Below, piece by piece: positions 1 to 64,000 of a stretch of DNA of 64,000 nucleotides (positions are counted from its first letter, which is position 1; every line of letters begins with the position of its first letter). Position numbers and translations under genes: made by a program. Under the pieces are notes generated by a model. That model had not been told where the DNA came from, did no database searches, and saw only the letters and a program-made list of their open reading frames with translations. Origin of the DNA: an uncultured Verrucomicrobiae bacterium. Lineage in GTDB: Bacteria > Verrucomicrobiota > Verrucomicrobiia > Chthoniobacterales > JAFAMB01. Location: assembly GCA_963837955.1 (NCBI GenBank), contig CAWIPH010000002.1, positions 3,936,001 to 4,000,000 of the forward strand. Direction: 5' to 3'.

Positions 1-1
1 G

Positions 2-778
2 ATCTTCGGCAAGAGGAGCATGAAGCCTCACCGATACATGAGTGGAGCAACTCCGTTTAATGCCGACCTCTTTGGATGCGAACATCTAATTATCGAAGAC
101 GAAGAGGCTTCAACGGACATTCGGGCGCGGCGCAACTTCGGCACCAAAATCAAAGAGATAACTGCCAACAATACTCATAGTTGTCACCCGAAATTCAGGC
201 AGGCAATTAGCCTCTCACCGTTCTGGCGCCTCAGCATTTCAGTAAACAATGAGCCGGAGAATTTAATGATCCTGCCGCCCATCGACGAGAGCTTACAGGA
301 TAAGTTAATCATTCTAAAGGCCGAACGTCACCCTATGCCGATGCCTTCGGCTAGTGACGACGAACGCGAGGCTTTCATGACAGCTTTAAGGGCTGAGCTG
401 CCGCATTTTGTGGATTTCCTTAGTAACTGGACGATCCCCGATCAGTTAGTCTCACAGAGATACGGAATAACTCACTTCCACCATCCGGAGATTCTTGAAG
501 CGCTCGGGACACTGGCACCCGAGACGCGACTGCTTGAGATTATTGATACTGAGCTTTTCGATTCGCTGGCTCCAGGCTCGTGGGAGGGATCGGCCTCCCA
601 GCTTGAGAGACTGCTCACAAAGGAAAGCGCGCTAGTGAGACGTGAAGCAAACCGACTGTTTTCCTTTCCAACCGCCTGTGGAACTTACCTAGGACGATTG
701 CAGAAAATTCATCCGAGGCGCTTCGAAAGTAGACACACTGAGAGAGGTAACATTTGGACAATCAACCCACCATCCTGA
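2..778 (+). CDS. Phage/plasmid primase-helicase (SF3/D5/DUF5906-like), C-terminal part, 5'-truncated by window edge
   Basis: Frame is open from base 2. FNADLFGCEHLIIEDE resembles Walker B, ISVNNEP resembles sensor/motif C, and there is a C-terminal wHTH-like segment. Confidence 0.7.
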   Translation: MFGKRSMKPHRYMSGATPFNADLFGCEHLIIEDEEASTDIRARRNFGTKIKEITANNTHSCHPKFRQAISLSPFWRLSISVNNEPENLMILPPIDESLQDKLIILKAERHPMPMPSASDDEREAFMTALRAELPHFVDFLSNWTIPDQLVSQRYGITHFHHPEILEALGTLAPETRLLEIIDTELFDSLAPGSWEGSASQLERLLTKESALVRREANRLFSFPTACGTYLGRLQKIHPRRFESRHTERGNIWTINPPS

Positions 779-936
779 AGGCCTCGCCTTCAGTCACGAA
801 AAAAGCCTTCAGCCTGGGAAACCTCTGCCAGACTCGATTTGCAATTCGTACTGAAGGCCTGAATACAAGTTTTTTATTAACACGTGCGCGCGTGTGTGTG
901 CAGGCATGCATAACAAACCTGCCTTCAGGCCTTCAG
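775..936. repeat. Six copies of octamer CTGAAGGC/GCCTTCAG around an AT-rich tract; putative replication-origin iterons
   Basis: CTGAAGGC at 775 and 851; GCCTTCAG at 786, 805, 921 and 929; AAGTTTTTTATTAA between the 851 and 921 copies. Confidence 0.6.
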
Positions 937-951
937 GAAAACCGAATTAGT

Positions 952-1326
952 ATGAACTTGCCGACCACCCAAGAAACTAACTATCCACCGTTGTTGGCTA
1001 CTCACATCGAGGCGCTCCAACGCTTCAAAAACGAACTGGAGCGACACAGGAGAGCATTTGAGGCTACTCCGGGTCATTTCACCGAAGGCGCGCTCGTGCA
1101 AGCTCTCAGCCAAACCTGGCGCGCTTATCGCGAAGCGTGGTTGGACTTGGATTTGCGAAGCATGAACCAACCGCTCGAGACTAGGCGAAAGATCGCCGCG
1201 GTCGCAATCGAGCCGCTTTTCAAAATTAAGCAGGATGCGGAAATCATAAAAACCGCAGTCGAGCACTTGCTCGTGCAAATCCCAAAGCTCATCGAAACGC
1301 TCATCACCTTTCGTCAACTGTACTGA
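952..1326 (+). CDS. Hypothetical protein (helical)
   Basis: ATG at 952 within ORF 754..1326, after the iteron region; co-oriented with neighbouring ORFs. Confidence 0.5.
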   Translation: MNLPTTQETNYPPLLATHIEALQRFKNELERHRRAFEATPGHFTEGALVQALSQTWRAYREAWLDLDLRSMNQPLETRRKIAAVAIEPLFKIKQDAEIIKTAVEHLLVQIPKLIETLITFRQLY

Positions 1327-1337
1327 AACCAACCCAA

Positions 1338-2177
1338 ATGAAGAAACAATCACAAACACCACCGGAGCTCATTGCATTGGCTGAAGATCTCGAGGTAAAG
1401 CATTCGACGGCAGCAGCGGCGTTGAATGAATTCAAACGACGCGAAGCCGAGCGCAATGAAGCAATTGCAAAACTAAAAACCGAAATAGCCGACTGCGAAT
1501 TCCAAGCGCGGGAGCTTTTGAATAGTGAAGGCAGTCCGAGCGAAATCGGCATGCGGAGACTAAAACTACTCAATACCGTTCCCGTTTTGGAACGGCGCAT
1601 TCAACTGCGAGAAAAGATTCCGGCCGGTGATCTTGATGCCTTGCGAGCTCCGCAGTCGGGATTTTTCCAACTCTATAATCGTTTGGCGGGCGCGCTTGTG
1701 CGAGTTGTGGAACGCCGGCGCCAGGCTTTACTGGATGAATTAGGGGTGATAGGGCCTGCCCCGATGCCGCCAAGAGACCTCCTGCAATCTGGATCTGCTC
1801 GGCTTGGCGTGCGATCTCCCGACCCAGACGTCCAACCCGCGCGCGTCGATCGCGAGCTTCAACAGTTTGAGGCGCTCGATTTCAAGCCGTGCACAGCGGA
1901 TCTTAGCAAGCCAACGCCGCACCAGATCGAGAGTGATCTTAAGGCCGCAGAAGAGAAGTTGCCGCTCTTGATTGATAAAATCCAGCAGTGCGGTGAAGCT
2001 TTGATGCTCGCGCAGATTGACGCTGAACCAGCAACATCCTTAGCACCTGGACTTAGTCTGCGAAATAGGGGCAATGCGATTTTAGCCGAACACAAGGCTC
2101 TCCAGGAAACGAAGAGCCCCGCATTAAAACCAAGCGACACGCCGCGGCACGTTCGGGCAGGGAGGTTTGCACTTTGA
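1338..2177 (+). CDS. Hypothetical coiled-coil protein
   Basis: 279-aa ORF starting 11 nt after the previous stop. Confidence 0.6.
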   Translation: MKKQSQTPPELIALAEDLEVKHSTAAAALNEFKRREAERNEAIAKLKTEIADCEFQARELLNSEGSPSEIGMRRLKLLNTVPVLERRIQLREKIPAGDLDALRAPQSGFFQLYNRLAGALVRVVERRRQALLDELGVIGPAPMPPRDLLQSGSARLGVRSPDPDVQPARVDRELQQFEALDFKPCTADLSKPTPHQIESDLKAAEEKLPLLIDKIQQCGEALMLAQIDAEPATSLAPGLSLRNRGNAILAEHKALQETKSPALKPSDTPRHVRAGRFAL

Positions 2178-2467
2178 ACGCGATCGATTGGGAAAAGTGT
2201 TTGGTGATAGCCGCCGCCCACGGTGCGGACCTCCTTGGCCGCAACAGTCCGCTGGCTGTGAAGAAGAAGAGCGGCGAACGGGCAGCCGGCGAGAAGTATT
2301 TCGAAGAAGGAGGGAAGGAAGCCAGCGAGACCGGCGCAGATGATCCCGATGAGGGCAACCCAAATTCCCAGCGCAAAAAGAAGGCTGCCTCGGCCACGCA
2401 AGAGGATCTGGACACCGAGAAAGAATGGCAGGCCCTTCTCGAAAGAGTGCGGAAGGGAGAGCTTTGA
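2174..2467 (+). CDS. Hypothetical acidic protein
   Basis: 97-aa ORF with TTGA start/stop overlap and upstream GGAGG. Confidence 0.5.
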   Translation: MNAIDWEKCLVIAAAHGADLLGRNSPLAVKKKSGERAAGEKYFEEGGKEASETGADDPDEGNPNSQRKKKAASATQEDLDTEKEWQALLERVRKGEL

Positions 2468-2496
2468 ATCGATGGTGCTCTGGCCCTATATAGCGC

Positions 2497-2543
2497 GGGT
2501 CCTCCCAAGGGGGTGCCGCCAAAAACGGTGCCGCGGCATCGTT
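2497..2543 (+). other. Putative lambda-like cos packaging site (cosQ + cosN)
   Basis: GGGTCCT at 2497-2503 is identical to lambda cosQ. Near-palindrome AACG-GTGCCGCGGCAT-CGTT at 2524-2543 lies directly upstream of the TerS-like gene. Confidence 0.6.
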
Positions 2544-2595
2544 AATATGGCTTGTTGACTACGCTTTTTAAAATGGTTCGCGCTTCGTTTTAGTT

Positions 2596-3258
2596 ATGCC
2601 TGGCAGACGTAAAATTTACGGATTTAAGGGGAAACTCACTCAGCTGGTCAACACGCCGGTTCCGACTCAGGTTCTCGCCCACGCATGCGCCTGCTCGCCG
2701 CGGACGATCCAAGACTATGCTCGGCAAGGAATTATATCTCGCGCTCCGGACGAAACCGATCAACCAATGGTTGGCTACTGGCCACTGATTGATTCCGTTC
2801 GCGCCATTATGCACTGGAAGGAAAAAGCCTTCCTTAAACGCCGGCGCACATCGGGAAACCTCGACCAGGCGCGTTACGAAAAGTTGCAACTCGAGAGCGA
2901 GATTTTGCGCAAAAAACTCTCCGAGATGGAAGAGCGAGTTGCTCCGGTCGGGGCGGTCCTAGCGATCTGGGAAGACTGCGTCATGAGCTATAAGGGCCGG
3001 GCGCTCTCCGCGCCGGCACGCTATGCTCTGAAAGGTGTAGGTCTCCAGAATCCGGCCGAGGTCAATGAGTTCTTAAAGGGCATTATTGAGGAGATATTGA
3101 GTGAGTTTAAGCTCTACAGGGTCGATCATTATTTCGCTTCGCAGTTCGATCCCGGAGCTGCAGATCCTGTTAGCCCAAGCTTTAAACCGGCGAGCGATGA
3201 TGGCAGCGCCAGGCCGCCACAGACCGTTAGCCCGCGCCAAGGCGCGACCTCTATGTAA
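2596..3258 (+). CDS. Terminase small subunit-like protein (lambda Nu1/Rpp-like)
   Basis: N-terminal HTH LAHACACSPRTIQDYARQGI resembles Nu1 LADIFGASIRTIQNWQEQG, followed by a coiled coil and a Nu1-like C-terminal helical region. Confidence 0.75.
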   Translation: MPGRRKIYGFKGKLTQLVNTPVPTQVLAHACACSPRTIQDYARQGIISRAPDETDQPMVGYWPLIDSVRAIMHWKEKAFLKRRRTSGNLDQARYEKLQLESEILRKKLSEMEERVAPVGAVLAIWEDCVMSYKGRALSAPARYALKGVGLQNPAEVNEFLKGIIEEILSEFKLYRVDHYFASQFDPGAADPVSPSFKPASDDGSARPPQTVSPRQGATSM

Positions 3259-3284
3259 TCACTGACGACAGAACAAAGACTACT

Positions 3285-3731
3285 ATGTTACTTAATATCG
3301 ATCCGTACTTTGCTAAGATGCTGGGGCATCTAACTAACTCGCGCGAGGAAGCACCCAGAGGGCTTTCCTTGCATGTACACCCACGACGAAAGAAAAGGCG
3401 TGACTCCTTTGGGGTATCCAACAGCTCTTCGGCAAATAAAATCCGAAGCGCTGAAGACGTTCAGAGGTTGTATCCGACGGTCTATAACGAAGTTTTCAAC
3501 GCCGGCGTTCTACATGCGCGGGCCTTAGAACGCCGACGCATATCGACCCTGAATTCGTGGCGCACAGTCGCAACCGAGCAGATCGTCGATCGCGCAACTG
3601 CCAGTGGTGAGACACCCGAGCAGGTATTTCATGAAGTGTCGGCAGCGCAAGCCGAATGGCAATCGATACTTGATGTAGCGGCAGTCACCGGCCGGCGTCG
3701 TTTGCCAGGTCAGATCTGCGCGCGCGACTGA
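3285..3731 (+). CDS. Hypothetical protein resembling the C-terminal scaffold region of phage prohead proteases
   Basis: SAEDVQRLYPTVYNEVFNAG...ERRRISTL...IVDRATASGETPEQV pattern; recognised by eye only. Confidence 0.45.
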   Translation: MLLNIDPYFAKMLGHLTNSREEAPRGLSLHVHPRRKKRRDSFGVSNSSSANKIRSAEDVQRLYPTVYNEVFNAGVLHARALERRRISTLNSWRTVATEQIVDRATASGETPEQVFHEVSAAQAEWQSILDVAAVTGRRRLPGQICARD

Positions 3732-3911
3732 ATTTCTATGAAGCATCGAATTCTGAAATTTGTTACTCTCTTTGATCAAGAAGGCCGGCAGAGTGTTTTC
3801 GATTTATTCGACGCCGCGTGATCGGTTGAGGAAAACTCAGCAGTAGTTGTGTCACCGTCGAGCGACGGGTTGGTCACGTCGTGAACCCCCTTTGACGCTC
3901 AGCGATGGGCG

Positions 3912-5388
3912 TTAACGCTTCAAGTCTTCCGCGATCGTCGCAAACTGCTCCAAGGCCGCTTCCAGTTCCTCGGCGATTTCGAGCGCGAGCACATCAGGAT
4001 CAGGCAGGTTGGCGCTGTCTTCGAGCGACTCATCCTTCAGCCAGAAAATATCGAGATTGACTTTGTCGCGTTTGAGCAGGTCTTCGTAGGAGAAGCTCTT
4101 GAAACGCTCGCTTTCAATGCGTTCGTGGCGGTTCTCTGGCGTGATAGCACGCGACGAAGTCATCAAGATCAGATCGTTTCAGAGCGTTCTCTTTGAGCGT
4201 GAAATGCTGGTTGGTTCGCAAATCGTAAATCCAGAGCTTATCGGTCCACGGTTTTTCGCTTGCGGGTTTGCGGTCGAAAAACAAGACGTTCGCCTTCACA
4301 CCTTGCGCGTAAAAGATTCCGGTCGGTAGACGAAGCAGGGTGTGAACATCGGCTTGCTTCAGCAGCTCGCGGCGGACCGTCTCTCCGGCGCCACCTTCGA
4401 AAAGGACATTGTCCGGCACAACGATGGCGGCGCGTCCATGTTGTTTCAGAATCGTAAAGACGTGCTGGAGGAAGTTGAGCTGTTTGTTGCTGGTCGTCGC
4501 CCAGAAATCGTCCCGGTGGACGATCAGCGATTGTTTTTCTTCGTCGCCGGCTTCATTGACGATCGTGACGCTGCTCTTCTTCCCGAACGGTGGATTGGTA
4601 AGGACCATCTCATATTCGCCGTGCTTCGCGCCGAGTGCGTCCTTCACCAGGATCGGCACAGACGCATCGTCGCCGCCGATGCCATGCAGTAGCAGATTCA
4701 TCGCGCAGAGCCGCGCCACGCCGTCCACGAGTTCCACGCCACGGAGTTGTTCCGCATTCAGGTAACGGAGTTGTGCCTTGTCGAGTGTTATGCCGACGAA
4801 TGAACTCGTGTGCCGCGAGCAGAAAGCCACCGGTGCCGCATGCTGGATCGCAGATGACAAACCGCTGTCTCGGTTCGGACCCGGCCTTGGCTGCATCACG
4901 TCCACGATCGCCTGGATCAACGGGCGCGGAGTAAAATACTGACCCGCGCCACCTTTAACATCTTCAGCATTTTTCTGCAGGAGCCCTTCGTAGGCGTCAC
5001 CTTTCACGTCGGTGCCAAGGCTTGACCATTCCTCTTTATCGATCAGGTCGGCGACCAACCGGCGCAGCTTGGCCGGATCTTGAACCTTGTTTTGTGCCTT
5101 GCGGAAGATGAGACCAAGTAATCCCGGCTTTCTTGCCGAGTTCCTCAAGCGTGTGCCGGTAATGGATCTCAAGCTCGTCGCCGTCAAGTTTCACCAGCTT
5201 GTCCCAGCCAAACTCCTTCGGGATCGGCGACGGTTTGTTGAATGGCGGACGGCTCTGCTCATCGGCCATTTAAGAAAGAGCAGAAACGTCAACTGCTCGA
5301 CGTAATCGCCGTATGACAGCCCGTCATCCCGGAGGATGTTGCAGTAGTTCCAGAGCTTTTGGACGATTTGATTTGGTTGGTTGGGCAT
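3912..5388 (-). pseudogene. hsdM: Type I R-M methyltransferase subunit, split by several frameshifts (real decay or sequencing indels)
   Basis: Fragments IVQKLWNYCNILRDDGLSYGDYVEQLTFLLFLK, GQYFTPRPLI, DPACGTGGFL and NPPF motif IV, with a C-terminal NLDIFWLKDESLED. Confidence 0.9.
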
Positions 5389-5392
5389 GATT

Positions 5393-6470
5393 TCAAAGCA
5401 GACGAATTACCCGGGGGGAGTTTAGCCGATTAATCTGCGGAACGCGGAAGTCGGACCTCAATCACACTTTCTCTTTTCAATTTGTTAAGAACTCTCTCGG
5501 CATGTTGCCGTTGAACGCCATGACTAAAACAGAAGTGCACGAGATCCCGCTCGTCCTTAAGTTGTCCTGATCTGAGTAGGCCCTCTAGCTCGCGTTCAAA
5601 AGCAGTTATCTTGCTTGGCCTGAAGTTATCGAAAGGCAGTAGCATTTCTCCCGGGGACACGTTATCTCGATTAATATCAAAGTCGGCCTCTCCATTAATC
5701 GCGTCTTTATTCCACGCTACTTGGAGGAATTTGTCCATTCCTAGCGGGTGAGCCGAACCGAAGATAAGTCCGTAAATGTTGGGCCCCTTTCGGATTGAAA
5801 ACGGTGCAAGGTAGTAAGCAGAGAATTCGGTACTAAGTCGGTGTAATAGTCCAATGCTGCGCGATGCACTTGGTAATGGTCGTCTGGACGGGTGATCTTC
5901 TGCTTGATCGCAGGATGATCACGAAAGCGATAAAGAGTGGACGACGAAAGGAAAAACAGAAAATCGCACGTCGGCGAAGTGACTAAGCTGAGAAACACTT
6001 CCGGCGTGACCTGATCCACTCCGAATTGATCGATAAAGAGTAGCTTGGCGGCACTGTCGGTCTTCAAGGGCTGCATGCACAGTCGTGGAGCGCTTCTTCA
6101 AAAGCCAATGCTCTTATGTCAAGCTCCACTTCCGCAAACGCAATCCGAATTCTTCGATTTTTGCTTCAAGTTGTTTGATTTTTTTCGGGCTCTTGTCGAA
6201 GAAGTGAGCGTGGACTCTTACTTGAGGCCAACCAGAGAAACTTTGGTACTCCTTCAGCTGCTTAAGTAACCGGAGTGGACTACCCCACACACCGGTCGAA
6301 TCCGTTCCAGGTCCTGCGAAAAAATCTGAAGATGTGAATTGCTCCGATCTTGATGGCTTAGCGGGCGCCAAGAAAACCGGTAGCCACTCGCGGGTATACA
6401 GTTCGAAAATCTGCAGCTTCGTTAATGTGCCTTCATCGAACGGCCTATTGTGAAATCCGCCTCGAGGCAT
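5393..6470 (-). pseudogene. tcmP: Three-Cys-motif partner protein (TcmP, methyltransferase-like fold), frameshifted
   Basis: Starts MPRGGFHNRPFDEGTLTKLQIFELYTREWLPVF; has DFFAGPG and LLFIDQFG motifs; adjacent to DUF5131. Confidence 0.75.
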
Positions 6471-6475
6471 CGGCT

Positions 6476-7265
6476 TCAGGTAAAGCGCAATTTCCTCACG
6501 CAAAGAAGAACGTGTAGCCACATCCGGAACCGGTGATCGAGTGCGCTCCGGAAATTCATCGTAGGTTCGTCCATCCAGTCGGCGACCTGTCTCGCTTTTT
6601 CGAACGCCGCCCCACTGCTTGAAGAAAAATGCAACCTTCGCTCTCTGGCATTGGTCCCGAAGGCTTCGGACCCACTCTTCCTTAATCGGGCGTGCGCCGG
6701 GTCCGCTCTCGCCACCAACTATGGCCCAGTCTATCTGGCGGAAATCGACCTTTCCCAAATCCTCTAACAAAGGCTCAATGGAAAGAAAGCGAACTCTCAC
6801 CGGTGCGGACCGCAGTACGTCGACCCGGGGAAGTCCGTGCTTGCGGTTCTCGACGCTCACACCCCACCAAATGTGCGGTTGTCGCGCGGTTTCTCGAAGG
6901 GAGGTTTTGAGGAGGGCAGCCATCCGTCCTGGGCGTTTGGTAAGGATCTGGTAGGTATGCCAATTGGCCAACATCATCACCCTAGCCACGGCGCCAATGT
7001 AGTCATCCGGGACATCTGGATGAAATAGGTCACTCATCGAATTCACAAAAACCATTCGCGAGCTACTCCATCGAAGCGGCTCGCCGAGTTTTTCGGGAAC
7101 GAGTCGGAGATCGAAACCGCGTTCAAATGGATGCCCGGGAACGCCGCGAAACCGCTCAGCAAATGTTTCCGCGTAACAGTTGGCGCAACCAGGGCTAATT
7201 TTCGAGCACCCACGCACGGGATTCCAAGTCGCATCGGTCCACTCAATCTTCGAGTTATCACTCAT
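6476..7265 (-). CDS. DUF5131 / phage Gp37-Gp68 family three-Cys (radical-SAM-like) protein
   Basis: SKIEWTDATWNPVRGCSKISPGCANCYA, FVNSMSDLFH, FLSIEPLL, WAIVGGESG and FFFKQWGG motifs. As given it reads through in-frame into tcmP, so the 3' end is uncertain. Confidence 0.9.
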
Positions 7266-7311
7266 AAGGCTCTCAATTCCGAACGGATCATATCAACGTG
7301 CCGAAATAAGA

Positions 7312-8799
7312 CTATCCAATATCTGCACGCACGAGTTTTCCAGTAAAAGCGCGGTGGAGGATGGATTGGCGTAGGCGCTCGGCGCGCTTCACGCTGGCAG
7401 TCACCAACGTTTCGAGTTCATCGATCACGGACAGCCGACGCTCCACTTCTGCCACTATGCGCCGCTGTTCGGCAAACGGCGGAACGGCAATCGGGGCGGG
7501 TCGAACTTCGCCGATATTTACTCCCTTTACCGCAACGCCACGGGCGACTCGGCGGAAGTAGCTCTGCGAATCTTCGCTGCGGAGGTGAATCGCGATATAG
7601 CGGCGATCGACCAGGGAGGTGACATCGAGGCGAGCGGTATCTTGGGTAATGTTCCCACCATTTAATTCAGTCGGGACTTCGGCGACGCGCCCATACGTCC
7701 CGCGGATCGCGAGGAGGAGATCACCGGCCTTGAGGGACGCGCGTGCGTATGCAGCTGCGATCTCTGACGAAGTGCGATGGAGCCCACTTACGTTAATGCG
7801 ATCACCCTTGATGTCTTTCACCTTCACGTAAGGGATTCCATGGGCGACGTTTTCTTTGGGCATGAGGATTCCGTAACAGATAACGCGCGTCGCGCTCGTG
7901 AGTTGTTCAAGGCTCGCGAGTACCCAACCCGTAGGTAGAAGCTCAGGTCCGAACCCGGGAGTAACGGTCGGGCTGGCGGGCTGATGGTATTCTCCTTTCC
8001 AATTGGCGGCTCTCGATGATTTGTCGTTAGTTAGGAGTCTGGCGAGCCTATCGGATTCCCACTGGCCGCGGCGTTCCTTGAGGATGCGATCCAGGAGTTG
8101 CTCACCAGTTTCATACGAGCCGCCTTCCCGCCGGGCGAGCTCGGCTTCTGTTGGAACCAGCCTTCCTTCGCAAGCGGCCTTCATTACGCTGGCACGGTAG
8201 CGTTTCAGGGCCGCCTGCACCCGCTTTAGCGACGCCACTCCGGCTTCCAGTCGGGTTAACTGCTTCTCAACTTCCGATACGATCCGATGCTGTTCGGAAA
8301 CCGGAGGCAGCGGCAGAGAGATGTTTTCGATATCTGACTTGCGTACGGAAGGAACAGTGGTAGCACGCGACAACTCGTCGAGCTTCAGAGTGCACGCGTA
8401 GTGAAAAAGGAAGCATGCATCTAGATCGTCCGACGCGGGAGACAGCCCCATAACGTTGTTGTCCACTAGGGCGGCCTTACTTAGCATCGCCCGTCGATTC
8501 AAAGCGATCGCGGCGCCAATTTTCGCAAAAACGATGGTGTTTGGCGGCAATGGTCTAGCGCGGATCGAGCTAGCATCCGCGTGGCTGATGTAGTGGTTGG
8601 CGCCCTTGAGGAATCGCTCGTTGCGCTTCCATGCTTCGGAAATGTCGCCGACCTTAAAAAAAGGAATTTCGCCTTGAACACGGCCTTGTAATCGTTCGGG
8701 AAAGCCAAAGCCGGCCAGAATCCTGCAAGATTCACCGAGGGTTGTGAGTCTCCATCCTCGCGGGAGGCAGTGGGTTGTTGAGTTTGCGTGTAAGCTCAC
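7312..8799 (-). CDS. hsdS: Type I R-M specificity subunit
   Basis: Two TRDs with repeated LPPxxEQxRIV motifs; ends LRQSILHRAFTGKLV; GTGA overlap with the hsdR stop. Confidence 0.92.
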   Translation of the reverse strand: MSLHANSTTHCLPRGWRLTTLGESCRILAGFGFPERLQGRVQGEIPFFKVGDISEAWKRNERFLKGANHYISHADASSIRARPLPPNTIVFAKIGAAIALNRRAMLSKAALVDNNVMGLSPASDDLDACFLFHYACTLKLDELSRATTVPSVRKSDIENISLPLPPVSEQHRIVSEVEKQLTRLEAGVASLKRVQAALKRYRASVMKAACEGRLVPTEAELARREGGSYETGEQLLDRILKERRGQWESDRLARLLTNDKSSRAANWKGEYHQPASPTVTPGFGPELLPTGWVLASLEQLTSATRVICYGILMPKENVAHGIPYVKVKDIKGDRINVSGLHRTSSEIAAAYARASLKAGDLLLAIRGTYGRVAEVPTELNGGNITQDTARLDVTSLVDRRYIAIHLRSEDSQSYFRRVARGVAVKGVNIGEVRPAPIAVPPFAEQRRIVAEVERRLSVIDELETLVTASVKRAERLRQSILHRAFTGKLVRADIG

Positions 8800-11577
8800 G
8801 CGGCAAGAGCGAGGTTAAGTTCGTCCATCAGCGGCCAGAGGCGCTTCGCCGAAGGCGCGGTAAATCGGGCCGAGCACATTGTCAGCTTCGAGGTGTTCGC
8901 GATCCACGCTGCCGCTGGCACTGACGTAGTCCCGCATCTTCTCAAGCCACGCCATTTGATCGGCTGTGAATGTTATCCCTTCCCGACGTTTGGTCTTCGA
9001 TCCACTCAGCGAATCGGGTGCGTACATGTTGCTCAAAGGGCTCGAGAACCGGTTCTTGTTCCAGCGCGACACGGACGAGGACACAAGATCAGTAAACCGG
9101 CGCGTAGCGGAGCTGGTCGGTCCAGACGAGGTGTGTCGGAACTGAGAGAATGCCGACCAAAGATTCTCAACCGGGTAAGCTCCAAAATCGGGCTTCAATT
9201 TTTCTTCGAGTTCCCTCAGACATTCTTCCGTAAGACGTTGGCGGTAAGGCCGGCTGTAGAGGATCTGCAACGCTGCGATCTCGTTCCGATGTTGTTCGAT
9301 GTATTCCTTGAAAGATCGGACCATGTTCTCAGCCTTTTCCTTTGCGGCTGCATCGAAGCCATGATCCACTGACGTTGTCGATCGTAACGACATCGATGGT
9401 CTTGTTCGTTGTCTTTCTTCAGCTTGGCCAGAGTATCGCGCAGCACCGGATTATCGAAAGGCGCGCACGCTTGTGCGATCAGGTTCTTGGCGAGCTTCTT
9501 GGAACAACGATGCATCGACCTCGTCTGGACTGGCGCCGGCTTACCGGTCGCAGCCTCGGCGGCAGCATCGGGATCGATCGCGCGCAATAGGGCAGCCGGA
9601 AAGCGCTGTAAGACTCGATCCACCGGATACCTCCTCAATCTTTTTGCGGTCAGCTGCTGATAGTGCTCGATCCAGTCGAGCGAGGCGTCCAGCCAGATGT
9701 GGTCAGAGTATCTTCGTCTCGTTTGCCAAGGGCGACACCGAGCAGAAGTTTATCAAACGCAACCGACGGTTTGCGTTCCAATGGACGCGAATCGGTCTTG
9801 TCGCTCTCGCACACGCCGACGGCGTCGACGATGACGAAATGAGTTTTGGCGATGCGCCTCCGCGCCGCTGACGGCTTGAAGATCGGTCGGCGATAGGACG
9901 CGAGTACCGCGCCCTTTCATCTGCTCGAAATAAACGCGGCTGCGAACATCGCGAAAAAAGAGCAGGCATTCCAAAGGCTTTGATGTCGGTTCCGGTAGCA
10001 ATCATATCGACTGTGACCGCGATTCGCAGTTGCGGCGACGTGCGGAATTCCTGGATGAGCGATTCCGATTTTTCATATCGTTTCGTCTCCGGATTGTAAG
10101 TTTTGTAAGTGATTTTCTTGCAGAAATCGTTTCCTTTGCCAAACACCTCGCGGCAGATGTGGACGATGTCTTCGGCATGCGAATCGTCCTTAGCGAAAAT
10201 CAAAGTCTTGGGCACGAGCTTGCGACCTGGGAAGAGTTCGGTGAACAGCACATCCTTGAACGTCTGCAAAACAGTGCGGATTTGCGAGGGGACTACGACC
10301 GAGCGATCAAGGTCTCGTGCGCGCGTAGTCGAGATCTTCGTCTAATCGTTCCCAGCGCGTTTTACGCGTCTCTTTGCTGCGCTTGATCGATATACAGACC
10401 TTTCTCGACCTGTCCTCCTTCTTCGGTCACTTGGGTTCGAATCCGATAGACGTCGTACCCGACATTGACGCCGTCGGCCACAGCTCGTTCGTGGCCGTAT
10501 TCCATCACGAGATTTTGTTTGAAGAAAGCCGATGGTCTGTTTGGAAGGCGTCGCGGTAAGGCCGATGAGAAATGCGTCGAAATATTCGAGCACTTGCCGC
10601 CAGAGATCATAGATCGAACGATGACATTCATCGGTCACGATGAAGTCGAACATCTCGATCGGAATTGCGCGGATTGTACTGGACTTCCGCGGGCCGCGAA
10701 TCAGCCGCAGCCGAGTTCGAACCCGGAAATTTCGTCAACGTCTTCGGCCAATTCTTCGCCGCGCAAAACGGAATAAAGGCGTTGAATGGTGCGAAACTGT
10801 GACACGCGCGACTGGATCGATGTTGCTCGAGGCAAGGTGCTGGACGTTGTAAATCTCAGTGAACTTCCGGCCGGTATCAGGCGTCGTGTACTGCTGAAAT
10901 TCGGTCACGGTTTGTCGGCCTAGATTACTGCGATCGACCAGGAACAAGACTCGTCGAGCGCCGGCGTGTTTGATCAGCCGATAAATGAACGAGACTGCTG
11001 TGAACGTCTTTCCTGCGCCGGTCGCCATTTGAATCAGCGCACGAGGATGATTCTCAGCAAATGACTCCTCGAGATTCGTGATCGCCTCAATCTGGCATTG
11101 ACGCATGCCGTGCGTGATCAGGAGTCGGCATCGGCCGAAGTCGTGCGCGGAGAGAAGTAGGCTTCAGAGGCCCATTCGCGGAGTGTCTCAGGTCGATGAA
11201 ACGCAAAGACATTGCGTGCCCGTGGATCGGGATCGCGATAGTCGGTAAAGAACGTTTCCGCGCCGGTCGACTCGTAAACAAATGGCAAGCGACCTGATGC
11301 GACCGACTTCCATCCAATCGGGCAGGCTCTCCGCATACTGCGCCGATTGCTCGGCCACACCGCTAAGTAATGTTCCGACTTTCTTTGCTTCAATGATGCC
11401 AACGGCCTTTCGATCGACACAGAGCAAATAATCAGCCTTGCCCTCCTTCATCGGTACCTCGCGAATGGCGATCCCAGAACCGGCGGAAAGATTGACTTGC
11501 CTATAATCCTGAACCAGCCAACCGCATTGCTGAAGAAGCAGATCGATCTGCTGGCGCGCTTTCTCTTCTGGCTTCAT
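8796..11577 (-). pseudogene. hsdR: Type I restriction endonuclease subunit (EcoAI/EcoEI-like), multiply frameshifted
   Basis: Fragments with ADYLL..IIEAKK nuclease motif, MATGAGKT, DECHRSIY, GLTATP and QMKGRGTR, plus an EcoEI-like C-terminus. Confidence 0.9.
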
Positions 11578-12032
11578 CTAGGCCTCCAGCTTTGGGATCT
11601 CATAGAGCCGAACAGCTCGCGGGCGTCCCAATTTGCCGATTTAGTCTTTGTGCTGTTTTCCGATATTGGCTTTCTCCCCTCGGCCAGCCTAGATCGCTGA
11701 ACTGCCATGATTTGTGGATTTACCAGATCGGAGCATAGCGTTGCGAGCGGATTTCGCGGGACCGGGGACGTTAAGGTGGAATTACCGGTGATGGTCGCGG
11801 GCAGAGGTAAAATTGACCGCTGCAACATCTGGAACGGTCGTGGGTGAGTCCGATGAGGAAGACTGATGGAAGCTAGGGCAATACGATACCGGTTCGAGAT
11901 CCGGAAACTTGCCGCGGATGGAAGGACCTTAGGGTTGGTAATTTTCCTCGCTCGGAGCTATATTTAGGCTGTGTGAGGGTAATTCGAAAAGGTGTCAATC
12001 GTCACTTCTAACCCTCTGTAACTGCTTCCCGC

Positions 12033-12491
12033 ATGCGCGGGGTTAGAAAGCAAAGAATGGATGATGAAATGCGGTTCGGAGCCAATGCATTTGACCGGCC
12101 GTCAATTTTTGTTGGACAGACAAAGTCCGAAATAAATGAAGCGATAGAGGCTGATGTTCAGCGGCTTTTCACGCTTAATGCCGAGGCTGAAAGGAAGCGG
12201 GCCCTTGCCAAATCTGTCAAGGAAACCGGCTCGGCTAATGCTGATAAATTAGATGCCGAGGCGGCAGACGCTGAGGCTGAATGTGACCTTTGGCTTGAGC
12301 AGCACGCGGCGCTCCTGGATCAAACCCCAACTGCATGGCCCTCCCCGGGTCGGCCTCAATACATTACGCGAGAGGAACACAGGGCATTCTGTCAGAAGTT
12401 GCTGGATGATTGGAAATCTCGCGACCCGGAGAACGCGCCGGCAACGGTAGAAGAGTTCATGATCGACTGCTATGGCAATTGGCCAGATTAA
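12033..12491 (+). CDS. Hypothetical protein
   Basis: 152-aa ORF with plausible composition; no recognisable motif. Confidence 0.5.
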   Translation: MRGVRKQRMDDEMRFGANAFDRPSIFVGQTKSEINEAIEADVQRLFTLNAEAERKRALAKSVKETGSANADKLDAEAADAEAECDLWLEQHAALLDQTPTAWPSPGRPQYITREEHRAFCQKLLDDWKSRDPENAPATVEEFMIDCYGNWPD

Positions 12492-12527
12492 AGCAGACCA
12501 AAAAATTCCGCGGGTAGGAACTACCAG

Positions 12528-12707
12528 TCAATGATTGAGCCGCTCGGCTCTTTTACGCTCTTCTTCTCGAAGTGCCAAAGCTTGGGCGAAACGAAGGTTT
12601 TCAGCTTGCCGTTGGTCTTCTAGACTGGTGTCTAAGTACGCGTCCGGAGGCGCTTTCTGGATGTTTTTATGCAGTCTTTCGAGTGGACTGTCATCATTTT
12701 TTTCCAT
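12528..12707 (-). CDS. Small hypothetical protein (59 aa)
   Basis: Read manually as MEKNDDSPLERLHKNIQKAPP...KRAERLNH; below the ORF-track cutoff. Confidence 0.3.
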   Translation of the reverse strand: MEKNDDSPLERLHKNIQKAPPDAYLDTSLEDQRQAENLRFAQALALREEERKRAERLNH

Positions 12708-12783
12708 AGAAATCCTGGCTCTTTTGCCAAGCCCTTATCCAACACTTCAAGCTTACCACTGTCGGCCTTGGCTATCAAGGAAG

Positions 12784-13047
12784 CTATCCGTGCGACCGCA
12801 TCCCGCCGTCTCGAAATCCTGTATTCTCTCCGCTCTCGACGGCGGCTTTAAATGCTTCAAGAGCGTCCCGGATTTCCTGAATTTCTTTGGCGACAAGCTC
12901 GTTTTCTTTTGGCGAAAGGTTGGGGGCATTCAACATGACCCGGCCACGCGATTCGACGGCGTTCTCGATCCGTTTTAGGGGATCGAAGAGAGCTGGGGTG
13001 AGCTTCGGCATCAGATGTTCTATTGAACATATACGGCCTCTATCCAA
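12784..13047 (-). CDS. Small hypothetical protein
   Basis: ORF with an amphipathic helical segment; start uncertain. Confidence 0.3.
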   Translation of the reverse strand: MDRGRICSIEHLMPKLTPALFDPLKRIENAVESRGRVMLNAPNLSPKENELVAKEIQEIRDALEAFKAAVESGENTGFRDGGMRSHG

Positions 13048-13081
13048 TTCTAAGCACGCAAATTTGGTGTACGGTTATCAG

Positions 13082-13285
13082 ATGACAACATTGAAGAGGG
13101 ATGTAGGACCAGACGATGGAGACCGGCAGGCGCAGTGGGAAATGCAAACAGACCGGATGAGAAAATATTGCGATCAACACCCTGGTCACTCAGAAGCGGA
13201 GGAGATGCTAAACCGGCTTCAAAAAGAGCCTTACCCACCGGCCGAGTTCGCTAATAAGTTCGCAAAGCTCTCGGAAAGTAAGTGA
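13082..13285 (+). CDS. Small hypothetical protein
   Basis: ATG at 13082 within ORF 12887..13285. Confidence 0.35.
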   Translation: MTTLKRDVGPDDGDRQAQWEMQTDRMRKYCDQHPGHSEAEEMLNRLQKEPYPPAEFANKFAKLSESK

Positions 13286-13493
13286 GCGAGCCGGATCCTG
13301 AAACCACGCTGCGCGAGTTCCGCGAATATTTCGCGAGCAACTAGGAGGCCCGTGACTACCCACAGTTTCTATAGTAAACTAGTTGCAATTCCGCCCGCCA
13401 ATAGTCTTGATAGCAGAAGAGTTTTTTCGACCAGCAAGCAATTATTTGCGAAATAGGATCGGCCTTCAAATTGTGACCATGCAGGATTCACCA

Positions 13494-13925
13494 ATGACGA
13501 AAGATGACGCAATACTCGCTGCCATGGCAGCGGGAGACGTGAGCGCATTTACGCCGGTTCAGGTTCAGAAGCTGCTTTTCCTCTTGGACAAGAAGGCAGC
13601 TCCCGCTCTTGGTGGTCCTCTTTTTGATTTTCGGCCGTATGATTACGGCCCTTTTGACCGCGAAGTATATGACAGGCTGGATGAATTGGCTGCGAGCGGT
13701 TTGGTGGATATAGCCGGGCAATCGTTCAAACGTGACCGGCACTATAGCCTGACTCAGGCCGGCTTGGCGAGAGGACAAAGGGCTTTGGACACCCTGCCTG
13801 CGCCGGTTAAAAGCTACATGCAAAGGCTTTCTAGGTTTGTTACATCCCTGAGCTTCGTTCAGCTCGTTTCTGCTATTTACGGGGCGTATCCAGAGATGCG
13901 CGTTAACAGCGTCTTCGAAGACTAA
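13494..13925 (+). CDS. SocA/Panacea (DUF4065)/YwgA-like winged-helix protein
   Basis: VQKLLFLL...FDFRPYDYGPFDREVYDRLDELAASGLV...YSLTQAG...IYGAYPEM; AGGA RBS 7 nt upstream of the ATG. Confidence 0.7.
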   Translation: MTKDDAILAAMAAGDVSAFTPVQVQKLLFLLDKKAAPALGGPLFDFRPYDYGPFDREVYDRLDELAASGLVDIAGQSFKRDRHYSLTQAGLARGQRALDTLPAPVKSYMQRLSRFVTSLSFVQLVSAIYGAYPEMRVNSVFED

Positions 13926-13936
13926 ACGCTGAGCGA

Positions 13937-14716
13937 ATGACGGCAATCGTTGGGATTCTCTGCCGTGAAGGAGTGGTCATCGGCACGGATTCCGCAGCGA
14001 CCTTTTCTGTTGGCACGGGAGCGTACGCCATTCGGACGATCGAGGCACCAAGCAAAAAAATCGAGGTTATAGATGATAGAATAATCGTTGCTCCGACTGG
14101 GGAAATCGGCTTGGGCCAGCGTTTCTGTCATTACGTATCGGTCTTTAGTCAGGAAAAAAAATTTGGTAAAGATGCATCTCACATCCAAGTAGCCTCTGAG
14201 CTGGCTAACCAAGTGCTCAATCACTTCAGAACGACAGGTATTCAGTTAGGGCAGGTGGGATTCGGTTGTCTTCTTGCATTTCCTCTCGGATCAAAGCTAC
14301 ATCTTTGCGAGTTTCCCGCCGGTGCCTTTCAACCTGAGTTCAAAACCAAGGAACTTTGGTTTTCGTCAATGGGAAGTGGGCAAGCGATTATTGATCCATT
14401 CTTGGCTTTTCTGCGCAAGATCTTTTGGCCTCGGAGCAACGCAGGCCTTCCAACTCTCAGCAGCGGAATATTCCTGGCGACTTGGGCTCTGACCCACGCT
14501 ATCGAGCTCAATCCTGGTGGGATAAACGGTCCGATTCAGCTTGCGACGTTAACGAACCTCCAAGATCACATCACGGTTAAGATGCTTTCCCCGTCTGAAA
14601 TCTTTGAACACGAGACAAATGTAAAAGCCGCGGAAAACCACTTAGCGGACTACCGAAAAGAGTTACAGAAAGAAGCCGGCCAGGGGATTCAGATCCCAGA
14701 CCCGGCCGAAGAATAG
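13937..14716 (+). CDS. Proteasome beta-subunit-like Ntn hydrolase (putative threonine protease)
   Basis: After Met removal the protein starts with Thr1 and has Asp17 (GVVIGTDS), a KKI Lys33-equivalent and an MGSG motif. Confidence 0.8.
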   Translation: MTAIVGILCREGVVIGTDSAATFSVGTGAYAIRTIEAPSKKIEVIDDRIIVAPTGEIGLGQRFCHYVSVFSQEKKFGKDASHIQVASELANQVLNHFRTTGIQLGQVGFGCLLAFPLGSKLHLCEFPAGAFQPEFKTKELWFSSMGSGQAIIDPFLAFLRKIFWPRSNAGLPTLSSGIFLATWALTHAIELNPGGINGPIQLATLTNLQDHITVKMLSPSEIFEHETNVKAAENHLADYRKELQKEAGQGIQIPDPAEE

Positions 14717-14860
14717 GACCGGCCTTCGAACGTGGTTCGCGTTCATTGCGGTGCCCCGGCGTTTGCGCGAGAACTCACCAGGAGGCGCTCAGGGCCTGGA
14801 ATGGATGCGTGCCCACGTTAACACTTGATAACGGTTGTCAAATCGTGGATATTCCTTTTG

Positions 14861-14940
14861 GCACCACTTTAAACCGAATACCCTGACGAGATCAGGGAAG
14901 CCCTATAGGGTACTCGCAAGAGTGTAGGTTTTCAGGGTGC
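14861..14940 (+). ncRNA. Candidate structured RNA at the 3' end of the DUF3800 gene (DUF3800-motif-like)
   Basis: Outer stems GCACC/GGTGC and AAACC/GGTTT enclose three hairpins. A GCAA tetraloop and a U-G pair favour the + strand. Confidence 0.5.
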
Positions 14941-15693
14941 TTTCTTTTTGATTTGGAGCCTAAAAGTCCAAAGCTTAAACCTCATCACGTGGGTGTTCGT
15001 ATCGAAAAGTAGATGGGGCCATCCGAGCTTTTCCGCCAGGTATTTGGCGAGCTCAACCTTGGCGGGGCTCGCATCTTTTCGAAAGTGATGTCGATTCCTT
15101 TGGTACCCAACCGCGCCAGCGATGATATCTAGCATTTGGGTAATGTCGCACTCTTTCGAGTTCCTGGGCTCAATCTGGCGGAAAGGGGATGTTCGAATAT
15201 TGAATTTAGAAGCCATCCCTTTGTTCAAAAACGCCTTTAGCGTCGTAAGTTTATAAGACGTGTCGCGCTGATCTAAGAAAACAATGAACCGCTTTGGTGC
15301 TTTGCCTGAGAAGTACGGTCTACCAAAACAATGTAGAAGTAGTTGGTAATAGAATTTGTAAAAGCCTACTTCGTTGTCGCCGTCACTGAAAAAGGCATGA
15401 TTAATTTGGTGGCAATCGAATATGAGCGCTTTGAAGTGCACTACGTCAGACGTGGTCAAGTCAGTAAAGATGTCGATGATCTGTTTGTATTCGCCGAGTT
15501 TGCCTCGCGAGACCTTTGTCCACTTCAACTCAGCGGTCATTTTCGCTTTTTCGCGGAATGTACGGATTCTCTCGAGGACATCCCCCACCGACTTGGCATC
15601 CATAATCAGCCCAGCCAAAATCATGTAACGATCTTTGGTTTGACGACTTTCATCGCAATAGACGTGATAGACGGGCGTGACCTCCTGGCTCAT
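14932..15693 (-). CDS. DUF3800 domain protein (RNase H-like fold)
   Basis: N-terminal YCDES, ELKWTK and C-terminal QMLDIIAGA motifs. Confidence 0.85.
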   Translation of the reverse strand: MSQEVTPVYHVYCDESRQTKDRYMILAGLIMDAKSVGDVLERIRTFREKAKMTAELKWTKVSRGKLGEYKQIIDIFTDLTTSDVVHFKALIFDCHQINHAFFSDGDNEVGFYKFYYQLLLHCFGRPYFSGKAPKRFIVFLDQRDTSYKLTTLKAFLNKGMASKFNIRTSPFRQIEPRNSKECDITQMLDIIAGAVGYQRNRHHFRKDASPAKVELAKYLAEKLGWPHLLFDTNTHVMRFKLWTFRLQIKKKAP

Positions 15694-15735
15694 CGCGGGG
15701 CTAGTTTAACAGGTTCATTGCCGAAAAACATAAGT

Positions 15736-16044
15736 TCACTTCCCAGAATTCAGCTTCTGCTTGGCTTGGGCGGCGCTAAGAACGATTTTCATTCCTCGGT
15801 TCAACAGGTTGAGGGTCTCGCCGATAGGCTCCGTGATTATCCGAAGTTGGATCTCGTTAATCTCCCCTCGAGCGAACATTTCCGTCGCATCGGCTAACTT
15901 GTAAGTCAGCTTCTGGGCGCTGATCCGCACGCGGTCCAATGTCTCGGTAACTTGCGCGATATTCTCTACCGGAATGCGTTCAAGGTTGATGACTTCGACG
16001 TCTAGATCGTCCGCGGGAGACGGTTTCTCTTGCTTAGGTTTCAC
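15736..16044 (-). CDS. Hypothetical protein
   Basis: 102-aa helical ORF co-oriented upstream of DUF3800. Confidence 0.45.
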   Translation of the reverse strand: MKPKQEKPSPADDLDVEVINLERIPVENIAQVTETLDRVRISAQKLTYKLADATEMFARGEINEIQLRIITEPIGETLNLLNRGMKIVLSAAQAKQKLNSGK

Positions 16045-16491
16045 GGCAATTTCGAGTGCTCGAATGATGTAACAGCCATTTTAGAACGATAATCATCCGT
16101 ATGATAGCCGCTCGGATGGTTGCGAGCTTTAGGCTGCGACCTTTGGAGTGTATTTCTCTCGGATGGGCGCTCGCCTGGCCGGCGGCATTATCCAATAGCC
16201 TTGGCGAGCCGAGTTTATGAGTTCACGACCTAGATTCTTGCTAGGATTCATTTCCGGAGACGCTTTTACGCGTCAATGTTCACGAAAGCAAGCAAATAAA
16301 TAACACTGTTCTCATGTGTTGTTCTATATCACGACACGGTATCGTGTGTCACGCGATTTACGCTAACGGATAAGCCCGGAAGAATGTGGACTTGTTACCA
16401 GTCCTCCTGGCAGAGCGTTACCAGTCCGATTTCTCGTCGGCTCGTTTTGTCAGTTGTAACTCTATGATAGCAAGAGTGTTACAGAGTAGAG

Positions 16492-16579
16492 CGGTGAGGC
16501 AGGGATTCGAACCCTGGGTACCCTTTTGGGGTACAACGCTTTAGCAAAGCGCCGCTTTCGACCGCTCAGCCACCTCACC
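16492..16579 (-). tRNA. tRNA-Ser(GCT)
   Basis: Reverse complement GGTGAGGTGGCTGAGCGGTCGAAAGC...TT-GCT-AA...long variable arm...GGTTCGAATCCCTGCCTCACCG; CCA not encoded. Confidence 0.95.
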
Positions 16580-16709
16580 GGACGGAAGCGCAAGGATATA
16601 CCCGCGAGCCACACCGTCAAATCAATCTTAGTGAGTGGACTCGTCATGGACATCCGACCCGCCGTAACGGGAACCCGCGGCCGCGCACGGGCGTCAACAT
16701 GAGGCAACT

Positions 16710-17050
16710 CTTGATCAGTCCCCGAAAAGGGGAGGGCGCACGTCCTCGTGCGCCGTGGATCGCGAGGACGCGATTAACCCCGGGATTAATCGTATAAAGC
16801 GGCATGCCCTGGAGGGGCATTAGGATCCAATGTTGCAGCCATGAATCCAATGCGAGCACCTATTCTAGCGCCGCTTTCAGGGCGAAACGTTTGGAACACG
16901 TTTCCCGAGGTTAAAACCCCAGGCGGGAGGGATCGCAGCCTGTCCGACATAGCTTTTGATGCATCGCGCTCCACGACCGTGCGCTTCTGCGACGTCGGAT
17001 CCTCGCGATCCGCGGCGCACGAGGACGTGCGCCCTCCCCCCCTGGCGGGG
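16710..17050. repeat. REP/REPIN-like element, family A (core GGGAGGGCGCACGTCCTCGTGCGCCGCGGATCGCGAGGA), inverted pair
   Basis: Core in forward orientation near 16730 and reverse near 17000-17040; the same core occurs at about 25010, 25305 and 30545. Confidence 0.8.
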
Positions 17051-17228
17051 CAGAGGACCAGACATCGGCCTTACGCTGACGCAGATGCGCGGTCGCCGGA
17101 CCGCTACCGACCTCCGCCACACCGTTGCGCCGTTACGCACATTCGCGCCCTTTCGCCGTTCATTTCCTACATTTTGCAACCTTTCTCACAGCGCTGGTGT
17201 CCTCTGATTGAAGAGGAGGATGTGCATT

Positions 17229-17507
17229 ATGAGAAACAAAATTGTCTATTTCCCGCTCGGAGCCGAGGCTCGTGCCGAACGAATCAATGCCTATCGGCCT
17301 ACGACCCGAGCCGAAACAGCTATTGCAATTTGGCTCTGCGGCTGGGCCATGGTAACCGCGGGGGAATGTATTCGCCAAGTCAGCAAGTTGCCGATTGCAG
17401 CCGCTCCGCCGGCTCACCTGATCTATGTGGCCCTTACCCACGCCGGCCAGTCAAACCCGTGCCGGCGACAATCTTGCAACTTTTCTCAGGCCGACTGTGT
17501 CCTGTGA
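17229..17507 (+). CDS. Small membrane-peptide-like protein, paralog 1
   Basis: GAGGAGG RBS; shares KIVxFP...RAExxIAIWLCGWAxxTAxECIRQ with the next ORF. Confidence 0.6.
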   Translation: MRNKIVYFPLGAEARAERINAYRPTTRAETAIAIWLCGWAMVTAGECIRQVSKLPIAAAPPAHLIYVALTHAGQSNPCRRQSCNFSQADCVL

Positions 17508-17511
17508 TTGA

Positions 17512-17694
17512 ATGAACCAGATGAACAGCAAGATTGTCAATTTCCCCTCCCCGATAGCCAAAAGCGGCTTCGAACGGATCGAGGGCTACAAGTGCGCCAA
17601 CCGAGCTGAAGCTCTGATCGCCATCTGGCTCTGCGGCTGGGCCTTGTTAACGGCGGCGGAATGTATTCGCCAAATGAGTTTTCTCGCAATTTGA
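17512..17694 (+). CDS. Small membrane-peptide-like protein, paralog 2
   Basis: Tandem paralog of the previous ORF. Confidence 0.6.
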   Translation: MNQMNSKIVNFPSPIAKSGFERIEGYKCANRAEALIAIWLCGWALLTAAECIRQMSFLAI

Positions 17695-17790
17695 TCGATC
17701 ACGGCAACGATTCCCACGATAATGGTTAGTACCGCACCTTTGCCGCTGGCCGGTTACCATCGCCAGCCTCTCTGCGGACTCGAGACCACG

Positions 17791-18285
17791 ATGGCGCAAG
17801 TCCAGGAGTTCGAGACGCTGGTCCGAAATTACCAGAATATGGTGTTTTCGGTTGCGACTAGAATTGTCGGAAGTGTCGCCGATGCCGAAGATATTACCCA
17901 AGAAGTATTTATTAAGGCCTATGACCGGTTTGCCGATCTACAACAGAGTAACTCAATCGGCGGTTGGTTAAAAACCGTCGCAACAAACCTGTCCATCAAT
18001 CACCTGAACCGTTACCGCGCGCGTTGGCGTTTTTTTTCGGAACAAGAAGGCGAACCGGAACTGGCTGCTCCAGTCGAGAAAGTCGACGACCGACGCGAAC
18101 TCTTGGAACTAGCTATTCGGAAACTACCCGATGCACAAAGAGTGCCACTTGTTCTCTTCCACTTCCAAGAATTGAGTTACGAAGAAATTGCTACCAAACT
18201 CGGCATCTCGCTCGCCAAAGTGAAAACGGATATTCATCGGGCTCGGGAAACGCTACGCAAATTGATTGGAAACCGACATGAATGA
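17791..18285 (+). CDS. ECF RNA polymerase sigma factor
   Basis: DAEDITQEVFIKAY and WLKTVATN (region 2); LSYEEIATKLGISLAKVKTDIHRAR (region 4). Confidence 0.92.
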   Translation: MAQVQEFETLVRNYQNMVFSVATRIVGSVADAEDITQEVFIKAYDRFADLQQSNSIGGWLKTVATNLSINHLNRYRARWRFFSEQEGEPELAAPVEKVDDRRELLELAIRKLPDAQRVPLVLFHFQELSYEEIATKLGISLAKVKTDIHRARETLRKLIGNRHE

Positions 18286-18697
18286 TCACGATTGGTTAGA
18301 CGAGGAACTACGAAATCTTCCGGATCTGACCGCACCGACAAACCTGGTTCCAGATGTAATGAAACGGGTTCGGGAACGGGCCAGTCAACCGATATGGATA
18401 AGGTTCTGGCGAGAGCACTGGGCGTTGATTCGCAATTCGAGCCTCGGACTATCATTGGCATTACTGATTCTGCTGGTTTGGCTGAATCCAGCCCGGTTGT
18501 TCTCTTCGCTGGTGGGTGTCTCTCCCATCTTTCGAGTTACGGCTGAGATTTTGGATATCGCAGTAACGATCCTGAATTCGGCTCGAATTTTCCAAATGCC
18601 GCTTTGGCTGGTGGTTCTCGTTATCACGGTCGCGAGCTACGGTACCTGCATCCTGGCCGCCTCAACGGTCCAGCGATTGTCTGCAACAAGATCATGA
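18278..18697 (+). CDS. Putative membrane anti-sigma factor
   Basis: Overlaps the sigma stop; LRNLPDLTAPTNLVPDVMKRV followed by TM helices. Confidence 0.7.
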   Translation: MNDHDWLDEELRNLPDLTAPTNLVPDVMKRVRERASQPIWIRFWREHWALIRNSSLGLSLALLILLVWLNPARLFSSLVGVSPIFRVTAEILDIAVTILNSARIFQMPLWLVVLVITVASYGTCILAASTVQRLSATRS

Positions 18698-20304
18698 AAA
18701 TGATTCTTGCAGCAGGGGTGCTAGGGCTGACGCTGCTCCAGGCAACCGGAAACGACCAAAGTCATCACCTTGATCAATGCCCAATGGAGCATTGGCTGCG
18801 GGTCGCCGAATGGCTCTCTGGCCGGCAAATATCGGCGCAAGTTTCCGCTACTCGGACCGAGCACCATTGGGAAATCGGATCGGACAAAGAGCAAGGCAGT
18901 GTTATTACCGGGCAGAATTTTGTGCTGGAAAAGGGCGAGTCGACCAACGGCGACCTCGTGCTCGTCCGCGGCCATGCCAAGATCGATGGAACGGTGAACG
19001 GGGACTGCGTTCTTGTCGGGAGCGACGCGGATGTCAGCGGAACGATTAACGGCGACACCGTAAGCGTGGCTTCAAAAATGCGATTTTCGCCAGGGACCGT
19101 GGTAAATGGCGACTTTGTCTCCTGCGTCTCCAGCATCTCCGGCGGCGAAAACGTCCACGTCAACGGCGATCGATTCAACCTCGATATCTTCCCTCCCGAC
19201 ACCATTCTCGGATTCGACAAGTGGTTTTCCGGAACCGTCCTGCTGTTGCGCCCGATGTCGCCTGACTCCTTTACCTCATGGTTCGGCGCCCTCTTCGTGC
19301 TGGTGTTCTGCCTGGGTATTGGTGCGCTGTTTCCAAGGCTGCTTGCTGACACCGGAAGGGTTTTGCAAGAGCGCGCGCCCGCTTCATTGCTGTCCGGATT
19401 GGCCATTGTTCCGGCCGCAGCGTTGTTCTGCTTCCTGCTGTTGATCACGGTCTTGGGAATTTTCGTGATTCCCTTTGTGGTCGCGACACTCGTCGTCTTT
19501 TCGCTGATTGGAAATGCCGCCGTTTTTCAAGCGATCGGCCGGCGCCTGGCTCCTAAACTCGAAGAACAGAAGCATGGCACCCTCGCTTGGATTGCGCTCG
19601 GAGCCGTCGTCTGTTGGATTATTTATTGTATCCCGGTGATCGGCTTCCTGGCTGGCAGTCTCGTTTTCCTGGCTGGGTTGGGCGCATTTAGTTTGTACAT
19701 TGTCGACCGCGCGCGCGCGACTCCGGCAGCTCGTTTGAATGCTCCGGCTAAATCAATAACCAACGGCCCCAGCCTGGAATCTGCCCAAGTCCGTCCCGTC
19801 CGAACCTTGGCTCCCGCCGGTATGCCTGATTTCTGGCGGCGTCTTGGCGCAAACTTAATTGACCTCATCGTGCTGTACTCCCTGCTCCAATTCACAGGCA
19901 TAACACGTATCGTGGTTCCCGCGTGGGTGCTTTACCGCTTCGGTATGTACATTTGGAGGAGTGCCACTTTAGGGGAGATCGTCATGAATCTTCGCGTCGA
20001 AAAACTGGATGGCGGTACCTTGGTCGGCGACTACGGCACGGCGTTAGTGCGGGCATTGGCGAGTCTGCTCTCTCTGCTGCCATTGGGGTTGGGATTCCTC
20101 TGGATTTTGTTTGATCCCCAACGGCAGACGTGGCACGACAAGATTAGTGGATCGGCGGTGGTGCCGATCGCTCCTCGAATCGAGCCGAAAAGTCCTCCCC
20201 CACCAACTGATCAACCGCCCGTTGGATCTCCTCCGCCCGATCAGCCGCCGCCGAAACCTCCACCGCCAACGTCTCCGCCACCAATCGAACCCCCAGCAGC
20301 TTAA
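18694..20304 (+). CDS. Membrane protein: bactofilin-like beta-helix + TM bundle + RDD domain + Pro-rich tail
   Basis: GxVxGD repeats; multiple TM segments; FWRRLGANLID...RQTWHDKISG RDD motifs. Confidence 0.8.
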   Translation: MKMILAAGVLGLTLLQATGNDQSHHLDQCPMEHWLRVAEWLSGRQISAQVSATRTEHHWEIGSDKEQGSVITGQNFVLEKGESTNGDLVLVRGHAKIDGTVNGDCVLVGSDADVSGTINGDTVSVASKMRFSPGTVVNGDFVSCVSSISGGENVHVNGDRFNLDIFPPDTILGFDKWFSGTVLLLRPMSPDSFTSWFGALFVLVFCLGIGALFPRLLADTGRVLQERAPASLLSGLAIVPAAALFCFLLLITVLGIFVIPFVVATLVVFSLIGNAAVFQAIGRRLAPKLEEQKHGTLAWIALGAVVCWIIYCIPVIGFLAGSLVFLAGLGAFSLYIVDRARATPAARLNAPAKSITNGPSLESAQVRPVRTLAPAGMPDFWRRLGANLIDLIVLYSLLQFTGITRIVVPAWVLYRFGMYIWRSATLGEIVMNLRVEKLDGGTLVGDYGTALVRALASLLSLLPLGLGFLWILFDPQRQTWHDKISGSAVVPIAPRIEPKSPPPPTDQPPVGSPPPDQPPPKPPPPTSPPPIEPPAA

Positions 20305-20636
20305 CCCGGAAGGTTCGGTGGCGACTGCATCTTGTGATTTTGGCCGCGATCGGTCGCTCTGTGTCGACCTTTCTGGAGTGTCGGACCTTGGGCCTGTCTG
20401 GACAGTCGCCGCTACCGAAGAATGTCGCCATCGTTCGTCCAATGCCCAGAGCGACACGCCACGACACGGCGACTCTCATTTTCTATCAACCGCGAATAGA
20501 TCCGCCTTCGCTGTGCTGGAGCGAAAAAACGGTGCTGAAAAAGCTATGGCGGACAAGCTACTGATGGACGCGAACCGAAGAGAGTGTATTCCTTTAAAAT
20601 TCACGTCCTTTCGTGGCTTGTGAACATCACCAAACA

Positions 20637-22775
20637 ATGTCTAGCATAATTCGAACGCTAGTGCTCTTCACGATGAGCATGCCAGTGTCACTTTCCATTT
20701 CAGCTCCGACTCCGCCGCTGGCACCTCAACACGCTCATCTTATCAGCCAGCAGGGACTAAATCGGAATGACCCGTTTTTCTGGCTACGCGATAAGACAAA
20801 CCCAGAAACGATCAAATACCTGGAAGCCGAGAATCGGTACACCGATCTGGTGCTCAAACCGGTGCAAGGGCTACGAGAAAAATTGTATCACGAGATGCGA
20901 GGACGCATTCAGGAAACGGATCTCTCGGTTCCCTGCCGAATCGACGATTACTATTACTATTCGCGTAGTGAAGCTGGAAAGCAGTACGAAATCTTTTGCC
21001 GCAAGAAAGGCGATTTGAACGCGCCCGAGGAAATACTCTTAGATGAAAACTTGCTGGCTAAAGGACTTAAGTATTTCAGCGTCGGTGTGTGCTCGGTAAG
21101 TCCCGATCACCGCCTGCTTGCTTATTCTGTGGATACCGATGGTGGAGAAGAATTCACGCTTCGGATAAAGAATCTGGAAACCGGAGAGTTGCTGCCCGAC
21201 ACCATAACCGGTTCTTCCTATTCTTTTGCTTGGGCCAACGACAGTCGCTCGTTCTTTTACGATCAACTCGATGCCGCCAAACGGCCGTTCAAGGCGATGC
21301 ACCACACCCTCGGCAGCAGCGTCCACACGGACCGCGTCATCCTGGAAGAACCGGACGAGCGCTTCGAGCTTTCCATCTCAAAGTCTCGCAGCCGAGAGTT
21401 CATTTTCTTTGAAGTCGAAAGTAAGTTGGCTACCGAGGTTCGCTTTGTTCACGCTGATCGTCCGGACGAAACCCCTTTCTTGATCCAAGCTCGGGAAAAA
21501 GAGTTGATCTATCATGTCGATCATCACGGAGATCGCTTTTTTCTGGTTACCAACGACAACGCAAAAAATTTCAAGATTGTTTCGGCTCCGGTTGACCGGC
21601 CGTCGAAAGAAAATTGGTCCGATTTCGTTCCATACGATCCGGATATCGCCATCAGCGGAATAGACGCATTTAAGAATCATTTGGTTGTGCTGGAACGGCG
21701 ACGCGGATTGCCGATCGTTCGGGTCTACAACCTGGAGACAGGTGAGAGTCAAGATATCGATTTTGCGGAACCTGCTTACTGCGTCGAATTGGGTGAAAAT
21801 CCCGAATTCACCTCCAGCACCGTCCGGCTGGCATTCAGTTCTCTCATTACTCCGAATTCAGTGATCGATTACGACATGGTCGCGAAGACCAAGACCACCC
21901 GGAAACAGATGCCGGTGCTCGGAGGTTTTGATCGAGATCGGTATACCGAAGAGCAGATATACGCCAAAGCAAATGACGGGGCAGAGATTCCGATCTCCTT
22001 ATTTTATCGGAAAGGCTTTCAGCGAAACGGATCAGCGCCGATCTTTCTTACCGGCTATGGCGCTTACGGCGACAGTGAAGAGTCAGAATTTAGCGCTACG
22101 CGACTCAGCCTGGTAGATCGAGGGTTTGTGTTCGCAATTGCTCATATTCGAGGAGGCGGCGAGCTGGGAAGAACCTGGTACGAAGACGGCAAGCTGTTAA
22201 AGAAGAAAAACACATTCACCGACTTCACCCGTTGCGCGGAATACCTGTTGGAGCAGAAATACGGTTCTCCACATGCGCTTGCGATTTATGGCGGCAGCGC
22301 GGGCGGGTTGTTGATGGGTAGCGTGATGAATATGCGCCCAGACCTTTTCAAGACTGTGATTGCCGCAGTGCCGTTCGTCGACGTGTTAAATACTATGTCC
22401 GACCCGTCGCTTCCGCTCACCGTTACCGAATACGAGGAATGGGGAAACCCGGCAGACCCGAAATACTACGATTATATTCGGTCTTATTCTCCGTACGATA
22501 ACATCGAGAACCGGCTCTACCCGAACCTTTTCGTGACAGCTGGATTAAACGATCCTCGGGTAAGCTACTGGGAGCCAGCAAAATGGGTCGCCAAACAACG
22601 TGCACTCAACAAGCAGAACCGCTCATTGCTGCTCTACACCAACATGGGTGCCGGGCACCACGGTGAAAGCGGGCGTTTTGATCGGCTGAAGACCTACGCG
22701 ATGGAGTATGCGTTTCTACTACAGACGTTCGGTATGACCGGATCTGAGTCTGCGGTCGCTCGAATCAATAATTAG
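20637..22775 (+). CDS. ptrB: Oligopeptidase B (S9A prolyl oligopeptidase family)
   Basis: DPFFWLRD, GYGAYG, GGSAGG nucleophile, DPRVSYWEPAKW and AGH motifs. Confidence 0.93.
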   Translation: MSSIIRTLVLFTMSMPVSLSISAPTPPLAPQHAHLISQQGLNRNDPFFWLRDKTNPETIKYLEAENRYTDLVLKPVQGLREKLYHEMRGRIQETDLSVPCRIDDYYYYSRSEAGKQYEIFCRKKGDLNAPEEILLDENLLAKGLKYFSVGVCSVSPDHRLLAYSVDTDGGEEFTLRIKNLETGELLPDTITGSSYSFAWANDSRSFFYDQLDAAKRPFKAMHHTLGSSVHTDRVILEEPDERFELSISKSRSREFIFFEVESKLATEVRFVHADRPDETPFLIQAREKELIYHVDHHGDRFFLVTNDNAKNFKIVSAPVDRPSKENWSDFVPYDPDIAISGIDAFKNHLVVLERRRGLPIVRVYNLETGESQDIDFAEPAYCVELGENPEFTSSTVRLAFSSLITPNSVIDYDMVAKTKTTRKQMPVLGGFDRDRYTEEQIYAKANDGAEIPISLFYRKGFQRNGSAPIFLTGYGAYGDSEESEFSATRLSLVDRGFVFAIAHIRGGGELGRTWYEDGKLLKKKNTFTDFTRCAEYLLEQKYGSPHALAIYGGSAGGLLMGSVMNMRPDLFKTVIAAVPFVDVLNTMSDPSLPLTVTEYEEWGNPADPKYYDYIRSYSPYDNIENRLYPNLFVTAGLNDPRVSYWEPAKWVAKQRALNKQNRSLLLYTNMGAGHHGESGRFDRLKTYAMEYAFLLQTFGMTGSESAVARINN

Positions 22776-22858
22776 TCAAAGATTAGTAGCCAGAAACAGG
22801 ATTGCGGATTGACCGGCTGGCCGACGGCAGGTTAGGAAATGATTTCTTTTTCCACCGC

Positions 22859-24937
22859 GTGAATCAAGACGTTTCCAAGCCCAAATCCGTCAATTGGCCA
22901 TCCATCGAGGGCTCTCCCAACCCACTCGGTGTCACGTACCTACCCGAAGAAAACGCTTACAACTTTGCGCTATACTCCCAGAACGCGCGGGAGGTGACTC
23001 TGCTTTTCTATAGCGCGGACGATTTTGTAACTCCAGTCTTCGAGACGCCGCTGGATCCGTTTAGTCACAAAACCAAGCGGGTATGGCACTGCCGTCTTAG
23101 GCTGGAACAACTTGCGCATGTCCGTTATTACGCCTACCGAGTCAACGGGCCGGCTCCTCACGCGCCAAACCAGTGGCATTCTTTTGATCCCGAAAAAATT
23201 CTGCACGATCCGTACGCCAAAGCGCTTTTTTTTCCTCCCGAATTTAGCCGCGAAGCCGCAAAAAAGCCGGGGAGCAATGCGGGACGCGCACCCCTCGGTG
23301 TGCTGTCACCGCCAACAGCTGGAAACAATCGACCTTCCGTTTCTCCACCGCGTCATTACTCAGATGCAATCATTTATGAAATGCATGTCCGCGGATTTAC
23401 AGCGAATCCCACTGGCGGTGTTGCAGTAGAACGCCGCGGGACTTTCGCCGGGATTGTCGAGAAGATCCCATATCTGGTTGACCTCGGAGTCACGATTGTC
23501 GAACTGATGCCGGTTCATCAGTTTGATCCCCAGGAAAACAATTATTGGGGGTACATGACCCTCAACTTTTTCTGTCCGCACCTCGCTTACGCCTCGCGAC
23601 CCGAAACGCCGGTCGAGGAATTTAAAGAACTAGTTTCTGCGCTGCATGCGCACGGTATCGAAGTCATTCTTGACGTAGTCTACAACCACACAACGGAAGC
23701 AGACCACTCGGGTCCCACCTACTCTTTCAAAGGGATTGATAACGCCGGCTTTTACTTGATGACGTCGGATCCATCTCAACCCTACGCCAACTTCTCCGGC
23801 ACCGGCAATACCCTTAATCCGACTAACCCGTTGGTCCGAAACCTGATTCTGGACAGCCTCCGTTATTGGGTAACCGAAATGGGAGTGGATGGATTTCGAT
23901 TTGACCTAGCTACAGTGCTGACGCGGAGAGATGACGGCGGCATCGACTCCGAGGATCCTCCACTACTTTCTGCAATGCGAACGGACCCTGTGCTGAGTCA
24001 GGTGCGCCTCATCGCTGAGCCCTGGGACGCCGGTGGCGCATATCAACTAGGGACCGGTTTCCCCGGGATGTTCTGGCACCAATGGAACGGGCAGTTTCGG
24101 GACGATATCCGCCGCTTCGTGCGCGGTGACCCCGGAATGGTGCCAAAAGTGATGCAACGGTTGTACGGGAGCGATGACCTATTTCCCGACCGGATCGAAG
24201 AAGCTCGACGCCCGTTCTACAGCATTAACTACGTCATCTCGCACGATGGCTTTACCTTATACGATCTCGTTTCGTTTGAGCGACGCCACAACCTGGAGAA
24301 TGGCCACCAGAACCTAGATGGACCGGCCGACGACTATAGCTTCAACTGCGGGGCCGAAGGCGACGAAATGCTTACCCCGGAGATTTTGTCCCTGCGGAAG
24401 CGACAAGCCAAGAACCTTTTCTGTTTGCTGATGCTCTCCAACGGCATTCCAATGTTCGCTGCTGGAGATGAATTTTTGCATACGCAAAATGGAAATAGCA
24501 ATCCGTACAATCAGGATAACTCAACCGCTTGGCTGGATTGGAGCCGGCTAGAGCGAAACGCCGATTTTTTTCGCTTCTGTAAACGGATGATCGCTTTCCG
24601 CAAGGCGCATCCAAGCATCTGCCGCAGCCGTTTCTGGCGAGATGACATTCGCTGGCGAGGCGTGGGTGCAGCAACCGATCTTGGTTTCAACTCGCATACT
24701 TTTGCCTATTATTTGAAAGGTAACAGCTATGACGATCAGGATCTGTACGTCATGGTTAACGCTTCAACCGAACCGCTCGACTTCACGATTTTCGATGGAT
24801 TATCGAAGCCCTGGTATCGCGTGCTCGATACGAGTCTGGCCTCGCCGAACGATTTTTGCGAACCAGGCGGGGAAGAAAGAGTAATCGGCTCACAATACCG
24901 AGTCGACGCCAGATCGATCGTGGTACTGATTCATTAG
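22859..24937 (+). CDS. glgX: Glycogen debranching enzyme / isoamylase (GH13_11)
   Basis: NYWGY, DVVYNHT, VDGFRFDLA, IAEPWD and SHDGFTLYDLV motifs; start codon uncertain. Confidence 0.9.
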   Translation: MNQDVSKPKSVNWPSIEGSPNPLGVTYLPEENAYNFALYSQNAREVTLLFYSADDFVTPVFETPLDPFSHKTKRVWHCRLRLEQLAHVRYYAYRVNGPAPHAPNQWHSFDPEKILHDPYAKALFFPPEFSREAAKKPGSNAGRAPLGVLSPPTAGNNRPSVSPPRHYSDAIIYEMHVRGFTANPTGGVAVERRGTFAGIVEKIPYLVDLGVTIVELMPVHQFDPQENNYWGYMTLNFFCPHLAYASRPETPVEEFKELVSALHAHGIEVILDVVYNHTTEADHSGPTYSFKGIDNAGFYLMTSDPSQPYANFSGTGNTLNPTNPLVRNLILDSLRYWVTEMGVDGFRFDLATVLTRRDDGGIDSEDPPLLSAMRTDPVLSQVRLIAEPWDAGGAYQLGTGFPGMFWHQWNGQFRDDIRRFVRGDPGMVPKVMQRLYGSDDLFPDRIEEARRPFYSINYVISHDGFTLYDLVSFERRHNLENGHQNLDGPADDYSFNCGAEGDEMLTPEILSLRKRQAKNLFCLLMLSNGIPMFAAGDEFLHTQNGNSNPYNQDNSTAWLDWSRLERNADFFRFCKRMIAFRKAHPSICRSRFWRDDIRWRGVGAATDLGFNSHTFAYYLKGNSYDDQDLYVMVNASTEPLDFTIFDGLSKPWYRVLDTSLASPNDFCEPGGEERVIGSQYRVDARSIVVLIH

Positions 24938-24999
24938 GATTGGCGGTTACTGTCCGGCGACGCTCGTGCGCGTGAACATGAAGCCGGCATCTGATTCTC

Positions 25000-25362
25000 T
25001 GCCCCGGAAGGGGGAGGGCGCACGTCCTCGTGCGCCGCGGATCGCGAGGACGCGATCCCTCCCGCCCCGGGGTTTTAACCCCGGGAAACATCCAATCAAA
25101 CGATCCGCCCTGAAGGGCGCAAGGCTCATCTGGATCAGTCCCAAACATGTCGCTCATGGGGGCTATTGTAGCAATGGTACTCGGTTAAGGCGGAGAAGAT
25201 GGCGTGTAACAATTCCACCGCGAGCGATCGACGCATTATATCTTGATCTAACGCCCTTTGACGGCGATCGCGGGGGACACCTTTCCCCGGGGTTAAAACC
25301 CCGGGCGGGAGAGATCGCGTCCTCGCGATCCGCGGCGCACGAGGACGTGCGCCCTCCCCTCC
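25000..25362. repeat. REPIN-like inverted pair, family A, with CCCCGGGGTTTTAACCCCGGG palindrome
   Basis: Arms at about 25009-25087 and 25283-25360 are reverse complements; located between convergent genes. Confidence 0.85.
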
Positions 25363-25364
25363 GG

Positions 25365-27215
25365 TCAAACGGGCAATCCGCTGGCCTGTTCCACGAGTTG
25401 TTCCCACTCCGGCAACAACGCCGCAAGTTGGTCGGTCACTTGTTTCAATTCGAGTCCAGTAGCTTCGGAGTCTCGCCCGCTCTGACTCTCCAGGGTACTC
25501 ACCAAAACATTTTGGCGCTGCTCAAGCGCCACGATCTGTTGCTCTATTTTTGACAACCGAGCTCGTAACTCCTGCCGAGCCCGAGATTTAACTTGCCGCT
25601 CTTCCGCCTCGCGGCGCTTACGTTCCTTCCCATCATGGTTTCCGGTGGTCGACGATTCCCAAATATCCCGTTGTGGGTTTTTGGCGCCATTCAGCATCGC
25701 TGCATCTCTGGCGGATTTATCCAAGTAATAATCGTAATCACCCGGAAAAAAGACAACCTCTCCAGAATCAACCTGAAACACCGAAGTCGCTATCTGACGA
25801 ATAAAATAAACATCGTGGCTGATAAAAATTAGCGTCCCTTGATATTGTCGCAGCGCGCCCAGGAGCGCTTCGATGCTTCGCATATCTAAATGCGTTGTTG
25901 GCTCATCCATCAACAGCAGGTTCGGCGGAGCGAGCAGAAGTTTTGCCAGCGCTAAGCGGCTTTTCTCACCCCCACTCAAAACGGACACCGGCTTAAACGC
26001 ATCATCACCGGTAAAAAGAAATGATCCCAAGATCGACCGGACCGCTTGCTCGCCAGGCGGATTAGGAATGTCCGAGGCCTCCGCCAGCACGGTCCGATTC
26101 AGATCAAACATCTCTACCCGATGTTGGGAAAAATAGCCGAGCTCCACGTTGTGGCCCAAGGTTCGTTCACCTTGTTGAACCGGCAATACTCCAGCCAACA
26201 GCTTTAGAAGCGTCGACTTGCCGGCTCCGTTCGGGCCGACCAGCACGCTTTTCTGGCCGCGCTCAATCGTTAGATTCAGTCCGCGGTAGACGACCTGGTC
26301 ACCATAAGCGTGACGAAGGTCTTTCAGCACGAGCACGCGAGCACCGCTCCGCGCCGGTTGCGGAAACCGAAAGTGTACGGAAGCCGACTCCGGCTCGGGC
26401 GCCTCGATCCGCTCCATTCGATCAATCTGTTTGCGTTTGCTTTGGGCCTGAGATGCCTTGGTGTTTTTCGCACCGAATCGATCAATGAACGTCTGGAGTT
26501 TCGCGATCTCGCGTTGCTGATTCTTAAAAGCAGCAAGTTGTTGATCGCGCCGGGCGGTTCGCTGGAGAACGTACTCCTCGTAGTCGCCTTGGTAGTGGAG
26601 CAGCTTTCCACGGTCGAACTCGACGATTTTCTTCACGATCGCGTTCAGGAACGCACGGTCATGAGAGATTAGGACGATGGCGCCACTATATTCCCGCAGA
26701 TAATGTTGTAGCCAGGTAACCGACTGGAGATCGAGATGGTTGGTCGGTTCGTCTAACAGCAGAAGGTCCGGCTGCGCAACGAGCAATCGAGCGAGATGGG
26801 CCCGGATAATCCATCCGCCGCTAAATTCCGAGGTTGGCCGGTTAAAATCGCGCTCACGAAAGGCTAGCCCATTCAAGATCCTCTTGGCCTTAGCTTCCAG
26901 CTGATGATCCGGTTCATCGATCAGTACGGCGGCGTCAGTGTTTGCACCTTCTCCGAACAGCGCGAGCTCCAGAATCGTCTTCGTACCAGTCGGCGCGCTT
27001 TCTTGAGGAAGATACCCGATTCGCGCGTTCTTCTGGAGCGCGACCGTGCCCTTATCCGGGGAATCCTGGCCGAGAATAAGCGAAAACAGCGTTGATTTAC
27101 CCGCGCCGTTCGGACCTATGAGACCGATTCGATCACCCCGATTTACCTGCAACGAGACATCGGTAAAAAGTGTTCTCGCGCCAAAGGCTTTGCTGACTTG
27201 CGAGATGGTGAGCAT
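25365..27215 (-). CDS. ABC-F family ATP-binding protein
   Basis: Two GPNGAGKST Walker A motifs, LLDEPTNHLD, linker and C-terminal coiled coil; no TM segments. Confidence 0.93.
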   Translation of the reverse strand: MLTISQVSKAFGARTLFTDVSLQVNRGDRIGLIGPNGAGKSTLFSLILGQDSPDKGTVALQKNARIGYLPQESAPTGTKTILELALFGEGANTDAAVLIDEPDHQLEAKAKRILNGLAFRERDFNRPTSEFSGGWIIRAHLARLLVAQPDLLLLDEPTNHLDLQSVTWLQHYLREYSGAIVLISHDRAFLNAIVKKIVEFDRGKLLHYQGDYEEYVLQRTARRDQQLAAFKNQQREIAKLQTFIDRFGAKNTKASQAQSKRKQIDRMERIEAPEPESASVHFRFPQPARSGARVLVLKDLRHAYGDQVVYRGLNLTIERGQKSVLVGPNGAGKSTLLKLLAGVLPVQQGERTLGHNVELGYFSQHRVEMFDLNRTVLAEASDIPNPPGEQAVRSILGSFLFTGDDAFKPVSVLSGGEKSRLALAKLLLAPPNLLLMDEPTTHLDMRSIEALLGALRQYQGTLIFISHDVYFIRQIATSVFQVDSGEVVFFPGDYDYYLDKSARDAAMLNGAKNPQRDIWESSTTGNHDGKERKRREAEERQVKSRARQELRARLSKIEQQIVALEQRQNVLVSTLESQSGRDSEATGLELKQVTDQLAALLPEWEQLVEQASGLPV

Positions 27216-27307
27216 GGAGCGCCTAGCTTACACGAGAACGCAGGCAATTAAAGTTGACGGTTAACGGTTGGCGTTCGGCCGGTAGGCACCGGCTCCTGAG
27301 AGAAGTC

Positions 27308-27534
27308 GTCCCGGAGGGACTCAATGAAAGTAGCCCAGTACGAAGTGCTGGGAAATCATGCAAAAAGAGACGTCCGTCCCGTCCGGGACGATAGAAGCGT
27401 TTTGGTTCCTGGTCCTCTCGTATGCGGCTTCACGAGCGTAAGGAGCCATCGATCGTCCCGTCCGGGACGGGTTGTTTTTTGAACGCCACCCCAGCACTTC
27501 GTGCTGGGCTACTTTCATTGAGTCCCTCCGGGAC
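27308..27534. repeat. REPIN-like inverted pair, family C
   Basis: Arm GTCCCGGAGGGACTCAATGAAAGTAGCCCAGTACGAAGTGCTGGG is mirrored at about 27491-27534; a related copy lies at about 62950-63128. Confidence 0.85.
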
Positions 27535-27604
27535 CAATCGTCTCGGGAGCCGGTCCCTACCGAGCGTCGAGGCTTTTCGCCTACCAACATAGGCAGGTTG
27601 CGCC

Positions 27605-30415
27605 CTACCCGTTATCGGGCGGATTCTTCCGAAGATTTTTCCCGGTCCGCTCGGTCGGATACGCTGCCTCTCCTTTGAGACCGGTCCAAATGATGCGGTT
27701 ATAGGCCCCCGGATCGCTGATGTTATCTTCCTTCGTAAAATCAAACTGTTTGGTCTTTTCCGCCCAGTAAGCGGCGTCGTGAGTGGGGTGCAGCACAGCG
27801 CCTTGCTTCTTAGGAACAGGGAGTTGGGTATCCGCGAGATAACTCGATGGTTCAGCATGAAAGTTCCAATCCTTTTGATTCAGATCGAACACCTCCGTCA
27901 TCGGTCGCGCGGTGGCGGTGTGGAGATCGAGATGTTCTAATGCCAGCACATCCTCAATCGTCCGGATCAGGCTGACCGTAGTATAAAACTCCGACACCAC
28001 TTTGCCCTGCTTCACATACGGTCCAATGACGTAAGCAGTTGAACGATGGGCGTCGACGTGGTCTTCACCGGACTGAGCATCATCCTCGAGAACGAAAATA
28101 AGCGTGTCGGCTTTGTAGGGACTGTTAGCGACCTTCTCTACTAACTTTCCAACCGCATAGTCGTTATCGGCCTGCTGCCGTTCCGGCGTATTCACGCCGT
28201 CAATCGCAGTGCCAAACGACCCAGTGTGATCGGCACCCAATCGAACCAGGCTGAGCGACGGGAGTCTGCCGTTTTTCGCAAAGTCATCAAATTCCCGTTC
28301 CCATTCCGCTTCGCGCCAATAATCCGGAAAAGCTTGATCAAACCCGCGAAAGTAGACGTCGGTCGCGTCCGACAATTCCGCCTTCGTCGGATAAGCAACC
28401 ACTAAGTTCTTTTCGAACGGATGACGTTCTAACGGGATGCGGTCGGGAGGCGGAATCGAATAGCGAGTAATATCGAGGAAAAAACCGTAATTGCGCACCG
28501 TTTTGCCTCCGCGCAAGACAGCATCCCAGATGTAGCCCTGACCCGGGTTGTTGCCTCCTGGCCCATCCGGAGCAGCCACGTCGGCCGTGCCGGGCACCAG
28601 ATTGGGGTCTTCCGGCGTGATCGGATTAGCGGCAACCCGAGCAGCCAAGGAACTAAGACCTACGTTAATATTTCGGTTTGTCCCCTCGTAATCATAGGTC
28701 GTTCCGCGATCGGCGTAGTTTAGGCCGACCGATTTGACGCCAATATCGCTTTCCCGGGCAGCAGTACTCCATGGCCAACCGTTTGCGCTGACGTCGCCGG
28801 AATCATAGAAATTGTCGAGGCAGACAAATTGGCTGGCCATATGGTGAAAATTCGGAGTCATTGCGCTTCCGTATTCGGCCAGACTTGCGTCACCATTCCC
28901 GCGATCGAGATCCCCCAGAATTTGATCATAGGTTCGGTTTTCCTTAATGATGTATATGACGTGCCTGATTTTGCGCTTGAGCTGCGCCATCAACTGTTGG
29001 TCAGCCGGAGGCGGTTTGGCAGAAAGCAAATCGCCCTCCGCCGCCGCCCGAGTCAGATCGGAGAGCGCGTGCGCATCGGGCACCGGAACGGTCAACAATG
29101 ACGACTTCAAAAATTCTTCGACGTAATGGAATGGAAGTTGGCCCACTTGCTTCCCTCCGTTAGGTCCTGTTCGGCTTTTCCCGTTCAAAATATACAAACG
29201 TTGGCCATCTCCGCTGACGGAGATGGAATTCGGATAAAAGCCGGTTGGAATCAATCCGGCTACCTTCGGTTGCAGCGGCACTCCCTGAATCACCGCGATA
29301 GAGTTCATCCCCCCGTTCGTGACATACAAAACATGTTCATCGGGCGACAAAGCTAAACTATTTGGGCTGGCACCATGAAGATCCCAGAGGCCTTCCGTGA
29401 GGAGATCGTTTGTCGCCGCCGTCTTGATCGATTTGACGACTGCGTTTCGGGCGGTGTCGATGATGTCAAGGCTGTCACTGTTGTCCTCGGACGCGTACAA
29501 ATATTTGCCAGCTCGATCGATCAACAAACGGTTTGGATTCCCGGCTGTCTTAATGCGGGTGACCACATTCGGTTGATCGCCCAGATGAATCACTACGATC
29601 TCGCGATCTCGAATACTCGAAACATAAGCGGTATCGTTTCCTTTTAACGCTACCCAAAATGGATATTCGCCTCCTGGCGTACCAGCTACGCTTGTATCCA
29701 GTTTGCCGGGGCGCAAATCCAATTCCTTCGTTACGCGCTCACTCGCCAGATCGATGATCGAGACCGAATCGTTGCAGAGATTGACGACGACCAGGGTTTG
29801 CCCGTCAGGCGTAACGGCGATCCCGGCTGTCACCGGCGGATTTTGTCTCAGTCCAAGACCGTTACCCGCGGTGTGATCAAGCGCGATGGGTGAGCCGGTT
29901 TCACTCCAGGAACCGTCAGCCTGCAAGCTGAAGGAATGAATATTGTCATCCTTTCCACCCCCAACGTAAAACTTCTTCCCATTGGGATCGAAGGCGATTC
30001 CGGCAAATGTGTTCGGCACTTGCAGCACCTGTTTCTGAATCGGTTTACTGCCGGCGATGTTAAAAACGAAAATGTATTGACCGGAATCCGCATCAATTCG
30101 TTTCTTATCTTTTCCGCGCAAAACATTGTGTCCACTGGTTAGGACTAGCAAGGTTTGTTGATCTGGACTGATGACCGTTGTTATTCCGCCACTTGCGATA
30201 AACGTTGGAAAATCGGGGAGGCCCGGGTTTAGCCAATCAAGGTGCGCACCTGGCACCGCCAGCGGTGAGATAGTTTGCCCGGTCGGCAAAATTTCGGGTT
30301 GCGTACTTTGTTCCCGGTCATCGCCTTCGGCTAACACCGGGAAGATAACGGTATAGAAAAGAGCGCAACCGATCATCGCAGATGCAAAGGAGCAGCCTGG
30401 TACCTCGATCTTCAT
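27605..30415 (-). CDS. Secreted YncE-like beta-propeller / phosphoesterase (alkaline phosphatase superfamily) protein
   Basis: Signal peptide, propeller repeats, HVIYIIKENRTYDQ and EDDAQSGEDHVDAHRS motifs. Confidence 0.88.
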   Translation of the reverse strand: MKIEVPGCSFASAMIGCALFYTVIFPVLAEGDDREQSTQPEILPTGQTISPLAVPGAHLDWLNPGLPDFPTFIASGGITTVISPDQQTLLVLTSGHNVLRGKDKKRIDADSGQYIFVFNIAGSKPIQKQVLQVPNTFAGIAFDPNGKKFYVGGGKDDNIHSFSLQADGSWSETGSPIALDHTAGNGLGLRQNPPVTAGIAVTPDGQTLVVVNLCNDSVSIIDLASERVTKELDLRPGKLDTSVAGTPGGEYPFWVALKGNDTAYVSSIRDREIVVIHLGDQPNVVTRIKTAGNPNRLLIDRAGKYLYASEDNSDSLDIIDTARNAVVKSIKTAATNDLLTEGLWDLHGASPNSLALSPDEHVLYVTNGGMNSIAVIQGVPLQPKVAGLIPTGFYPNSISVSGDGQRLYILNGKSRTGPNGGKQVGQLPFHYVEEFLKSSLLTVPVPDAHALSDLTRAAAEGDLLSAKPPPADQQLMAQLKRKIRHVIYIIKENRTYDQILGDLDRGNGDASLAEYGSAMTPNFHHMASQFVCLDNFYDSGDVSANGWPWSTAARESDIGVKSVGLNYADRGTTYDYEGTNRNINVGLSSLAARVAANPITPEDPNLVPGTADVAAPDGPGGNNPGQGYIWDAVLRGGKTVRNYGFFLDITRYSIPPPDRIPLERHPFEKNLVVAYPTKAELSDATDVYFRGFDQAFPDYWREAEWEREFDDFAKNGRLPSLSLVRLGADHTGSFGTAIDGVNTPERQQADNDYAVGKLVEKVANSPYKADTLIFVLEDDAQSGEDHVDAHRSTAYVIGPYVKQGKVVSEFYTTVSLIRTIEDVLALEHLDLHTATARPMTEVFDLNQKDWNFHAEPSSYLADTQLPVPKKQGAVLHPTHDAAYWAEKTKQFDFTKEDNISDPGAYNRIIWTGLKGEAAYPTERTGKNLRKNPPDNG

Positions 30416-30489
30416 GGTCCTGTAGAGCTATCGAAAATAGGGAACCTGATGCAACGGGTTTCGATTCAAGCGCCGAAGATTTCGTTTTG

Positions 30490-30610
30490 TCTTGATCAGT
30501 TCCCGGAAGAAGGAAGAGGACTCAACCCGGGGTTTTAACCCTGTGCGGGAGGGATCGCGTCCTCGCGATCCGCGGCGCACGAGGACGTGCGCCCTCCCCC
30601 CTCCGGGGCA
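30490..30610. repeat. REP-like element, family A (single arm)
   Basis: Reverse copy of the family A core at about 30545-30600, next to CCCGGGGTTTTAACCC. Confidence 0.75.
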
Positions 30611-30774
30611 GAAAACCGGACATCGTCCTTATGTTAACCCGCATGGGCTCCCGTCGGACCGAATCAGACCAAGACGGGGTGTTGTCCAACCGATCGAATA
30701 GCGCGTCCAGAAAGCCAGCAAGATTTCGCGGCCCAGCGGAAGCCGATCCTGGGAATGCTAGGCGGCAGATCCGT

Positions 30775-31398
30775 CTAGTTTTTCGACTGCGCCTTCTCTT
30801 TCTCTAGCAGTTTCTCAAATTTCTCAACTTTCGGCGCCACAACCAATCGGCAGTAGCCTTGGGTTGGGTTCTTCGAGAAATAATCCTGGTGATAATCTTC
30901 GGCTGCGTAGAAATGGGTTAAAGGAACGATTTCCGTAACGATCGGCTTTGGCCAATCCGATTGGACCTCCGCTTTGATCTTCTCAGCGGCTGTCTTCTGC
31001 GCGTCGCTGGTATACAATATGATTGATCGATACTGCGTACCAACGTCCGGTCCCTGACGATTCAACGTCGTTGGGTCGTGCGCCTTAAAGAAATTTCTGA
31101 GCAAATCTTCGTAGCTGACTTTGGTGGGATCGAATTCGACTTGGATCACTTCCGCGTGGCCGGTTGTATCGGTGCAAACTTGTTCGTAGGTGGGATTCGG
31201 CGTCTTCCCACCGGCATACCCAGAGGTGACGTTCTTGACACCCGGCAAGAGCTTGAATTGGGCATCTAGACACCAAAAGCAGCCTCCTCCCAAAACCGCG
31301 GTTTCCGTTTGACCTTGAGCTTGGTTCATATCCGCTAACGATGTGACCGCCCAGCCGCCGAAGCAAGCAACCACGAGAAATCTCAGCAGCGTGTGCAT
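30775..31398 (-). CDS. msrA: Peptide-methionine (S)-S-oxide reductase, with signal peptide
   Basis: GGGCFWC, GYAGG, GHAEV and AEDYHQDY motifs. Confidence 0.95.
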   Translation of the reverse strand: MHTLLRFLVVACFGGWAVTSLADMNQAQGQTETAVLGGGCFWCLDAQFKLLPGVKNVTSGYAGGKTPNPTYEQVCTDTTGHAEVIQVEFDPTKVSYEDLLRNFFKAHDPTTLNRQGPDVGTQYRSIILYTSDAQKTAAEKIKAEVQSDWPKPIVTEIVPLTHFYAAEDYHQDYFSKNPTQGYCRLVVAPKVEKFEKLLEKEKAQSKN

Positions 31399-31404
31399 AT
31401 CCGG

Positions 31405-31914
31405 TTACTTGAAGAGCTTGAGATATTCGCCGTATCCTTCGGCTTCCATTTTATCCACCGGGACAAATCGGAGAGCGGCCGAGTTCATGCAATAACGTAG
31501 GCCGGTCGGTTGGGGACCGTCATCGAACACGTGCCCTAAATGCGCTTTGCTCGCTTCCGAGACAACTTCATCGCGAACCATGCCGTGAGAGGCATCTCCT
31601 TTTGTCTCCACAGCCCCATCTTTAATCGGCTTGGTGAAACTGGGCCAGCCGGTACCAGAATCAAACTTGTCTTTGGAGCTGAATAGCGGAACACCAGTAA
31701 TGAGATCCACGTAGATGCCATCGGCGTGATTGTTCCAGTAAGCATTGTGAAAGGCAGGCTCCGTTCCACATTGCTGCGTCACGTAATACTGCTCAGGAGT
31801 AAGCTTTTTCTTGAGTACTTCTTCGGAGGGTTTTGACATATCTGTCGAAGTTTGGCTCCAGACCGTTGCGGGAGCAATTGCTGCGATTGCAAAGAATAGA
31901 ACCGATATTCTCAT
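31405..31914 (-). CDS. msrB: Peptide-methionine (R)-S-oxide reductase, with signal peptide
   Basis: [27 protein letters not shown] and RYCMNSAAL motifs. Confidence 0.95.
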
Positions 31915-31996
31915 ATTACGCTCTTCTAATATAAGGAGCGCGTGATTCGGTTCTTATTCCAGACGTTGTTCCTAATCTATTTGCGCGGTCGGGGAT

Positions 31997-32060
31997 CGCT
32001 GATCGGTAATCGGTAATCGGTAATCAGTAATCAGTAGTCGATGATCGGTGATCAGTCATC
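31997..32060. repeat. Degenerate heptamer tandem repeat (CGGTAAT/CAGTAAT)
   Basis: ...CGGTAAT CGGTAAT CGGTAAT CAGTAAT CAGTAGT CGATGAT CGGTGAT CAGTCAT... Confidence 0.8.
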
Positions 32061-32077
32061 AGGCATCGCGTCAGGAG

Positions 32078-32790
32078 TCGGATACGCCGAGTACGCCGAC
32101 CTGTCCGACGAAGCCCTTCTGTGACGTCGAATCATAGCTAATGGTTGGCGAAGTCGGAAGGCGTTAAAGGACTCAGCCCGGGGTGGAGGCTTTGCGCAAC
32201 CCCGGGTAGCCCCAAAAAATGCGTCCGCTCTGAAAGAGCGCAAGAGGTTTTCTAAGGAGCATGGTTACGGCAGGAACAATCCGTAGAAGCCGACGCTGAG
32301 TAAAGGGATATAGAAGGAGCGTTTCATGTCCTCGATGGAGCCGGTAATGAGCGCCGTTCTGCGAGGGGATTTCTGGCGCTCTTTCAGAGCGGACGCGGTT
32401 TTTTGTACTACCCGGGGTTGCGCAAAGCCTCCACCCCGGGCTGAGTCCTCTAACGCCTTCGGCGTACCGGCGTATCCGACTTCTGGCGTCGGCTTCCCGC
32501 TCACTGCTTGCTGCTTCCCGTTTTTTTGGGGCTACCCCGGGGTTGCGCAAAGCCTCCACCCCGGGCTGAGTCCTCTAACGCCTTCGGCGTATCTGGCGTA
32601 TCCGACTTCTGACATCGGCCTCCCGCTCACTGCTTGCTGCTTCCCGTTTTTTGAGGCTACCCGGGGTTACGCAAAGCCCCCACCCCGGGCTGAGTCCTTT
32701 AACGCCTTCCGACTTCGCCAACCATTAGCTATGATTCGACGTCACAGAAGGGCTTCGTCGGACAGGTCGGCGTACCGGCGTATCCGCCTT
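32078..32790. repeat. Composite REPIN/MITE-like element, family B, with extra tandem arms
   Basis: Arm GAAGGCGTTAAAGGACTCAGCCCGGGGTGGAGGCTTTGCGCAACCCCGGGTAG occurs once forward and three times reverse. Confidence 0.85.
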
Positions 32791-32863
32791 CTGGCGTCGG
32801 CTTCCCGCTCCCCGTTCATCGCTTCCCGCTCACCGCTTATTGCTTACCACTTCCGGGGCGTTC

Positions 32864-34300
32864 TCAAACGCGGCGGATGCCGAGACCCGTGCGACGAAGA
32901 ATGCTTGGGATAGTTCGAGCGGCGCGGCGATCCTTCTCTTTCTCTTCTTCCGGCAAATCGTCATAAGGAATCATCATGGGATGCCGTTTCAATTCATTGT
33001 CCCGAATTTTGCCGAATGTCCATCCGGCGAGTTGGCGGTCGATCAACCACCTGGCATGCTCCAAGCGGGCCAGGCTCTCAATCTCTTGACTTCCAAAGGC
33101 AGGGGGCAACGATTCCCCGGCATTCGCCGGAAGAGACTCAACTTGGTATCCAAGCAGACTAAGTTTGTAGGTTATATGGTCCGCCTGCTCGACATTGGCG
33201 CGTCGTAGATCCTCCCCCAGCTCCTCCCAGGGCCGCAAACTGGGATGATCGACGCCGAGACGGCCCCGAGCGGCCATGGCATCGCAGTAATCCGCGTGCA
33301 GCGTTTTCGGCAGTCCGAACCGCCCGATTTCCAAAAAGCGGGCGAGGCTCATCGAGCGCGACCAACTGCCGAACGATCGAATAAGATTCAGACCCTGGAT
33401 CGCTTCGAATTCGGATTTCATGAACCCGGCAATCTCTTCGGCGTATGGATCGAATATGTATACCCGGTAGAATTTGCTCAATTCGAAAGATTCAGAGCCG
33501 GCCAGCAAGGTCTCAAAATTATGGGAACGATTGCTGACCACCAGAATCAGAGCTGCTTCGGGGAGAAAACGCAGTGTCAAAGGCAGCGTTCCGGTTGGAC
33601 TCGCACTGTGAAATCTTAGGGCGCGGCTTTGTTCGAACCTTGAGTAATCATTTCTGATCCGACCTAAGACCTCTTCCGGTAAGATCCAGTCAACGCTGAT
33701 CTTGGAATTCTCCAATCCGCCCCCTAACCTAGCTAGCTTTTGGGCGATCGCTTCCGCGACTGCCCCGGCTCCCTGCACTATAAATTGGCTCGCGGGAAAC
33801 CCCTCCATGCCACCGGCATTCTTGCCAAAATGCTCGAAAACCAAATCGCTGGCCGCATCCTCGGCCGTCGAAAATAACTGCAGACGGAGCCTCGAGTCTG
33901 CGGGAAACACCAACACATTCTGCCGCACGGCGATTGCCGCGCTTCGATTCGGAAGAAATGCAAAGACGCGCAGCGGAGTGCCGGCCTGTGCGAAATCGTA
34001 AGTCTGCAACGCCGCGTTCAACATCCGAAACAACTCCGACAAATCAGATGGAAAAAGGATGAGATGGCTCGCTTGCGAGGCACCCGCGCGCTGCAAAAGG
34101 CCAGGCAACGAGACCTGGCCGGCGAAGATCTCTACCCCGCCTTCTTCGGCCACTGATGCCGCTGGCGAAGCAACCCGAGTGACCAGTCTGACCGTAATTC
34201 GAGAACGGCTTATTTGCACTGCGGCCGCCCCAGCCGCTTGGGAGTGGCCGGCCACGACAAATCGCAAATCTTTGCCAAATCCGGATTTTGGAGGACTCAT
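32864..34300 (-). CDS. RyR-domain-containing protein
   Basis: C-terminal PWEELGEDLRRAN...LARLEHARW...GWTFG..RDNELKRHPMMIPYDDLPEEEKEKDR. Confidence 0.8.
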   Translation of the reverse strand: MSPPKSGFGKDLRFVVAGHSQAAGAAAVQISRSRITVRLVTRVASPAASVAEEGGVEIFAGQVSLPGLLQRAGASQASHLILFPSDLSELFRMLNAALQTYDFAQAGTPLRVFAFLPNRSAAIAVRQNVLVFPADSRLRLQLFSTAEDAASDLVFEHFGKNAGGMEGFPASQFIVQGAGAVAEAIAQKLARLGGGLENSKISVDWILPEEVLGRIRNDYSRFEQSRALRFHSASPTGTLPLTLRFLPEAALILVVSNRSHNFETLLAGSESFELSKFYRVYIFDPYAEEIAGFMKSEFEAIQGLNLIRSFGSWSRSMSLARFLEIGRFGLPKTLHADYCDAMAARGRLGVDHPSLRPWEELGEDLRRANVEQADHITYKLSLLGYQVESLPANAGESLPPAFGSQEIESLARLEHARWLIDRQLAGWTFGKIRDNELKRHPMMIPYDDLPEEEKEKDRRAARTIPSILRRTGLGIRRV

Positions 34301-34491
34301 CTAGCTGGAAGCCAAAGGTTATCAGGCGCGGACCGAGGATACCAAGCGAAAGCGAGGTTGGCTTCGAGGTTCTCGATTCATCAGCACGGCCTATTGGCTT
34401 TGCCTCGTCGGTTCGATTCGGAGGTAAGAAAATGAGGCGTCGCGTTTTCATCGCTGTCGCGGCGATAGTCGTATTGGCTGCTGCCGGCCGA

Positions 34492-34615
34492 CGGAGGGCG
34501 AGCCGCTTGCGGCTCCCGGGAATTATCCGCGATCGAACAATACCCCGGACCTTTGGCTCGGATTCCTCAGGGTGCGTTGGATTGTTCCCGGGCGCCGCAA
34601 GCGGCGCCCCTCCGG
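34492..34615. repeat. REP-like inverted pair, family D
   Basis: GGAGGGCGAGCCGCTTGCGGCTCCCGGGAA ... TTCCCGGGCGCCGCAAGCGGCGCCCCTCC; related to the 39283-39845 copies. Confidence 0.6.
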
Positions 34616-34666
34616 GCGCTTTTGGAGTCGCTCGATTCTTACATACTAGCTGTGCTAACTTTCACT

Positions 34667-35863
34667 ATGTCTCAAGAAGGATTGCCAAGCAGCGTCCTGT
34701 ACGCAATCTCGGCTCGAATTGGCGGCATCGGCTTGGATCTGGTGGCGCTGGAAACCATTCGAGGCATCCAACCCTACCTCGGCAAAGCACTATCCTTCGG
34801 CGTTCGCGATCCGGAGATTGATCGGCGAAAAATGAAGACGCTGCGATTTCATCCAGTACGACTCTTTTCGAACCTGGAGAGCAAGTACTACTACGCAGCG
34901 AAGAAGCGGGCGATCGATCGCGTGGCTGCCCAATTTCTCAGGACGGGCCGCTTTGATCTTTTTCACGTCTGGTCGGGCGAGGCATTAAGCGGCCTGCGAG
35001 TGGCCAAAACGCTCGGAATTCCGTCACTGTTGGAAATTCCAACCTGGCATCGCCAAAAAGGGAAAGTGCTTCCGCCAAAAACGGAGCAGGAAATCGCGAT
35101 GGAAAATGCCCCTATTCCGCAGCGCTGGCTTAATAGCCTGCTGATTAGCCGGCAACGGAGCCTGGAAGAGTACGAATTGGCGGATTTGATTTTGGTCGAG
35201 TCAGAGAAAGCAGCCGACACTTTTCGCGTGCTGGGTTATCCGAACGAAAAACTCTTTAGCATGCCGCAAGGAGTGGACGCGAACCGATTTCAGCCGGGTC
35301 CAACGCCCCCGGTTTTTCGCGCGGTATTCGTCGGTGCTCTGATCAAGCGAAAGGGCGTACATACTTTAGTCGAGGCATGGAAAAAGCTAAAATTACCAAA
35401 CGCGGAACTCTGGCTCGCTGGCCATCCGCATGAAGAAATTAAGCCCTATCTGAACGACCTGCCGGGCAATGTAAAGGTACTTGGATTTGCCAAGGAGGTA
35501 GAGAATGTGTATCGAGCAGGTTCCGTTCATGTTTTTCCCTCCTCCCTGGAGGGGAGCGCCAAAACAACGTACGAAGCGGCGGCGTGTGGCCTGGCGCAGA
35601 TCACGACCCGGGAAGCCGGAGACGTGGTAGTGGACGGCCTCAACGGATTGATTATCCCACCGGACGACGTCCGCGCTCTGGCGCGTGCCATTCAGTTTTT
35701 ATACGACCGTCCGGATCTGGTTCGCAGCTATGGCGCCGCAGGACGTGCGCGGGTGGTGCAACACTTCACTTGGGATCATTTCCGGGAGCGAGTACTTGAC
35801 GCCTACCGATTGGCCATGGCTCGGGCGTCAGCGCAAAAAAATCAGAATCTAGCTAGATCCTAG
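34667..35863 (+). CDS. Glycosyltransferase family 4
   Basis: FVGALIKRKG and VFPSSLEGSAKTTYEAAACG motifs. Confidence 0.9.
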   Translation: MSQEGLPSSVLYAISARIGGIGLDLVALETIRGIQPYLGKALSFGVRDPEIDRRKMKTLRFHPVRLFSNLESKYYYAAKKRAIDRVAAQFLRTGRFDLFHVWSGEALSGLRVAKTLGIPSLLEIPTWHRQKGKVLPPKTEQEIAMENAPIPQRWLNSLLISRQRSLEEYELADLILVESEKAADTFRVLGYPNEKLFSMPQGVDANRFQPGPTPPVFRAVFVGALIKRKGVHTLVEAWKKLKLPNAELWLAGHPHEEIKPYLNDLPGNVKVLGFAKEVENVYRAGSVHVFPSSLEGSAKTTYEAAACGLAQITTREAGDVVVDGLNGLIIPPDDVRALARAIQFLYDRPDLVRSYGAAGRARVVQHFTWDHFRERVLDAYRLAMARASAQKNQNLARS

Positions 35864-36100
35864 ATTCGGCATTTTATGCTCTCAATTCACGTGTTTCCGG
35901 ATGAACGGAGTTGATCGAGTCCTCGATTGGCCGGCTTGTTGGCATAACCCGTTGCAGCGAGAGGGGCTACGGCGGAAGGATTGGCTCTCTTAGAGCGGGA
36001 AGCTTGCCCCCGGGCCTCCGCCCACTGGTTTCGGCCCCCCTTTTCGCTTGAAAATCGAAAAGAGCTGTTGGATTGATCCGCTCGCATCTCGCCGGCTTCT

Positions 36101-36796
36101 ATGAACTTGAGTCGTAAATTTCAGAAACTCACTACCGGCGAGGCTTGGGCGAGCAGCATAGATCGGTTCTACCGTTGGCGAAATCCCTTAAGGATCGACG
36201 AGCTTTTGCGAGGTATCGACCGGAATAAACTCAATGCTCTTTGCCAGAAGTATCACGTGCCGGGCGAAGTCAAGGCGTGGCCGAAATACACGAATTTCGA
36301 AGAGTGGATCGAGAATGCGGTCGACCATGTACGTTCGCTTCGGCTCGATCGGGACCCGAAACTGAAGATCCTCGATATCGGAAGCGGGGCTGGCTATTTT
36401 CTTTTTGTTCTTAAACGGCTTGGACATGAGGTGTTCGGGCTCGATCTCGATGACCCGCCATTCTACGGCGAAATGTTCGAGTTGCTCGGTCTGCAACGAC
36501 TCATTTGGCGAATCAAGCAATTCGAGCCACTACCGGACGTCGGCCGTAAGTTCGATCTCATCACCGCCTTTGCCATCTGTTTCAACGGCCACGGAGAAGA
36601 AAAGGTTTGGGGTCCGAAGGAGTGGGAATTCTTCCTAGGTGACCTCAACCACCGTTTTCTGAATCCAGGCGGCCGCGTTTGCCTTGCACTAAACCCGGAA
36701 CCGTATGGACGCTACACTCCCGAACTGAAAGATTTCTTTCAAAGCAAAGGTGGGGAATTCGAACGAAGTCGTGTTTGGTTGCGAAGGCCGCAGTGA
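36101..36796 (+). CDS. Class I SAM-dependent methyltransferase
   Basis: ILDIGSGAG motif I, FDLIT and LNPGG motifs. Confidence 0.85.
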   Translation: MNLSRKFQKLTTGEAWASSIDRFYRWRNPLRIDELLRGIDRNKLNALCQKYHVPGEVKAWPKYTNFEEWIENAVDHVRSLRLDRDPKLKILDIGSGAGYFLFVLKRLGHEVFGLDLDDPPFYGEMFELLGLQRLIWRIKQFEPLPDVGRKFDLITAFAICFNGHGEEKVWGPKEWEFFLGDLNHRFLNPGGRVCLALNPEPYGRYTPELKDFFQSKGGEFERSRVWLRRPQ

Positions 36797-36922
36797 CACG
36801 AGACCCTCAAACTAAGGCCGATGTCTGGTTCTTTGCCCGGGAGGCTATGCCCGGACGCGGAATCGGGCTATCATCGCGCCCTACCGATCTAGGGCAGTGA
36901 TTAGTAAGCGGGAAGCCGATGC

Positions 36923-37323
36923 CAGGGGTCGGATACGCCAGGTACGCCGAAGGCGTTAAAGGACTCAGCCCGGGGTGGAGGCTTTGCGCAACCCCGGGTA
37001 GCCCCCAAAAATGTGTCCGCTCTGAAAGAGCGCAAGAAGTCTTCCGGCAGAACGGCGGTCATTGCCGCTCATCGAGGACATGAACCCCTTGGGAAGCCGT
37101 TTCGCCCCCCCTTGATCCGAGCGCGATGGAATACCTGCTCTAGATACTCTTTACTCAGGGTCAGCTTCTACGGATTGTTAGTACCGTAACCAAACTCCAT
37201 AGAAGACTTCTTGCGCTCTTTCAGAGCGGACACATTTTTGGGGGCTACCCGGGGTTGCGCAAAGCCTCCACCCCGGGCTGAGTCCTTTAACGCCTTCGGC
37301 GTACCTGGCGTATCCGACCCCTG
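36923..37323. repeat. REPIN/MITE-like element, family B: about 122-bp inverted arms around a conserved spacer
   Basis: 36923-37044 is the reverse complement of 37202-37323. Confidence 0.92.
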
Positions 37324-37337
37324 ACGCGATGACCAAT

Positions 37338-38255
37338 CTAGGGCCGCTTCAGACGATCGACAAAACGAGCGAGCCCTCTTTCGACGGTATCCCAGACCCG
37401 CTCTACTGCTATGCTACCCGTCGTATTGTCTTCACTAGCAATCACAGTGACGTGCTCTCCGAGTGGACGCCAAATCACGGGATCGGTGGGTCCGAATAGC
37501 GCAACGGTCGGGATCGTGAGTGCAGCCGCCAGATGAGTTAACCCTGTATCGTGCCCGATGAAAAAATCAGCAGCAGCAAGTTCATGTGTCAGATCAAGAA
37601 TCGGCAAGTGTGATCGGACCTTCAATTTCGGGCTTTGATATTGCCGGAGAAATTCGGTAGTCGGCACCGCATCCGCTTCTCCTGATACGAGCATCAGTTC
37701 ATCGAACCGCTCTTCCAATCTTTTCACAAGTGCACTCCAGCAAGCTACTGACCAGTTTTTGGCCGGTGAGCCACTGCCAACGTGAAAAATCAACCGTGTC
37801 CGTGGTAGGCGCTGCCGTTCGAGAAAAAGACGCGGCACTGGATCAACGTTCTCCAGTCCAAGCACGCTTAACGGTTGAGCAAGTTGGACCGTCGCTGGCA
37901 ATCGTTGCTCGTCTAGCCGAAACGGTCCCGAAATAAACCGGCATCCGCAACTTTCGATCTTTGCTTGAACTGTTCGTCCGGGATCAAACAAATAGCAGAT
38001 CACGCAATCGATCCGGTTTAATTTCTTCCAGAGCGCTTCGCTCAAGCCACTGCCATTGCTGAACAACGGAAGGAACGCGGCTGAGTTAAGATCGTCGACC
38101 GAGTGCGCACCGCCATATCGCGCCAGTAAACCTGCCGGGAATGGGGCAACAAAGTCGACAAGGGCGGACGCTTCGCTTTCCCGCAAAGCTCGCAACACCG
38201 GGAGCGTCAAGAGAACGTCCCCTAATGCCCCTCCGCGGAAGACAAGGAATCGCAA
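37338..38255 (-). CDS. Glycosyltransferase family 9 (heptosyltransferase-like)
   Basis: GALGDVLLTLP, HVGSGSPAKNW, FIGHDTGLTHLAAAL and LFGPT motifs. Confidence 0.9.
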   Translation of the reverse strand: MRFLVFRGGALGDVLLTLPVLRALRESEASALVDFVAPFPAGLLARYGGAHSVDDLNSAAFLPLFSNGSGLSEALWKKLNRIDCVICYLFDPGRTVQAKIESCGCRFISGPFRLDEQRLPATVQLAQPLSVLGLENVDPVPRLFLERQRLPRTRLIFHVGSGSPAKNWSVACWSALVKRLEERFDELMLVSGEADAVPTTEFLRQYQSPKLKVRSHLPILDLTHELAAADFFIGHDTGLTHLAAALTIPTVALFGPTDPVIWRPLGEHVTVIASEDNTTGSIAVERVWDTVERGLARFVDRLKRP

Positions 38256-38265
38256 GTGCGATCAA

Positions 38266-38481
38266 CTAGTAGCCAGGCCCGCCCCCACCCGGTCCACCGC
38301 CGATCCCAGGCATCGATCCAAGCGCCCCGGCGTTCTCCCATCGCTCGGGTTTATTCCAAGGAATCGTGCTCTGCTCCTGACCAAATTGCGGTTTCTGGGT
38401 CGACTTATCTGCGGTCGCCTGGTCCGATTGGCAGCCTGCTAAAAAAGTCAGTAAAAATAAGCCAAACAAATAAACTTTCAT
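38266..38481 (-). CDS. Small lipoprotein
   Basis: Lipobox LAGC after a hydrophobic signal; IPWNKPERWE motif. Confidence 0.7.
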   Translation of the reverse strand: MKVYLFGLFLLTFLAGCQSDQATADKSTQKPQFGQEQSTIPWNKPERWENAGALGSMPGIGGGPGGGGPGY

Positions 38482-39185
38482 CGCGTAAAAACCACCGGAT
38501 CCCCTATTGATACACGCGCAAAATTCTCCGGTCCATTAGATAAAAATTCTGCGGTACAGCTATTCTTTTCGACCGAGACGACGCGGAGCTGACTAATAGT
38601 TTCTCCGTTTTTCTCGACCTTGAGGTGAGCTTTAGTCGACACTCCGACATCACTCCCCAGGCTGACCGTCAGCGCCTGGGCCTCCCGATTCATGGAAAGA
38701 ATGGTACCGCGCAAAACAGGCGGCGTTTTATTCTTTTCCTTGTCGGCGGCGGCCAGCCGTAACTGGTTCAGCTCATCTTCTACGTTGATCAGCCGGTTGG
38801 CGAGCATTTGGCGATCATCCTCCGCCCGCTTTTTCTGGTCCAGATTGCGGTTGGCGTCGGCTATGGCCGAAGTAAGGCCTTTGATCTCATTCTCGCGCTG
38901 GTTTAGCTGTTCCGTGAGCTGATCCACCTTGGCCTTTGTGGCACCAAGCTCTGCGTTCAAGCTGTCACGCTCCTGCTGAGCGATACGTTCCTGGCTTCCG
39001 ATTCGTTCCTCTGCCTGTTGCAGTTTTTGCTGGAGATCGTCGGCCTGAGTTTGCAGCTTATTGGCCCGCTCCTTCTCCACCGAGAGATCGGCTGTCATTT
39101 TGGTCACTTTTTCTCGATTAAAAAAGCCCAGCCCAGCCGCGCCAATAGCGCAGGTCATCGCGACAGTTAACAGAAAACGAACCAT
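38478..39185 (-). CDS. Membrane-anchored coiled-coil protein
   Basis: N-terminal TM, long coiled coil and a C-terminal beta domain. Confidence 0.7.
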   Translation of the reverse strand: MVRFLLTVAMTCAIGAAGLGFFNREKVTKMTADLSVEKERANKLQTQADDLQQKLQQAEERIGSQERIAQQERDSLNAELGATKAKVDQLTEQLNQRENEIKGLTSAIADANRNLDQKKRAEDDRQMLANRLINVEDELNQLRLAAADKEKNKTPPVLRGTILSMNREAQALTVSLGSDVGVSTKAHLKVEKNGETISQLRVVSVEKNSCTAEFLSNGPENFARVSIGDPVVFTR

Positions 39186-39282
39186 TATCAGAAACTTGTG
39201 GCCACTAATCGCGGCATCGACAAGCGAAGTAGGCTCATTAACGGCCGATGCCTGTGAAAATCAAGTGGCAAGAAACGGTCAC

Positions 39283-39845
39283 GGAGGGGAGCCGCTTGCA
39301 CGGCTCCCGGGAACGGCCCACGATAGAGCAACCTCTTCGACCCTTTGCTCGATTCCTCGATGCACGCTGGATTATTCTCGGGCGTCGCGAGCGACGCCCC
39401 TCCGATCCATGGGTACTCGGCGCTTTCCGATTTAGCGGTAATCAGTAAACACCGATAAGCGCGGTCATCCCCTGGATCCCGATTTTTGCCTGTCCTCTTT
39501 GAGCCACACAAAATGCATTGCCTCGATCCACCTTTTGGTCGAGGGATATGGCTCCGTCAGGGGCTATGGATCGCAGACTCACGAACCCCGCCAGGGCAGG
39601 AATGCAGCAACGGTAGTATGCTTTGCGTTGCCGTAGTTCTCTGACGGCTCTCAAAACAGTGCCCCTGACTACGGAGGGGAGCTGCTTAATCGCCAACCGC
39701 CGAGTCACCCATGGCTGCGGAGGGGCGTCGCTTGCGACGCCCGAGAATAATCCAGCACCCGCCGAGGAATCGAGCAACGGGTGGAAGAGGCTTTATCATG
39801 GGCCGTTCCCGGGCGTCGCAAGCGACGCCCCTCCGATCCATGGGT
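39283..39845. repeat. Cluster of REP-like elements, family D (GGAGGGGCGTCGCTTGCGACGCCC)
   Basis: Copies near 39283, 39375 (reverse), 39719 and 39810 (reverse), arranged as inverted doublets. Confidence 0.75.
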
Positions 39846-39858
39846 GGCTAACGACGAC

Positions 39859-40569
39859 TCACCAGTGGTACTCATCCGGTTTTCCGTTTCGGTCGAGAAA
39901 ATGGCCGCTCAGTTCCGGGCCAATCGCTCCGATCGCGTGAACCAAGGAATCTGCAGATTCCTCCGGCGACAGCTCGGCATCCTGGCCTCCCATGTCGGTT
40001 CGGACCCAACCTGGTGAGATCGCTACGGTTGTAATCCCCTCGGGCAGAAGCTCAAAAGCGATCGAGCGCGTTAACATGTTCAGGGCCGCCTTAGAAGTAG
40101 CGTAGGCATAGTAGCTCGCGTCGTCCTTGCCTGAGATCGAACCCAAACCCGAAGAGACATTTAGAATGCGCGGGCGATTGCCTCGGCGGAGCGAGGCAAG
40201 AAAAGCGCGAATGACCCGTACGCATCCGAGCACGTTCGTTTCAAACGCGGCTCGGAAATGTTCCAGTGGCAAATCAGCAATCGATTCATGGCCTTGCTCC
40301 GGCATCAAGCCAGCGTTGTTCACAATGACATCCAGTCGGTCCCGAGTCTCTCGAACCTTGGCTGCCGCGGCGCAGACCTGTTCATCCGAAGTTACGTCCA
40401 GAGCTACGACATCGATTTGGCCTGAACGAGTAGTGGCCAGCTGTTGCAAACGCTCCGCTGCAGCAGGATGGCGGCAACCCGCGACCACTGCGTACCCGCT
40501 TCGCAGAAGCGCGTCGGCCAAAGCGAGGCCGATACCGCGGTTTGCACCCGTAATCAGTACAGTTTCCAT
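39859..40569 (-). CDS. Short-chain dehydrogenase/reductase (C-factor-like)
   Basis: TGANRGIG, NNAG, YATSK and PGWVRTDMGG motifs. Confidence 0.92.
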   Translation of the reverse strand: METVLITGANRGIGLALADALLRSGYAVVAGCRHPAAAERLQQLATTRSGQIDVVALDVTSDEQVCAAAAKVRETRDRLDVIVNNAGLMPEQGHESIADLPLEHFRAAFETNVLGCVRVIRAFLASLRRGNRPRILNVSSGLGSISGKDDASYYAYATSKAALNMLTRSIAFELLPEGITTVAISPGWVRTDMGGQDAELSPEESADSLVHAIGAIGPELSGHFLDRNGKPDEYHW

Positions 40570-40698
40570 TCGCTTCTTTGTTCTGCGTTCGAGGTTCTTC
40601 CAAGGAGAAATTCGAATACCGTGCCATTTTGCCCATTCGTACCGCGTTTTTCCGGTTCAAAGTTGAATTTTTGGTCCCGGTTCGCTTACCTAAGAGCT

Positions 40699-42972
40699 CT
40701 GGATACCGATTTAACCATCCTTTCTGGTCTGCCCTCGCGACGCGAGCCCCTCCGAAAACCGATCATGGTTATCGGCCGGGCGGCGGAAGCAGATATCATT
40801 TTAAATCATCCGGAGATATCCCGCCGTCATTGCCAACTGAGTCTGGAAACCAATTCGTGGGCAATTGAAGATCTCGGCAGCCAGCGTGGAACCATGGTCA
40901 ACAATGTCCGAATTTCCGCTAAGACTCCGTTGAAATTGGGAGATCAAATCGTTCTTGGACCGGTCACTTTAGGATTTGGCCAGAGCATCGGGCCTGATCC
41001 AAACGCCAGCGAGCCGCTCGGGATCCCAGGGACGATCATTTTCCGGAAACGAGTGGTCCAGAACGTGCCGCTTTTGGATCGACTGGTCTTCGGTCGTAGT
41101 CCGGAGGTCGATGTGCAGCTTAATGATCCGATTGTATCTCGTCGCCATGCCGAAATTGAAGAAGGCTCCAATGGATTCCGGGTGGTAGACCTGCACAGCC
41201 GGGCTGGCTCATTCGTAAACGGGCGCCGGTTTGACGAGCATCAACTAGTCATCGGTGACCAGCTGCAGCTGGGTCCATTTTACTTCGTTTTCAGCGGAAA
41301 TGAGCTCCAGCGCATCCAGAGAGTGTCAGCCGGGAAGATGGTCGCGGCGAACCTCAACCGCAAAGCGGGTTCTATTTTAATTTTGCAAGATGCTTCTTTG
41401 GTCGTTGAGCCAGGCCAATTCATCGGGATCCTAGGTCCTAGCGGCTCGGGGAAATCGACATTGCTCAATGCCTTAAGTGGATTGCGGCCGGCAGACACGG
41501 GTCGGGTTCTGGTCGATGACACTGATTTCTATTCGAACCTCAACCAGCTTCGGCAGCTTTTCGGATACGTTCCGCAAGACGACATCGTACATGGCGAACT
41601 GACGGTAAGGGAGGCGCTCACTTTCAGTGCGAGACTGCGTCTGCCAGCTGGCACCCCGCGCCGCGAAATCGAAACGCTGGTGAAGCAGATGACGAATAAT
41701 CTCGGGCTCGCGGAGCGGGAGAACCTGCGAATCGCGCTTTTATCCGGCGGGCAACGCAAGAGAGTCAGTGTTGGCGTTGAGTTGCTCCGGCGTCCTCCTC
41801 TCATCTTCTTGGATGAACCAACCTCCGGACTAGACCCGTTTGCGGAGTTCAAGCTGATGGAGTTGCTTCGCCGGCTCGCCGACACAGGTTGCACGGTAAT
41901 CTGCACCACGCACGTCATGGAGAACGTTTACTTGATGGACCAGATTGCGGTGCTCAGCGCCGGCCGAGTCGTCTTTCAGGGGCCCCCGGAGAGCGCACGC
42001 ACCCGCTTCGGCGTCGCGCGATTAAGTGGCTTGTACGATGCTTTGCAAACGATCGATCCTCAACTTTTGCGAAGCGTGCCCCCACCCGCTTTACCGGATC
42101 GCTTGGAAGCCCCTGAAAAGAAAATTCCGGTAGCGAAAACAAAGCAAGCGTTCGCGCTGCCGATCTTGTTGCACCGCCAATTCACCATCTTTCGCTCTGA
42201 TCTGAAGAACTTGCTTATCGCGATCGGGCAACCCTTGATCATTGGGATTCTTGTCTGCTGGGTGAGTTCCAACCCGCCGTTGGCTCAGTTCTTCGCCTAT
42301 ATAGCGACCCTTTGGTTCGGGTGCAGCAATGCGGCGCAAGAGATCGTGAGAGAGGTTCCGATTTACCGCCGAGAGCGACTGGTCGGCTTGAGCCGGTGGG
42401 GTTATCTCCTGAGCAAATTTCTTTGGATGGGCACGCTGACGAATATCCAAAGCCTGATTCTTTATGCGTGCATCGTTATGGCCGGACGTACGTGGCCGCC
42501 AGCCATCGGATGGCAACTCCTTGGTCTTTTCCTTCTCGGGTATGCGGCCACCGGTATCGGTCTAGCTATTTCCTCGCTGGCGCGCTCCGCGCTGCAAGCG
42601 GTGATGTTGGTACCTCTGGTCTTAATTCCGCAGATCCTGTTTTCCGGATATTCGGTTCGGACTGTGGATATGGGCCCGCCGGTTCTCCTCGTTAGTCAGA
42701 TCATGCCCAGTTTTGCGGCCCAAAGGATCGGCGACGCGAGTTCATTGCTCGGTCGAACGATCGATGGCGATCTGATTAAGGATGACAATTATTATGTCTC
42801 TTACACGAACATGAACCAATGGCATCGAAGTGCCGAAGGGAAGCGCTTAGGCACCGGGGATAAGTTGTTGAACCCGCGTCCGATCTTCGTCGGCTATCTT
42901 TCGCTGATCCTCTGGACAATAGCAGGGTTCTTCGCCTCCTACTTTGCGCTCGCGCGCAAGGAACGAGATTAG
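40699..42972 (+). CDS. Dual-FHA ABC transporter (ATPase + ABC-2 permease; Rv1747-like architecture)
   Basis: Two FHA motifs (GR...SRRH), GPSGSGKST, LSGGQRKR and DEPTSGLD, then TM helices. Start uncertain (CTG 40699 or ATG 40765). Confidence 0.88.
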   Translation: MDTDLTILSGLPSRREPLRKPIMVIGRAAEADIILNHPEISRRHCQLSLETNSWAIEDLGSQRGTMVNNVRISAKTPLKLGDQIVLGPVTLGFGQSIGPDPNASEPLGIPGTIIFRKRVVQNVPLLDRLVFGRSPEVDVQLNDPIVSRRHAEIEEGSNGFRVVDLHSRAGSFVNGRRFDEHQLVIGDQLQLGPFYFVFSGNELQRIQRVSAGKMVAANLNRKAGSILILQDASLVVEPGQFIGILGPSGSGKSTLLNALSGLRPADTGRVLVDDTDFYSNLNQLRQLFGYVPQDDIVHGELTVREALTFSARLRLPAGTPRREIETLVKQMTNNLGLAERENLRIALLSGGQRKRVSVGVELLRRPPLIFLDEPTSGLDPFAEFKLMELLRRLADTGCTVICTTHVMENVYLMDQIAVLSAGRVVFQGPPESARTRFGVARLSGLYDALQTIDPQLLRSVPPPALPDRLEAPEKKIPVAKTKQAFALPILLHRQFTIFRSDLKNLLIAIGQPLIIGILVCWVSSNPPLAQFFAYIATLWFGCSNAAQEIVREVPIYRRERLVGLSRWGYLLSKFLWMGTLTNIQSLILYACIVMAGRTWPPAIGWQLLGLFLLGYAATGIGLAISSLARSALQAVMLVPLVLIPQILFSGYSVRTVDMGPPVLLVSQIMPSFAAQRIGDASSLLGRTIDGDLIKDDNYYVSYTNMNQWHRSAEGKRLGTGDKLLNPRPIFVGYLSLILWTIAGFFASYFALARKERD

Positions 42973-43026
42973 CAACGAACGTCAGCGAACGTCAACGAAC
43001 GCTGGTGTTCACTGACGTTCGCTGCT
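42971..43026. terminator. Hairpin between convergent genes (possible bidirectional terminator)
   Basis: CAGCGAACGTCA ... TGACGTTCGCTG inverted repeat built from 10-bp tandem units. Confidence 0.4.
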
Positions 43027-43940
43027 CACCCCAGCCCTTCCAGGCCGTATACGCGAACCAACTGACTTTTTCCTTTCAGCTGGAATTCGCCGAAGTCGGT
43101 CAGATTTCTTCCCTCCGGTAAGACCGTGGTAAAATCCTGCGACATTATCAAATTCTGGTTGAGCAATTTCATAACGCTCTCAAGGCGAAAAGCGGTGTTT
43201 ACTGCGTCACCAATGATGGTGGCGTCACGGACAGCGACCTGCCCGATATTGCTACTGGTTACTCGCCCAAAATGAAGAGCGATTCCGACACGAAATACTT
43301 GGTCGGGCTCTCCCCAGGTTCTGTTCGCGGCGAGTTGCAGAATTGCCAATGCAGAGTCAAGACAAATCGCCGACTCCGTTCCTTCTTGGTCGCGAGCCGG
43401 CCAATAAGCCAGGACAGCGTCTCCAATATATTTGTCAATGATCCCGCCAGCAGATTGCACGACGTTTCCGGTATCGCGGAACCAATTCCCGAGCAGCTGG
43501 GCAATTCTTTGTTCGCCGAGTTTTTCGGCCATTGGGGTAAACCCCCGAATATCACAAACCAAAATGGCGACCGAAAGTACGGCATGACTTCCGTCGTTGC
43601 TTAGCGCTGCCAACGTCGCGTCAACGTGCTCCCCTTCCTCCTCCCCCGTATCCTGATCAAACACGAGTTCGTAATCTGCAATCCGAATTCTAGAACCGGT
43701 CTCCAGAGTGACCGGCATGATGACTCGCTGGTCGTTTACGAACGTCCCATTCCGACTTCCCAGATCCATAATCTGGTACTGGTAAGCATTGTGGCAACGA
43801 ACAATGGCGTGCTGGCGGGAAACATGATTTCCAGGCAACGGTACCGTATTATCTACCGTACGACCGAGCGTAGCGGTGTTGGCTATCGTCTTATCGAATG
43901 GCTCACCGAATGGCGGATAAACACGGAGCTTGGCCGACAT
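43026..43940 (-). CDS. FHA-domain class III adenylate/guanylate cyclase
   Basis: FHA (LGR..VSRQH..SRNGT), then CDIRGFT, DKYIGDAV and GDAVNTAFRLE. Confidence 0.92.
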   Translation of the reverse strand: MSAKLRVYPPFGEPFDKTIANTATLGRTVDNTVPLPGNHVSRQHAIVRCHNAYQYQIMDLGSRNGTFVNDQRVIMPVTLETGSRIRIADYELVFDQDTGEEEGEHVDATLAALSNDGSHAVLSVAILVCDIRGFTPMAEKLGEQRIAQLLGNWFRDTGNVVQSAGGIIDKYIGDAVLAYWPARDQEGTESAICLDSALAILQLAANRTWGEPDQVFRVGIALHFGRVTSSNIGQVAVRDATIIGDAVNTAFRLESVMKLLNQNLIMSQDFTTVLPEGRNLTDFGEFQLKGKSQLVRVYGLEGLG

Positions 43941-44043
43941 CGTCGTGGATACTCCAGTTGTTAAGATGGCATGAGCGATAAAGGTTGGCTAGTCTCCTCT
44001 AGGGCGCCAAAGCTCAGGCTTAGCAATTGCCCAACCGGCATGG

Positions 44044-44208
44044 TTAGTGGAGCAAACTGTTTGAGAATGAATTGCTGGCCCAATGAGAAAGGAAAGTCAT
44101 CAAAAGCAAGAATAGTCCAACCAGAACCGCAGCCATCCCAAGACCGGCAAGTCCAATTTTTAAATCTCTTTGGGAAAATTTTTCCGGTGAGTGTTCCGAA
44201 TTCTTCAT
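44044..44208 (-). CDS. Small single-TM hypothetical protein
   Basis: 54-aa ORF with one hydrophobic helix. Confidence 0.35.
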   Translation of the reverse strand: MKNSEHSPEKFSQRDLKIGLAGLGMAAVLVGLFLLLMTFLSHWASNSFSNSLLH

Positions 44209-44339
44209 CGTCAGTCGCTTGAATTCCAGCAAGACCCCTATTTTGGCGCCCGAGTGGAAAGCCAAGGCTGCGTCAATTGGCGATAAGATTCAAGGGCCGA
44301 TGTGCGTTTCTCTCCTACTAAAAAACTATTGAGCCAGGG

Positions 44340-44367
44340 TTGACGGATCGAGAATCTCATTTAGTAT
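44340..44367 (+). promoter_or_regulatory. Putative sigma70 promoter for the riboswitch leader
   Basis: TTGACG-N16-TAGTAT ending 7 nt before riboswitch P1. Confidence 0.5.
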
Positions 44368-44374
44368 CAGCCAA

Positions 44375-44488
44375 TTCCATCAAGAGTGGCGGAGGGACTG
44401 GCCCTACGATGCCACGGCAACCGGTCCGGCGAAAGCTGGACGACCAGGTGCCAATTCCAGGTCCGGAAAAAGCCGGATAGAGATGGAG
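44375..44488 (+). promoter_or_regulatory. SAM-I (S-box) riboswitch
   Basis: ATCAAGAG..GGAGGGACTGGCCC..GATGCC..GGCAACC..GGTGCCAATTCC..GAT consensus, with P1 TTCCATC/GATGGAG. Confidence 0.92.
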
Positions 44489-44551
44489 AGAGCGTGTTAG
44501 AACAGTCGAACTCGCGACTCTTGGTGGGAAGTAAGCAAATATTTCCTTATC

Positions 44552-45805
44552 ATGCATCAGTCACCGTTTTTCTCGCACCTGCAATGTCGTGAATGTGGTC
44601 GCCAGTACGCCAAGGATGCTATCCACGTGTGCGAATTCGATTTTGGGCCGCTGGAAGCAGCCTATGATTACGACGCGATCGTTAAATACATTTCCCGCGA
44701 CCGAATCAGCGCCCGGCCCCGATCGATGTGGCGCTACCGTGAATTGCTCCCCATCGAAGCGGAGCCGACGGTCGGTCAGCACACGGGGTTCACGCCTCTC
44801 ATTCGGGCGCAGCGGCTGGCCAAGCACCTTGGGGTGAGTGAACTGTACATAAAGAACGATGCTGTTAATTACCCGACCTTGTCCTTTAAGGATCGGGTCG
44901 TCTCTGTCGCCCTAAGCCGAGCGAAAGAGCTGGGTATCCAGACGGTGGCGTGTGCTTCCACAGGCAATCTGGCGAACTCGGTGGCAGCCAACGCGGCCGC
45001 GGCCGGGCTGCGCAGTTTCGTGTTGATACCCGCCGATTTGGAACGCAGCAAAATCTTAAATTCTTTGGTTTTCGGAACTAATGTCGTGGCCATCGAAGGA
45101 TCTTATGACCAGGTCAATCGACTTTGTTCCGAAATCGCCGGTAACTACGGCTGGGGCTTTGTAAACGTTAATTTGCGGCCTTATTACGCGGAAGGCTCGA
45201 AAACGCTAGGCTTTGAGATCGCCGAACAACTCGGCTGGCGTCTGCCGCGCCACACCGTCATTCCAATGGCGAGCGGCTCCCTCCTGACCAAGGTCCATAA
45301 GGCATATCGGGAGTTCACCAAAGTCGGACTAGTCGACTCGGCGGACTTCAGCATCTACGGTGCTCAAGCCACCGGATGCTCACCGATCAGCACGGCGATT
45401 AAGAACAACACCGACACCGTTCGGCCTGTGCCCAAACCGCAAACTATCGCTAAATCGCTTTCCATTGGCACGCCCGCCGATGGGTACTACGCCATCCGAA
45501 CGATGCAGGAGACCGGCGGCACCGCGGAAGATAGTACCGACGCAGAAATTGTGGACGCGATCCGTTTGCTCGCGGAAACCGAGGGGATCTTCGCGGAAAC
45601 TGCCGGAGGTGTGACGCTGGCTTGCGCTAAAAAGTTGATCGAAAGCGGTCGAATTCCGCGCAACGAAAGCATCGTCCTTTGCATCACAGGCCATGGATTG
45701 AAAACGCAGGAAGCAATCGCCGAAGAGGTTGGTCAAGCAGCCGTAATTCGTCCCTCGATCAAGGAATTTGAAGCACTTTTGGACCAACCCGTTACAACCA
45801 AATAA
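44552..45805 (+). CDS. thrC: Threonine synthase-like PLP enzyme (probably sulfur-carrier-dependent homocysteine/cysteine synthase)
   Basis: N-terminal CxxC, PTLSFKDR PLP lysine, CASTGN and EGSKT motifs. Confidence 0.85.
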   Translation: MHQSPFFSHLQCRECGRQYAKDAIHVCEFDFGPLEAAYDYDAIVKYISRDRISARPRSMWRYRELLPIEAEPTVGQHTGFTPLIRAQRLAKHLGVSELYIKNDAVNYPTLSFKDRVVSVALSRAKELGIQTVACASTGNLANSVAANAAAAGLRSFVLIPADLERSKILNSLVFGTNVVAIEGSYDQVNRLCSEIAGNYGWGFVNVNLRPYYAEGSKTLGFEIAEQLGWRLPRHTVIPMASGSLLTKVHKAYREFTKVGLVDSADFSIYGAQATGCSPISTAIKNNTDTVRPVPKPQTIAKSLSIGTPADGYYAIRTMQETGGTAEDSTDAEIVDAIRLLAETEGIFAETAGGVTLACAKKLIESGRIPRNESIVLCITGHGLKTQEAIAEEVGQAAVIRPSIKEFEALLDQPVTTK

Positions 45806-45810
45806 TTTTT

Positions 45811-46086
45811 ATGTCAGTACCAGTCCGTATCCCGACTCCACTCCGCAAATTGACCCAGAACCAGGAAATTGTTCAGGTTGAAGGCATCACTATCAGGGAT
45901 GTTATCAACAATCTGGAGCATAGTTACCCAGGCCTCAAAGAACGTATTTGCGACGACCAAAACAATATTCGCCGTTTCGTGAATGTATTCGTGAACGACG
46001 AAGATATTCGGTTTCTGCAAGATGCCGAGACGACCATAAAGCCAGGAGATGAGGTGAGCATCGTTCCGGCCATCGCCGGTGGCTAG
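45811..46086 (+). CDS. MoaD/ThiS-family ubiquitin-like sulfur carrier
   Basis: VRIPTPLR, RFVNVFVNDEDIR and C-terminal PAIAGG. Confidence 0.92.
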   Translation: MSVPVRIPTPLRKLTQNQEIVQVEGITIRDVINNLEHSYPGLKERICDDQNNIRRFVNVFVNDEDIRFLQDAETTIKPGDEVSIVPAIAGG

Positions 46087-46279
46087 ACCTTGTTCTTTCC
46101 TGGAAATTCTCGTCTCTTGCTTCCGCCGACCCGCCAGGCTGGCTATGGCGGACAGACGAGGTCGTTGGACTTTCGGGGGTCACCGAGAATGAGAGTGGCT
46201 AAGGCTCTTTGTCATTTGCTATGCTATTCGGTGTGGACGAACGGCAATTGACTATCTCTCTCGATGAGATCTTAACTTG

Positions 46280-47245
46280 ATGAAGAGGATCTATCTTCCT
46301 GTACTAGCAATAGCCCTCTTTCATCAGGCTCTCCTCTCGATCGCCAGCGCTCAAAAAAACACCGCATCGCTTGTTCGCGCCGGAAACTTTTTATTCGCTC
46401 CCGTTTCGATCAATAACGGTGCACCGACTTGGTGGCTGTTGGATACCGGCGCGTCGTCGTCAGAAATCGACGTTGATGCGGCAAAATCGCTGCACCTGTT
46501 GCGCGATTCGACTAAGGCTCGGGAATTAGCCGAAGACCCAGGTTCGGCGGAACAGACAACCATCTCGGTGGACAGTCTTGAAGTTGGAAGTTTTTCTACC
46601 GGTGAAGCGAGATTACTCGCCAGGACGTTGACTGAGTTGAACCGCGGCTCGCTGCCGGTGGGCTGGTCCGGCGAATTCAACCGCAATGGGATGATCGGCA
46701 TGGATCTCTTATTGCGCCAAAACGCGATTGTCGATTGGTCAATGCAGCAAATCATTTTGGCACCGACCAACATCCCAGGCAGGACGCGAGCAACGTACGA
46801 ACGCGAAGGGTTCACCTATATTCCTTTGTCCGTCACCCCAGAAAATCATCTGGAAGTTATCGGAAGGCTCGGCAATTCCGAATACCGCTTTTACATCGAC
46901 ACAGGAAATCCGAAGACGCTCTTAAAACAATCTGTGGTTGAAGCGGAAAAGCTGCCATCCGAAGTGACCCAAGCTGAAGTTCGCAGTCCTCTCCATGATT
47001 TTGCCAACGCCAGGGTTAGCTCTGTAACCGCAAATGGCCTGCGACTTGGTGGTTTTGATTTAGGGGGACAGAAAGTCCATAGCGCCAGTTTCAACTTGTC
47101 AGATTCGGAGGGTGGGCCGTCCTGGGCCGGACTGATTGGAGCCGACATTCTCTGGTCATACGACGCCGTTCTTGACGTCGGGAAGAGAGCGCTTTACCTG
47201 CGCGCTAAACCTTCGGTCAGGAACGACTTTCCTACAGTCCATTAG
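46280..47245 (+). CDS. Secreted retropepsin-like aspartyl protease (two domains)
   Basis: Signal peptide; LLDTGA and IDTGN catalytic motifs, each followed by a GxIG motif. Confidence 0.8.
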   Translation: MKRIYLPVLAIALFHQALLSIASAQKNTASLVRAGNFLFAPVSINNGAPTWWLLDTGASSSEIDVDAAKSLHLLRDSTKARELAEDPGSAEQTTISVDSLEVGSFSTGEARLLARTLTELNRGSLPVGWSGEFNRNGMIGMDLLLRQNAIVDWSMQQIILAPTNIPGRTRATYEREGFTYIPLSVTPENHLEVIGRLGNSEYRFYIDTGNPKTLLKQSVVEAEKLPSEVTQAEVRSPLHDFANARVSSVTANGLRLGGFDLGGQKVHSASFNLSDSEGGPSWAGLIGADILWSYDAVLDVGKRALYLRAKPSVRNDFPTVH

Positions 47246-47291
47246 ATTTTGTCCTGGTTTCGAGGACAAAGAATGACGAAGAGGGCCAATC

Positions 47292-49769
47292 TTACAGATT
47301 CGTCGGATCCGATCCGAGATCGACATGTTCTGGGGGCGGCAAGTCCACTTTCGGGGGAGTCGCTTGCCGATCCAAGGGTCCGACCGGTTCTGCCCGGCGC
47401 ACTTCCGGCGTCGCAGCGGTCACGGGCAATGCTTTCGGCGCGGGGGTAAGCGTCGGACCGGCCTGAGCAATTTGCGGATTATCCTTTCGCGGCTTGGCCG
47501 CATCGTACGGATCGTTGCCGACAAGAGCCGGACCCTGCATCGTGACCGGCGGGAACTGAGCAACGTCCGTCGCGGTTGTGGCGCGCGGAATGTCCTGATT
47601 CCTCAACGTTTTAACAAACGAGCGGTTGTCGTCGCCATGCATCCAACAATGTTCTTTCGGCATTTGCTTTGCTGTGGCGAATTCAAAAAATGTTCCTTTG
47701 CGGGCAGGGAGATCCGGATCGTTCGAAACCGTGGAAAGCAACGAACACTTCGGTGCTGCGGGTAAACCTGTATTCAAACAAACCTCCACCCGCTTCAAAT
47801 CAATTGGGCGCCCCAGATCTCGTGGAGGGGTCTTGACCACCGAAGCGTTCATGATGGCCGTCCAAATCGGTAAAGCGATGTCATTCGCGAAAGCTCCGCG
47901 ATAGATGGTTTGCGGCCGGTCAAAACCAGCCCAGACTCCGCAAGTGATCTCGCTGTCGTACCCGAGAAACCAAGTATCGGTAAAGTTGTAGGCGGTACCT
48001 GTCTTGCCGGCGGCCGGGAAATTTTTCAAACCGTACGATTTCTGCGCTTTTGCGCCAGTCCCCGAGGTCAGCGCATCGGTCAGGAATGAGTGCACTTCGT
48101 ACGCGACACCTGGATCCAGCACGTTTTCTCGTTTGGGCTGAGCCCGAAATACCTCTTTCCCACTCTGCGTTTCAATTCGATTGACCAAAAACAGACTTTC
48201 CGGACGCGTCCCTCCGCCGGGGAACGTCGCGTAAGCTGTGACCATGTCTTCCAGGGTGACCTCGCTGCTGCCCAGGAAGGTAGCCGGGAATTGGCGCAAG
48301 TCTTCATCAATGCCGGCGTTTTTCGCAAGCTGGATTACCTTGTCGAGACCAGTTTCGATACCCAACCGGACTGTTGCCGCGTTTTTCGATTCAGCGAGCA
48401 CCTGCCGCAGTGGAATTGGTCCCTCATAGCGATTTTCGACTTGCTCCACTCCCCATTCACCCAGAATTCCGGTTGTGCCCCCGATCATCACCTGGCGATT
48501 GTCTAATGCCGAATCATCGGCCAAAGAGCCGGGAAAGATCCCTTTGCTAAAAGCAGCCGCGAAAACAAAAGGCGTAAACGCAGTTCCGGCCGGCCTTTTC
48601 GACTGGTAGATCCGGTTGTATTGACTCTGGCCGTAATCTCGGCCGCCTACCAACGCAACGATGCCACCCGTCCGGTTATCCACAGCCAGGACTGCGCCTT
48701 GTAGATAGTCAGGAGTCGGAGGATTGCCTCCTTCCTTGTGGCTCGCCTTCCAGGCCTTTAGCGTTTCTGAGTAATCGGTATAAGTTTGATGATGGTAATC
48801 GGTCCGATTCTCAACTTGGAGCAGCTGCTTTTTTACTGCCTCTTCGGCCGCCCGCTGGACGACCGGATCAATGGTCGTGTAGATCTTGTAGCCGCCACTC
48901 TCCAGAGATTCTAGATCGAGTTCTTCCTGGATCTGTTCGCGGACGTAGTCGATCAGATAAGACTGAAATACGACTTGGCCCTTCCGTCGAATATCTAGCG
49001 ATTTGCTAGCCTCCTCTTTGGCTTGCTGTTCAGTAATCTTGTGATTCTCCACCATTCTGCCCAGGACAAAATCCCGCTCGTTCATGGCAGCTTCTTTGCT
49101 CCGCCAGGGAGACAGATTGTTCGGACTCTTGAGCAGGCCTGCTAGCATCGCTGACTCGCCAATCGTCAAGTCTTTCGCCGACTTGCCAAAATAGCCGCGG
49201 GCAGCAGCTTCTGCCCCATAGAGACCGCCTCCGAAATAGACGCGATTCAGGTAATGCTCCATTATCTTGCTCTTGGGCAATGCCTTATCAACCCGCATGG
49301 CCAAGAACACTTCCAATATCTTCCGATCATACGTGCGATCTCGCAGATCAAACGCGTTCCGGGCAAGCTGCTGGGTTACAGTGCTTGCACCCTGCCGAAT
49401 ACGGCCGGCCTGAGTGTTCTTGAACGCGGCGCGAAACATACCCCAGAGGTCAACGCCGCTATGTTCATAGAATCGATTGTCTTCGGCAGAAATCACAGCA
49501 TTGACCAGATTCGGAGAGATCTGATCAAGGCTGACTGGCTCGCGATTTTGGATAAAAATTTTGCCGTAAACCTCCCCGTACCGATCGTAAACGACGCTGG
49601 CCGATTCGATTTCGTCCAACTTCTTTAAATCGAATTCGGCCGCCTTCCTTTCGTAGCGAACAATCACTCCAAAGTAAAAACAGGCCACGACAACGGAGAG
49701 CAATAAGACCAGACCGCCGGTTACAATGAACCAAATTCGTCGGTAAAATGGCTTTTCAGGTTCAGTCAT
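47292..49769 (-). CDS. Class A penicillin-binding protein (PBP1A family)
   Basis: N-terminal TM, EDNRFYEHSG and GASTVTQQL transglycosylase motifs, and KTGT. Confidence 0.92.
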   Translation of the reverse strand: MTEPEKPFYRRIWFIVTGGLVLLLSVVVACFYFGVIVRYERKAAEFDLKKLDEIESASVVYDRYGEVYGKIFIQNREPVSLDQISPNLVNAVISAEDNRFYEHSGVDLWGMFRAAFKNTQAGRIRQGASTVTQQLARNAFDLRDRTYDRKILEVFLAMRVDKALPKSKIMEHYLNRVYFGGGLYGAEAAARGYFGKSAKDLTIGESAMLAGLLKSPNNLSPWRSKEAAMNERDFVLGRMVENHKITEQQAKEEASKSLDIRRKGQVVFQSYLIDYVREQIQEELDLESLESGGYKIYTTIDPVVQRAAEEAVKKQLLQVENRTDYHHQTYTDYSETLKAWKASHKEGGNPPTPDYLQGAVLAVDNRTGGIVALVGGRDYGQSQYNRIYQSKRPAGTAFTPFVFAAAFSKGIFPGSLADDSALDNRQVMIGGTTGILGEWGVEQVENRYEGPIPLRQVLAESKNAATVRLGIETGLDKVIQLAKNAGIDEDLRQFPATFLGSSEVTLEDMVTAYATFPGGGTRPESLFLVNRIETQSGKEVFRAQPKRENVLDPGVAYEVHSFLTDALTSGTGAKAQKSYGLKNFPAAGKTGTAYNFTDTWFLGYDSEITCGVWAGFDRPQTIYRGAFANDIALPIWTAIMNASVVKTPPRDLGRPIDLKRVEVCLNTGLPAAPKCSLLSTVSNDPDLPARKGTFFEFATAKQMPKEHCWMHGDDNRSFVKTLRNQDIPRATTATDVAQFPPVTMQGPALVGNDPYDAAKPRKDNPQIAQAGPTLTPAPKALPVTAATPEVRRAEPVGPLDRQATPPKVDLPPPEHVDLGSDPTNL

Positions 49770-49902
49770 ATGAGAGACGGGCCTGACAGCTTTCACCACC
49801 CTGGGGTTGGTTCAAATAAAAAAACTCGGGCCTGTAACGATAGGCTATTTTGTTTCCAGCCACGTTCTCGCCATATTTGGGATAGTGCACTAGAGGAGAT
49901 AG

Positions 49903-51081
49903 GTGAGCGGATGCAACCCTTTGGCGGAGGAAATTTGCGATCATATCCGGGCGAGCGGTCCAATCTCGTTTGCTCGGTATATGGAGCAAGCACTCTACCA
50001 TCCGGTCTATGGATACTATGCTTCCGAGCGCACTCGAATTGGGCAGACCGGCGATTTCTTTACTAATGTCAGTGTCGGCCACCTTTTCGGAGAAATATTA
50101 GCGGGCCAGTTGATCGAGCTGTCTATTCTCCTCGCTGCGGCCGACGGTTTCAAACTGCTGGAGCAAGGGACAGAAAACGGGCAGCTAGCCAAAGATATTC
50201 TTAGTACACTCACTGCGGAGCCTCAGGCGGCCGAATGGGAGTACTGGATCGTCGAGCCCTCGGCCAAAAAAGCGGCCGCCCAAAAAGCACATATCGGCCA
50301 AACAACGATTCCCGTTCGCTGGGTCTCAGGCCTTGAGCCCTTGGACTCGCTCTCCGGCGTCATTTTTTGCAATGAATTGCTCGACTCTTTGCCATGCCAC
50401 TTGGTTGAGCACGACGGCACGGAGTGGACCGAAATCTGCGTAGGAGAGAAAAGTGGAACCCTTGATTTCGTCCGCGGGCCAATCGGGGATGTGACCCTGC
50501 TTCACCACGTAGAACGTTTGCCCAAACCTGCCTTCACCCCGTACCGGACCGAGGTCAATCTCGCGGTGTTGAATTGGATAAAATCAGCCGCTCGAGCTCT
50601 GAGCCGCGGCTATATTCTCATCATCGATTACGGGTTTTCGGCCGAAGAACTCTACTCACCCCTGCGAACGGAAGGTACTCTTACTGGCTACTATCAACAT
50701 CAGCGGCAAAAGGACCTGCTGCAGCGCCCTGGCGAGATCGATATCACGGCACACGTCGATTTCTCGGCGATTGCCCAAGCTGCATGTGACGAGGGCTGCA
50801 CTCTGCTTGGGTTCACCGATCAGCATCACTTCATGGTCGGCGCCGCTGAACAGCGACTTTTAGCAATTGAACGGTTAGCGAACCATGGAGCGATGCTCGC
50901 AGATCAACAACGGTTCCTGCGCGAGTACAAAAGCCTCATGCATCCGAGTACGATGGGCCTCGCATTCAAATACTTGCTTTTGGGTAAAGGGGGTGCGCCT
51001 ACCGAAGTTCCGTCCGGATTCAGATACGGCAGCAATCCCGCGGCGGCTCTGGGGTTGTCCTCATCCGAGGTGCGGTATTAG
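49903..51081 (+). CDS. MidA/NDUFAF7-family SAM-dependent methyltransferase
   Basis: GPISFARYMEQALY, GDFFT, NELLDSLP, IDYG and DITAHVDF motifs. Confidence 0.9.
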   Translation: MSGCNPLAEEICDHIRASGPISFARYMEQALYHPVYGYYASERTRIGQTGDFFTNVSVGHLFGEILAGQLIELSILLAAADGFKLLEQGTENGQLAKDILSTLTAEPQAAEWEYWIVEPSAKKAAAQKAHIGQTTIPVRWVSGLEPLDSLSGVIFCNELLDSLPCHLVEHDGTEWTEICVGEKSGTLDFVRGPIGDVTLLHHVERLPKPAFTPYRTEVNLAVLNWIKSAARALSRGYILIIDYGFSAEELYSPLRTEGTLTGYYQHQRQKDLLQRPGEIDITAHVDFSAIAQAACDEGCTLLGFTDQHHFMVGAAEQRLLAIERLANHGAMLADQQRFLREYKSLMHPSTMGLAFKYLLLGKGGAPTEVPSGFRYGSNPAAALGLSSSEVRY

Positions 51082-51188
51082 CAAACGATCTCACCATCAT
51101 GATGGGATCGCCTCGCCAGAAAAGATGCGTCGTACCGAAATAGGCGGCCGCCAAATTTGCTATCGGCTATCTGCTATTTGCTATTTCT

Positions 51189-53054
51189 TCAGAATCCCGA
51201 CGGATGCACATGATGGAATTCGGTCGCTTCCTGAAGCGCACGCGCAAACGCCAGCAATTTTCCATCTTCGTAATGTCTGCCTATGAACGTAATGCTCACC
51301 GGGGTTCCGGGGCCACCGATACTGTCATCATCACCGGTATCGACTGTCGGAGGTTTGGGTGCATCATTCTTTCGCAAGCCGTTCGGCACAATCACTGCCG
51401 GATGGCCGGTCAGGTTAGTGATAGCCAGTTGCGGACCGGAGCTTCTTGCTAAGACGACGTCATACTCAGCGAAGATCTTCTTCATTTCCCGAATGGCCAG
51501 AGTCCGTACCCGATTGGCCTGGATGTAATCGACCGCTGGATAGAAACGGGCGGCCCGAAACTGATTGGGCCAATCCTCAGAGCCTTGCTCCGTGAGCAGC
51601 TTATCTCGTCCTGACAGAGTGAGGTCATCGAATGCAGCTGCCGCCTCGGCGGTCAGCAGCGGGACCAGGGAATCAAACGGAAGATCAGGAAGATCCACGG
51701 GATGCGGATCAACGCCTAGCCGACGAACTTGTTGGAGGGCGGCCACATCGAATTGGTGATCATAAACTTGGCGCTCGTAGGTCGCATCGCGATTCGGCTG
51801 CTCATCGCGCCATTTCTTTAGCTCGGCCTCGGTCAATCCTTCTGGCTGCTTGTCCGGTTGCGGCATTTGATCGAAATCGGCCCGCACATAGCCAACTTTA
51901 AGCTGTTGCCAGTTGAGGTTAGCATCCCAGGCGAACGGTGCCGGAATCACACTGAGATCTGCATCATCGGGACCATAGATCGCCTGCATGACGAGCGCAC
52001 AATCTTCGACCGCACGACAGATCGGTCCCAGCTTATCCATCGTCCAGGCCAACGTCATTGCTCCGGTCCGCGGTACAAACCCAAACGTCGGTCGATATCC
52101 GGTCGTACCACAGCGGGTCGACGGCGACGAAATCGAACCGAGCGTTTCGGAGCCGACGGCAAACGCCACGCAGCCGGCAGCAGTCGCCGCAGCTGATCCG
52201 GCGGACGATCCGCTGGATCCCTGAGAGAGATTCCAAGGATTGCGGGTACGCCCCCCAAACCATTTATCTCCCATAGCAAGTGCGCCCAGCGTCAGCTTGG
52301 CCACGAGCACAGCGCCAGCCTCGTCCAAACGTTTCACGACCGTCGCATCCTCGTCGATTGATTGAGTCTCGAATCCGCCGGCACCCCAGGTGGTCGGATA
52401 TCCACGCACGGCTAGCAGGTCTTTGGCTCCCCAAGGCATGCCGTGTAACGGTCCGCGATATTTGCCCGCAGCTATCTCTTCGTCCGCCTTTTTAGCCTGC
52501 GCCCTCGCCTTCTCCTCCGTCAGGGTGATTGTGAAATGGAGTTTTGAATCGAACCGCTTCAACCGAGCGAGATACATCTCGGTGAGCGCAAGAGAAGAGA
52601 CCTTTTTCTGACGAATCAATTCGCCAAGTTCTCGGACAGTGGCAAACGCCAAATCCTCCAGGTTGGCCGGGACACTTACGATTGCGGGTGCGGCACTGAT
52701 CGCTTTGACCGTCCGATCGATTGGCGTTTCCATCGCGAAGCGGCAATCAAGACCGAGCAACGGATCAAACCGAAACGCTGGCGGCACATTGTTGGTGAGG
52801 CGGACTTCTCGCACCTTCGTGATACTGGTCCGCTGGTCACGGAGTTGCGACAGCATCGCCTCCTTCTGGTCCGGTAAGATGGTGATACCGGCCAATTCTG
52901 CCGCTTGATCAATCGTTTCTGAAGTGACCGGTTTTGTTGGGGTGGCAGACGCTAGCGCGTAAAGCGCTCCCATAAAAAAACTAGAGACGATTCCAACGCC
53001 ACCGCAGATCGTTAAAAACTCCCTTCGACTCGGACTAGAAGAAGCTTGGCTCAT
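51189..53054 (-). CDS. Amidase-signature family protein with Tat-like signal
   Basis: SRREFL twin-arginine motif, GPLHGMPWGAKD, GSSGSSAGS and GSETLGSI. Confidence 0.92.
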   Translation of the reverse strand: MSQASSSPSRREFLTICGGVGIVSSFFMGALYALASATPTKPVTSETIDQAAELAGITILPDQKEAMLSQLRDQRTSITKVREVRLTNNVPPAFRFDPLLGLDCRFAMETPIDRTVKAISAAPAIVSVPANLEDLAFATVRELGELIRQKKVSSLALTEMYLARLKRFDSKLHFTITLTEEKARAQAKKADEEIAAGKYRGPLHGMPWGAKDLLAVRGYPTTWGAGGFETQSIDEDATVVKRLDEAGAVLVAKLTLGALAMGDKWFGGRTRNPWNLSQGSSGSSAGSAAATAAGCVAFAVGSETLGSISSPSTRCGTTGYRPTFGFVPRTGAMTLAWTMDKLGPICRAVEDCALVMQAIYGPDDADLSVIPAPFAWDANLNWQQLKVGYVRADFDQMPQPDKQPEGLTEAELKKWRDEQPNRDATYERQVYDHQFDVAALQQVRRLGVDPHPVDLPDLPFDSLVPLLTAEAAAAFDDLTLSGRDKLLTEQGSEDWPNQFRAARFYPAVDYIQANRVRTLAIREMKKIFAEYDVVLARSSGPQLAITNLTGHPAVIVPNGLRKNDAPKPPTVDTGDDDSIGGPGTPVSITFIGRHYEDGKLLAFARALQEATEFHHVHPSGF

Positions 53055-53593
53055 GCTATGAAAATGTTTTTGTCACTGTCTGTTATCGCCCGCTGCAACG
53101 TTTTTGAGGAACTTGAGGCACAGGTGCACAAATTCCAAAGATACGGAGCACTACTTTCGACGACTCCCGCAAAACCGTTTTATTCCGGCTGGGGGTAGAG
53201 GAACGAAAGCAGGCGCGAATCACTTTGACATGAGTCACGGCACTCTCGTCCAGCGCGAAAAACAGCTGGAGTACGAGTATTCGCCTTCGAGCAAATTTCC
53301 GTCTGGTATAGCACCCTTCCGAGTCTTAGGTTCAGGTTCTGAAGGCCGAGAAGCGCGATTGGATTGGAGCCGTTCGAGACGCTATCGAAGAATTCTGACG
53401 AATGAAAACAAGCAAGACCAAAATCAAACCGGCACCGCCCGCAACGGCCGTGAACGCAGTAGATCGCCAAAAACAAGCTGGGCTCCAGCTAAGTGGAAAG
53501 AAAACCCGGGTGCGCGGGCATTTGCGTGCCGCTACTGGCATAAAGCAGAGTCAGCGGGACCGTCGCATCCCCTGATCGGCAAACAGTTATGTC

Positions 53594-53639
53594 CCGGGGA
53601 GGGGACTCGAACCCCTAAGGATTGCTCCACCAGATCCTA
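53594..53639 (-). repeat. att direct repeat: 46-bp copy of the tRNA-Leu 3' half
   Basis: Identical to 62180-62225. Confidence 0.92.
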
Positions 53640-54072
53640 CGACGGAGTGCCACCCGACAGTAATCCCGGCTCAAACCAGCCGATCGAGGATCGACACCAA
53701 GACGGACAGCAAAAGCTCTTCCCTGAGTTCTGGCCTTTGTTCGAAGGCGACGACCAGCAAAGACCCGCCAACACTGAACGCTGTCGAAGGCAAGTGTAGC
53801 AGTAAACGTCTCCCATTGACGCCGAATAGATCGAAGCGTCTAGTGGCGGACCGCTCAGAGACCTTTCGGCCAAAGGCGTTCCTCCTGACCCTGCGACAAG
53901 GATGTTACTCGTGACGTGAGAAAACCCCGCAGCAGATCGTTCGGCGACAAACCATCCTAAAACTCCGGGAGGAGACAATGAAAATACGCTTACCACTCGC
54001 CCTAACAGGGTTAGGCAATCGGCTTTGCTGCCTCGCGGGAAGTCAAGAACATCCAAAAGGAAATACAAAACC

Positions 54073-54339
54073 ATGAACTACGTGCTCCTACATCACAAAG
54101 CTGCCGACTTTTCCAAGTGGAAGTCGGTTTATGATGCTCATTTATCGACTCGTCAGAAAGCGGGTCTCAAACAAGAACATCTGCTTCACAATATCGACGA
54201 TCCAAGCAAGGTAGTCCTGTTGTTTGAAGCAGAAGATGTCCAAAAGGCAAGAGAGCTTGTCGCCTCAGACGATTTACGTGAGAAAATGCAAGCGGGCGGA
54301 GTAATTGATAAGCCGGATATCTACTTTCTTACTACTTAA
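54073..54339 (+). CDS. Small dimeric alpha-beta barrel (ABM/cyclase-like) protein
   Basis: HKAADFSKWKSVYD...DDPSKVVLLFE...MQAGGVIDKP pattern. Confidence 0.7.
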   Translation: MNYVLLHHKAADFSKWKSVYDAHLSTRQKAGLKQEHLLHNIDDPSKVVLLFEAEDVQKARELVASDDLREKMQAGGVIDKPDIYFLTT

Positions 54340-54611
54340 AGCTTGTGGGTTCAAAGCACCGCCGGTGGAAGAACAACACCACACGGCGGTAAGCCCCAAA
54401 TTTTCCGCTTCCGGGTATGGATTTAGTCTGAGATAATTTGCGAACCGGGATTTGATTCTAACTTCCGCATCGATCGGGACCGACGAACCCGAGATGGGTA
54501 CTATGGTGAGGATGGGGAAGACCCGAACACTGTGCGGTAGGAAACTTCAGCCAGAGCATTCGCGATGTTCATAATAAGTATGACTGCAGCTAGGATTACC
54601 AAGGGCCCGTT

Positions 54612-55097
54612 TCATGTGATCTCGAAGATGACCTCCACAACGACAGGCGTGCCGATTGGCAGACTTTGAACGCCGTACACCATCCGCGCGTGACCGTTTT
54701 CGATGACGGTGCATCGGATCTGTTTGTTCAACTGTTCGGCAGCGACGGCGGCGTGCTCGACAAACTGCTCCGTCGTGACCAGAACAACGCTCAGCTTCAC
54801 CAGCTTTCTTACACGATCCAGGTCGCCAAGATGCTGCTGCGCGACCGCCAAAGCGTTCATTGCGGCAATCCGCGTCGCCTCGCGGCCTTGCTCGATCGAG
54901 AGGTTTTCTCCGAGCCGTCCGGTTATGGAGAGTTTGCGATTCACCACCGGAAGCATCCCGCTCAGAAAGAGCAGCGAGCCGACCTCAGAAGCTTCGAGAT
55001 AGGCTCCCAAGGGCGTCGGTGCCTTTGGGAGCACTAGGCCGAGTTCGCGCAAGCGCGAACCCGGTTTGGCAACCGTGGAATTATTACCGACCGGCAT
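54612..55097 (-). CDS. RidA/YjgF-family protein carrying an internal 36-bp inversion
   Basis: LPKAPTPLGAY, LFLSGMLP and GHARMVYGVQSLP..PV.VE motifs. The conserved DGASDLFVQLFG segment is found on the opposite strand. Confidence 0.88.
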   Translation of the reverse strand: MPVGNNSTVAKPGSRLRELGLVLPKAPTPLGAYLEASEVGSLLFLSGMLPVVNRKLSITGRLGENLSIEQGREATRIAAMNALAVAQQHLGDLDRVRKLVKLSVVLVTTEQFVEHAAVAAEQLNKQIRCTVIENGHARMVYGVQSLPIGTPVVVEVIFEIT

Positions 55098-55809
55098 GGA
55101 CCCCTCCATCGACTCGGATGTTTTCGCCCGTTACGAAGGTGGCGTTCTGGAGATAGAGCACCGCGTCGACGATGTCAGAAATTTCACCCATCCGAGCGAG
55201 GGGGTGAAACTTCGCCAGCGCCGCGTGATCATCCTTGGCGTGCATCGGCGTGTTGATGTTGCCGGGCGACACCGTGTTGAACCGGATGTTGTTCGCCGCG
55301 TACTCCAACGCCAGCGCCTTACTCACAGCCGGCATCGGCGACTTCGACAGCACCGCCAAAAGTGCGGACACGGCGCCACTCGGTTGATCCGCCAGCACCG
55401 CCGAGATGTTCACCACATGCCCCGAATTTTGCTTCTTCATCTGTGGAATCACTTGCTGCGTCATGAAGAAGAAACTGGCCACATTGGTGTTCATTACTCG
55501 ATTGTAGTCGTCCTCGGTGTACTCAGTGAACGGCTTGGGTATGAAAATCCCTGCGTTGTTCACCAGCAGATCGACCCGGCCGAAATGCTTCAGGGCTGAG
55601 TCCACCACCTTGACGGCGGTTTCCTTCTTGCTGACCTCTCCATCCACAAGGACGAGATCCGGAGAAGGCTTAAGGTCCTTCGACTCACTGATCGTTCGCG
55701 ACGTGGCCACGACGCGCCAGCCGCGTTCGAGCAGCGCCTGGGTGATGCCCAGGCCGATTCCGCTGGAAGCGCCGGTGACAATGGCGACGGGTTGCTGGGT
55801 AGTGTTCAT
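55084..55809 (-). CDS. Short-chain dehydrogenase/reductase
   Basis: TGASSGIG, LVNNAG and VTGENIRVDGG motifs. Confidence 0.92.
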   Translation of the reverse strand: MNTTQQPVAIVTGASSGIGLGITQALLERGWRVVATSRTISESKDLKPSPDLVLVDGEVSKKETAVKVVDSALKHFGRVDLLVNNAGIFIPKPFTEYTEDDYNRVMNTNVASFFFMTQQVIPQMKKQNSGHVVNISAVLADQPSGAVSALLAVLSKSPMPAVSKALALEYAANNIRFNTVSPGNINTPMHAKDDHAALAKFHPLARMGEISDIVDAVLYLQNATFVTGENIRVDGGVHAGR

Positions 55810-55874
55810 CGTAGTTTTTCTGGTTTTAGCTGACGTTGTTAAGGTAAAAGAACGTTCATTCTGACCGATCCAAA

Positions 55875-56660
55875 CTAGTCAGATTGGGCGACACGGGATT
55901 GGTCGGCAGCCTCCTCGATGAGAGCCGCCACTTCCTTGGCGTGCGAGATGTAGAGGGCGTGGCTGGCTCCCTCCGCCTCCACTTTGTGGCTGTGCGCGCG
56001 CTCGGCGTACATGCGTTCCAGGTCGGGGTTGATGGTTTTGTCGGCCGTCGCCACCAGGTACCAGCTCGGCTTCAGTTTCCAGGCGGGATTGGTAATGGGC
56101 GTCGTGAACACCTTGACCGCAGTGAGCATCTGCGAGTGCGCCATGAACTCGGCCTGCTCGCGTGGCAGGTCGGCGGCGAAGTCTGCTGGGAAGTTCGCGG
56201 GATCGAGAAATACAAAGCCGTCCGATGTCTTGACCAGCGGTTTGGCGGAGTTGGGGAATTTCTTACCGTAGGTGGCCACGGTCTCGCCCTCATCCGGTGC
56301 GAGTGCAGCGATGTAGACGAGCCCGGCGACATGGGAGTCGTTGCCAGCCTCGGTGATGACGGCGCCGCCATAGCTGTGGCCAACCAGGATGCACGCGCCC
56401 GTTTGGCGATCAAGGATTCGCTTAGTCGCGGCGACATCCTCCTCCAGCGAGGTCAGCGGCTCCTGGACAACGGTGACGCTGTATCCGTCCTTGACCAGAA
56501 TGTCGTAGACCGGTTTCCAGCCCGAGCCGTCGGCGAAGGCGCCGTGCACCACCACGATGTTCTTGACCGGCGCGGCCAGCACGGGAACCGCCGTCCCGGC
56601 GAGGACGAGCAAGGCGGCGGCTGACACGAACGAATTCTTTAGGTTATTGAAAATCATCAT
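55875..56660 (-). CDS. Secreted alpha/beta hydrolase
   Basis: Signal peptide, VHGAFADGSGW, GHSYGG nucleophile and ASH. Confidence 0.9.
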   Translation of the reverse strand: MMIFNNLKNSFVSAAALLVLAGTAVPVLAAPVKNIVVVHGAFADGSGWKPVYDILVKDGYSVTVVQEPLTSLEEDVAATKRILDRQTGACILVGHSYGGAVITEAGNDSHVAGLVYIAALAPDEGETVATYGKKFPNSAKPLVKTSDGFVFLDPANFPADFAADLPREQAEFMAHSQMLTAVKVFTTPITNPAWKLKPSWYLVATADKTINPDLERMYAERAHSHKVEAEGASHALYISHAKEVAALIEEAADQSRVAQSD

Positions 56661-56711
56661 AAGAAGCTGTTGCACTGTTTTGGTTCGATCTTGCTCAACT
56701 AGACGTTGCTT

Positions 56712-56791
56712 GTAATTAGCTATATCTACTATTGAACATTACAGAGGTGAACTGATATCAGTAACTTGTCAAACGACAGTTTAAATATTAC
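56712..56791. promoter_or_regulatory. Pair of GTAA-N23-TTAC operator-like palindromes in the divergent promoter region
   Basis: Sites at 56712-56742 and 56761-56791; the same arrangement recurs at 61840-61918. Confidence 0.6.
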
Positions 56792-56801
56792 GTTGCCTTA
56801 T

Positions 56802-57443
56802 ATGTCTCACGCCTCCGAAGATGGCGGGACCAACCGTGCGGAATTTATTTTTGTTGGCACGCATCCGGCCATCGACTTTGCTAACACCCTTGTCCCCCCG
56901 CCCGGCCCGGGAATCGATTTTTTGCGGGCGTGGCCTGACGTGATCGACTGGCTCGGGGAGGCGAAGATTTCAACGGACGTACGTTTGGATGTATCCGCTG
57001 CTCGCCGGCCCGAGGCTCTCAAAAACGTATTGGAACTTCGCCGAGATTGGAAACAAGTGCTGGCATCGCTTGTCGCTGGCGGGAAAGTCAGCGATCATTT
57101 TCTCACGCGACTTAACCGGATCTTGGCTGTCGACAGTTTTCACGAGGTGTTACACCGAGTCGGCAAGAAGCAATTCCATCTTGTCCGCTCAACCTCCGAG
57201 TTGCAAGGGGATGTCCTCGCCCACGCCATTCTCGCCCGCCAGATTGCTCTCTTCCTCGCCGAAGCGAATCTGAGCTATCTCCGTCGTTGCGCCGACACCA
57301 GCTCGTGCGCCCTTTATTTCTACGACACGACGAAAAATCATCGCCGCCAGTGGTGTAGCGTAGCGACTTGCGGTAATCGTCACAGGGTTGCGGAGTTTCG
57401 TCGTCGGCAAAGCGAAGCTAAGGAATCGGCTTCTTCCCGCTAA
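56802..57443 (+). CDS. CGNR zinc-finger / ABATE domain regulator
   Basis: AIDFANT and RRCADTSSCALYFYDTTKNHRRQWCSVATCGNR motifs. Confidence 0.92.
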   Translation: MSHASEDGGTNRAEFIFVGTHPAIDFANTLVPPPGPGIDFLRAWPDVIDWLGEAKISTDVRLDVSAARRPEALKNVLELRRDWKQVLASLVAGGKVSDHFLTRLNRILAVDSFHEVLHRVGKKQFHLVRSTSELQGDVLAHAILARQIALFLAEANLSYLRRCADTSSCALYFYDTTKNHRRQWCSVATCGNRHRVAEFRRRQSEAKESASSR

Positions 57444-57492
57444 GGCGGTTGTAGCGTCACCGGCGCGCGGTGATAACTAGCTACTACCGGCA

Positions 57493-59208
57493 TCATTCGC
57501 CAAATGGGCGTTTAATCTTCGATGCTCGTTCCTTCCTAACTGGCTCAACGAATTCGGTAGGATCTTCGGTGATGACGCTGTCTTCTGCGTCTCTGTGCTT
57601 GTGCGAAAGGAGTTCCTTATTAACGCCAAGATACGTCCGCACTTCCGGAGGATTTGGACCCAGGTGCAGGGACTCTGCCTGCGCAATGACGTCGCCATCG
57701 GCTTTCGTCATTCGTTCTTGCTGCAACATATATTGAGTCCAAGATGGAACCATCATTTCGATACGAAACGTGTTGAGCCGGCTCGGATCCTCGAACAATT
57801 GCCAACTGTATGCGCCGTTGCGCAAGTGGATCAGCCGGACTTCACGCATTAAATCAACAAATTTGGAACCCCGTGAGCGATCAACTTGAAACTCTAACGT
57901 CACCAAGACCGGCCCGTCTTTTGGTTCGGGCCTATATAGCAGGTTGTGGACAATGTTCATCACCGCCACTGGCACAGAATCGGGGTCAGCAGTCATAGTA
58001 AAATCAATGGACCAAGGATGGCGGAGCAGGTGAGTCAGGGTGAGCACCGCAAGTACCAGGATAGCCGCTACTATCAGCGCTGTATTTACTCCGGCCGTCG
58101 CTGCGATCGTACCCCAAAGGATCCCACCGAGCGCCATCGCGCCCTGGGAAACCATGATTACGGTCGCATTCATGCGTCCCCTTGCCCATCCGGGCATCGC
58201 GCGCTGAGCAGCCACCCAGAGTTCAGCAGCGGACACGGTCCATACGACCCCGGCAAGCGCGGCGACCAAGAGAAACGCCGGCGCTTCACGGATCAATGCC
58301 ATCAGAACATAAACGATAGATAACAACAATGCTGCCAATCGAGTTAAGGTATTTGGCGAAAAATGCGCACGCGCCCATGGAAGAATGAAGACGGCGGCAA
58401 GCACTGAGCCGATGCCCATGCTGGCAAATAGCAGACCGAGATTGGACGGGCTCAGATGCAGTTCTTTCAGACCGACCACCGGGAGCAACGCAGGAATGAT
58501 TGCAATAAAGAAGGAAAAAATTGCGTTGCGGATCAAAATGATCCGTATGCCGTGAGAATAGCGGACATAGCGAATCGCGCTGATAACTGATTCGAAGAAG
58601 CTCTCCAGCGGAAGTTTCGAGACCTTAGGTTTCCACGGTGCAATGCTTATAAGCACCGCAAGCAAACAGAGGGCGTTGAGCGCGAAAACGGTGTTGGCTC
58701 CGACGAAAACCAAAAGCAGTCCTCCCAGAGCTGGACCGATAATCCCCGAGATGTTCAGCTGTAGTCCGCTCAAGATTGACGCCGAAGGAAGTTCTTCATT
58801 GGACACAATCCCAGGCACCACGGCAGAAAAGACTGGCGCGTTGAACGCGAACCCCGTCCCGATTAGAAATATTGAGCCGAGAATGACGTACGGAGTCAGG
58901 AGATTCAACCAGCCCAGGATCGCAAGTCCGCCAGCACATACCGCCAGGCAAATGTACGCCACGTACAACATCTTCTTGCGATCCGTCATGTCCGCAAGAG
59001 CTCCTGCCGGCAGAATAAATAGGAAAAACGGAAGCGTGGCCGCTGTCGACATCAGGGAGAGGAGCATCGTCGAATGACTGAGACTGTTCATTACCCAGAT
59101 GGCAGCCGTATCATGCGCGGATACGCAAATCCCGGAAACGACGGTAGCAACCCAGAGTTTGCCGAAGGTCGGGTTTCGTAAGGCGATCCAGCTTGAAGTT
59201 CTAGTCAT
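57493..59208 (-). CDS. MFS transporter (DUF894/MFS_3-like with C-terminal extension)
   Basis: About 12 TM helices, AGALADMTDRKK and a C-terminal GPVLVTLEF..RLRNGA-type domain. Confidence 0.88.
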   Translation of the reverse strand: MTRTSSWIALRNPTFGKLWVATVVSGICVSAHDTAAIWVMNSLSHSTMLLSLMSTAATLPFFLFILPAGALADMTDRKKMLYVAYICLAVCAGGLAILGWLNLLTPYVILGSIFLIGTGFAFNAPVFSAVVPGIVSNEELPSASILSGLQLNISGIIGPALGGLLLVFVGANTVFALNALCLLAVLISIAPWKPKVSKLPLESFFESVISAIRYVRYSHGIRIILIRNAIFSFFIAIIPALLPVVGLKELHLSPSNLGLLFASMGIGSVLAAVFILPWARAHFSPNTLTRLAALLLSIVYVLMALIREAPAFLLVAALAGVVWTVSAAELWVAAQRAMPGWARGRMNATVIMVSQGAMALGGILWGTIAATAGVNTALIVAAILVLAVLTLTHLLRHPWSIDFTMTADPDSVPVAVMNIVHNLLYRPEPKDGPVLVTLEFQVDRSRGSKFVDLMREVRLIHLRNGAYSWQLFEDPSRLNTFRIEMMVPSWTQYMLQQERMTKADGDVIAQAESLHLGPNPPEVRTYLGVNKELLSHKHRDAEDSVITEDPTEFVEPVRKERASKIKRPFGE

Positions 59209-59429
59209 TAGGATCGAGGCAAAGTGCTGCTCCAAAATACAACAACACCATTATGCCGCTATCGCGTTAGGCAGGTTTATAAATTCGAGGAAGAGGGTAG
59301 CTGCTAACCGCAAATTTTGTTGCTCGCTTATCGGCCGCTCCCTTCTTGTTTGCAGAGGTTTTTGGGCCCTCACTTACGACAGCGTACGCTTGCCCTGCGC
59401 TCGATACGTTAAGAGCACGACGCCCACGC

Positions 59430-60443
59430 TCACTCTCGGCCGTTGTGCGGCGGCCCTAGGTAGGGGAACTCGGCGAGGAGATCGCCATGGGGCCCTACCT
59501 TATCCCGCGTCACCTTGCCATTTGTGAGAATGGAAAGGAAGGCATCGGCGGCGTCGTCGGTGAGTGTTCGGCCATTCTCCGGGAAAGACGCAGGGCGCGT
59601 GGGATCATAAGGGAGGACCTCCGGCAGCATTATCTCGGCCACCCGCCTTGCCTCCTGGGGCGTATAGCCACCCGTATGCTCCAGCGCGTGCGCGAAGGCG
59701 GCAACGAAACGCACATCGTTCGCCGGCTCCCCTCCGAGGTAGGCATCTCTCTCCGCGCCGGAGAGACCGAGCACAAGGAAAAGTTGCAGGGGCCGCGCGC
59801 CGCGCTCCGCCTGGATCCAGCCCCCGTCCGTGCCGTCCGCCCGAACCAGCGTGCGGTGCCACAGGCCAACTGCTTTGCCCCCCAAGGCAAAGTTGGGCAC
59901 TTCGAGCACGATGCTGCACACATCCTTGTCGGCGAAGAAATCGTCACCGGTGAACTGCAAGTTGTTCACTGCACCCCTTCTGTCGAAGAAAAAGGGATCG
60001 CTGCGACGCCCCGCGAAGAATCGGTAGTCGCCAGCATCCGTCACCCGTGCCTCTAGGCCCGTCGAGACCGGTGCCCCCTCGACGATAGCTTGGCCACTGT
60101 CGTTCGCTCCGGCGGCCTGCGCGCCCTCAACGCGACGCAGCGTCGCGGTCTGCACCCCGCCCGCGGAGGACGAGAAACGCATCCGGTACGCGATGTCGGC
60201 CACGGCATCGCCGTTCGCGTCAATCTTGATCTCGTAAAGCGCCTCGGGCGCGAAAGCCTCGGCGGTAGTGGGTCCCAGCGGGTTCTCGCGGTCCAGGTAA
60301 TCATGAGCGGACGGATGCACGTTCATGACCAGGATGGACTTGCTAGCGTCTCCCGGCTTGGGGAAGGCATACAGATCGGTAAGGTCCAGGCGAGGGTCCC
60401 CACGGGGGAACCCCCAGTCGGGACCGGAGTAATGGTGTGACAT
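59430..60443 (-). CDS. DUF4331 family protein
   Basis: MSHH..DLTDLYAF, FAGRRSDPFFFD, NGRTLTDD and FPYLGPPH motifs. Confidence 0.85.
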   Translation of the reverse strand: MSHHYSGPDWGFPRGDPRLDLTDLYAFPKPGDASKSILVMNVHPSAHDYLDRENPLGPTTAEAFAPEALYEIKIDANGDAVADIAYRMRFSSSAGGVQTATLRRVEGAQAAGANDSGQAIVEGAPVSTGLEARVTDAGDYRFFAGRRSDPFFFDRRGAVNNLQFTGDDFFADKDVCSIVLEVPNFALGGKAVGLWHRTLVRADGTDGGWIQAERGARPLQLFLVLGLSGAERDAYLGGEPANDVRFVAAFAHALEHTGGYTPQEARRVAEIMLPEVLPYDPTRPASFPENGRTLTDDAADAFLSILTNGKVTRDKVGPHGDLLAEFPYLGPPHNGRE

Positions 60444-60496
60444 CTGCTCTAGATAATGGGTAATCGAATTGCTGCGGGCAGTCTTCCCCACAAACA

Positions 60497-61000
60497 CTAT
60501 CCCGCCACATCCCAGGGTGTGAGAAGATATTCGGTAACTGTCACAGATCCGGTTTCGACCAAGTTAGTCACAACGCTGATGTTGCCCCGTGTGGCTTTGG
60601 TATACGGACACGTCTGGTGCGCGCCCTCCACCAGGGCCTGGGCGACTTCGCGCTCCAAACCCGGCAGGCTGACGTTGAGGCGAGCTTGGAGGAAGTAAGC
60701 GCCGCCAGTTGTGCCCAAGTCCATTTCGGCGTCAACGGCTAGATCAGCCGGTAGCATGACTTTCATTCTGGCGGCCACGATCTTGATCGACGATACGAAG
60801 CAGGCCGACCAACCGGCGGCCAAAAGCTGCTCGGGGTTGGTGCCGGTACCGGAAGCGTCAGGAGTCGAAAGCTTAACGTCCAGGCGGCCATCAGAGCTGC
60901 GAGACGTTCCGCCGTCGCGGCCACCCGTGGTGTGGGCTTTGGCGGTGTAGAGCACTTTTTCGATTTGGGTTATGCTGTGTTTTTTTTCGAGTAGGGTCAT
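60497..61000 (-). CDS. ohr: Organic hydroperoxide resistance protein (Ohr/OsmC family)
   Basis: GGRDG, TNPEQLLAAGWSACF and AHQTCPY motifs. Confidence 0.9.
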   Translation of the reverse strand: MTLLEKKHSITQIEKVLYTAKAHTTGGRDGGTSRSSDGRLDVKLSTPDASGTGTNPEQLLAAGWSACFVSSIKIVAARMKVMLPADLAVDAEMDLGTTGGAYFLQARLNVSLPGLEREVAQALVEGAHQTCPYTKATRGNISVVTNLVETGSVTVTEYLLTPWDVAG

Positions 61001-61144
61001 GGTGTGTTCTGGTTGATCAGAAATTCATTGTTTCCGACTAGTTGCGGATGCGATGAACAATGGCCAAGCCGTGTTGGAAACGTGATTGATTGTTAGGAAC
61101 CGCATAAACTTTCGTTTTATTCTGCTGTTTTGGTTTGATCCTGC

Positions 61145-61618
61145 TCAACGAATCGAAACGGTAGTCCCAACCTCGACGTTGCCTCGAATAGCATTGGAAT
61201 AGGGGCAGATTTTGTGTGCAGACTCAACCAGCGCTTCGGCAATCTTCTGGTCGACTCCGGTGACCGTGACCGCGAGCGCGGCGGACAGCACGAAGCTGCC
61301 CGAGTCGTTGCGACTGAGACCAACTTCAGCAGTGACTTCGACGTCTTCGTCCGCAAATCTCAGCCCGGCATCACGGCTTACGCGGAGGAGCGCGTTTTCG
61401 AAGCAGGCGGCATAGCCGCCGGCGAAAAGTGTCTCCGGGTTGGTTGCATCTCCTTTTCCACCGAGTTGACGGGGCAGGGCTAGCTTCATATCAAGCAACC
61501 CGTCCTCGCTGCGGATCTGGCCGTGGCGGCCGCCAATTGCGGTAACTTTGGTCGAATACAGAGTGTTCGTGATTCGATCCGAATAGGTCGTTAGATTGGT
61601 TTGTTCTTGTGTCTTCAT
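61145..61618 (-). CDS. ohr: Organic hydroperoxide resistance protein (Ohr/OsmC family), second paralog
   Basis: GGRHG, TNPETLFAGGYAACF and AHKICPYSNA motifs. Confidence 0.9.
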   Translation of the reverse strand: MKTQEQTNLTTYSDRITNTLYSTKVTAIGGRHGQIRSEDGLLDMKLALPRQLGGKGDATNPETLFAGGYAACFENALLRVSRDAGLRFADEDVEVTAEVGLSRNDSGSFVLSAALAVTVTGVDQKIAEALVESAHKICPYSNAIRGNVEVGTTVSIR

Positions 61619-61837
61619 ATCACCGTTTTTCAATCAGGGCTTGAGCTGGTTCTATAGGCCGCCGCTCTCATCGCGTAGCGTCGCCCAGGATCAATGGATG
61701 GGATTCGTCGATGTTCATTCTTTCCGGTTCTCTCCGTCATGCACTTCTTTGCCAGCGTGCTTTGCTTCCAGGTTGTCGCGGTTGATTTGCAAGTGATCGG
61801 GTTTGTTCACGGAGAGACCGGAAAATTGCAGGTCATC

Positions 61838-61918
61838 GTGTAACTTTCTAATTTATTGTTAACGTGTTACACTAACCGTTGACGTTGGTAACTTGTCAAT
61901 TGATATTTAACAGGTGAC
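61838..61918. promoter_or_regulatory. Pair of GTAA-N23-TTAC operator-like palindromes upstream of the ohr operon
   Basis: GTGTAAC-N21-GTTACAC at 61838-61872 and GTAA-N23-TGAC at 61888-61918. Confidence 0.6.
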
Positions 61919-62090
61919 ATTGCCTTACCAGCCTCCCGCCTCTGAAAACGCCCGAACCAATCGGCCGGATGTGATCGACTGGCTCGCCCAGATGAAGCTG
62001 TCAAAGGACTCACGTTTGGATCTGCCCGAGACACGTAGGTCGGAGGCGCTCAAGACTGTTGTGGAGCTTCGCCAAGCCTGGAGAGACATA
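61914..62090 (+). pseudogene. Internally deleted remnant of a second CGNR regulator
   Basis: TNRPDVIDWLAQMKLSKDSRLDLPETRRSEALKTVVELRQAW aligns with 56802-57050; the DFANT segment and zinc finger are missing. Confidence 0.75.
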
Positions 62091-62177
62091 CCGGCACTAT
62101 TCGGGCACTCACTTTTTAATACCGACCGTTATCCAGTCGAAAGGCGTCCACGTAATGTGCTACAGCTGTGCTATTTA

Positions 62178-62259
62178 TGCCGGGGAGGGGACTCGAACCC
62201 CTAAGGATTGCTCCACCAGATCCTAAGTCTGGCGCGTCTGCCAATTTCGCCACCCCGGC
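62178..62259 (-). tRNA. tRNA-Leu(TAG)
   Basis: Reverse complement GCCGGGGTGGCGAAATTGGCAGACGCG CCAGA CT-TAG-GA TCTGG ... GGTTCGAGTCCCCTCCCCGGCA. Confidence 0.95.
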
Positions 62260-62374
62260 TGAAAGCAATGCCAACAATGCCACCAGCGCGATGAATGCCA
62301 ACCATTTTTCGCCGGCTTAAGAGCGCCGAGTTGCTCGATTGAGATGTAGCGGCATCTCTGCATGCTTTGGATGT

Positions 62375-62869
62375 ATGGCTCAATTCCGCGCTGCAACCCA
62401 GTGGGATTTCCCAGCGATCTTGGTTCTCAACCGCAAATCGGAGCATTTCCTCAGCCCGCTTGATCCGGTTAGGTTGGCTCGAATCTCCAAGGAAGCAGAC
62501 TTCTTCAAGGTCGCGGTTTCGGCGGAGAGCTTAGCCGGTTTCCTTTTGGCCTTCCGGCCAGAAGCGAATTACGACAGCCCCAATTTCCTCTGGTTCAAGA
62601 GCCGGTATGAAAGCTTTGTTTACATCGACCGCATTGTCATCTCTGAGGATTTCAGAGGGCAACATTTGGCAACCCAACTTTACGCCCAACTGGAGGCTCA
62701 GGCGGTCGCAGAGGGCATTCCTCGATTGGCGTGCGAGATCCACGTGGATCCTCCGAATCCTGGCTCCGCCCGATTCCACGAAAAACAAGGATTCGTCGAG
62801 GTCGGCCAACAGTCGATCGATAACCAAAGAAAGATCGTATCCTTACAGATCAAGCCCCTGAGCCACTAA
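62375..62869 (+). CDS. GNAT-family N-acetyltransferase
   Basis: YDSPNFLWF, YIDRIVISEDFRGQHLATQLY and NPGSARFHEKQGF motifs. Confidence 0.88.
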   Translation: MAQFRAATQWDFPAILVLNRKSEHFLSPLDPVRLARISKEADFFKVAVSAESLAGFLLAFRPEANYDSPNFLWFKSRYESFVYIDRIVISEDFRGQHLATQLYAQLEAQAVAEGIPRLACEIHVDPPNPGSARFHEKQGFVEVGQQSIDNQRKIVSLQIKPLSH

Positions 62870-62949
62870 AACATCATGCGGTTCTGGACGATAGAAGTGT
62901 TTTTGCTCCTGATCCTCTCGTATGCTGCTTCACCAGCGTAAGAAACCGT

Positions 62950-63128
62950 CGATCGTCCCGTTCCTCCTCCGTCATCCTGACTATGGCGGACAGGCCGGGA
63001 CGGTCGTTTTTTTGAACACTACCCCAGCACTTCGTACTGGGCTACTTTCATTGAGTCCCTTCCTCCTTCGCCCGGTAGCTCGAAGAGCGAAGGCCGTCTC
63101 CGAGGCTACGGCGGACAAGCCGGGACGA
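62950..63128. repeat. Family C REP arm with nested insertions
   Basis: CCCCAGCACTTCGTACTGGGCTACTTTCATTGAGTCCCT matches 27491-27528, with extra sequence inserted in two hairpin loops. Confidence 0.75.
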
Positions 63129-63330
63129 CTCCTCTCGGCGCATATCCTTCCTCTCATGTCGACGGGCATGCGCGGCCGCAGGACGTAGTCGGGGAACGAG
63201 AAACCCGGGGCAACTTCCGGCCTCTGCTTCGTCATTCCTAAATTCTAAATTCTGAATTCTAAATTCTGGATTGCCGATTCCCGATTCCCGTTTGCTGCTT
63301 GTCCGTTCCCCTATTAACGTTCCCAGACTA

Positions 63331-64000
63331 ATGTCTGATTCGTTCGTTCACCTCCATCTTCACACCGAATATTCGCTGCTCGACGGTGCCATTCGCATCC
63401 CCGAATTGATGCAAAAGGCTGTCGAATTCGGCATGCCGGCCGTCGCTATCACCGACCACGGCAGCATGTACGGCGCGGTGGAGTTTTATGAGGCGGCGCA
63501 AAAGGCTGGGATCAAACCAATTATCGGATGCGAGGTTTACATGGCGCCCGGCGCGATGACCGATCGAAGCGCGACTTCCGCCCGAGATGCCTCGTTTCAT
63601 TTCACTCTTCTGGCGAAGGATCTCACCGGCTACAGTAACCTGGTAAAGCTAGTTTCGGCCGCTCATCTAGACGGGTTTCATTACAAACCGCGTATCGACA
63701 AAGAACTGCTGGCCAAGCACAGCGCCGGTTTGATTGGGATGAGCGCCTGTCTGAAGGGCGAAATTAATGTCGCGATCCAAAATGGCGACCTGAAGAAAGC
63801 CGAACGGACGGCTTCCGAGTTCGCCGAGATTTTCGGGAAGGATCATTTTTTCCTGGAAATGCACGATCACGGCCTTGAGGCCCAACAACTCGTTAATGGG
63901 CACCTCAAAAGTCTCGCGAAAAAATTGAACCTCCCGCTCGTGGCGGCGAATGACGTTCATTTCCTCGAGCGCTCTCACCACGAGGCGCACGATGTGATGA
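63331..64000 (+). CDS. dnaE: DNA polymerase III alpha subunit, 5' part (runs off window)
   Basis: Read manually as MSDSFVHLHLHTEYSLLDGAIRI...AITDHG...GIKPIIGCEVY (PHP domain); absent from the ORF track because there is no stop in the window. Confidence 0.96.
   Translation, partial: MSDSFVHLHLHTEYSLLDGAIRIPELMQKAVEFGMPAVAITDHGSMYGAVEFYEAAQKAGIKPIIGCEVYMAPGAMTDRSATSARDASFHFTLLAKDLTGYSNLVKLVSAAHLDGFHYKPRIDKELLAKHSAGLIGMSACLKGEINVAIQNGDLKKAERTASEFAEIFGKDHFFLEMHDHGLEAQQLVNGHLKSLAKKLNLPLVAANDVHFLERSHHEAHDVM

Follow-up and report, generated by a model that had tools for sequence, protein, structure and literature searches.

The window analysed in the present study, a single stretch of 64,000 nt, carries two adjacent genes on the forward strand. 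Gene 1 (13494..13925, + strand), delimited from its open reading frame and translation, encodes a 143-aa winged-helix protein that resembles Panacea/DUF4065 proteins and the C-terminal domain of DarG. Gene 2 (13937..14716, + strand), assigned from PF00227, an AF2 model and fold matches, encodes a 259-aa Thr1 Ntn hydrolase of proteasome fold without a propeptide. As originally predicted, both open reading frames are present in the same orientation and the spacer at the operon junction (13926..13936, + strand) is exactly 11 nt long in the sequence. An AGGA sits 8–11 nt before the start of gene 1, for which a second in-frame ATG is possible at 13479, and scanning its surroundings for promoters and terminators yielded no excess of sites over shuffles.

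Convergent with the pair is a DUF3800 gene (14932..15693, − strand; PF12686, 2.3e-11), which matches the PADLOC candidate PDC-M04A (6e-42) and is not conserved beside the pair at other loci. A tRNA-Ser(GCU) gene was found by tRNA detection at 16491–16579 (− strand), its 3′ end overlapped by a 35-nt att repeat (16487..16521) identified by searching for repeats and aligning them with the 20 kb that precede the window in the genome. The partner of this right-hand repeat is located outside the window, at a distance of 4.4 kb upstream and next to a tyrosine integrase gene (PF00589, 1.1e-18); no second att site was found in the window itself. Together the two repeats delimit a tRNA-Ser island of ~20.9 kb with the pair inside, which also encodes a DUF5906 protein. 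The suggestion that the pair is a mobile module in satellite cargo is thereby upheld in a loose sense only, the element being an integrative tRNA-Ser island with a tyrosine integrase and a DUF5906 protein, and no sign of a phage satellite was seen. The same island contains a type I restriction-modification (R-M) locus (4114..11577, − strand; Pfam and PADLOC), in which Pfam identified HsdM (4114–5187), a DUF5131 gene (6114–7265), HsdS (7312–8799) and an HsdR split into several ORFs (8815–11577), all on the − strand. PADLOC matches to this locus comprise MTase_I (4.9e-123), Specificity_I (4.2e-77) and PDC-M30B/M41B (1e-99). The flanking R-M and DUF3800 genes noted earlier are therefore real by both Pfam and PADLOC, albeit with a broken HsdR, and the island carries R-M together with candidate defence genes, the neighbours in the window being PDC-M04A, type I R-M and PDC-M30/M41.

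Gene 2 has the alpha-beta-beta-alpha fold of proteasome subunits and the full catalytic set, namely Thr1, Asp17, equivalents of Lys33 and Gly47, and GSG, following the proteasome residue numbering given by Fuchs et al. 2021 (PMC8665760). The protein begins Met-Thr, so that D18 corresponds to Asp17 once Met is removed, K41 lies inside SKKI, and G146-S147-G148 forms the GSG. This Ntn layout had been read from the window itself; the residues are present and, like the motif of gene 1, no coincidental likeness; among 254 full-length relatives conservation is near complete for T2 (248/254), D18 (249/254), K41 (251/254), G55 (252/254) and G146 (253/254). A start of Met-Thr or Val-Thr with no propeptide is found in 247 of the 254. 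The Ntn fold was likewise borne out, with PF00227 (proteasome-like Ntn hydrolases, MEROPS T1-type) matching at 31.0 bits (cut-off 22.4), although over residues 2–100 only. A profile of the gene 2 family matches the archaeal proteasome beta subunit (4.8e-7) with Thr2 aligned to the mature Thr1, and K41 is aligned to the KKI lysine of the A. fulgidus beta subunit. The AF2 model (pLDDT 90.2) has at least 500 Foldseek matches at E<=0.001, all of them 20S subunits among the matches listed. It aligns to the archaeal beta subunits 6bdf_1 and 1j2q_H (Z 21.7, rmsd 2.6 Å, 197 residues) and also matches Anbu (5nyw_J; Z 20.5, 222 residues), with which it shares an aligned long C-terminal helix (residues 219–246 in gene 2) that is accompanied by a conserved hydrophobic-Pro-x-Pro tail. 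Profile and fold searches indicate similarity of the family to both alpha and beta subunits. No PADLOC family (PADLOC-DB v2) matches gene 2 at E<=1, nor does any PHROGs family. The host genome also holds a canonical 20S-like beta/alpha gene pair at a separate locus.

Gene 1 is a remote Panacea/DUF4065 relative on the basis of profile, PADLOC and fold evidence rather than a Pfam pass. The SocA/Panacea likeness originally claimed for it is accordingly borne out by motif, profile, PADLOC and fold but not by the Pfam cut-off, the SocA_Panacea model (PF13274, DUF4065) scoring 18.4 bits against a gathering cut-off of 25.7. The translation carries the motif QKLLF...F.F.PY.YGPF, and P21, Q25, K26, F29, F46 and G52-P53-F54 are invariant in all 32 aligned partners. 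Nine of 32 family members are matched by SocA_Panacea at E<=0.01 (best 2e-6), and nine of 32 likewise by PadR-type winged-helix models; some relatives have a precomputed PF13274 label, and one from Legionella worsleiensis is named Panacea domain-containing in UniRef. NCBIfam returned SocA (0.0026) and DarG (0.028), with the SocA equivalog at 17.5 bits falling short of its cut-off of 190. PADLOC matches cover parts of the models only and comprise the C-terminus of Specificity_I (2.2e-10), PDC-M19A (5.8e-9) and DarG (6.5e-5). The Specificity_I match raised the question of a Panacea-like tail on HsdS, which we rejected as the HsdS of the window is dissimilar (hhalign probability 0.2%).

In the AF2 model of gene 1 (pLDDT 94), a helix at residues 21–35 bears the invariant Q25 and K26, and strands 47–49 and 52–54 bear G52-P53-F54. 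The model thus agrees with the Panacea fold as described in PMC8832971, in which a central conserved helix and a small three-stranded sheet with a G-P-V-type motif are surrounded by helices. The top PDB match, and the only one at E<=0.001, is to the chains of DarG in its complex with DarT (7yk3; E 3e-4, TMq 0.62), and the weak sequence matches of gene 1 fall on the same part of DarG. Structures of PadR, RosR and MarR are matched weakly in the sequence and fold searches, with poor MarR/PadR superpositions (TMq 0.25–0.44, rmsd ~10 Å). DUF4065 proteins are reported to be homologous to the C-terminal domain of DarG, which directly binds and inhibits its toxin DarT (PMC13621843). We regard the gene 1 product as a putative antitoxin, inhibitor or adaptor.

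The two genes are consistently associated. Of the 80 genome loci, 78 have a gene 1 homolog next to gene 2; in 72 it precedes gene 2 in the same orientation and in six the two are tail-to-tail. The spacing in 63 tandem pairs from other genomes ranges from −4 to +19 nt. A gene 1 homolog is also adjacent in six of the seven viral contigs (IMG/VR) that make up all viral loci found. The conserved pairing anticipated from the window was therefore recovered by gene-neighbourhood analysis. Of the two exceptions among the genomes, one (L024) is a contig edge and the other (L059), the sole testable exception, is an N-terminally truncated remnant of gene 2 without Thr1. Over the 87 loci the pairing is thus nearly obligatory, and the genes are translationally coupled, co-inherited and hardly ever apart. 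Pairwise distances of the two proteins are correlated (Mantel r 0.455, n=64, exceeding all 999 permutations), which shows co-inheritance, not binding. The complex of gene 1 and gene 2 was predicted with a score of 0.42 (best control 0.00), a range in which a pass is more often wrong than right unless the pairing is likely beforehand. Of 157 solved complexes, 116 attained the mark applied, as did 2 of 215 mismatched pairs; with scores of 0.60 or less, only 18 of these complexes attained it, along with both mismatches. The runs share at least 77% of contacts, with a partner pLDDT of at least 82. A fusion search found no gene 2 match among proteins of 455–2000 aa, which is weak evidence, and the near-length matches, among those listed, were all too short to be gene 1-gene 2 fusions.

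No third conserved gene accompanies the pair at the 80 loci. In agreement with the original remark that the usual proteasome partners are missing, the 138 immediate neighbours at 73 loci include no HslU-type AAA+, ATP-grasp/transglutaminase, alpha subunit or Pup genes; in the window, no HslU-type AAA+ unfoldase gene lies next to the pair, and no second PF00227 gene was found beside gene 2. HslV, Anbu, BPH and 20S beta subunits have the same fold and catalytic residues as gene 2 but differ in their genomic setting. HslV is encoded in an operon with the AAA+ ATPase HslU, which is not found beside the gene 2 family. The Anbu operon contains ATP-grasp, alpha-E and transglutaminase-like genes, and these domains are absent from the 138 neighbours despite the good fold match (Z 20.5). 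The canonical 20S beta subunit has an adjacent alpha gene and an autolysed propeptide, and the gene 2 family has neither. Furthermore, in contrast to all four, the gene 2 family is patchy and mobile rather than vertically inherited.

The pair occurs in CPR bacteria and in methanogenic archaea (Methanomicrobiales) as well as in at least a dozen bacterial phyla, and a survey of one genome per species gave 143 relatives in the family. It was not found in four genomes of the same genus or in 36 other relatives, save for one marginal match containing stops. A 2,476-bp unit consisting of an IS1595 transposase and the pair is present four times in one genome (identity of 100% in two comparisons and 99.96% in one), and a 2,385-bp IS1595 unit with the pair occurs twice in another; these units hold nothing else. 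Mobility of the pair is thus well supported, and it is a self-contained cassette moving jointly between very different bacteria and archaea. Searches by tblastn with gene 2 returned no match at E<=1e-5 in either the PLSDB plasmids or the GenBank phage set. At a PADLOC threshold of 1e-15, 16 of the 138 immediate neighbours match, two of which were judged spurious, a figure denoting association and not enrichment. Defence neighbours across loci include GajB, AbiD, DrmD, type I, II, IIG and III R-M, and dCTP deaminase. Many other immediate neighbours are housekeeping genes, such as ThiC, YchF, isocitrate dehydrogenase and chaperonin, and an integrase or transposase is an immediate neighbour in a minority of loci.

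Several described systems resemble the pair in part, although no known defence system in PADLOC-DB v2 matches both genes. A close parallel is PanA-PanT, where the gene for a small Panacea-like protein directly precedes that of an unrelated enzyme in tight coupling, and the two-gene module is highly mobile with a distribution that does not follow taxonomy (Kurata et al. 2022; PMC8832971). A G-P-hydrophobic motif in a small beta-sheet beside the QK helix is also described for PanA (PMC8832971) and is represented by YGPF in gene 1. The differences are that gene 1 falls under the Pfam Panacea cut-off and that the partner is a proteasome-fold protease; the word ‘proteasome’ occurs zero times in the main text and searchable supplementary files, one file excepted, of Kurata et al. 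2022 (PMC8832971). DarG (7yk3) contributes the best solved match to the gene 1 model through its C-terminal domain, the same part being matched by sequence, but gene 1 has no macrodomain, its partner is not an ADP-ribosyltransferase and identity is 18–19%. In SocA-SocB, a type VI toxin–antitoxin (TA) system of Caulobacter, the function of a Panacea-domain protein is likewise bound up with a compartmentalised protease; there, ClpXP is a housekeeping protease encoded elsewhere and the toxin is the separate SocB (PMC8832971), whereas here the conserved partner is the protease itself (PF00227, not SocB), with no third gene. The original prediction considered the pairing undescribed, and no account of it was found in the literature searched.

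We consider that there is about an even chance that the pair is a PanAT-like TA or abortive-infection module with a proteasome-like Thr1 protease as its effector. Under this interpretation, the gene 1 protein would bind the protease directly and keep it harmless, either by occluding the active site or by preventing the assembly on which the activity of proteasome-type subunits depends. Were the gene 1 protein then lost or titrated, whether through phage infection, stress or loss of the element, this would free the protease, which would assemble and degrade cellular or phage proteins until growth stops, the outcome being abortive infection or addiction to the mobile element. In favour of this reading we count the fold and catalytic residues of gene 2, the match of gene 1 to the DarG chain together with DUF4065-DarG homology, the near-obligatory pairing with no third gene, and mobility. 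To these can be added the defence neighbours, the Mantel correlation and, weakly, the predicted complex. As in type II TA systems, the two genes are adjacent, tightly coupled, mobile and self-sufficient. With the putative antitoxin gene first and −4 to +19 nt between the genes, they match the commoner arrangement of PanAT pairs, in which antitoxin-first outnumbers the reverse by 943 to 325 (Kurata et al. 2022; PMC8832971). That the lone orphan gene 2 is a truncated remnant fits addiction logic and is a hint from a single case.

Against a TA or defence role we count the lack of gene 2 matches in PADLOC, PHROGs, PLSDB and GenBank phages as well as the many housekeeping neighbours, and against the PanAT-like assignment the score of gene 1 under the Pfam Panacea cut-off. 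The six tail-to-tail pairs cannot share a transcript, which is atypical of type II TA. HslV, which also begins Met-Thr, does no harm in the absence of its ATPase, so the exposed Thr1 of gene 2 need not mean toxicity. A bolder version of the TA reading, to which we give a somewhat lower, tentative rating, is that the pairs constitute a widespread, hitherto unrecognised class of abortive-infection or TA systems in which a Panacea/DarG-like protein restrains a miniature-proteasome effector until phage attack. The propeptide-less Thr1 protease would be restrained by blocked assembly or a blocked active site, and once released it would form a degradation chamber that works without regulation or ATP and destroys proteins of the host or the phage.

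The likeliest alternative, although we consider it rather unlikely, is that gene 1 is an adaptor or cap for a dedicated protease, docking on a self-compartmentalised gene 2 ring and delivering or gating substrates. Such substrates could be phage or mobile-element proteins, making the pair a targeted-degradation device without a toxin. SocA, the founding Panacea protein, is itself a proteolytic adaptor that brings SocB to ClpXP (PMC8832971), and obligatory pairing and the predicted complex (0.42 vs 0.00, weak) fit an adaptor as well as an inhibitor. With no conserved AAA+ unfoldase or regulator nearby, any gating or selectivity would on this model have to come from gene 1, and alignment of the long C-terminal helix of gene 2 with that of Anbu (5nyw_J) suggests oligomeric assembly. 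On the other hand, tested PanAs neutralise without ClpXP or Lon, from which Kurata et al. concluded that direct type II inhibition is the general mode (PMC8832971), and inhibition is also what the DarG C-terminal domain, the nearest fold among solved structures, performs (PMC13621843). The single orphan gene 2, as a truncated remnant, is also what addiction predicts, albeit in one case.

A regulatory role appears improbable. Gene 1 would in that event encode a winged-helix repressor that binds DNA, and gene 2 an anti-repressor protease in the manner of ImmR/ImmA, cleaving the gene 1 product or another regulator to switch element genes on, or the two would form an autoregulated protease operon. 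The PadR-type matches to 9/32 gene 1 members would be compatible with a DNA-binding role, PadR, RosR and MarR structures are among its weak sequence and fold matches, and the pair sits in integrative islands and IS units. However, the MarR/PadR folds fit poorly compared with the DarG C-terminal domain (TMq 0.25–0.44 with rmsd ~10 Å vs TMq 0.62), integrases or transposases are immediate neighbours in only a minority of loci, many loci lie amid housekeeping genes with nothing obvious to regulate, and the IS1595 units consist of the transposase and the pair alone. Least probable of all is a non-conflict proteostasis function, in which a free-standing peptidase that needs no ATP, accompanied by a small chaperone or assembly factor, would clear unfolded or damaged proteins and spread horizontally for ordinary physiological benefit: Fuchs et al. 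2021 propose ATP-independent housekeeping for orphan proteasome homologs (PMC8665760) and many neighbours are metabolic genes, but the distribution is extremely patchy (no sound match in 40 searched relatives), the pair multiplies as IS cargo and has defence-gene neighbours, the host already has a canonical 20S-like beta/alpha pair, and gene 1 is from an antitoxin-type fold family.

As a family, the protease is probably not new because Fuchs, Alva and Lupas (2021) catalogued 22 families of orphan proteasome homologs (PMC8665760). Likened by description only, the gene 2 family is most likely their ‘widespread proteasome homolog’ (WPH; representative WP_040339656.1), both being present in bacterial and archaeal genomes, similar to alpha as well as beta subunits, free of a propeptide and equipped with a long Anbu-like C-terminal helix (PMC8665760). 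For the orphan homologs, Fuchs et al. 2021 state that they saw no genomic context or co-occurrence pointing to a function (PMC8665760), in contrast to the near-obligatory partner gene found here. The new element is the linkage of this protease family to an antitoxin-type partner, which suggests a first functional hint for the family and turns its ‘function unknown’ into a sharply testable question. If the protease is the effector, Thr1 Ntn proteases would form a new enzymatic class among TA toxins and defence effectors, and the partner range of Panacea proteins would be wider; if gene 1 is an adaptor, the pair would amount to a minimal system for targeting to a proteasome-like chamber without ATP. 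Both outcomes bear on the evolution of regulated proteasomal proteolysis. Should the miniature-proteasome model hold, it would provide the first physiological role for orphan proteasome homologs of bacteria and archaea, with proteasome-type proteolysis recruited for immunity or genetic conflict in prokaryotes. Existing annotation of the family is generic, ESM Atlas placing gene 2 only in ‘proteasome subunit domain-containing’ clusters, and nine proteins looked up by accession are named only ‘hypothetical’ or ‘proteasome subunit beta’.

The pair comprises two ORFs on the forward strand, gene 1 (P0001, 13494-13925, 143 aa) and gene 2 (P0002, 13937-14716, 259 aa), separated by 11 nt. An in-frame ATG at 13479 would extend gene 1 by five residues; the start at 13494 has an AGGA 8-11 nt upstream, and the family alignment begins at its Met. 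The original prediction of two adjacent ORFs, the second encoding a proteasome-like Ntn hydrolase, was borne out, with every motif it listed found in the sequence and the fold of gene 2 recovered by Pfam, an AlphaFold2 model, Foldseek and VIA-align. The Pfam Proteasome model matched gene 2 with 31.0 bits (cut-off 22.4) over residues 2-100 only, and NCBIfam matched it weakly to archaeal subunits of both kinds, beta (3e-6) and alpha (0.0046). A 30-member gene 2 profile retrieved archaeal proteasome beta subunits from the PDB (4.8e-7), in an alignment that pairs Thr2 with the mature Thr1, and K41 with the KKI lysine, of archaeal beta. The AlphaFold2 model (pLDDT 90.2, pTM 0.88) has the proteasome fold and returned at least 500 Foldseek matches at E ≤ 0.001, all among the matches listed being 20S alpha or beta subunits. 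VIA-align superposed it on the Thermoplasma and Archaeoglobus beta subunits with a Z of 21.7 (rmsd 2.6-2.7 Å, 197 residues) and on Anbu 5nyw_J with a Z of 20.5 (222 residues), the latter alignment extending over the long C-terminal helix of gene 2 (219-246).

A word-seeded search found 173 relatives of gene 2 at E ≤ 1e-3, and an exhaustive phmmer search of 1.84 billion representatives found 960 clusters (50% identity) at the same threshold, 686 at ≤ 1e-10 and 205 at ≤ 1e-30; on these counts the family is large. The catalytic residues are retained in nearly all of 254 full-length relatives (T2 in 248, D18 in 249, K41 in 251, G55 in 252), and since 247 of them start with Met-Thr or Val-Thr the family has no propeptide. 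As judged from its sequence family, gene 2 is an enzyme under selection for catalysis. Three motifs are invariant and peculiar to the family, G-x-x-G-x-x-Q-R-F (55-63), Q-P-E-x-K (132-136) and N-P-G-G (192-195). The last ~10 residues (window 14686-14713) also form a conserved hydrophobic-Pro-x-Pro tail after a variable linker, with P254 nearly invariant, which may be a docking motif.

Gene 1 fell under the Pfam cut-off for SocA_Panacea (18.4 versus 25.7 bits), a model matching nine of 32 partner proteins at E ≤ 0.01 (best 2e-6), with PadR matching an equal number. PADLOC matched it to one Type I specificity model, in the C-terminal part (2.2e-10), to the candidate-defence model PDC-M19A (5.8e-9) and to DarG in its C-terminal half (6.5e-5), and NCBIfam matched it to SocA (0.0026) and DarG (0.028). 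A family profile search gathered 3,508 proteins, some with precomputed PF13274 labels or with 'uncharacterized phage-associated protein' and 'YwgA' as source names, and one with a UniRef Panacea name. The confident structure model (pLDDT 94) matched at E ≤ 0.001 only one PDB target, the DarG chains in 7yk3, a DarT-DarG complex (E 3e-4, TMq 0.62); MarR and PadR regulators ranked next, with far poorer superposition. DUF4065 proteins are described as homologs of DarG's helical C-terminal domain, which binds and inhibits DarT (PMC13621843), and the invariant Q25-K26 helix and G52-P53-F54 strand of gene 1 are counterparts of what Kurata et al. (PMC8832971) report in Panacea as a conserved central helix and a 'GPV' strand. 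Because the Pfam, fold, DUF4065-DarG homology and motif evidence combine in this way, gene 1 is treated here as distantly belonging to, or a sister of, the Panacea/DarG-C-terminal fold family, with no claim to certified Pfam membership.

When one genome from each of 185,579 species was scanned, 143 gene 2 relatives emerged, and the best 80 were taken as loci. They span Pseudomonadota, Acidobacteriota, Verrucomicrobiota, Planctomycetota, Chloroflexota, Nitrospirota/Nitrospinota, Latescibacterota, Omnitrophota, Elusimicrobiota, Bacillota and other phyla, together with two CPR lineages and four Methanomicrobiales archaea. By tblastn, a gene 1 homolog is present in 78 of these 80 loci, directly upstream on the same strand in 72 and directly downstream, tail-to-tail, in six (L036, L042, L061, L062, L071 and L077). 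One exception (L024) begins at a contig edge, and the other (L059) is a gene 2 remnant behind a stop codon that has lost its first residues including Thr1. Gene 1 also lies upstream in six of seven IMG/VR loci, the seventh being cut at the contig start. The predicted co-occurrence of the two families thus held, and the coupling of a Panacea-like gene to a proteasome-like hydrolase is strongly supported as genomic linkage. Spacing in 63 tandem pairs ranged from -4 to +19 nt. Clustering all ORFs of the 80 loci revealed no third conserved gene, the next commonest neighbour being an IS1595 transposase (8 loci). Distances between gene 1 proteins track those between their gene 2 partners (Mantel r 0.455, n = 64, higher than in any of 999 permutations), showing that the pair is inherited as a unit. 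Complex prediction with both alignments, in a single set of runs, scored 0.42 against 0.00 for the best control and was graded 'weak support'; of 157 solved complexes 116 reached the mark, as did 2 of 215 mismatches, but with scores of 0.60 or under only 18 of the same solved complexes reached it, plus both mismatches. At least 77% of contacts agreed between runs, and partner pLDDT was at least 82. In one Chloroflexia genome (L041, 4570-4993) the gene 1 homolog appears as two overlapping tblastn segments, suggesting a frameshift, and the gene 2 downstream matches over residues 1-244.

The pair travels with an IS1595-family transposase, as its passenger. In one Vicinamibacterales genome, transposase and pair make up a 2,476-bp unit present in four copies (L048, L049, L050 and L056; identity 100% in two comparisons and 99.96% in one); another Acidobacteriota genome has two copies of a 2,385-bp unit (L078 and L079; 99.9%). 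The 138 immediate neighbours at 73 de-duplicated loci include, by Pfam, R-M, Abi_2, McrB-N, SNF2/methylase, Uma2, integrase and transposase genes, and also numerous housekeeping genes. PADLOC matched 16 of the 138 at 1e-15, an association with defence genes and not a measured enrichment; two of these matches, a TonB receptor and an ABC ATPase, were judged spurious, and the remainder include GajB, AbiD, DrmD with a type III methylase, type I/II/IIG R-M, CapH and a dCTP deaminase. In a Methanolinea locus (L030), HsdS and HsdR of a type I R-M operon enclose the pair, which is followed by a second, longer Panacea-like gene (3518-4342, reverse strand, 274 aa; PDC-M19A 3e-78).

The computations show a catalytically intact, propeptide-less proteasome-fold enzyme and a partner with an antitoxin-type, toxin-binding fold; they also show that the two genes are tightly coupled, inherited together and self-sufficient when they move. 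We favour, at about even confidence, a PanAT-like toxin-antitoxin or abortive-infection module in which the gene 1 protein would bind the protease and hold it inactive. Were that protein lost or titrated, the freed protease would degrade proteins and stop growth. The main rival, which we consider unlikely, is that gene 1 would act as adaptor or cap for a ring of gene 2 subunits and bring it substrates, in the way SocA serves ClpXP (PMC8832971), and the pairing data fit adaptor and inhibition alike. Inhibition is favoured because the PanAs tested by Kurata et al. are described as neutralising directly and independently of proteases (PMC8832971), because the nearest solved fold to gene 1 is an inhibitor domain (PMC13621843), and because the single orphan protease gene (L059) is a dead remnant. 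Against inhibition, gene 2 has no match in the PADLOC and PHROGs defence and phage libraries, nor in PLSDB plasmids or GenBank phages. The tail-to-tail pairs, which cannot share one transcript, also count against a toxin-antitoxin reading, and HslV has an exposed Thr1 without necessarily being toxic. A repressor/anti-repressor pair is improbable, fitting the fold matches, IS units and patchy distribution more poorly than the favoured module does; plain proteostasis, which fits the same three less well too, is the least probable.

By description, the gene 2 family resembles the 'widespread proteasome homolog' (WPH), from the work of Fuchs, Alva and Lupas on 22 new proteasome-homolog families (PMC8665760), in occurring in bacteria and archaea, in similarity to both alpha and beta subunits and in its C-terminal coiled-coil helix. 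Those authors state that neither gene neighbourhood nor co-occurrence gave them a clue to function; with gene 1, an orphan proteasome-homolog family gains its first known partner. The word 'proteasome' is absent (0 occurrences) from the main text and searchable supplementary files of Kurata et al. 2022 (PMC8832971) and from the main text and both supplement files of the NetFlax paper (PMC10440598), and full-text searches of open-access papers and bioRxiv returned nothing relevant on a Panacea or antitoxin gene paired with a proteasome-like one, or on proteasome-like defence. We rate the pair as a two-gene module of the PanAT type that brings in a new class of effector, its mechanism and any defence role being proposed.

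In the window the pair is carried on a ~20.9-kb island bounded by a 35-nt repeat of the tRNA-Ser(GCU) 3' end (16487-16521). A second 35-nt copy adjoins a tyrosine integrase 4.4 kb upstream of the window (15601-15635 of L086, the 20 kb preceding it), and a third, of 28 nt, lies 8 kb further upstream (L086 7481-7508). As these are three direct copies of the tRNA 3' end, they suggest two integrative elements in tandem at tRNA-Ser, the inner (~20.9 kb) opening with the tyrosine integrase and the outer ~8-kb segment encoding a TPR protein and a periplasmic binding protein. Island cargo includes a DUF5906 protein, a type I R-M system, a DUF5131 gene (PDC-M30B/M41B) and DUF3800 (PDC-M04A). HsdR (8815-11577, reverse strand) is fragmented into five or more ORFs (HSDR_N, ResIII/DEAD, two lacking a Pfam match, EcoEI_R_C), while HsdM and HsdS look intact; the restriction gene has probably decayed and methylation been kept. 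The 383-aa DUF5131 protein (6114-7265, reverse strand) sits between HsdM and HsdS and matches PDC-M30B/M41B at 1e-99, its C-terminal part also matching PDC-M30A.

The pair is single-copy in the host genome and was not found in four same-genus genomes or 36 other relatives, bar one marginal match with stops. Away from gene 2, the host carries a separate adjacent PF00227 gene pair (G000:C2:1330034-1331142; L083 1354-2948), a 273-aa beta-like gene (Pfam match from residue 50) followed by a 259-aa alpha-like gene, flanked by LysM and amidase genes, which looks like a canonical 20S-type core. In the window, two adjacent small ORFs on the forward strand (17208-17507 and 17512-17694), just upstream of an ECF sigma factor gene (17722-18285), share a similar stretch (...AIAIWLCGWA..TA.ECIRQ...); they may represent a repeat, or else small membrane proteins that are paralogs.
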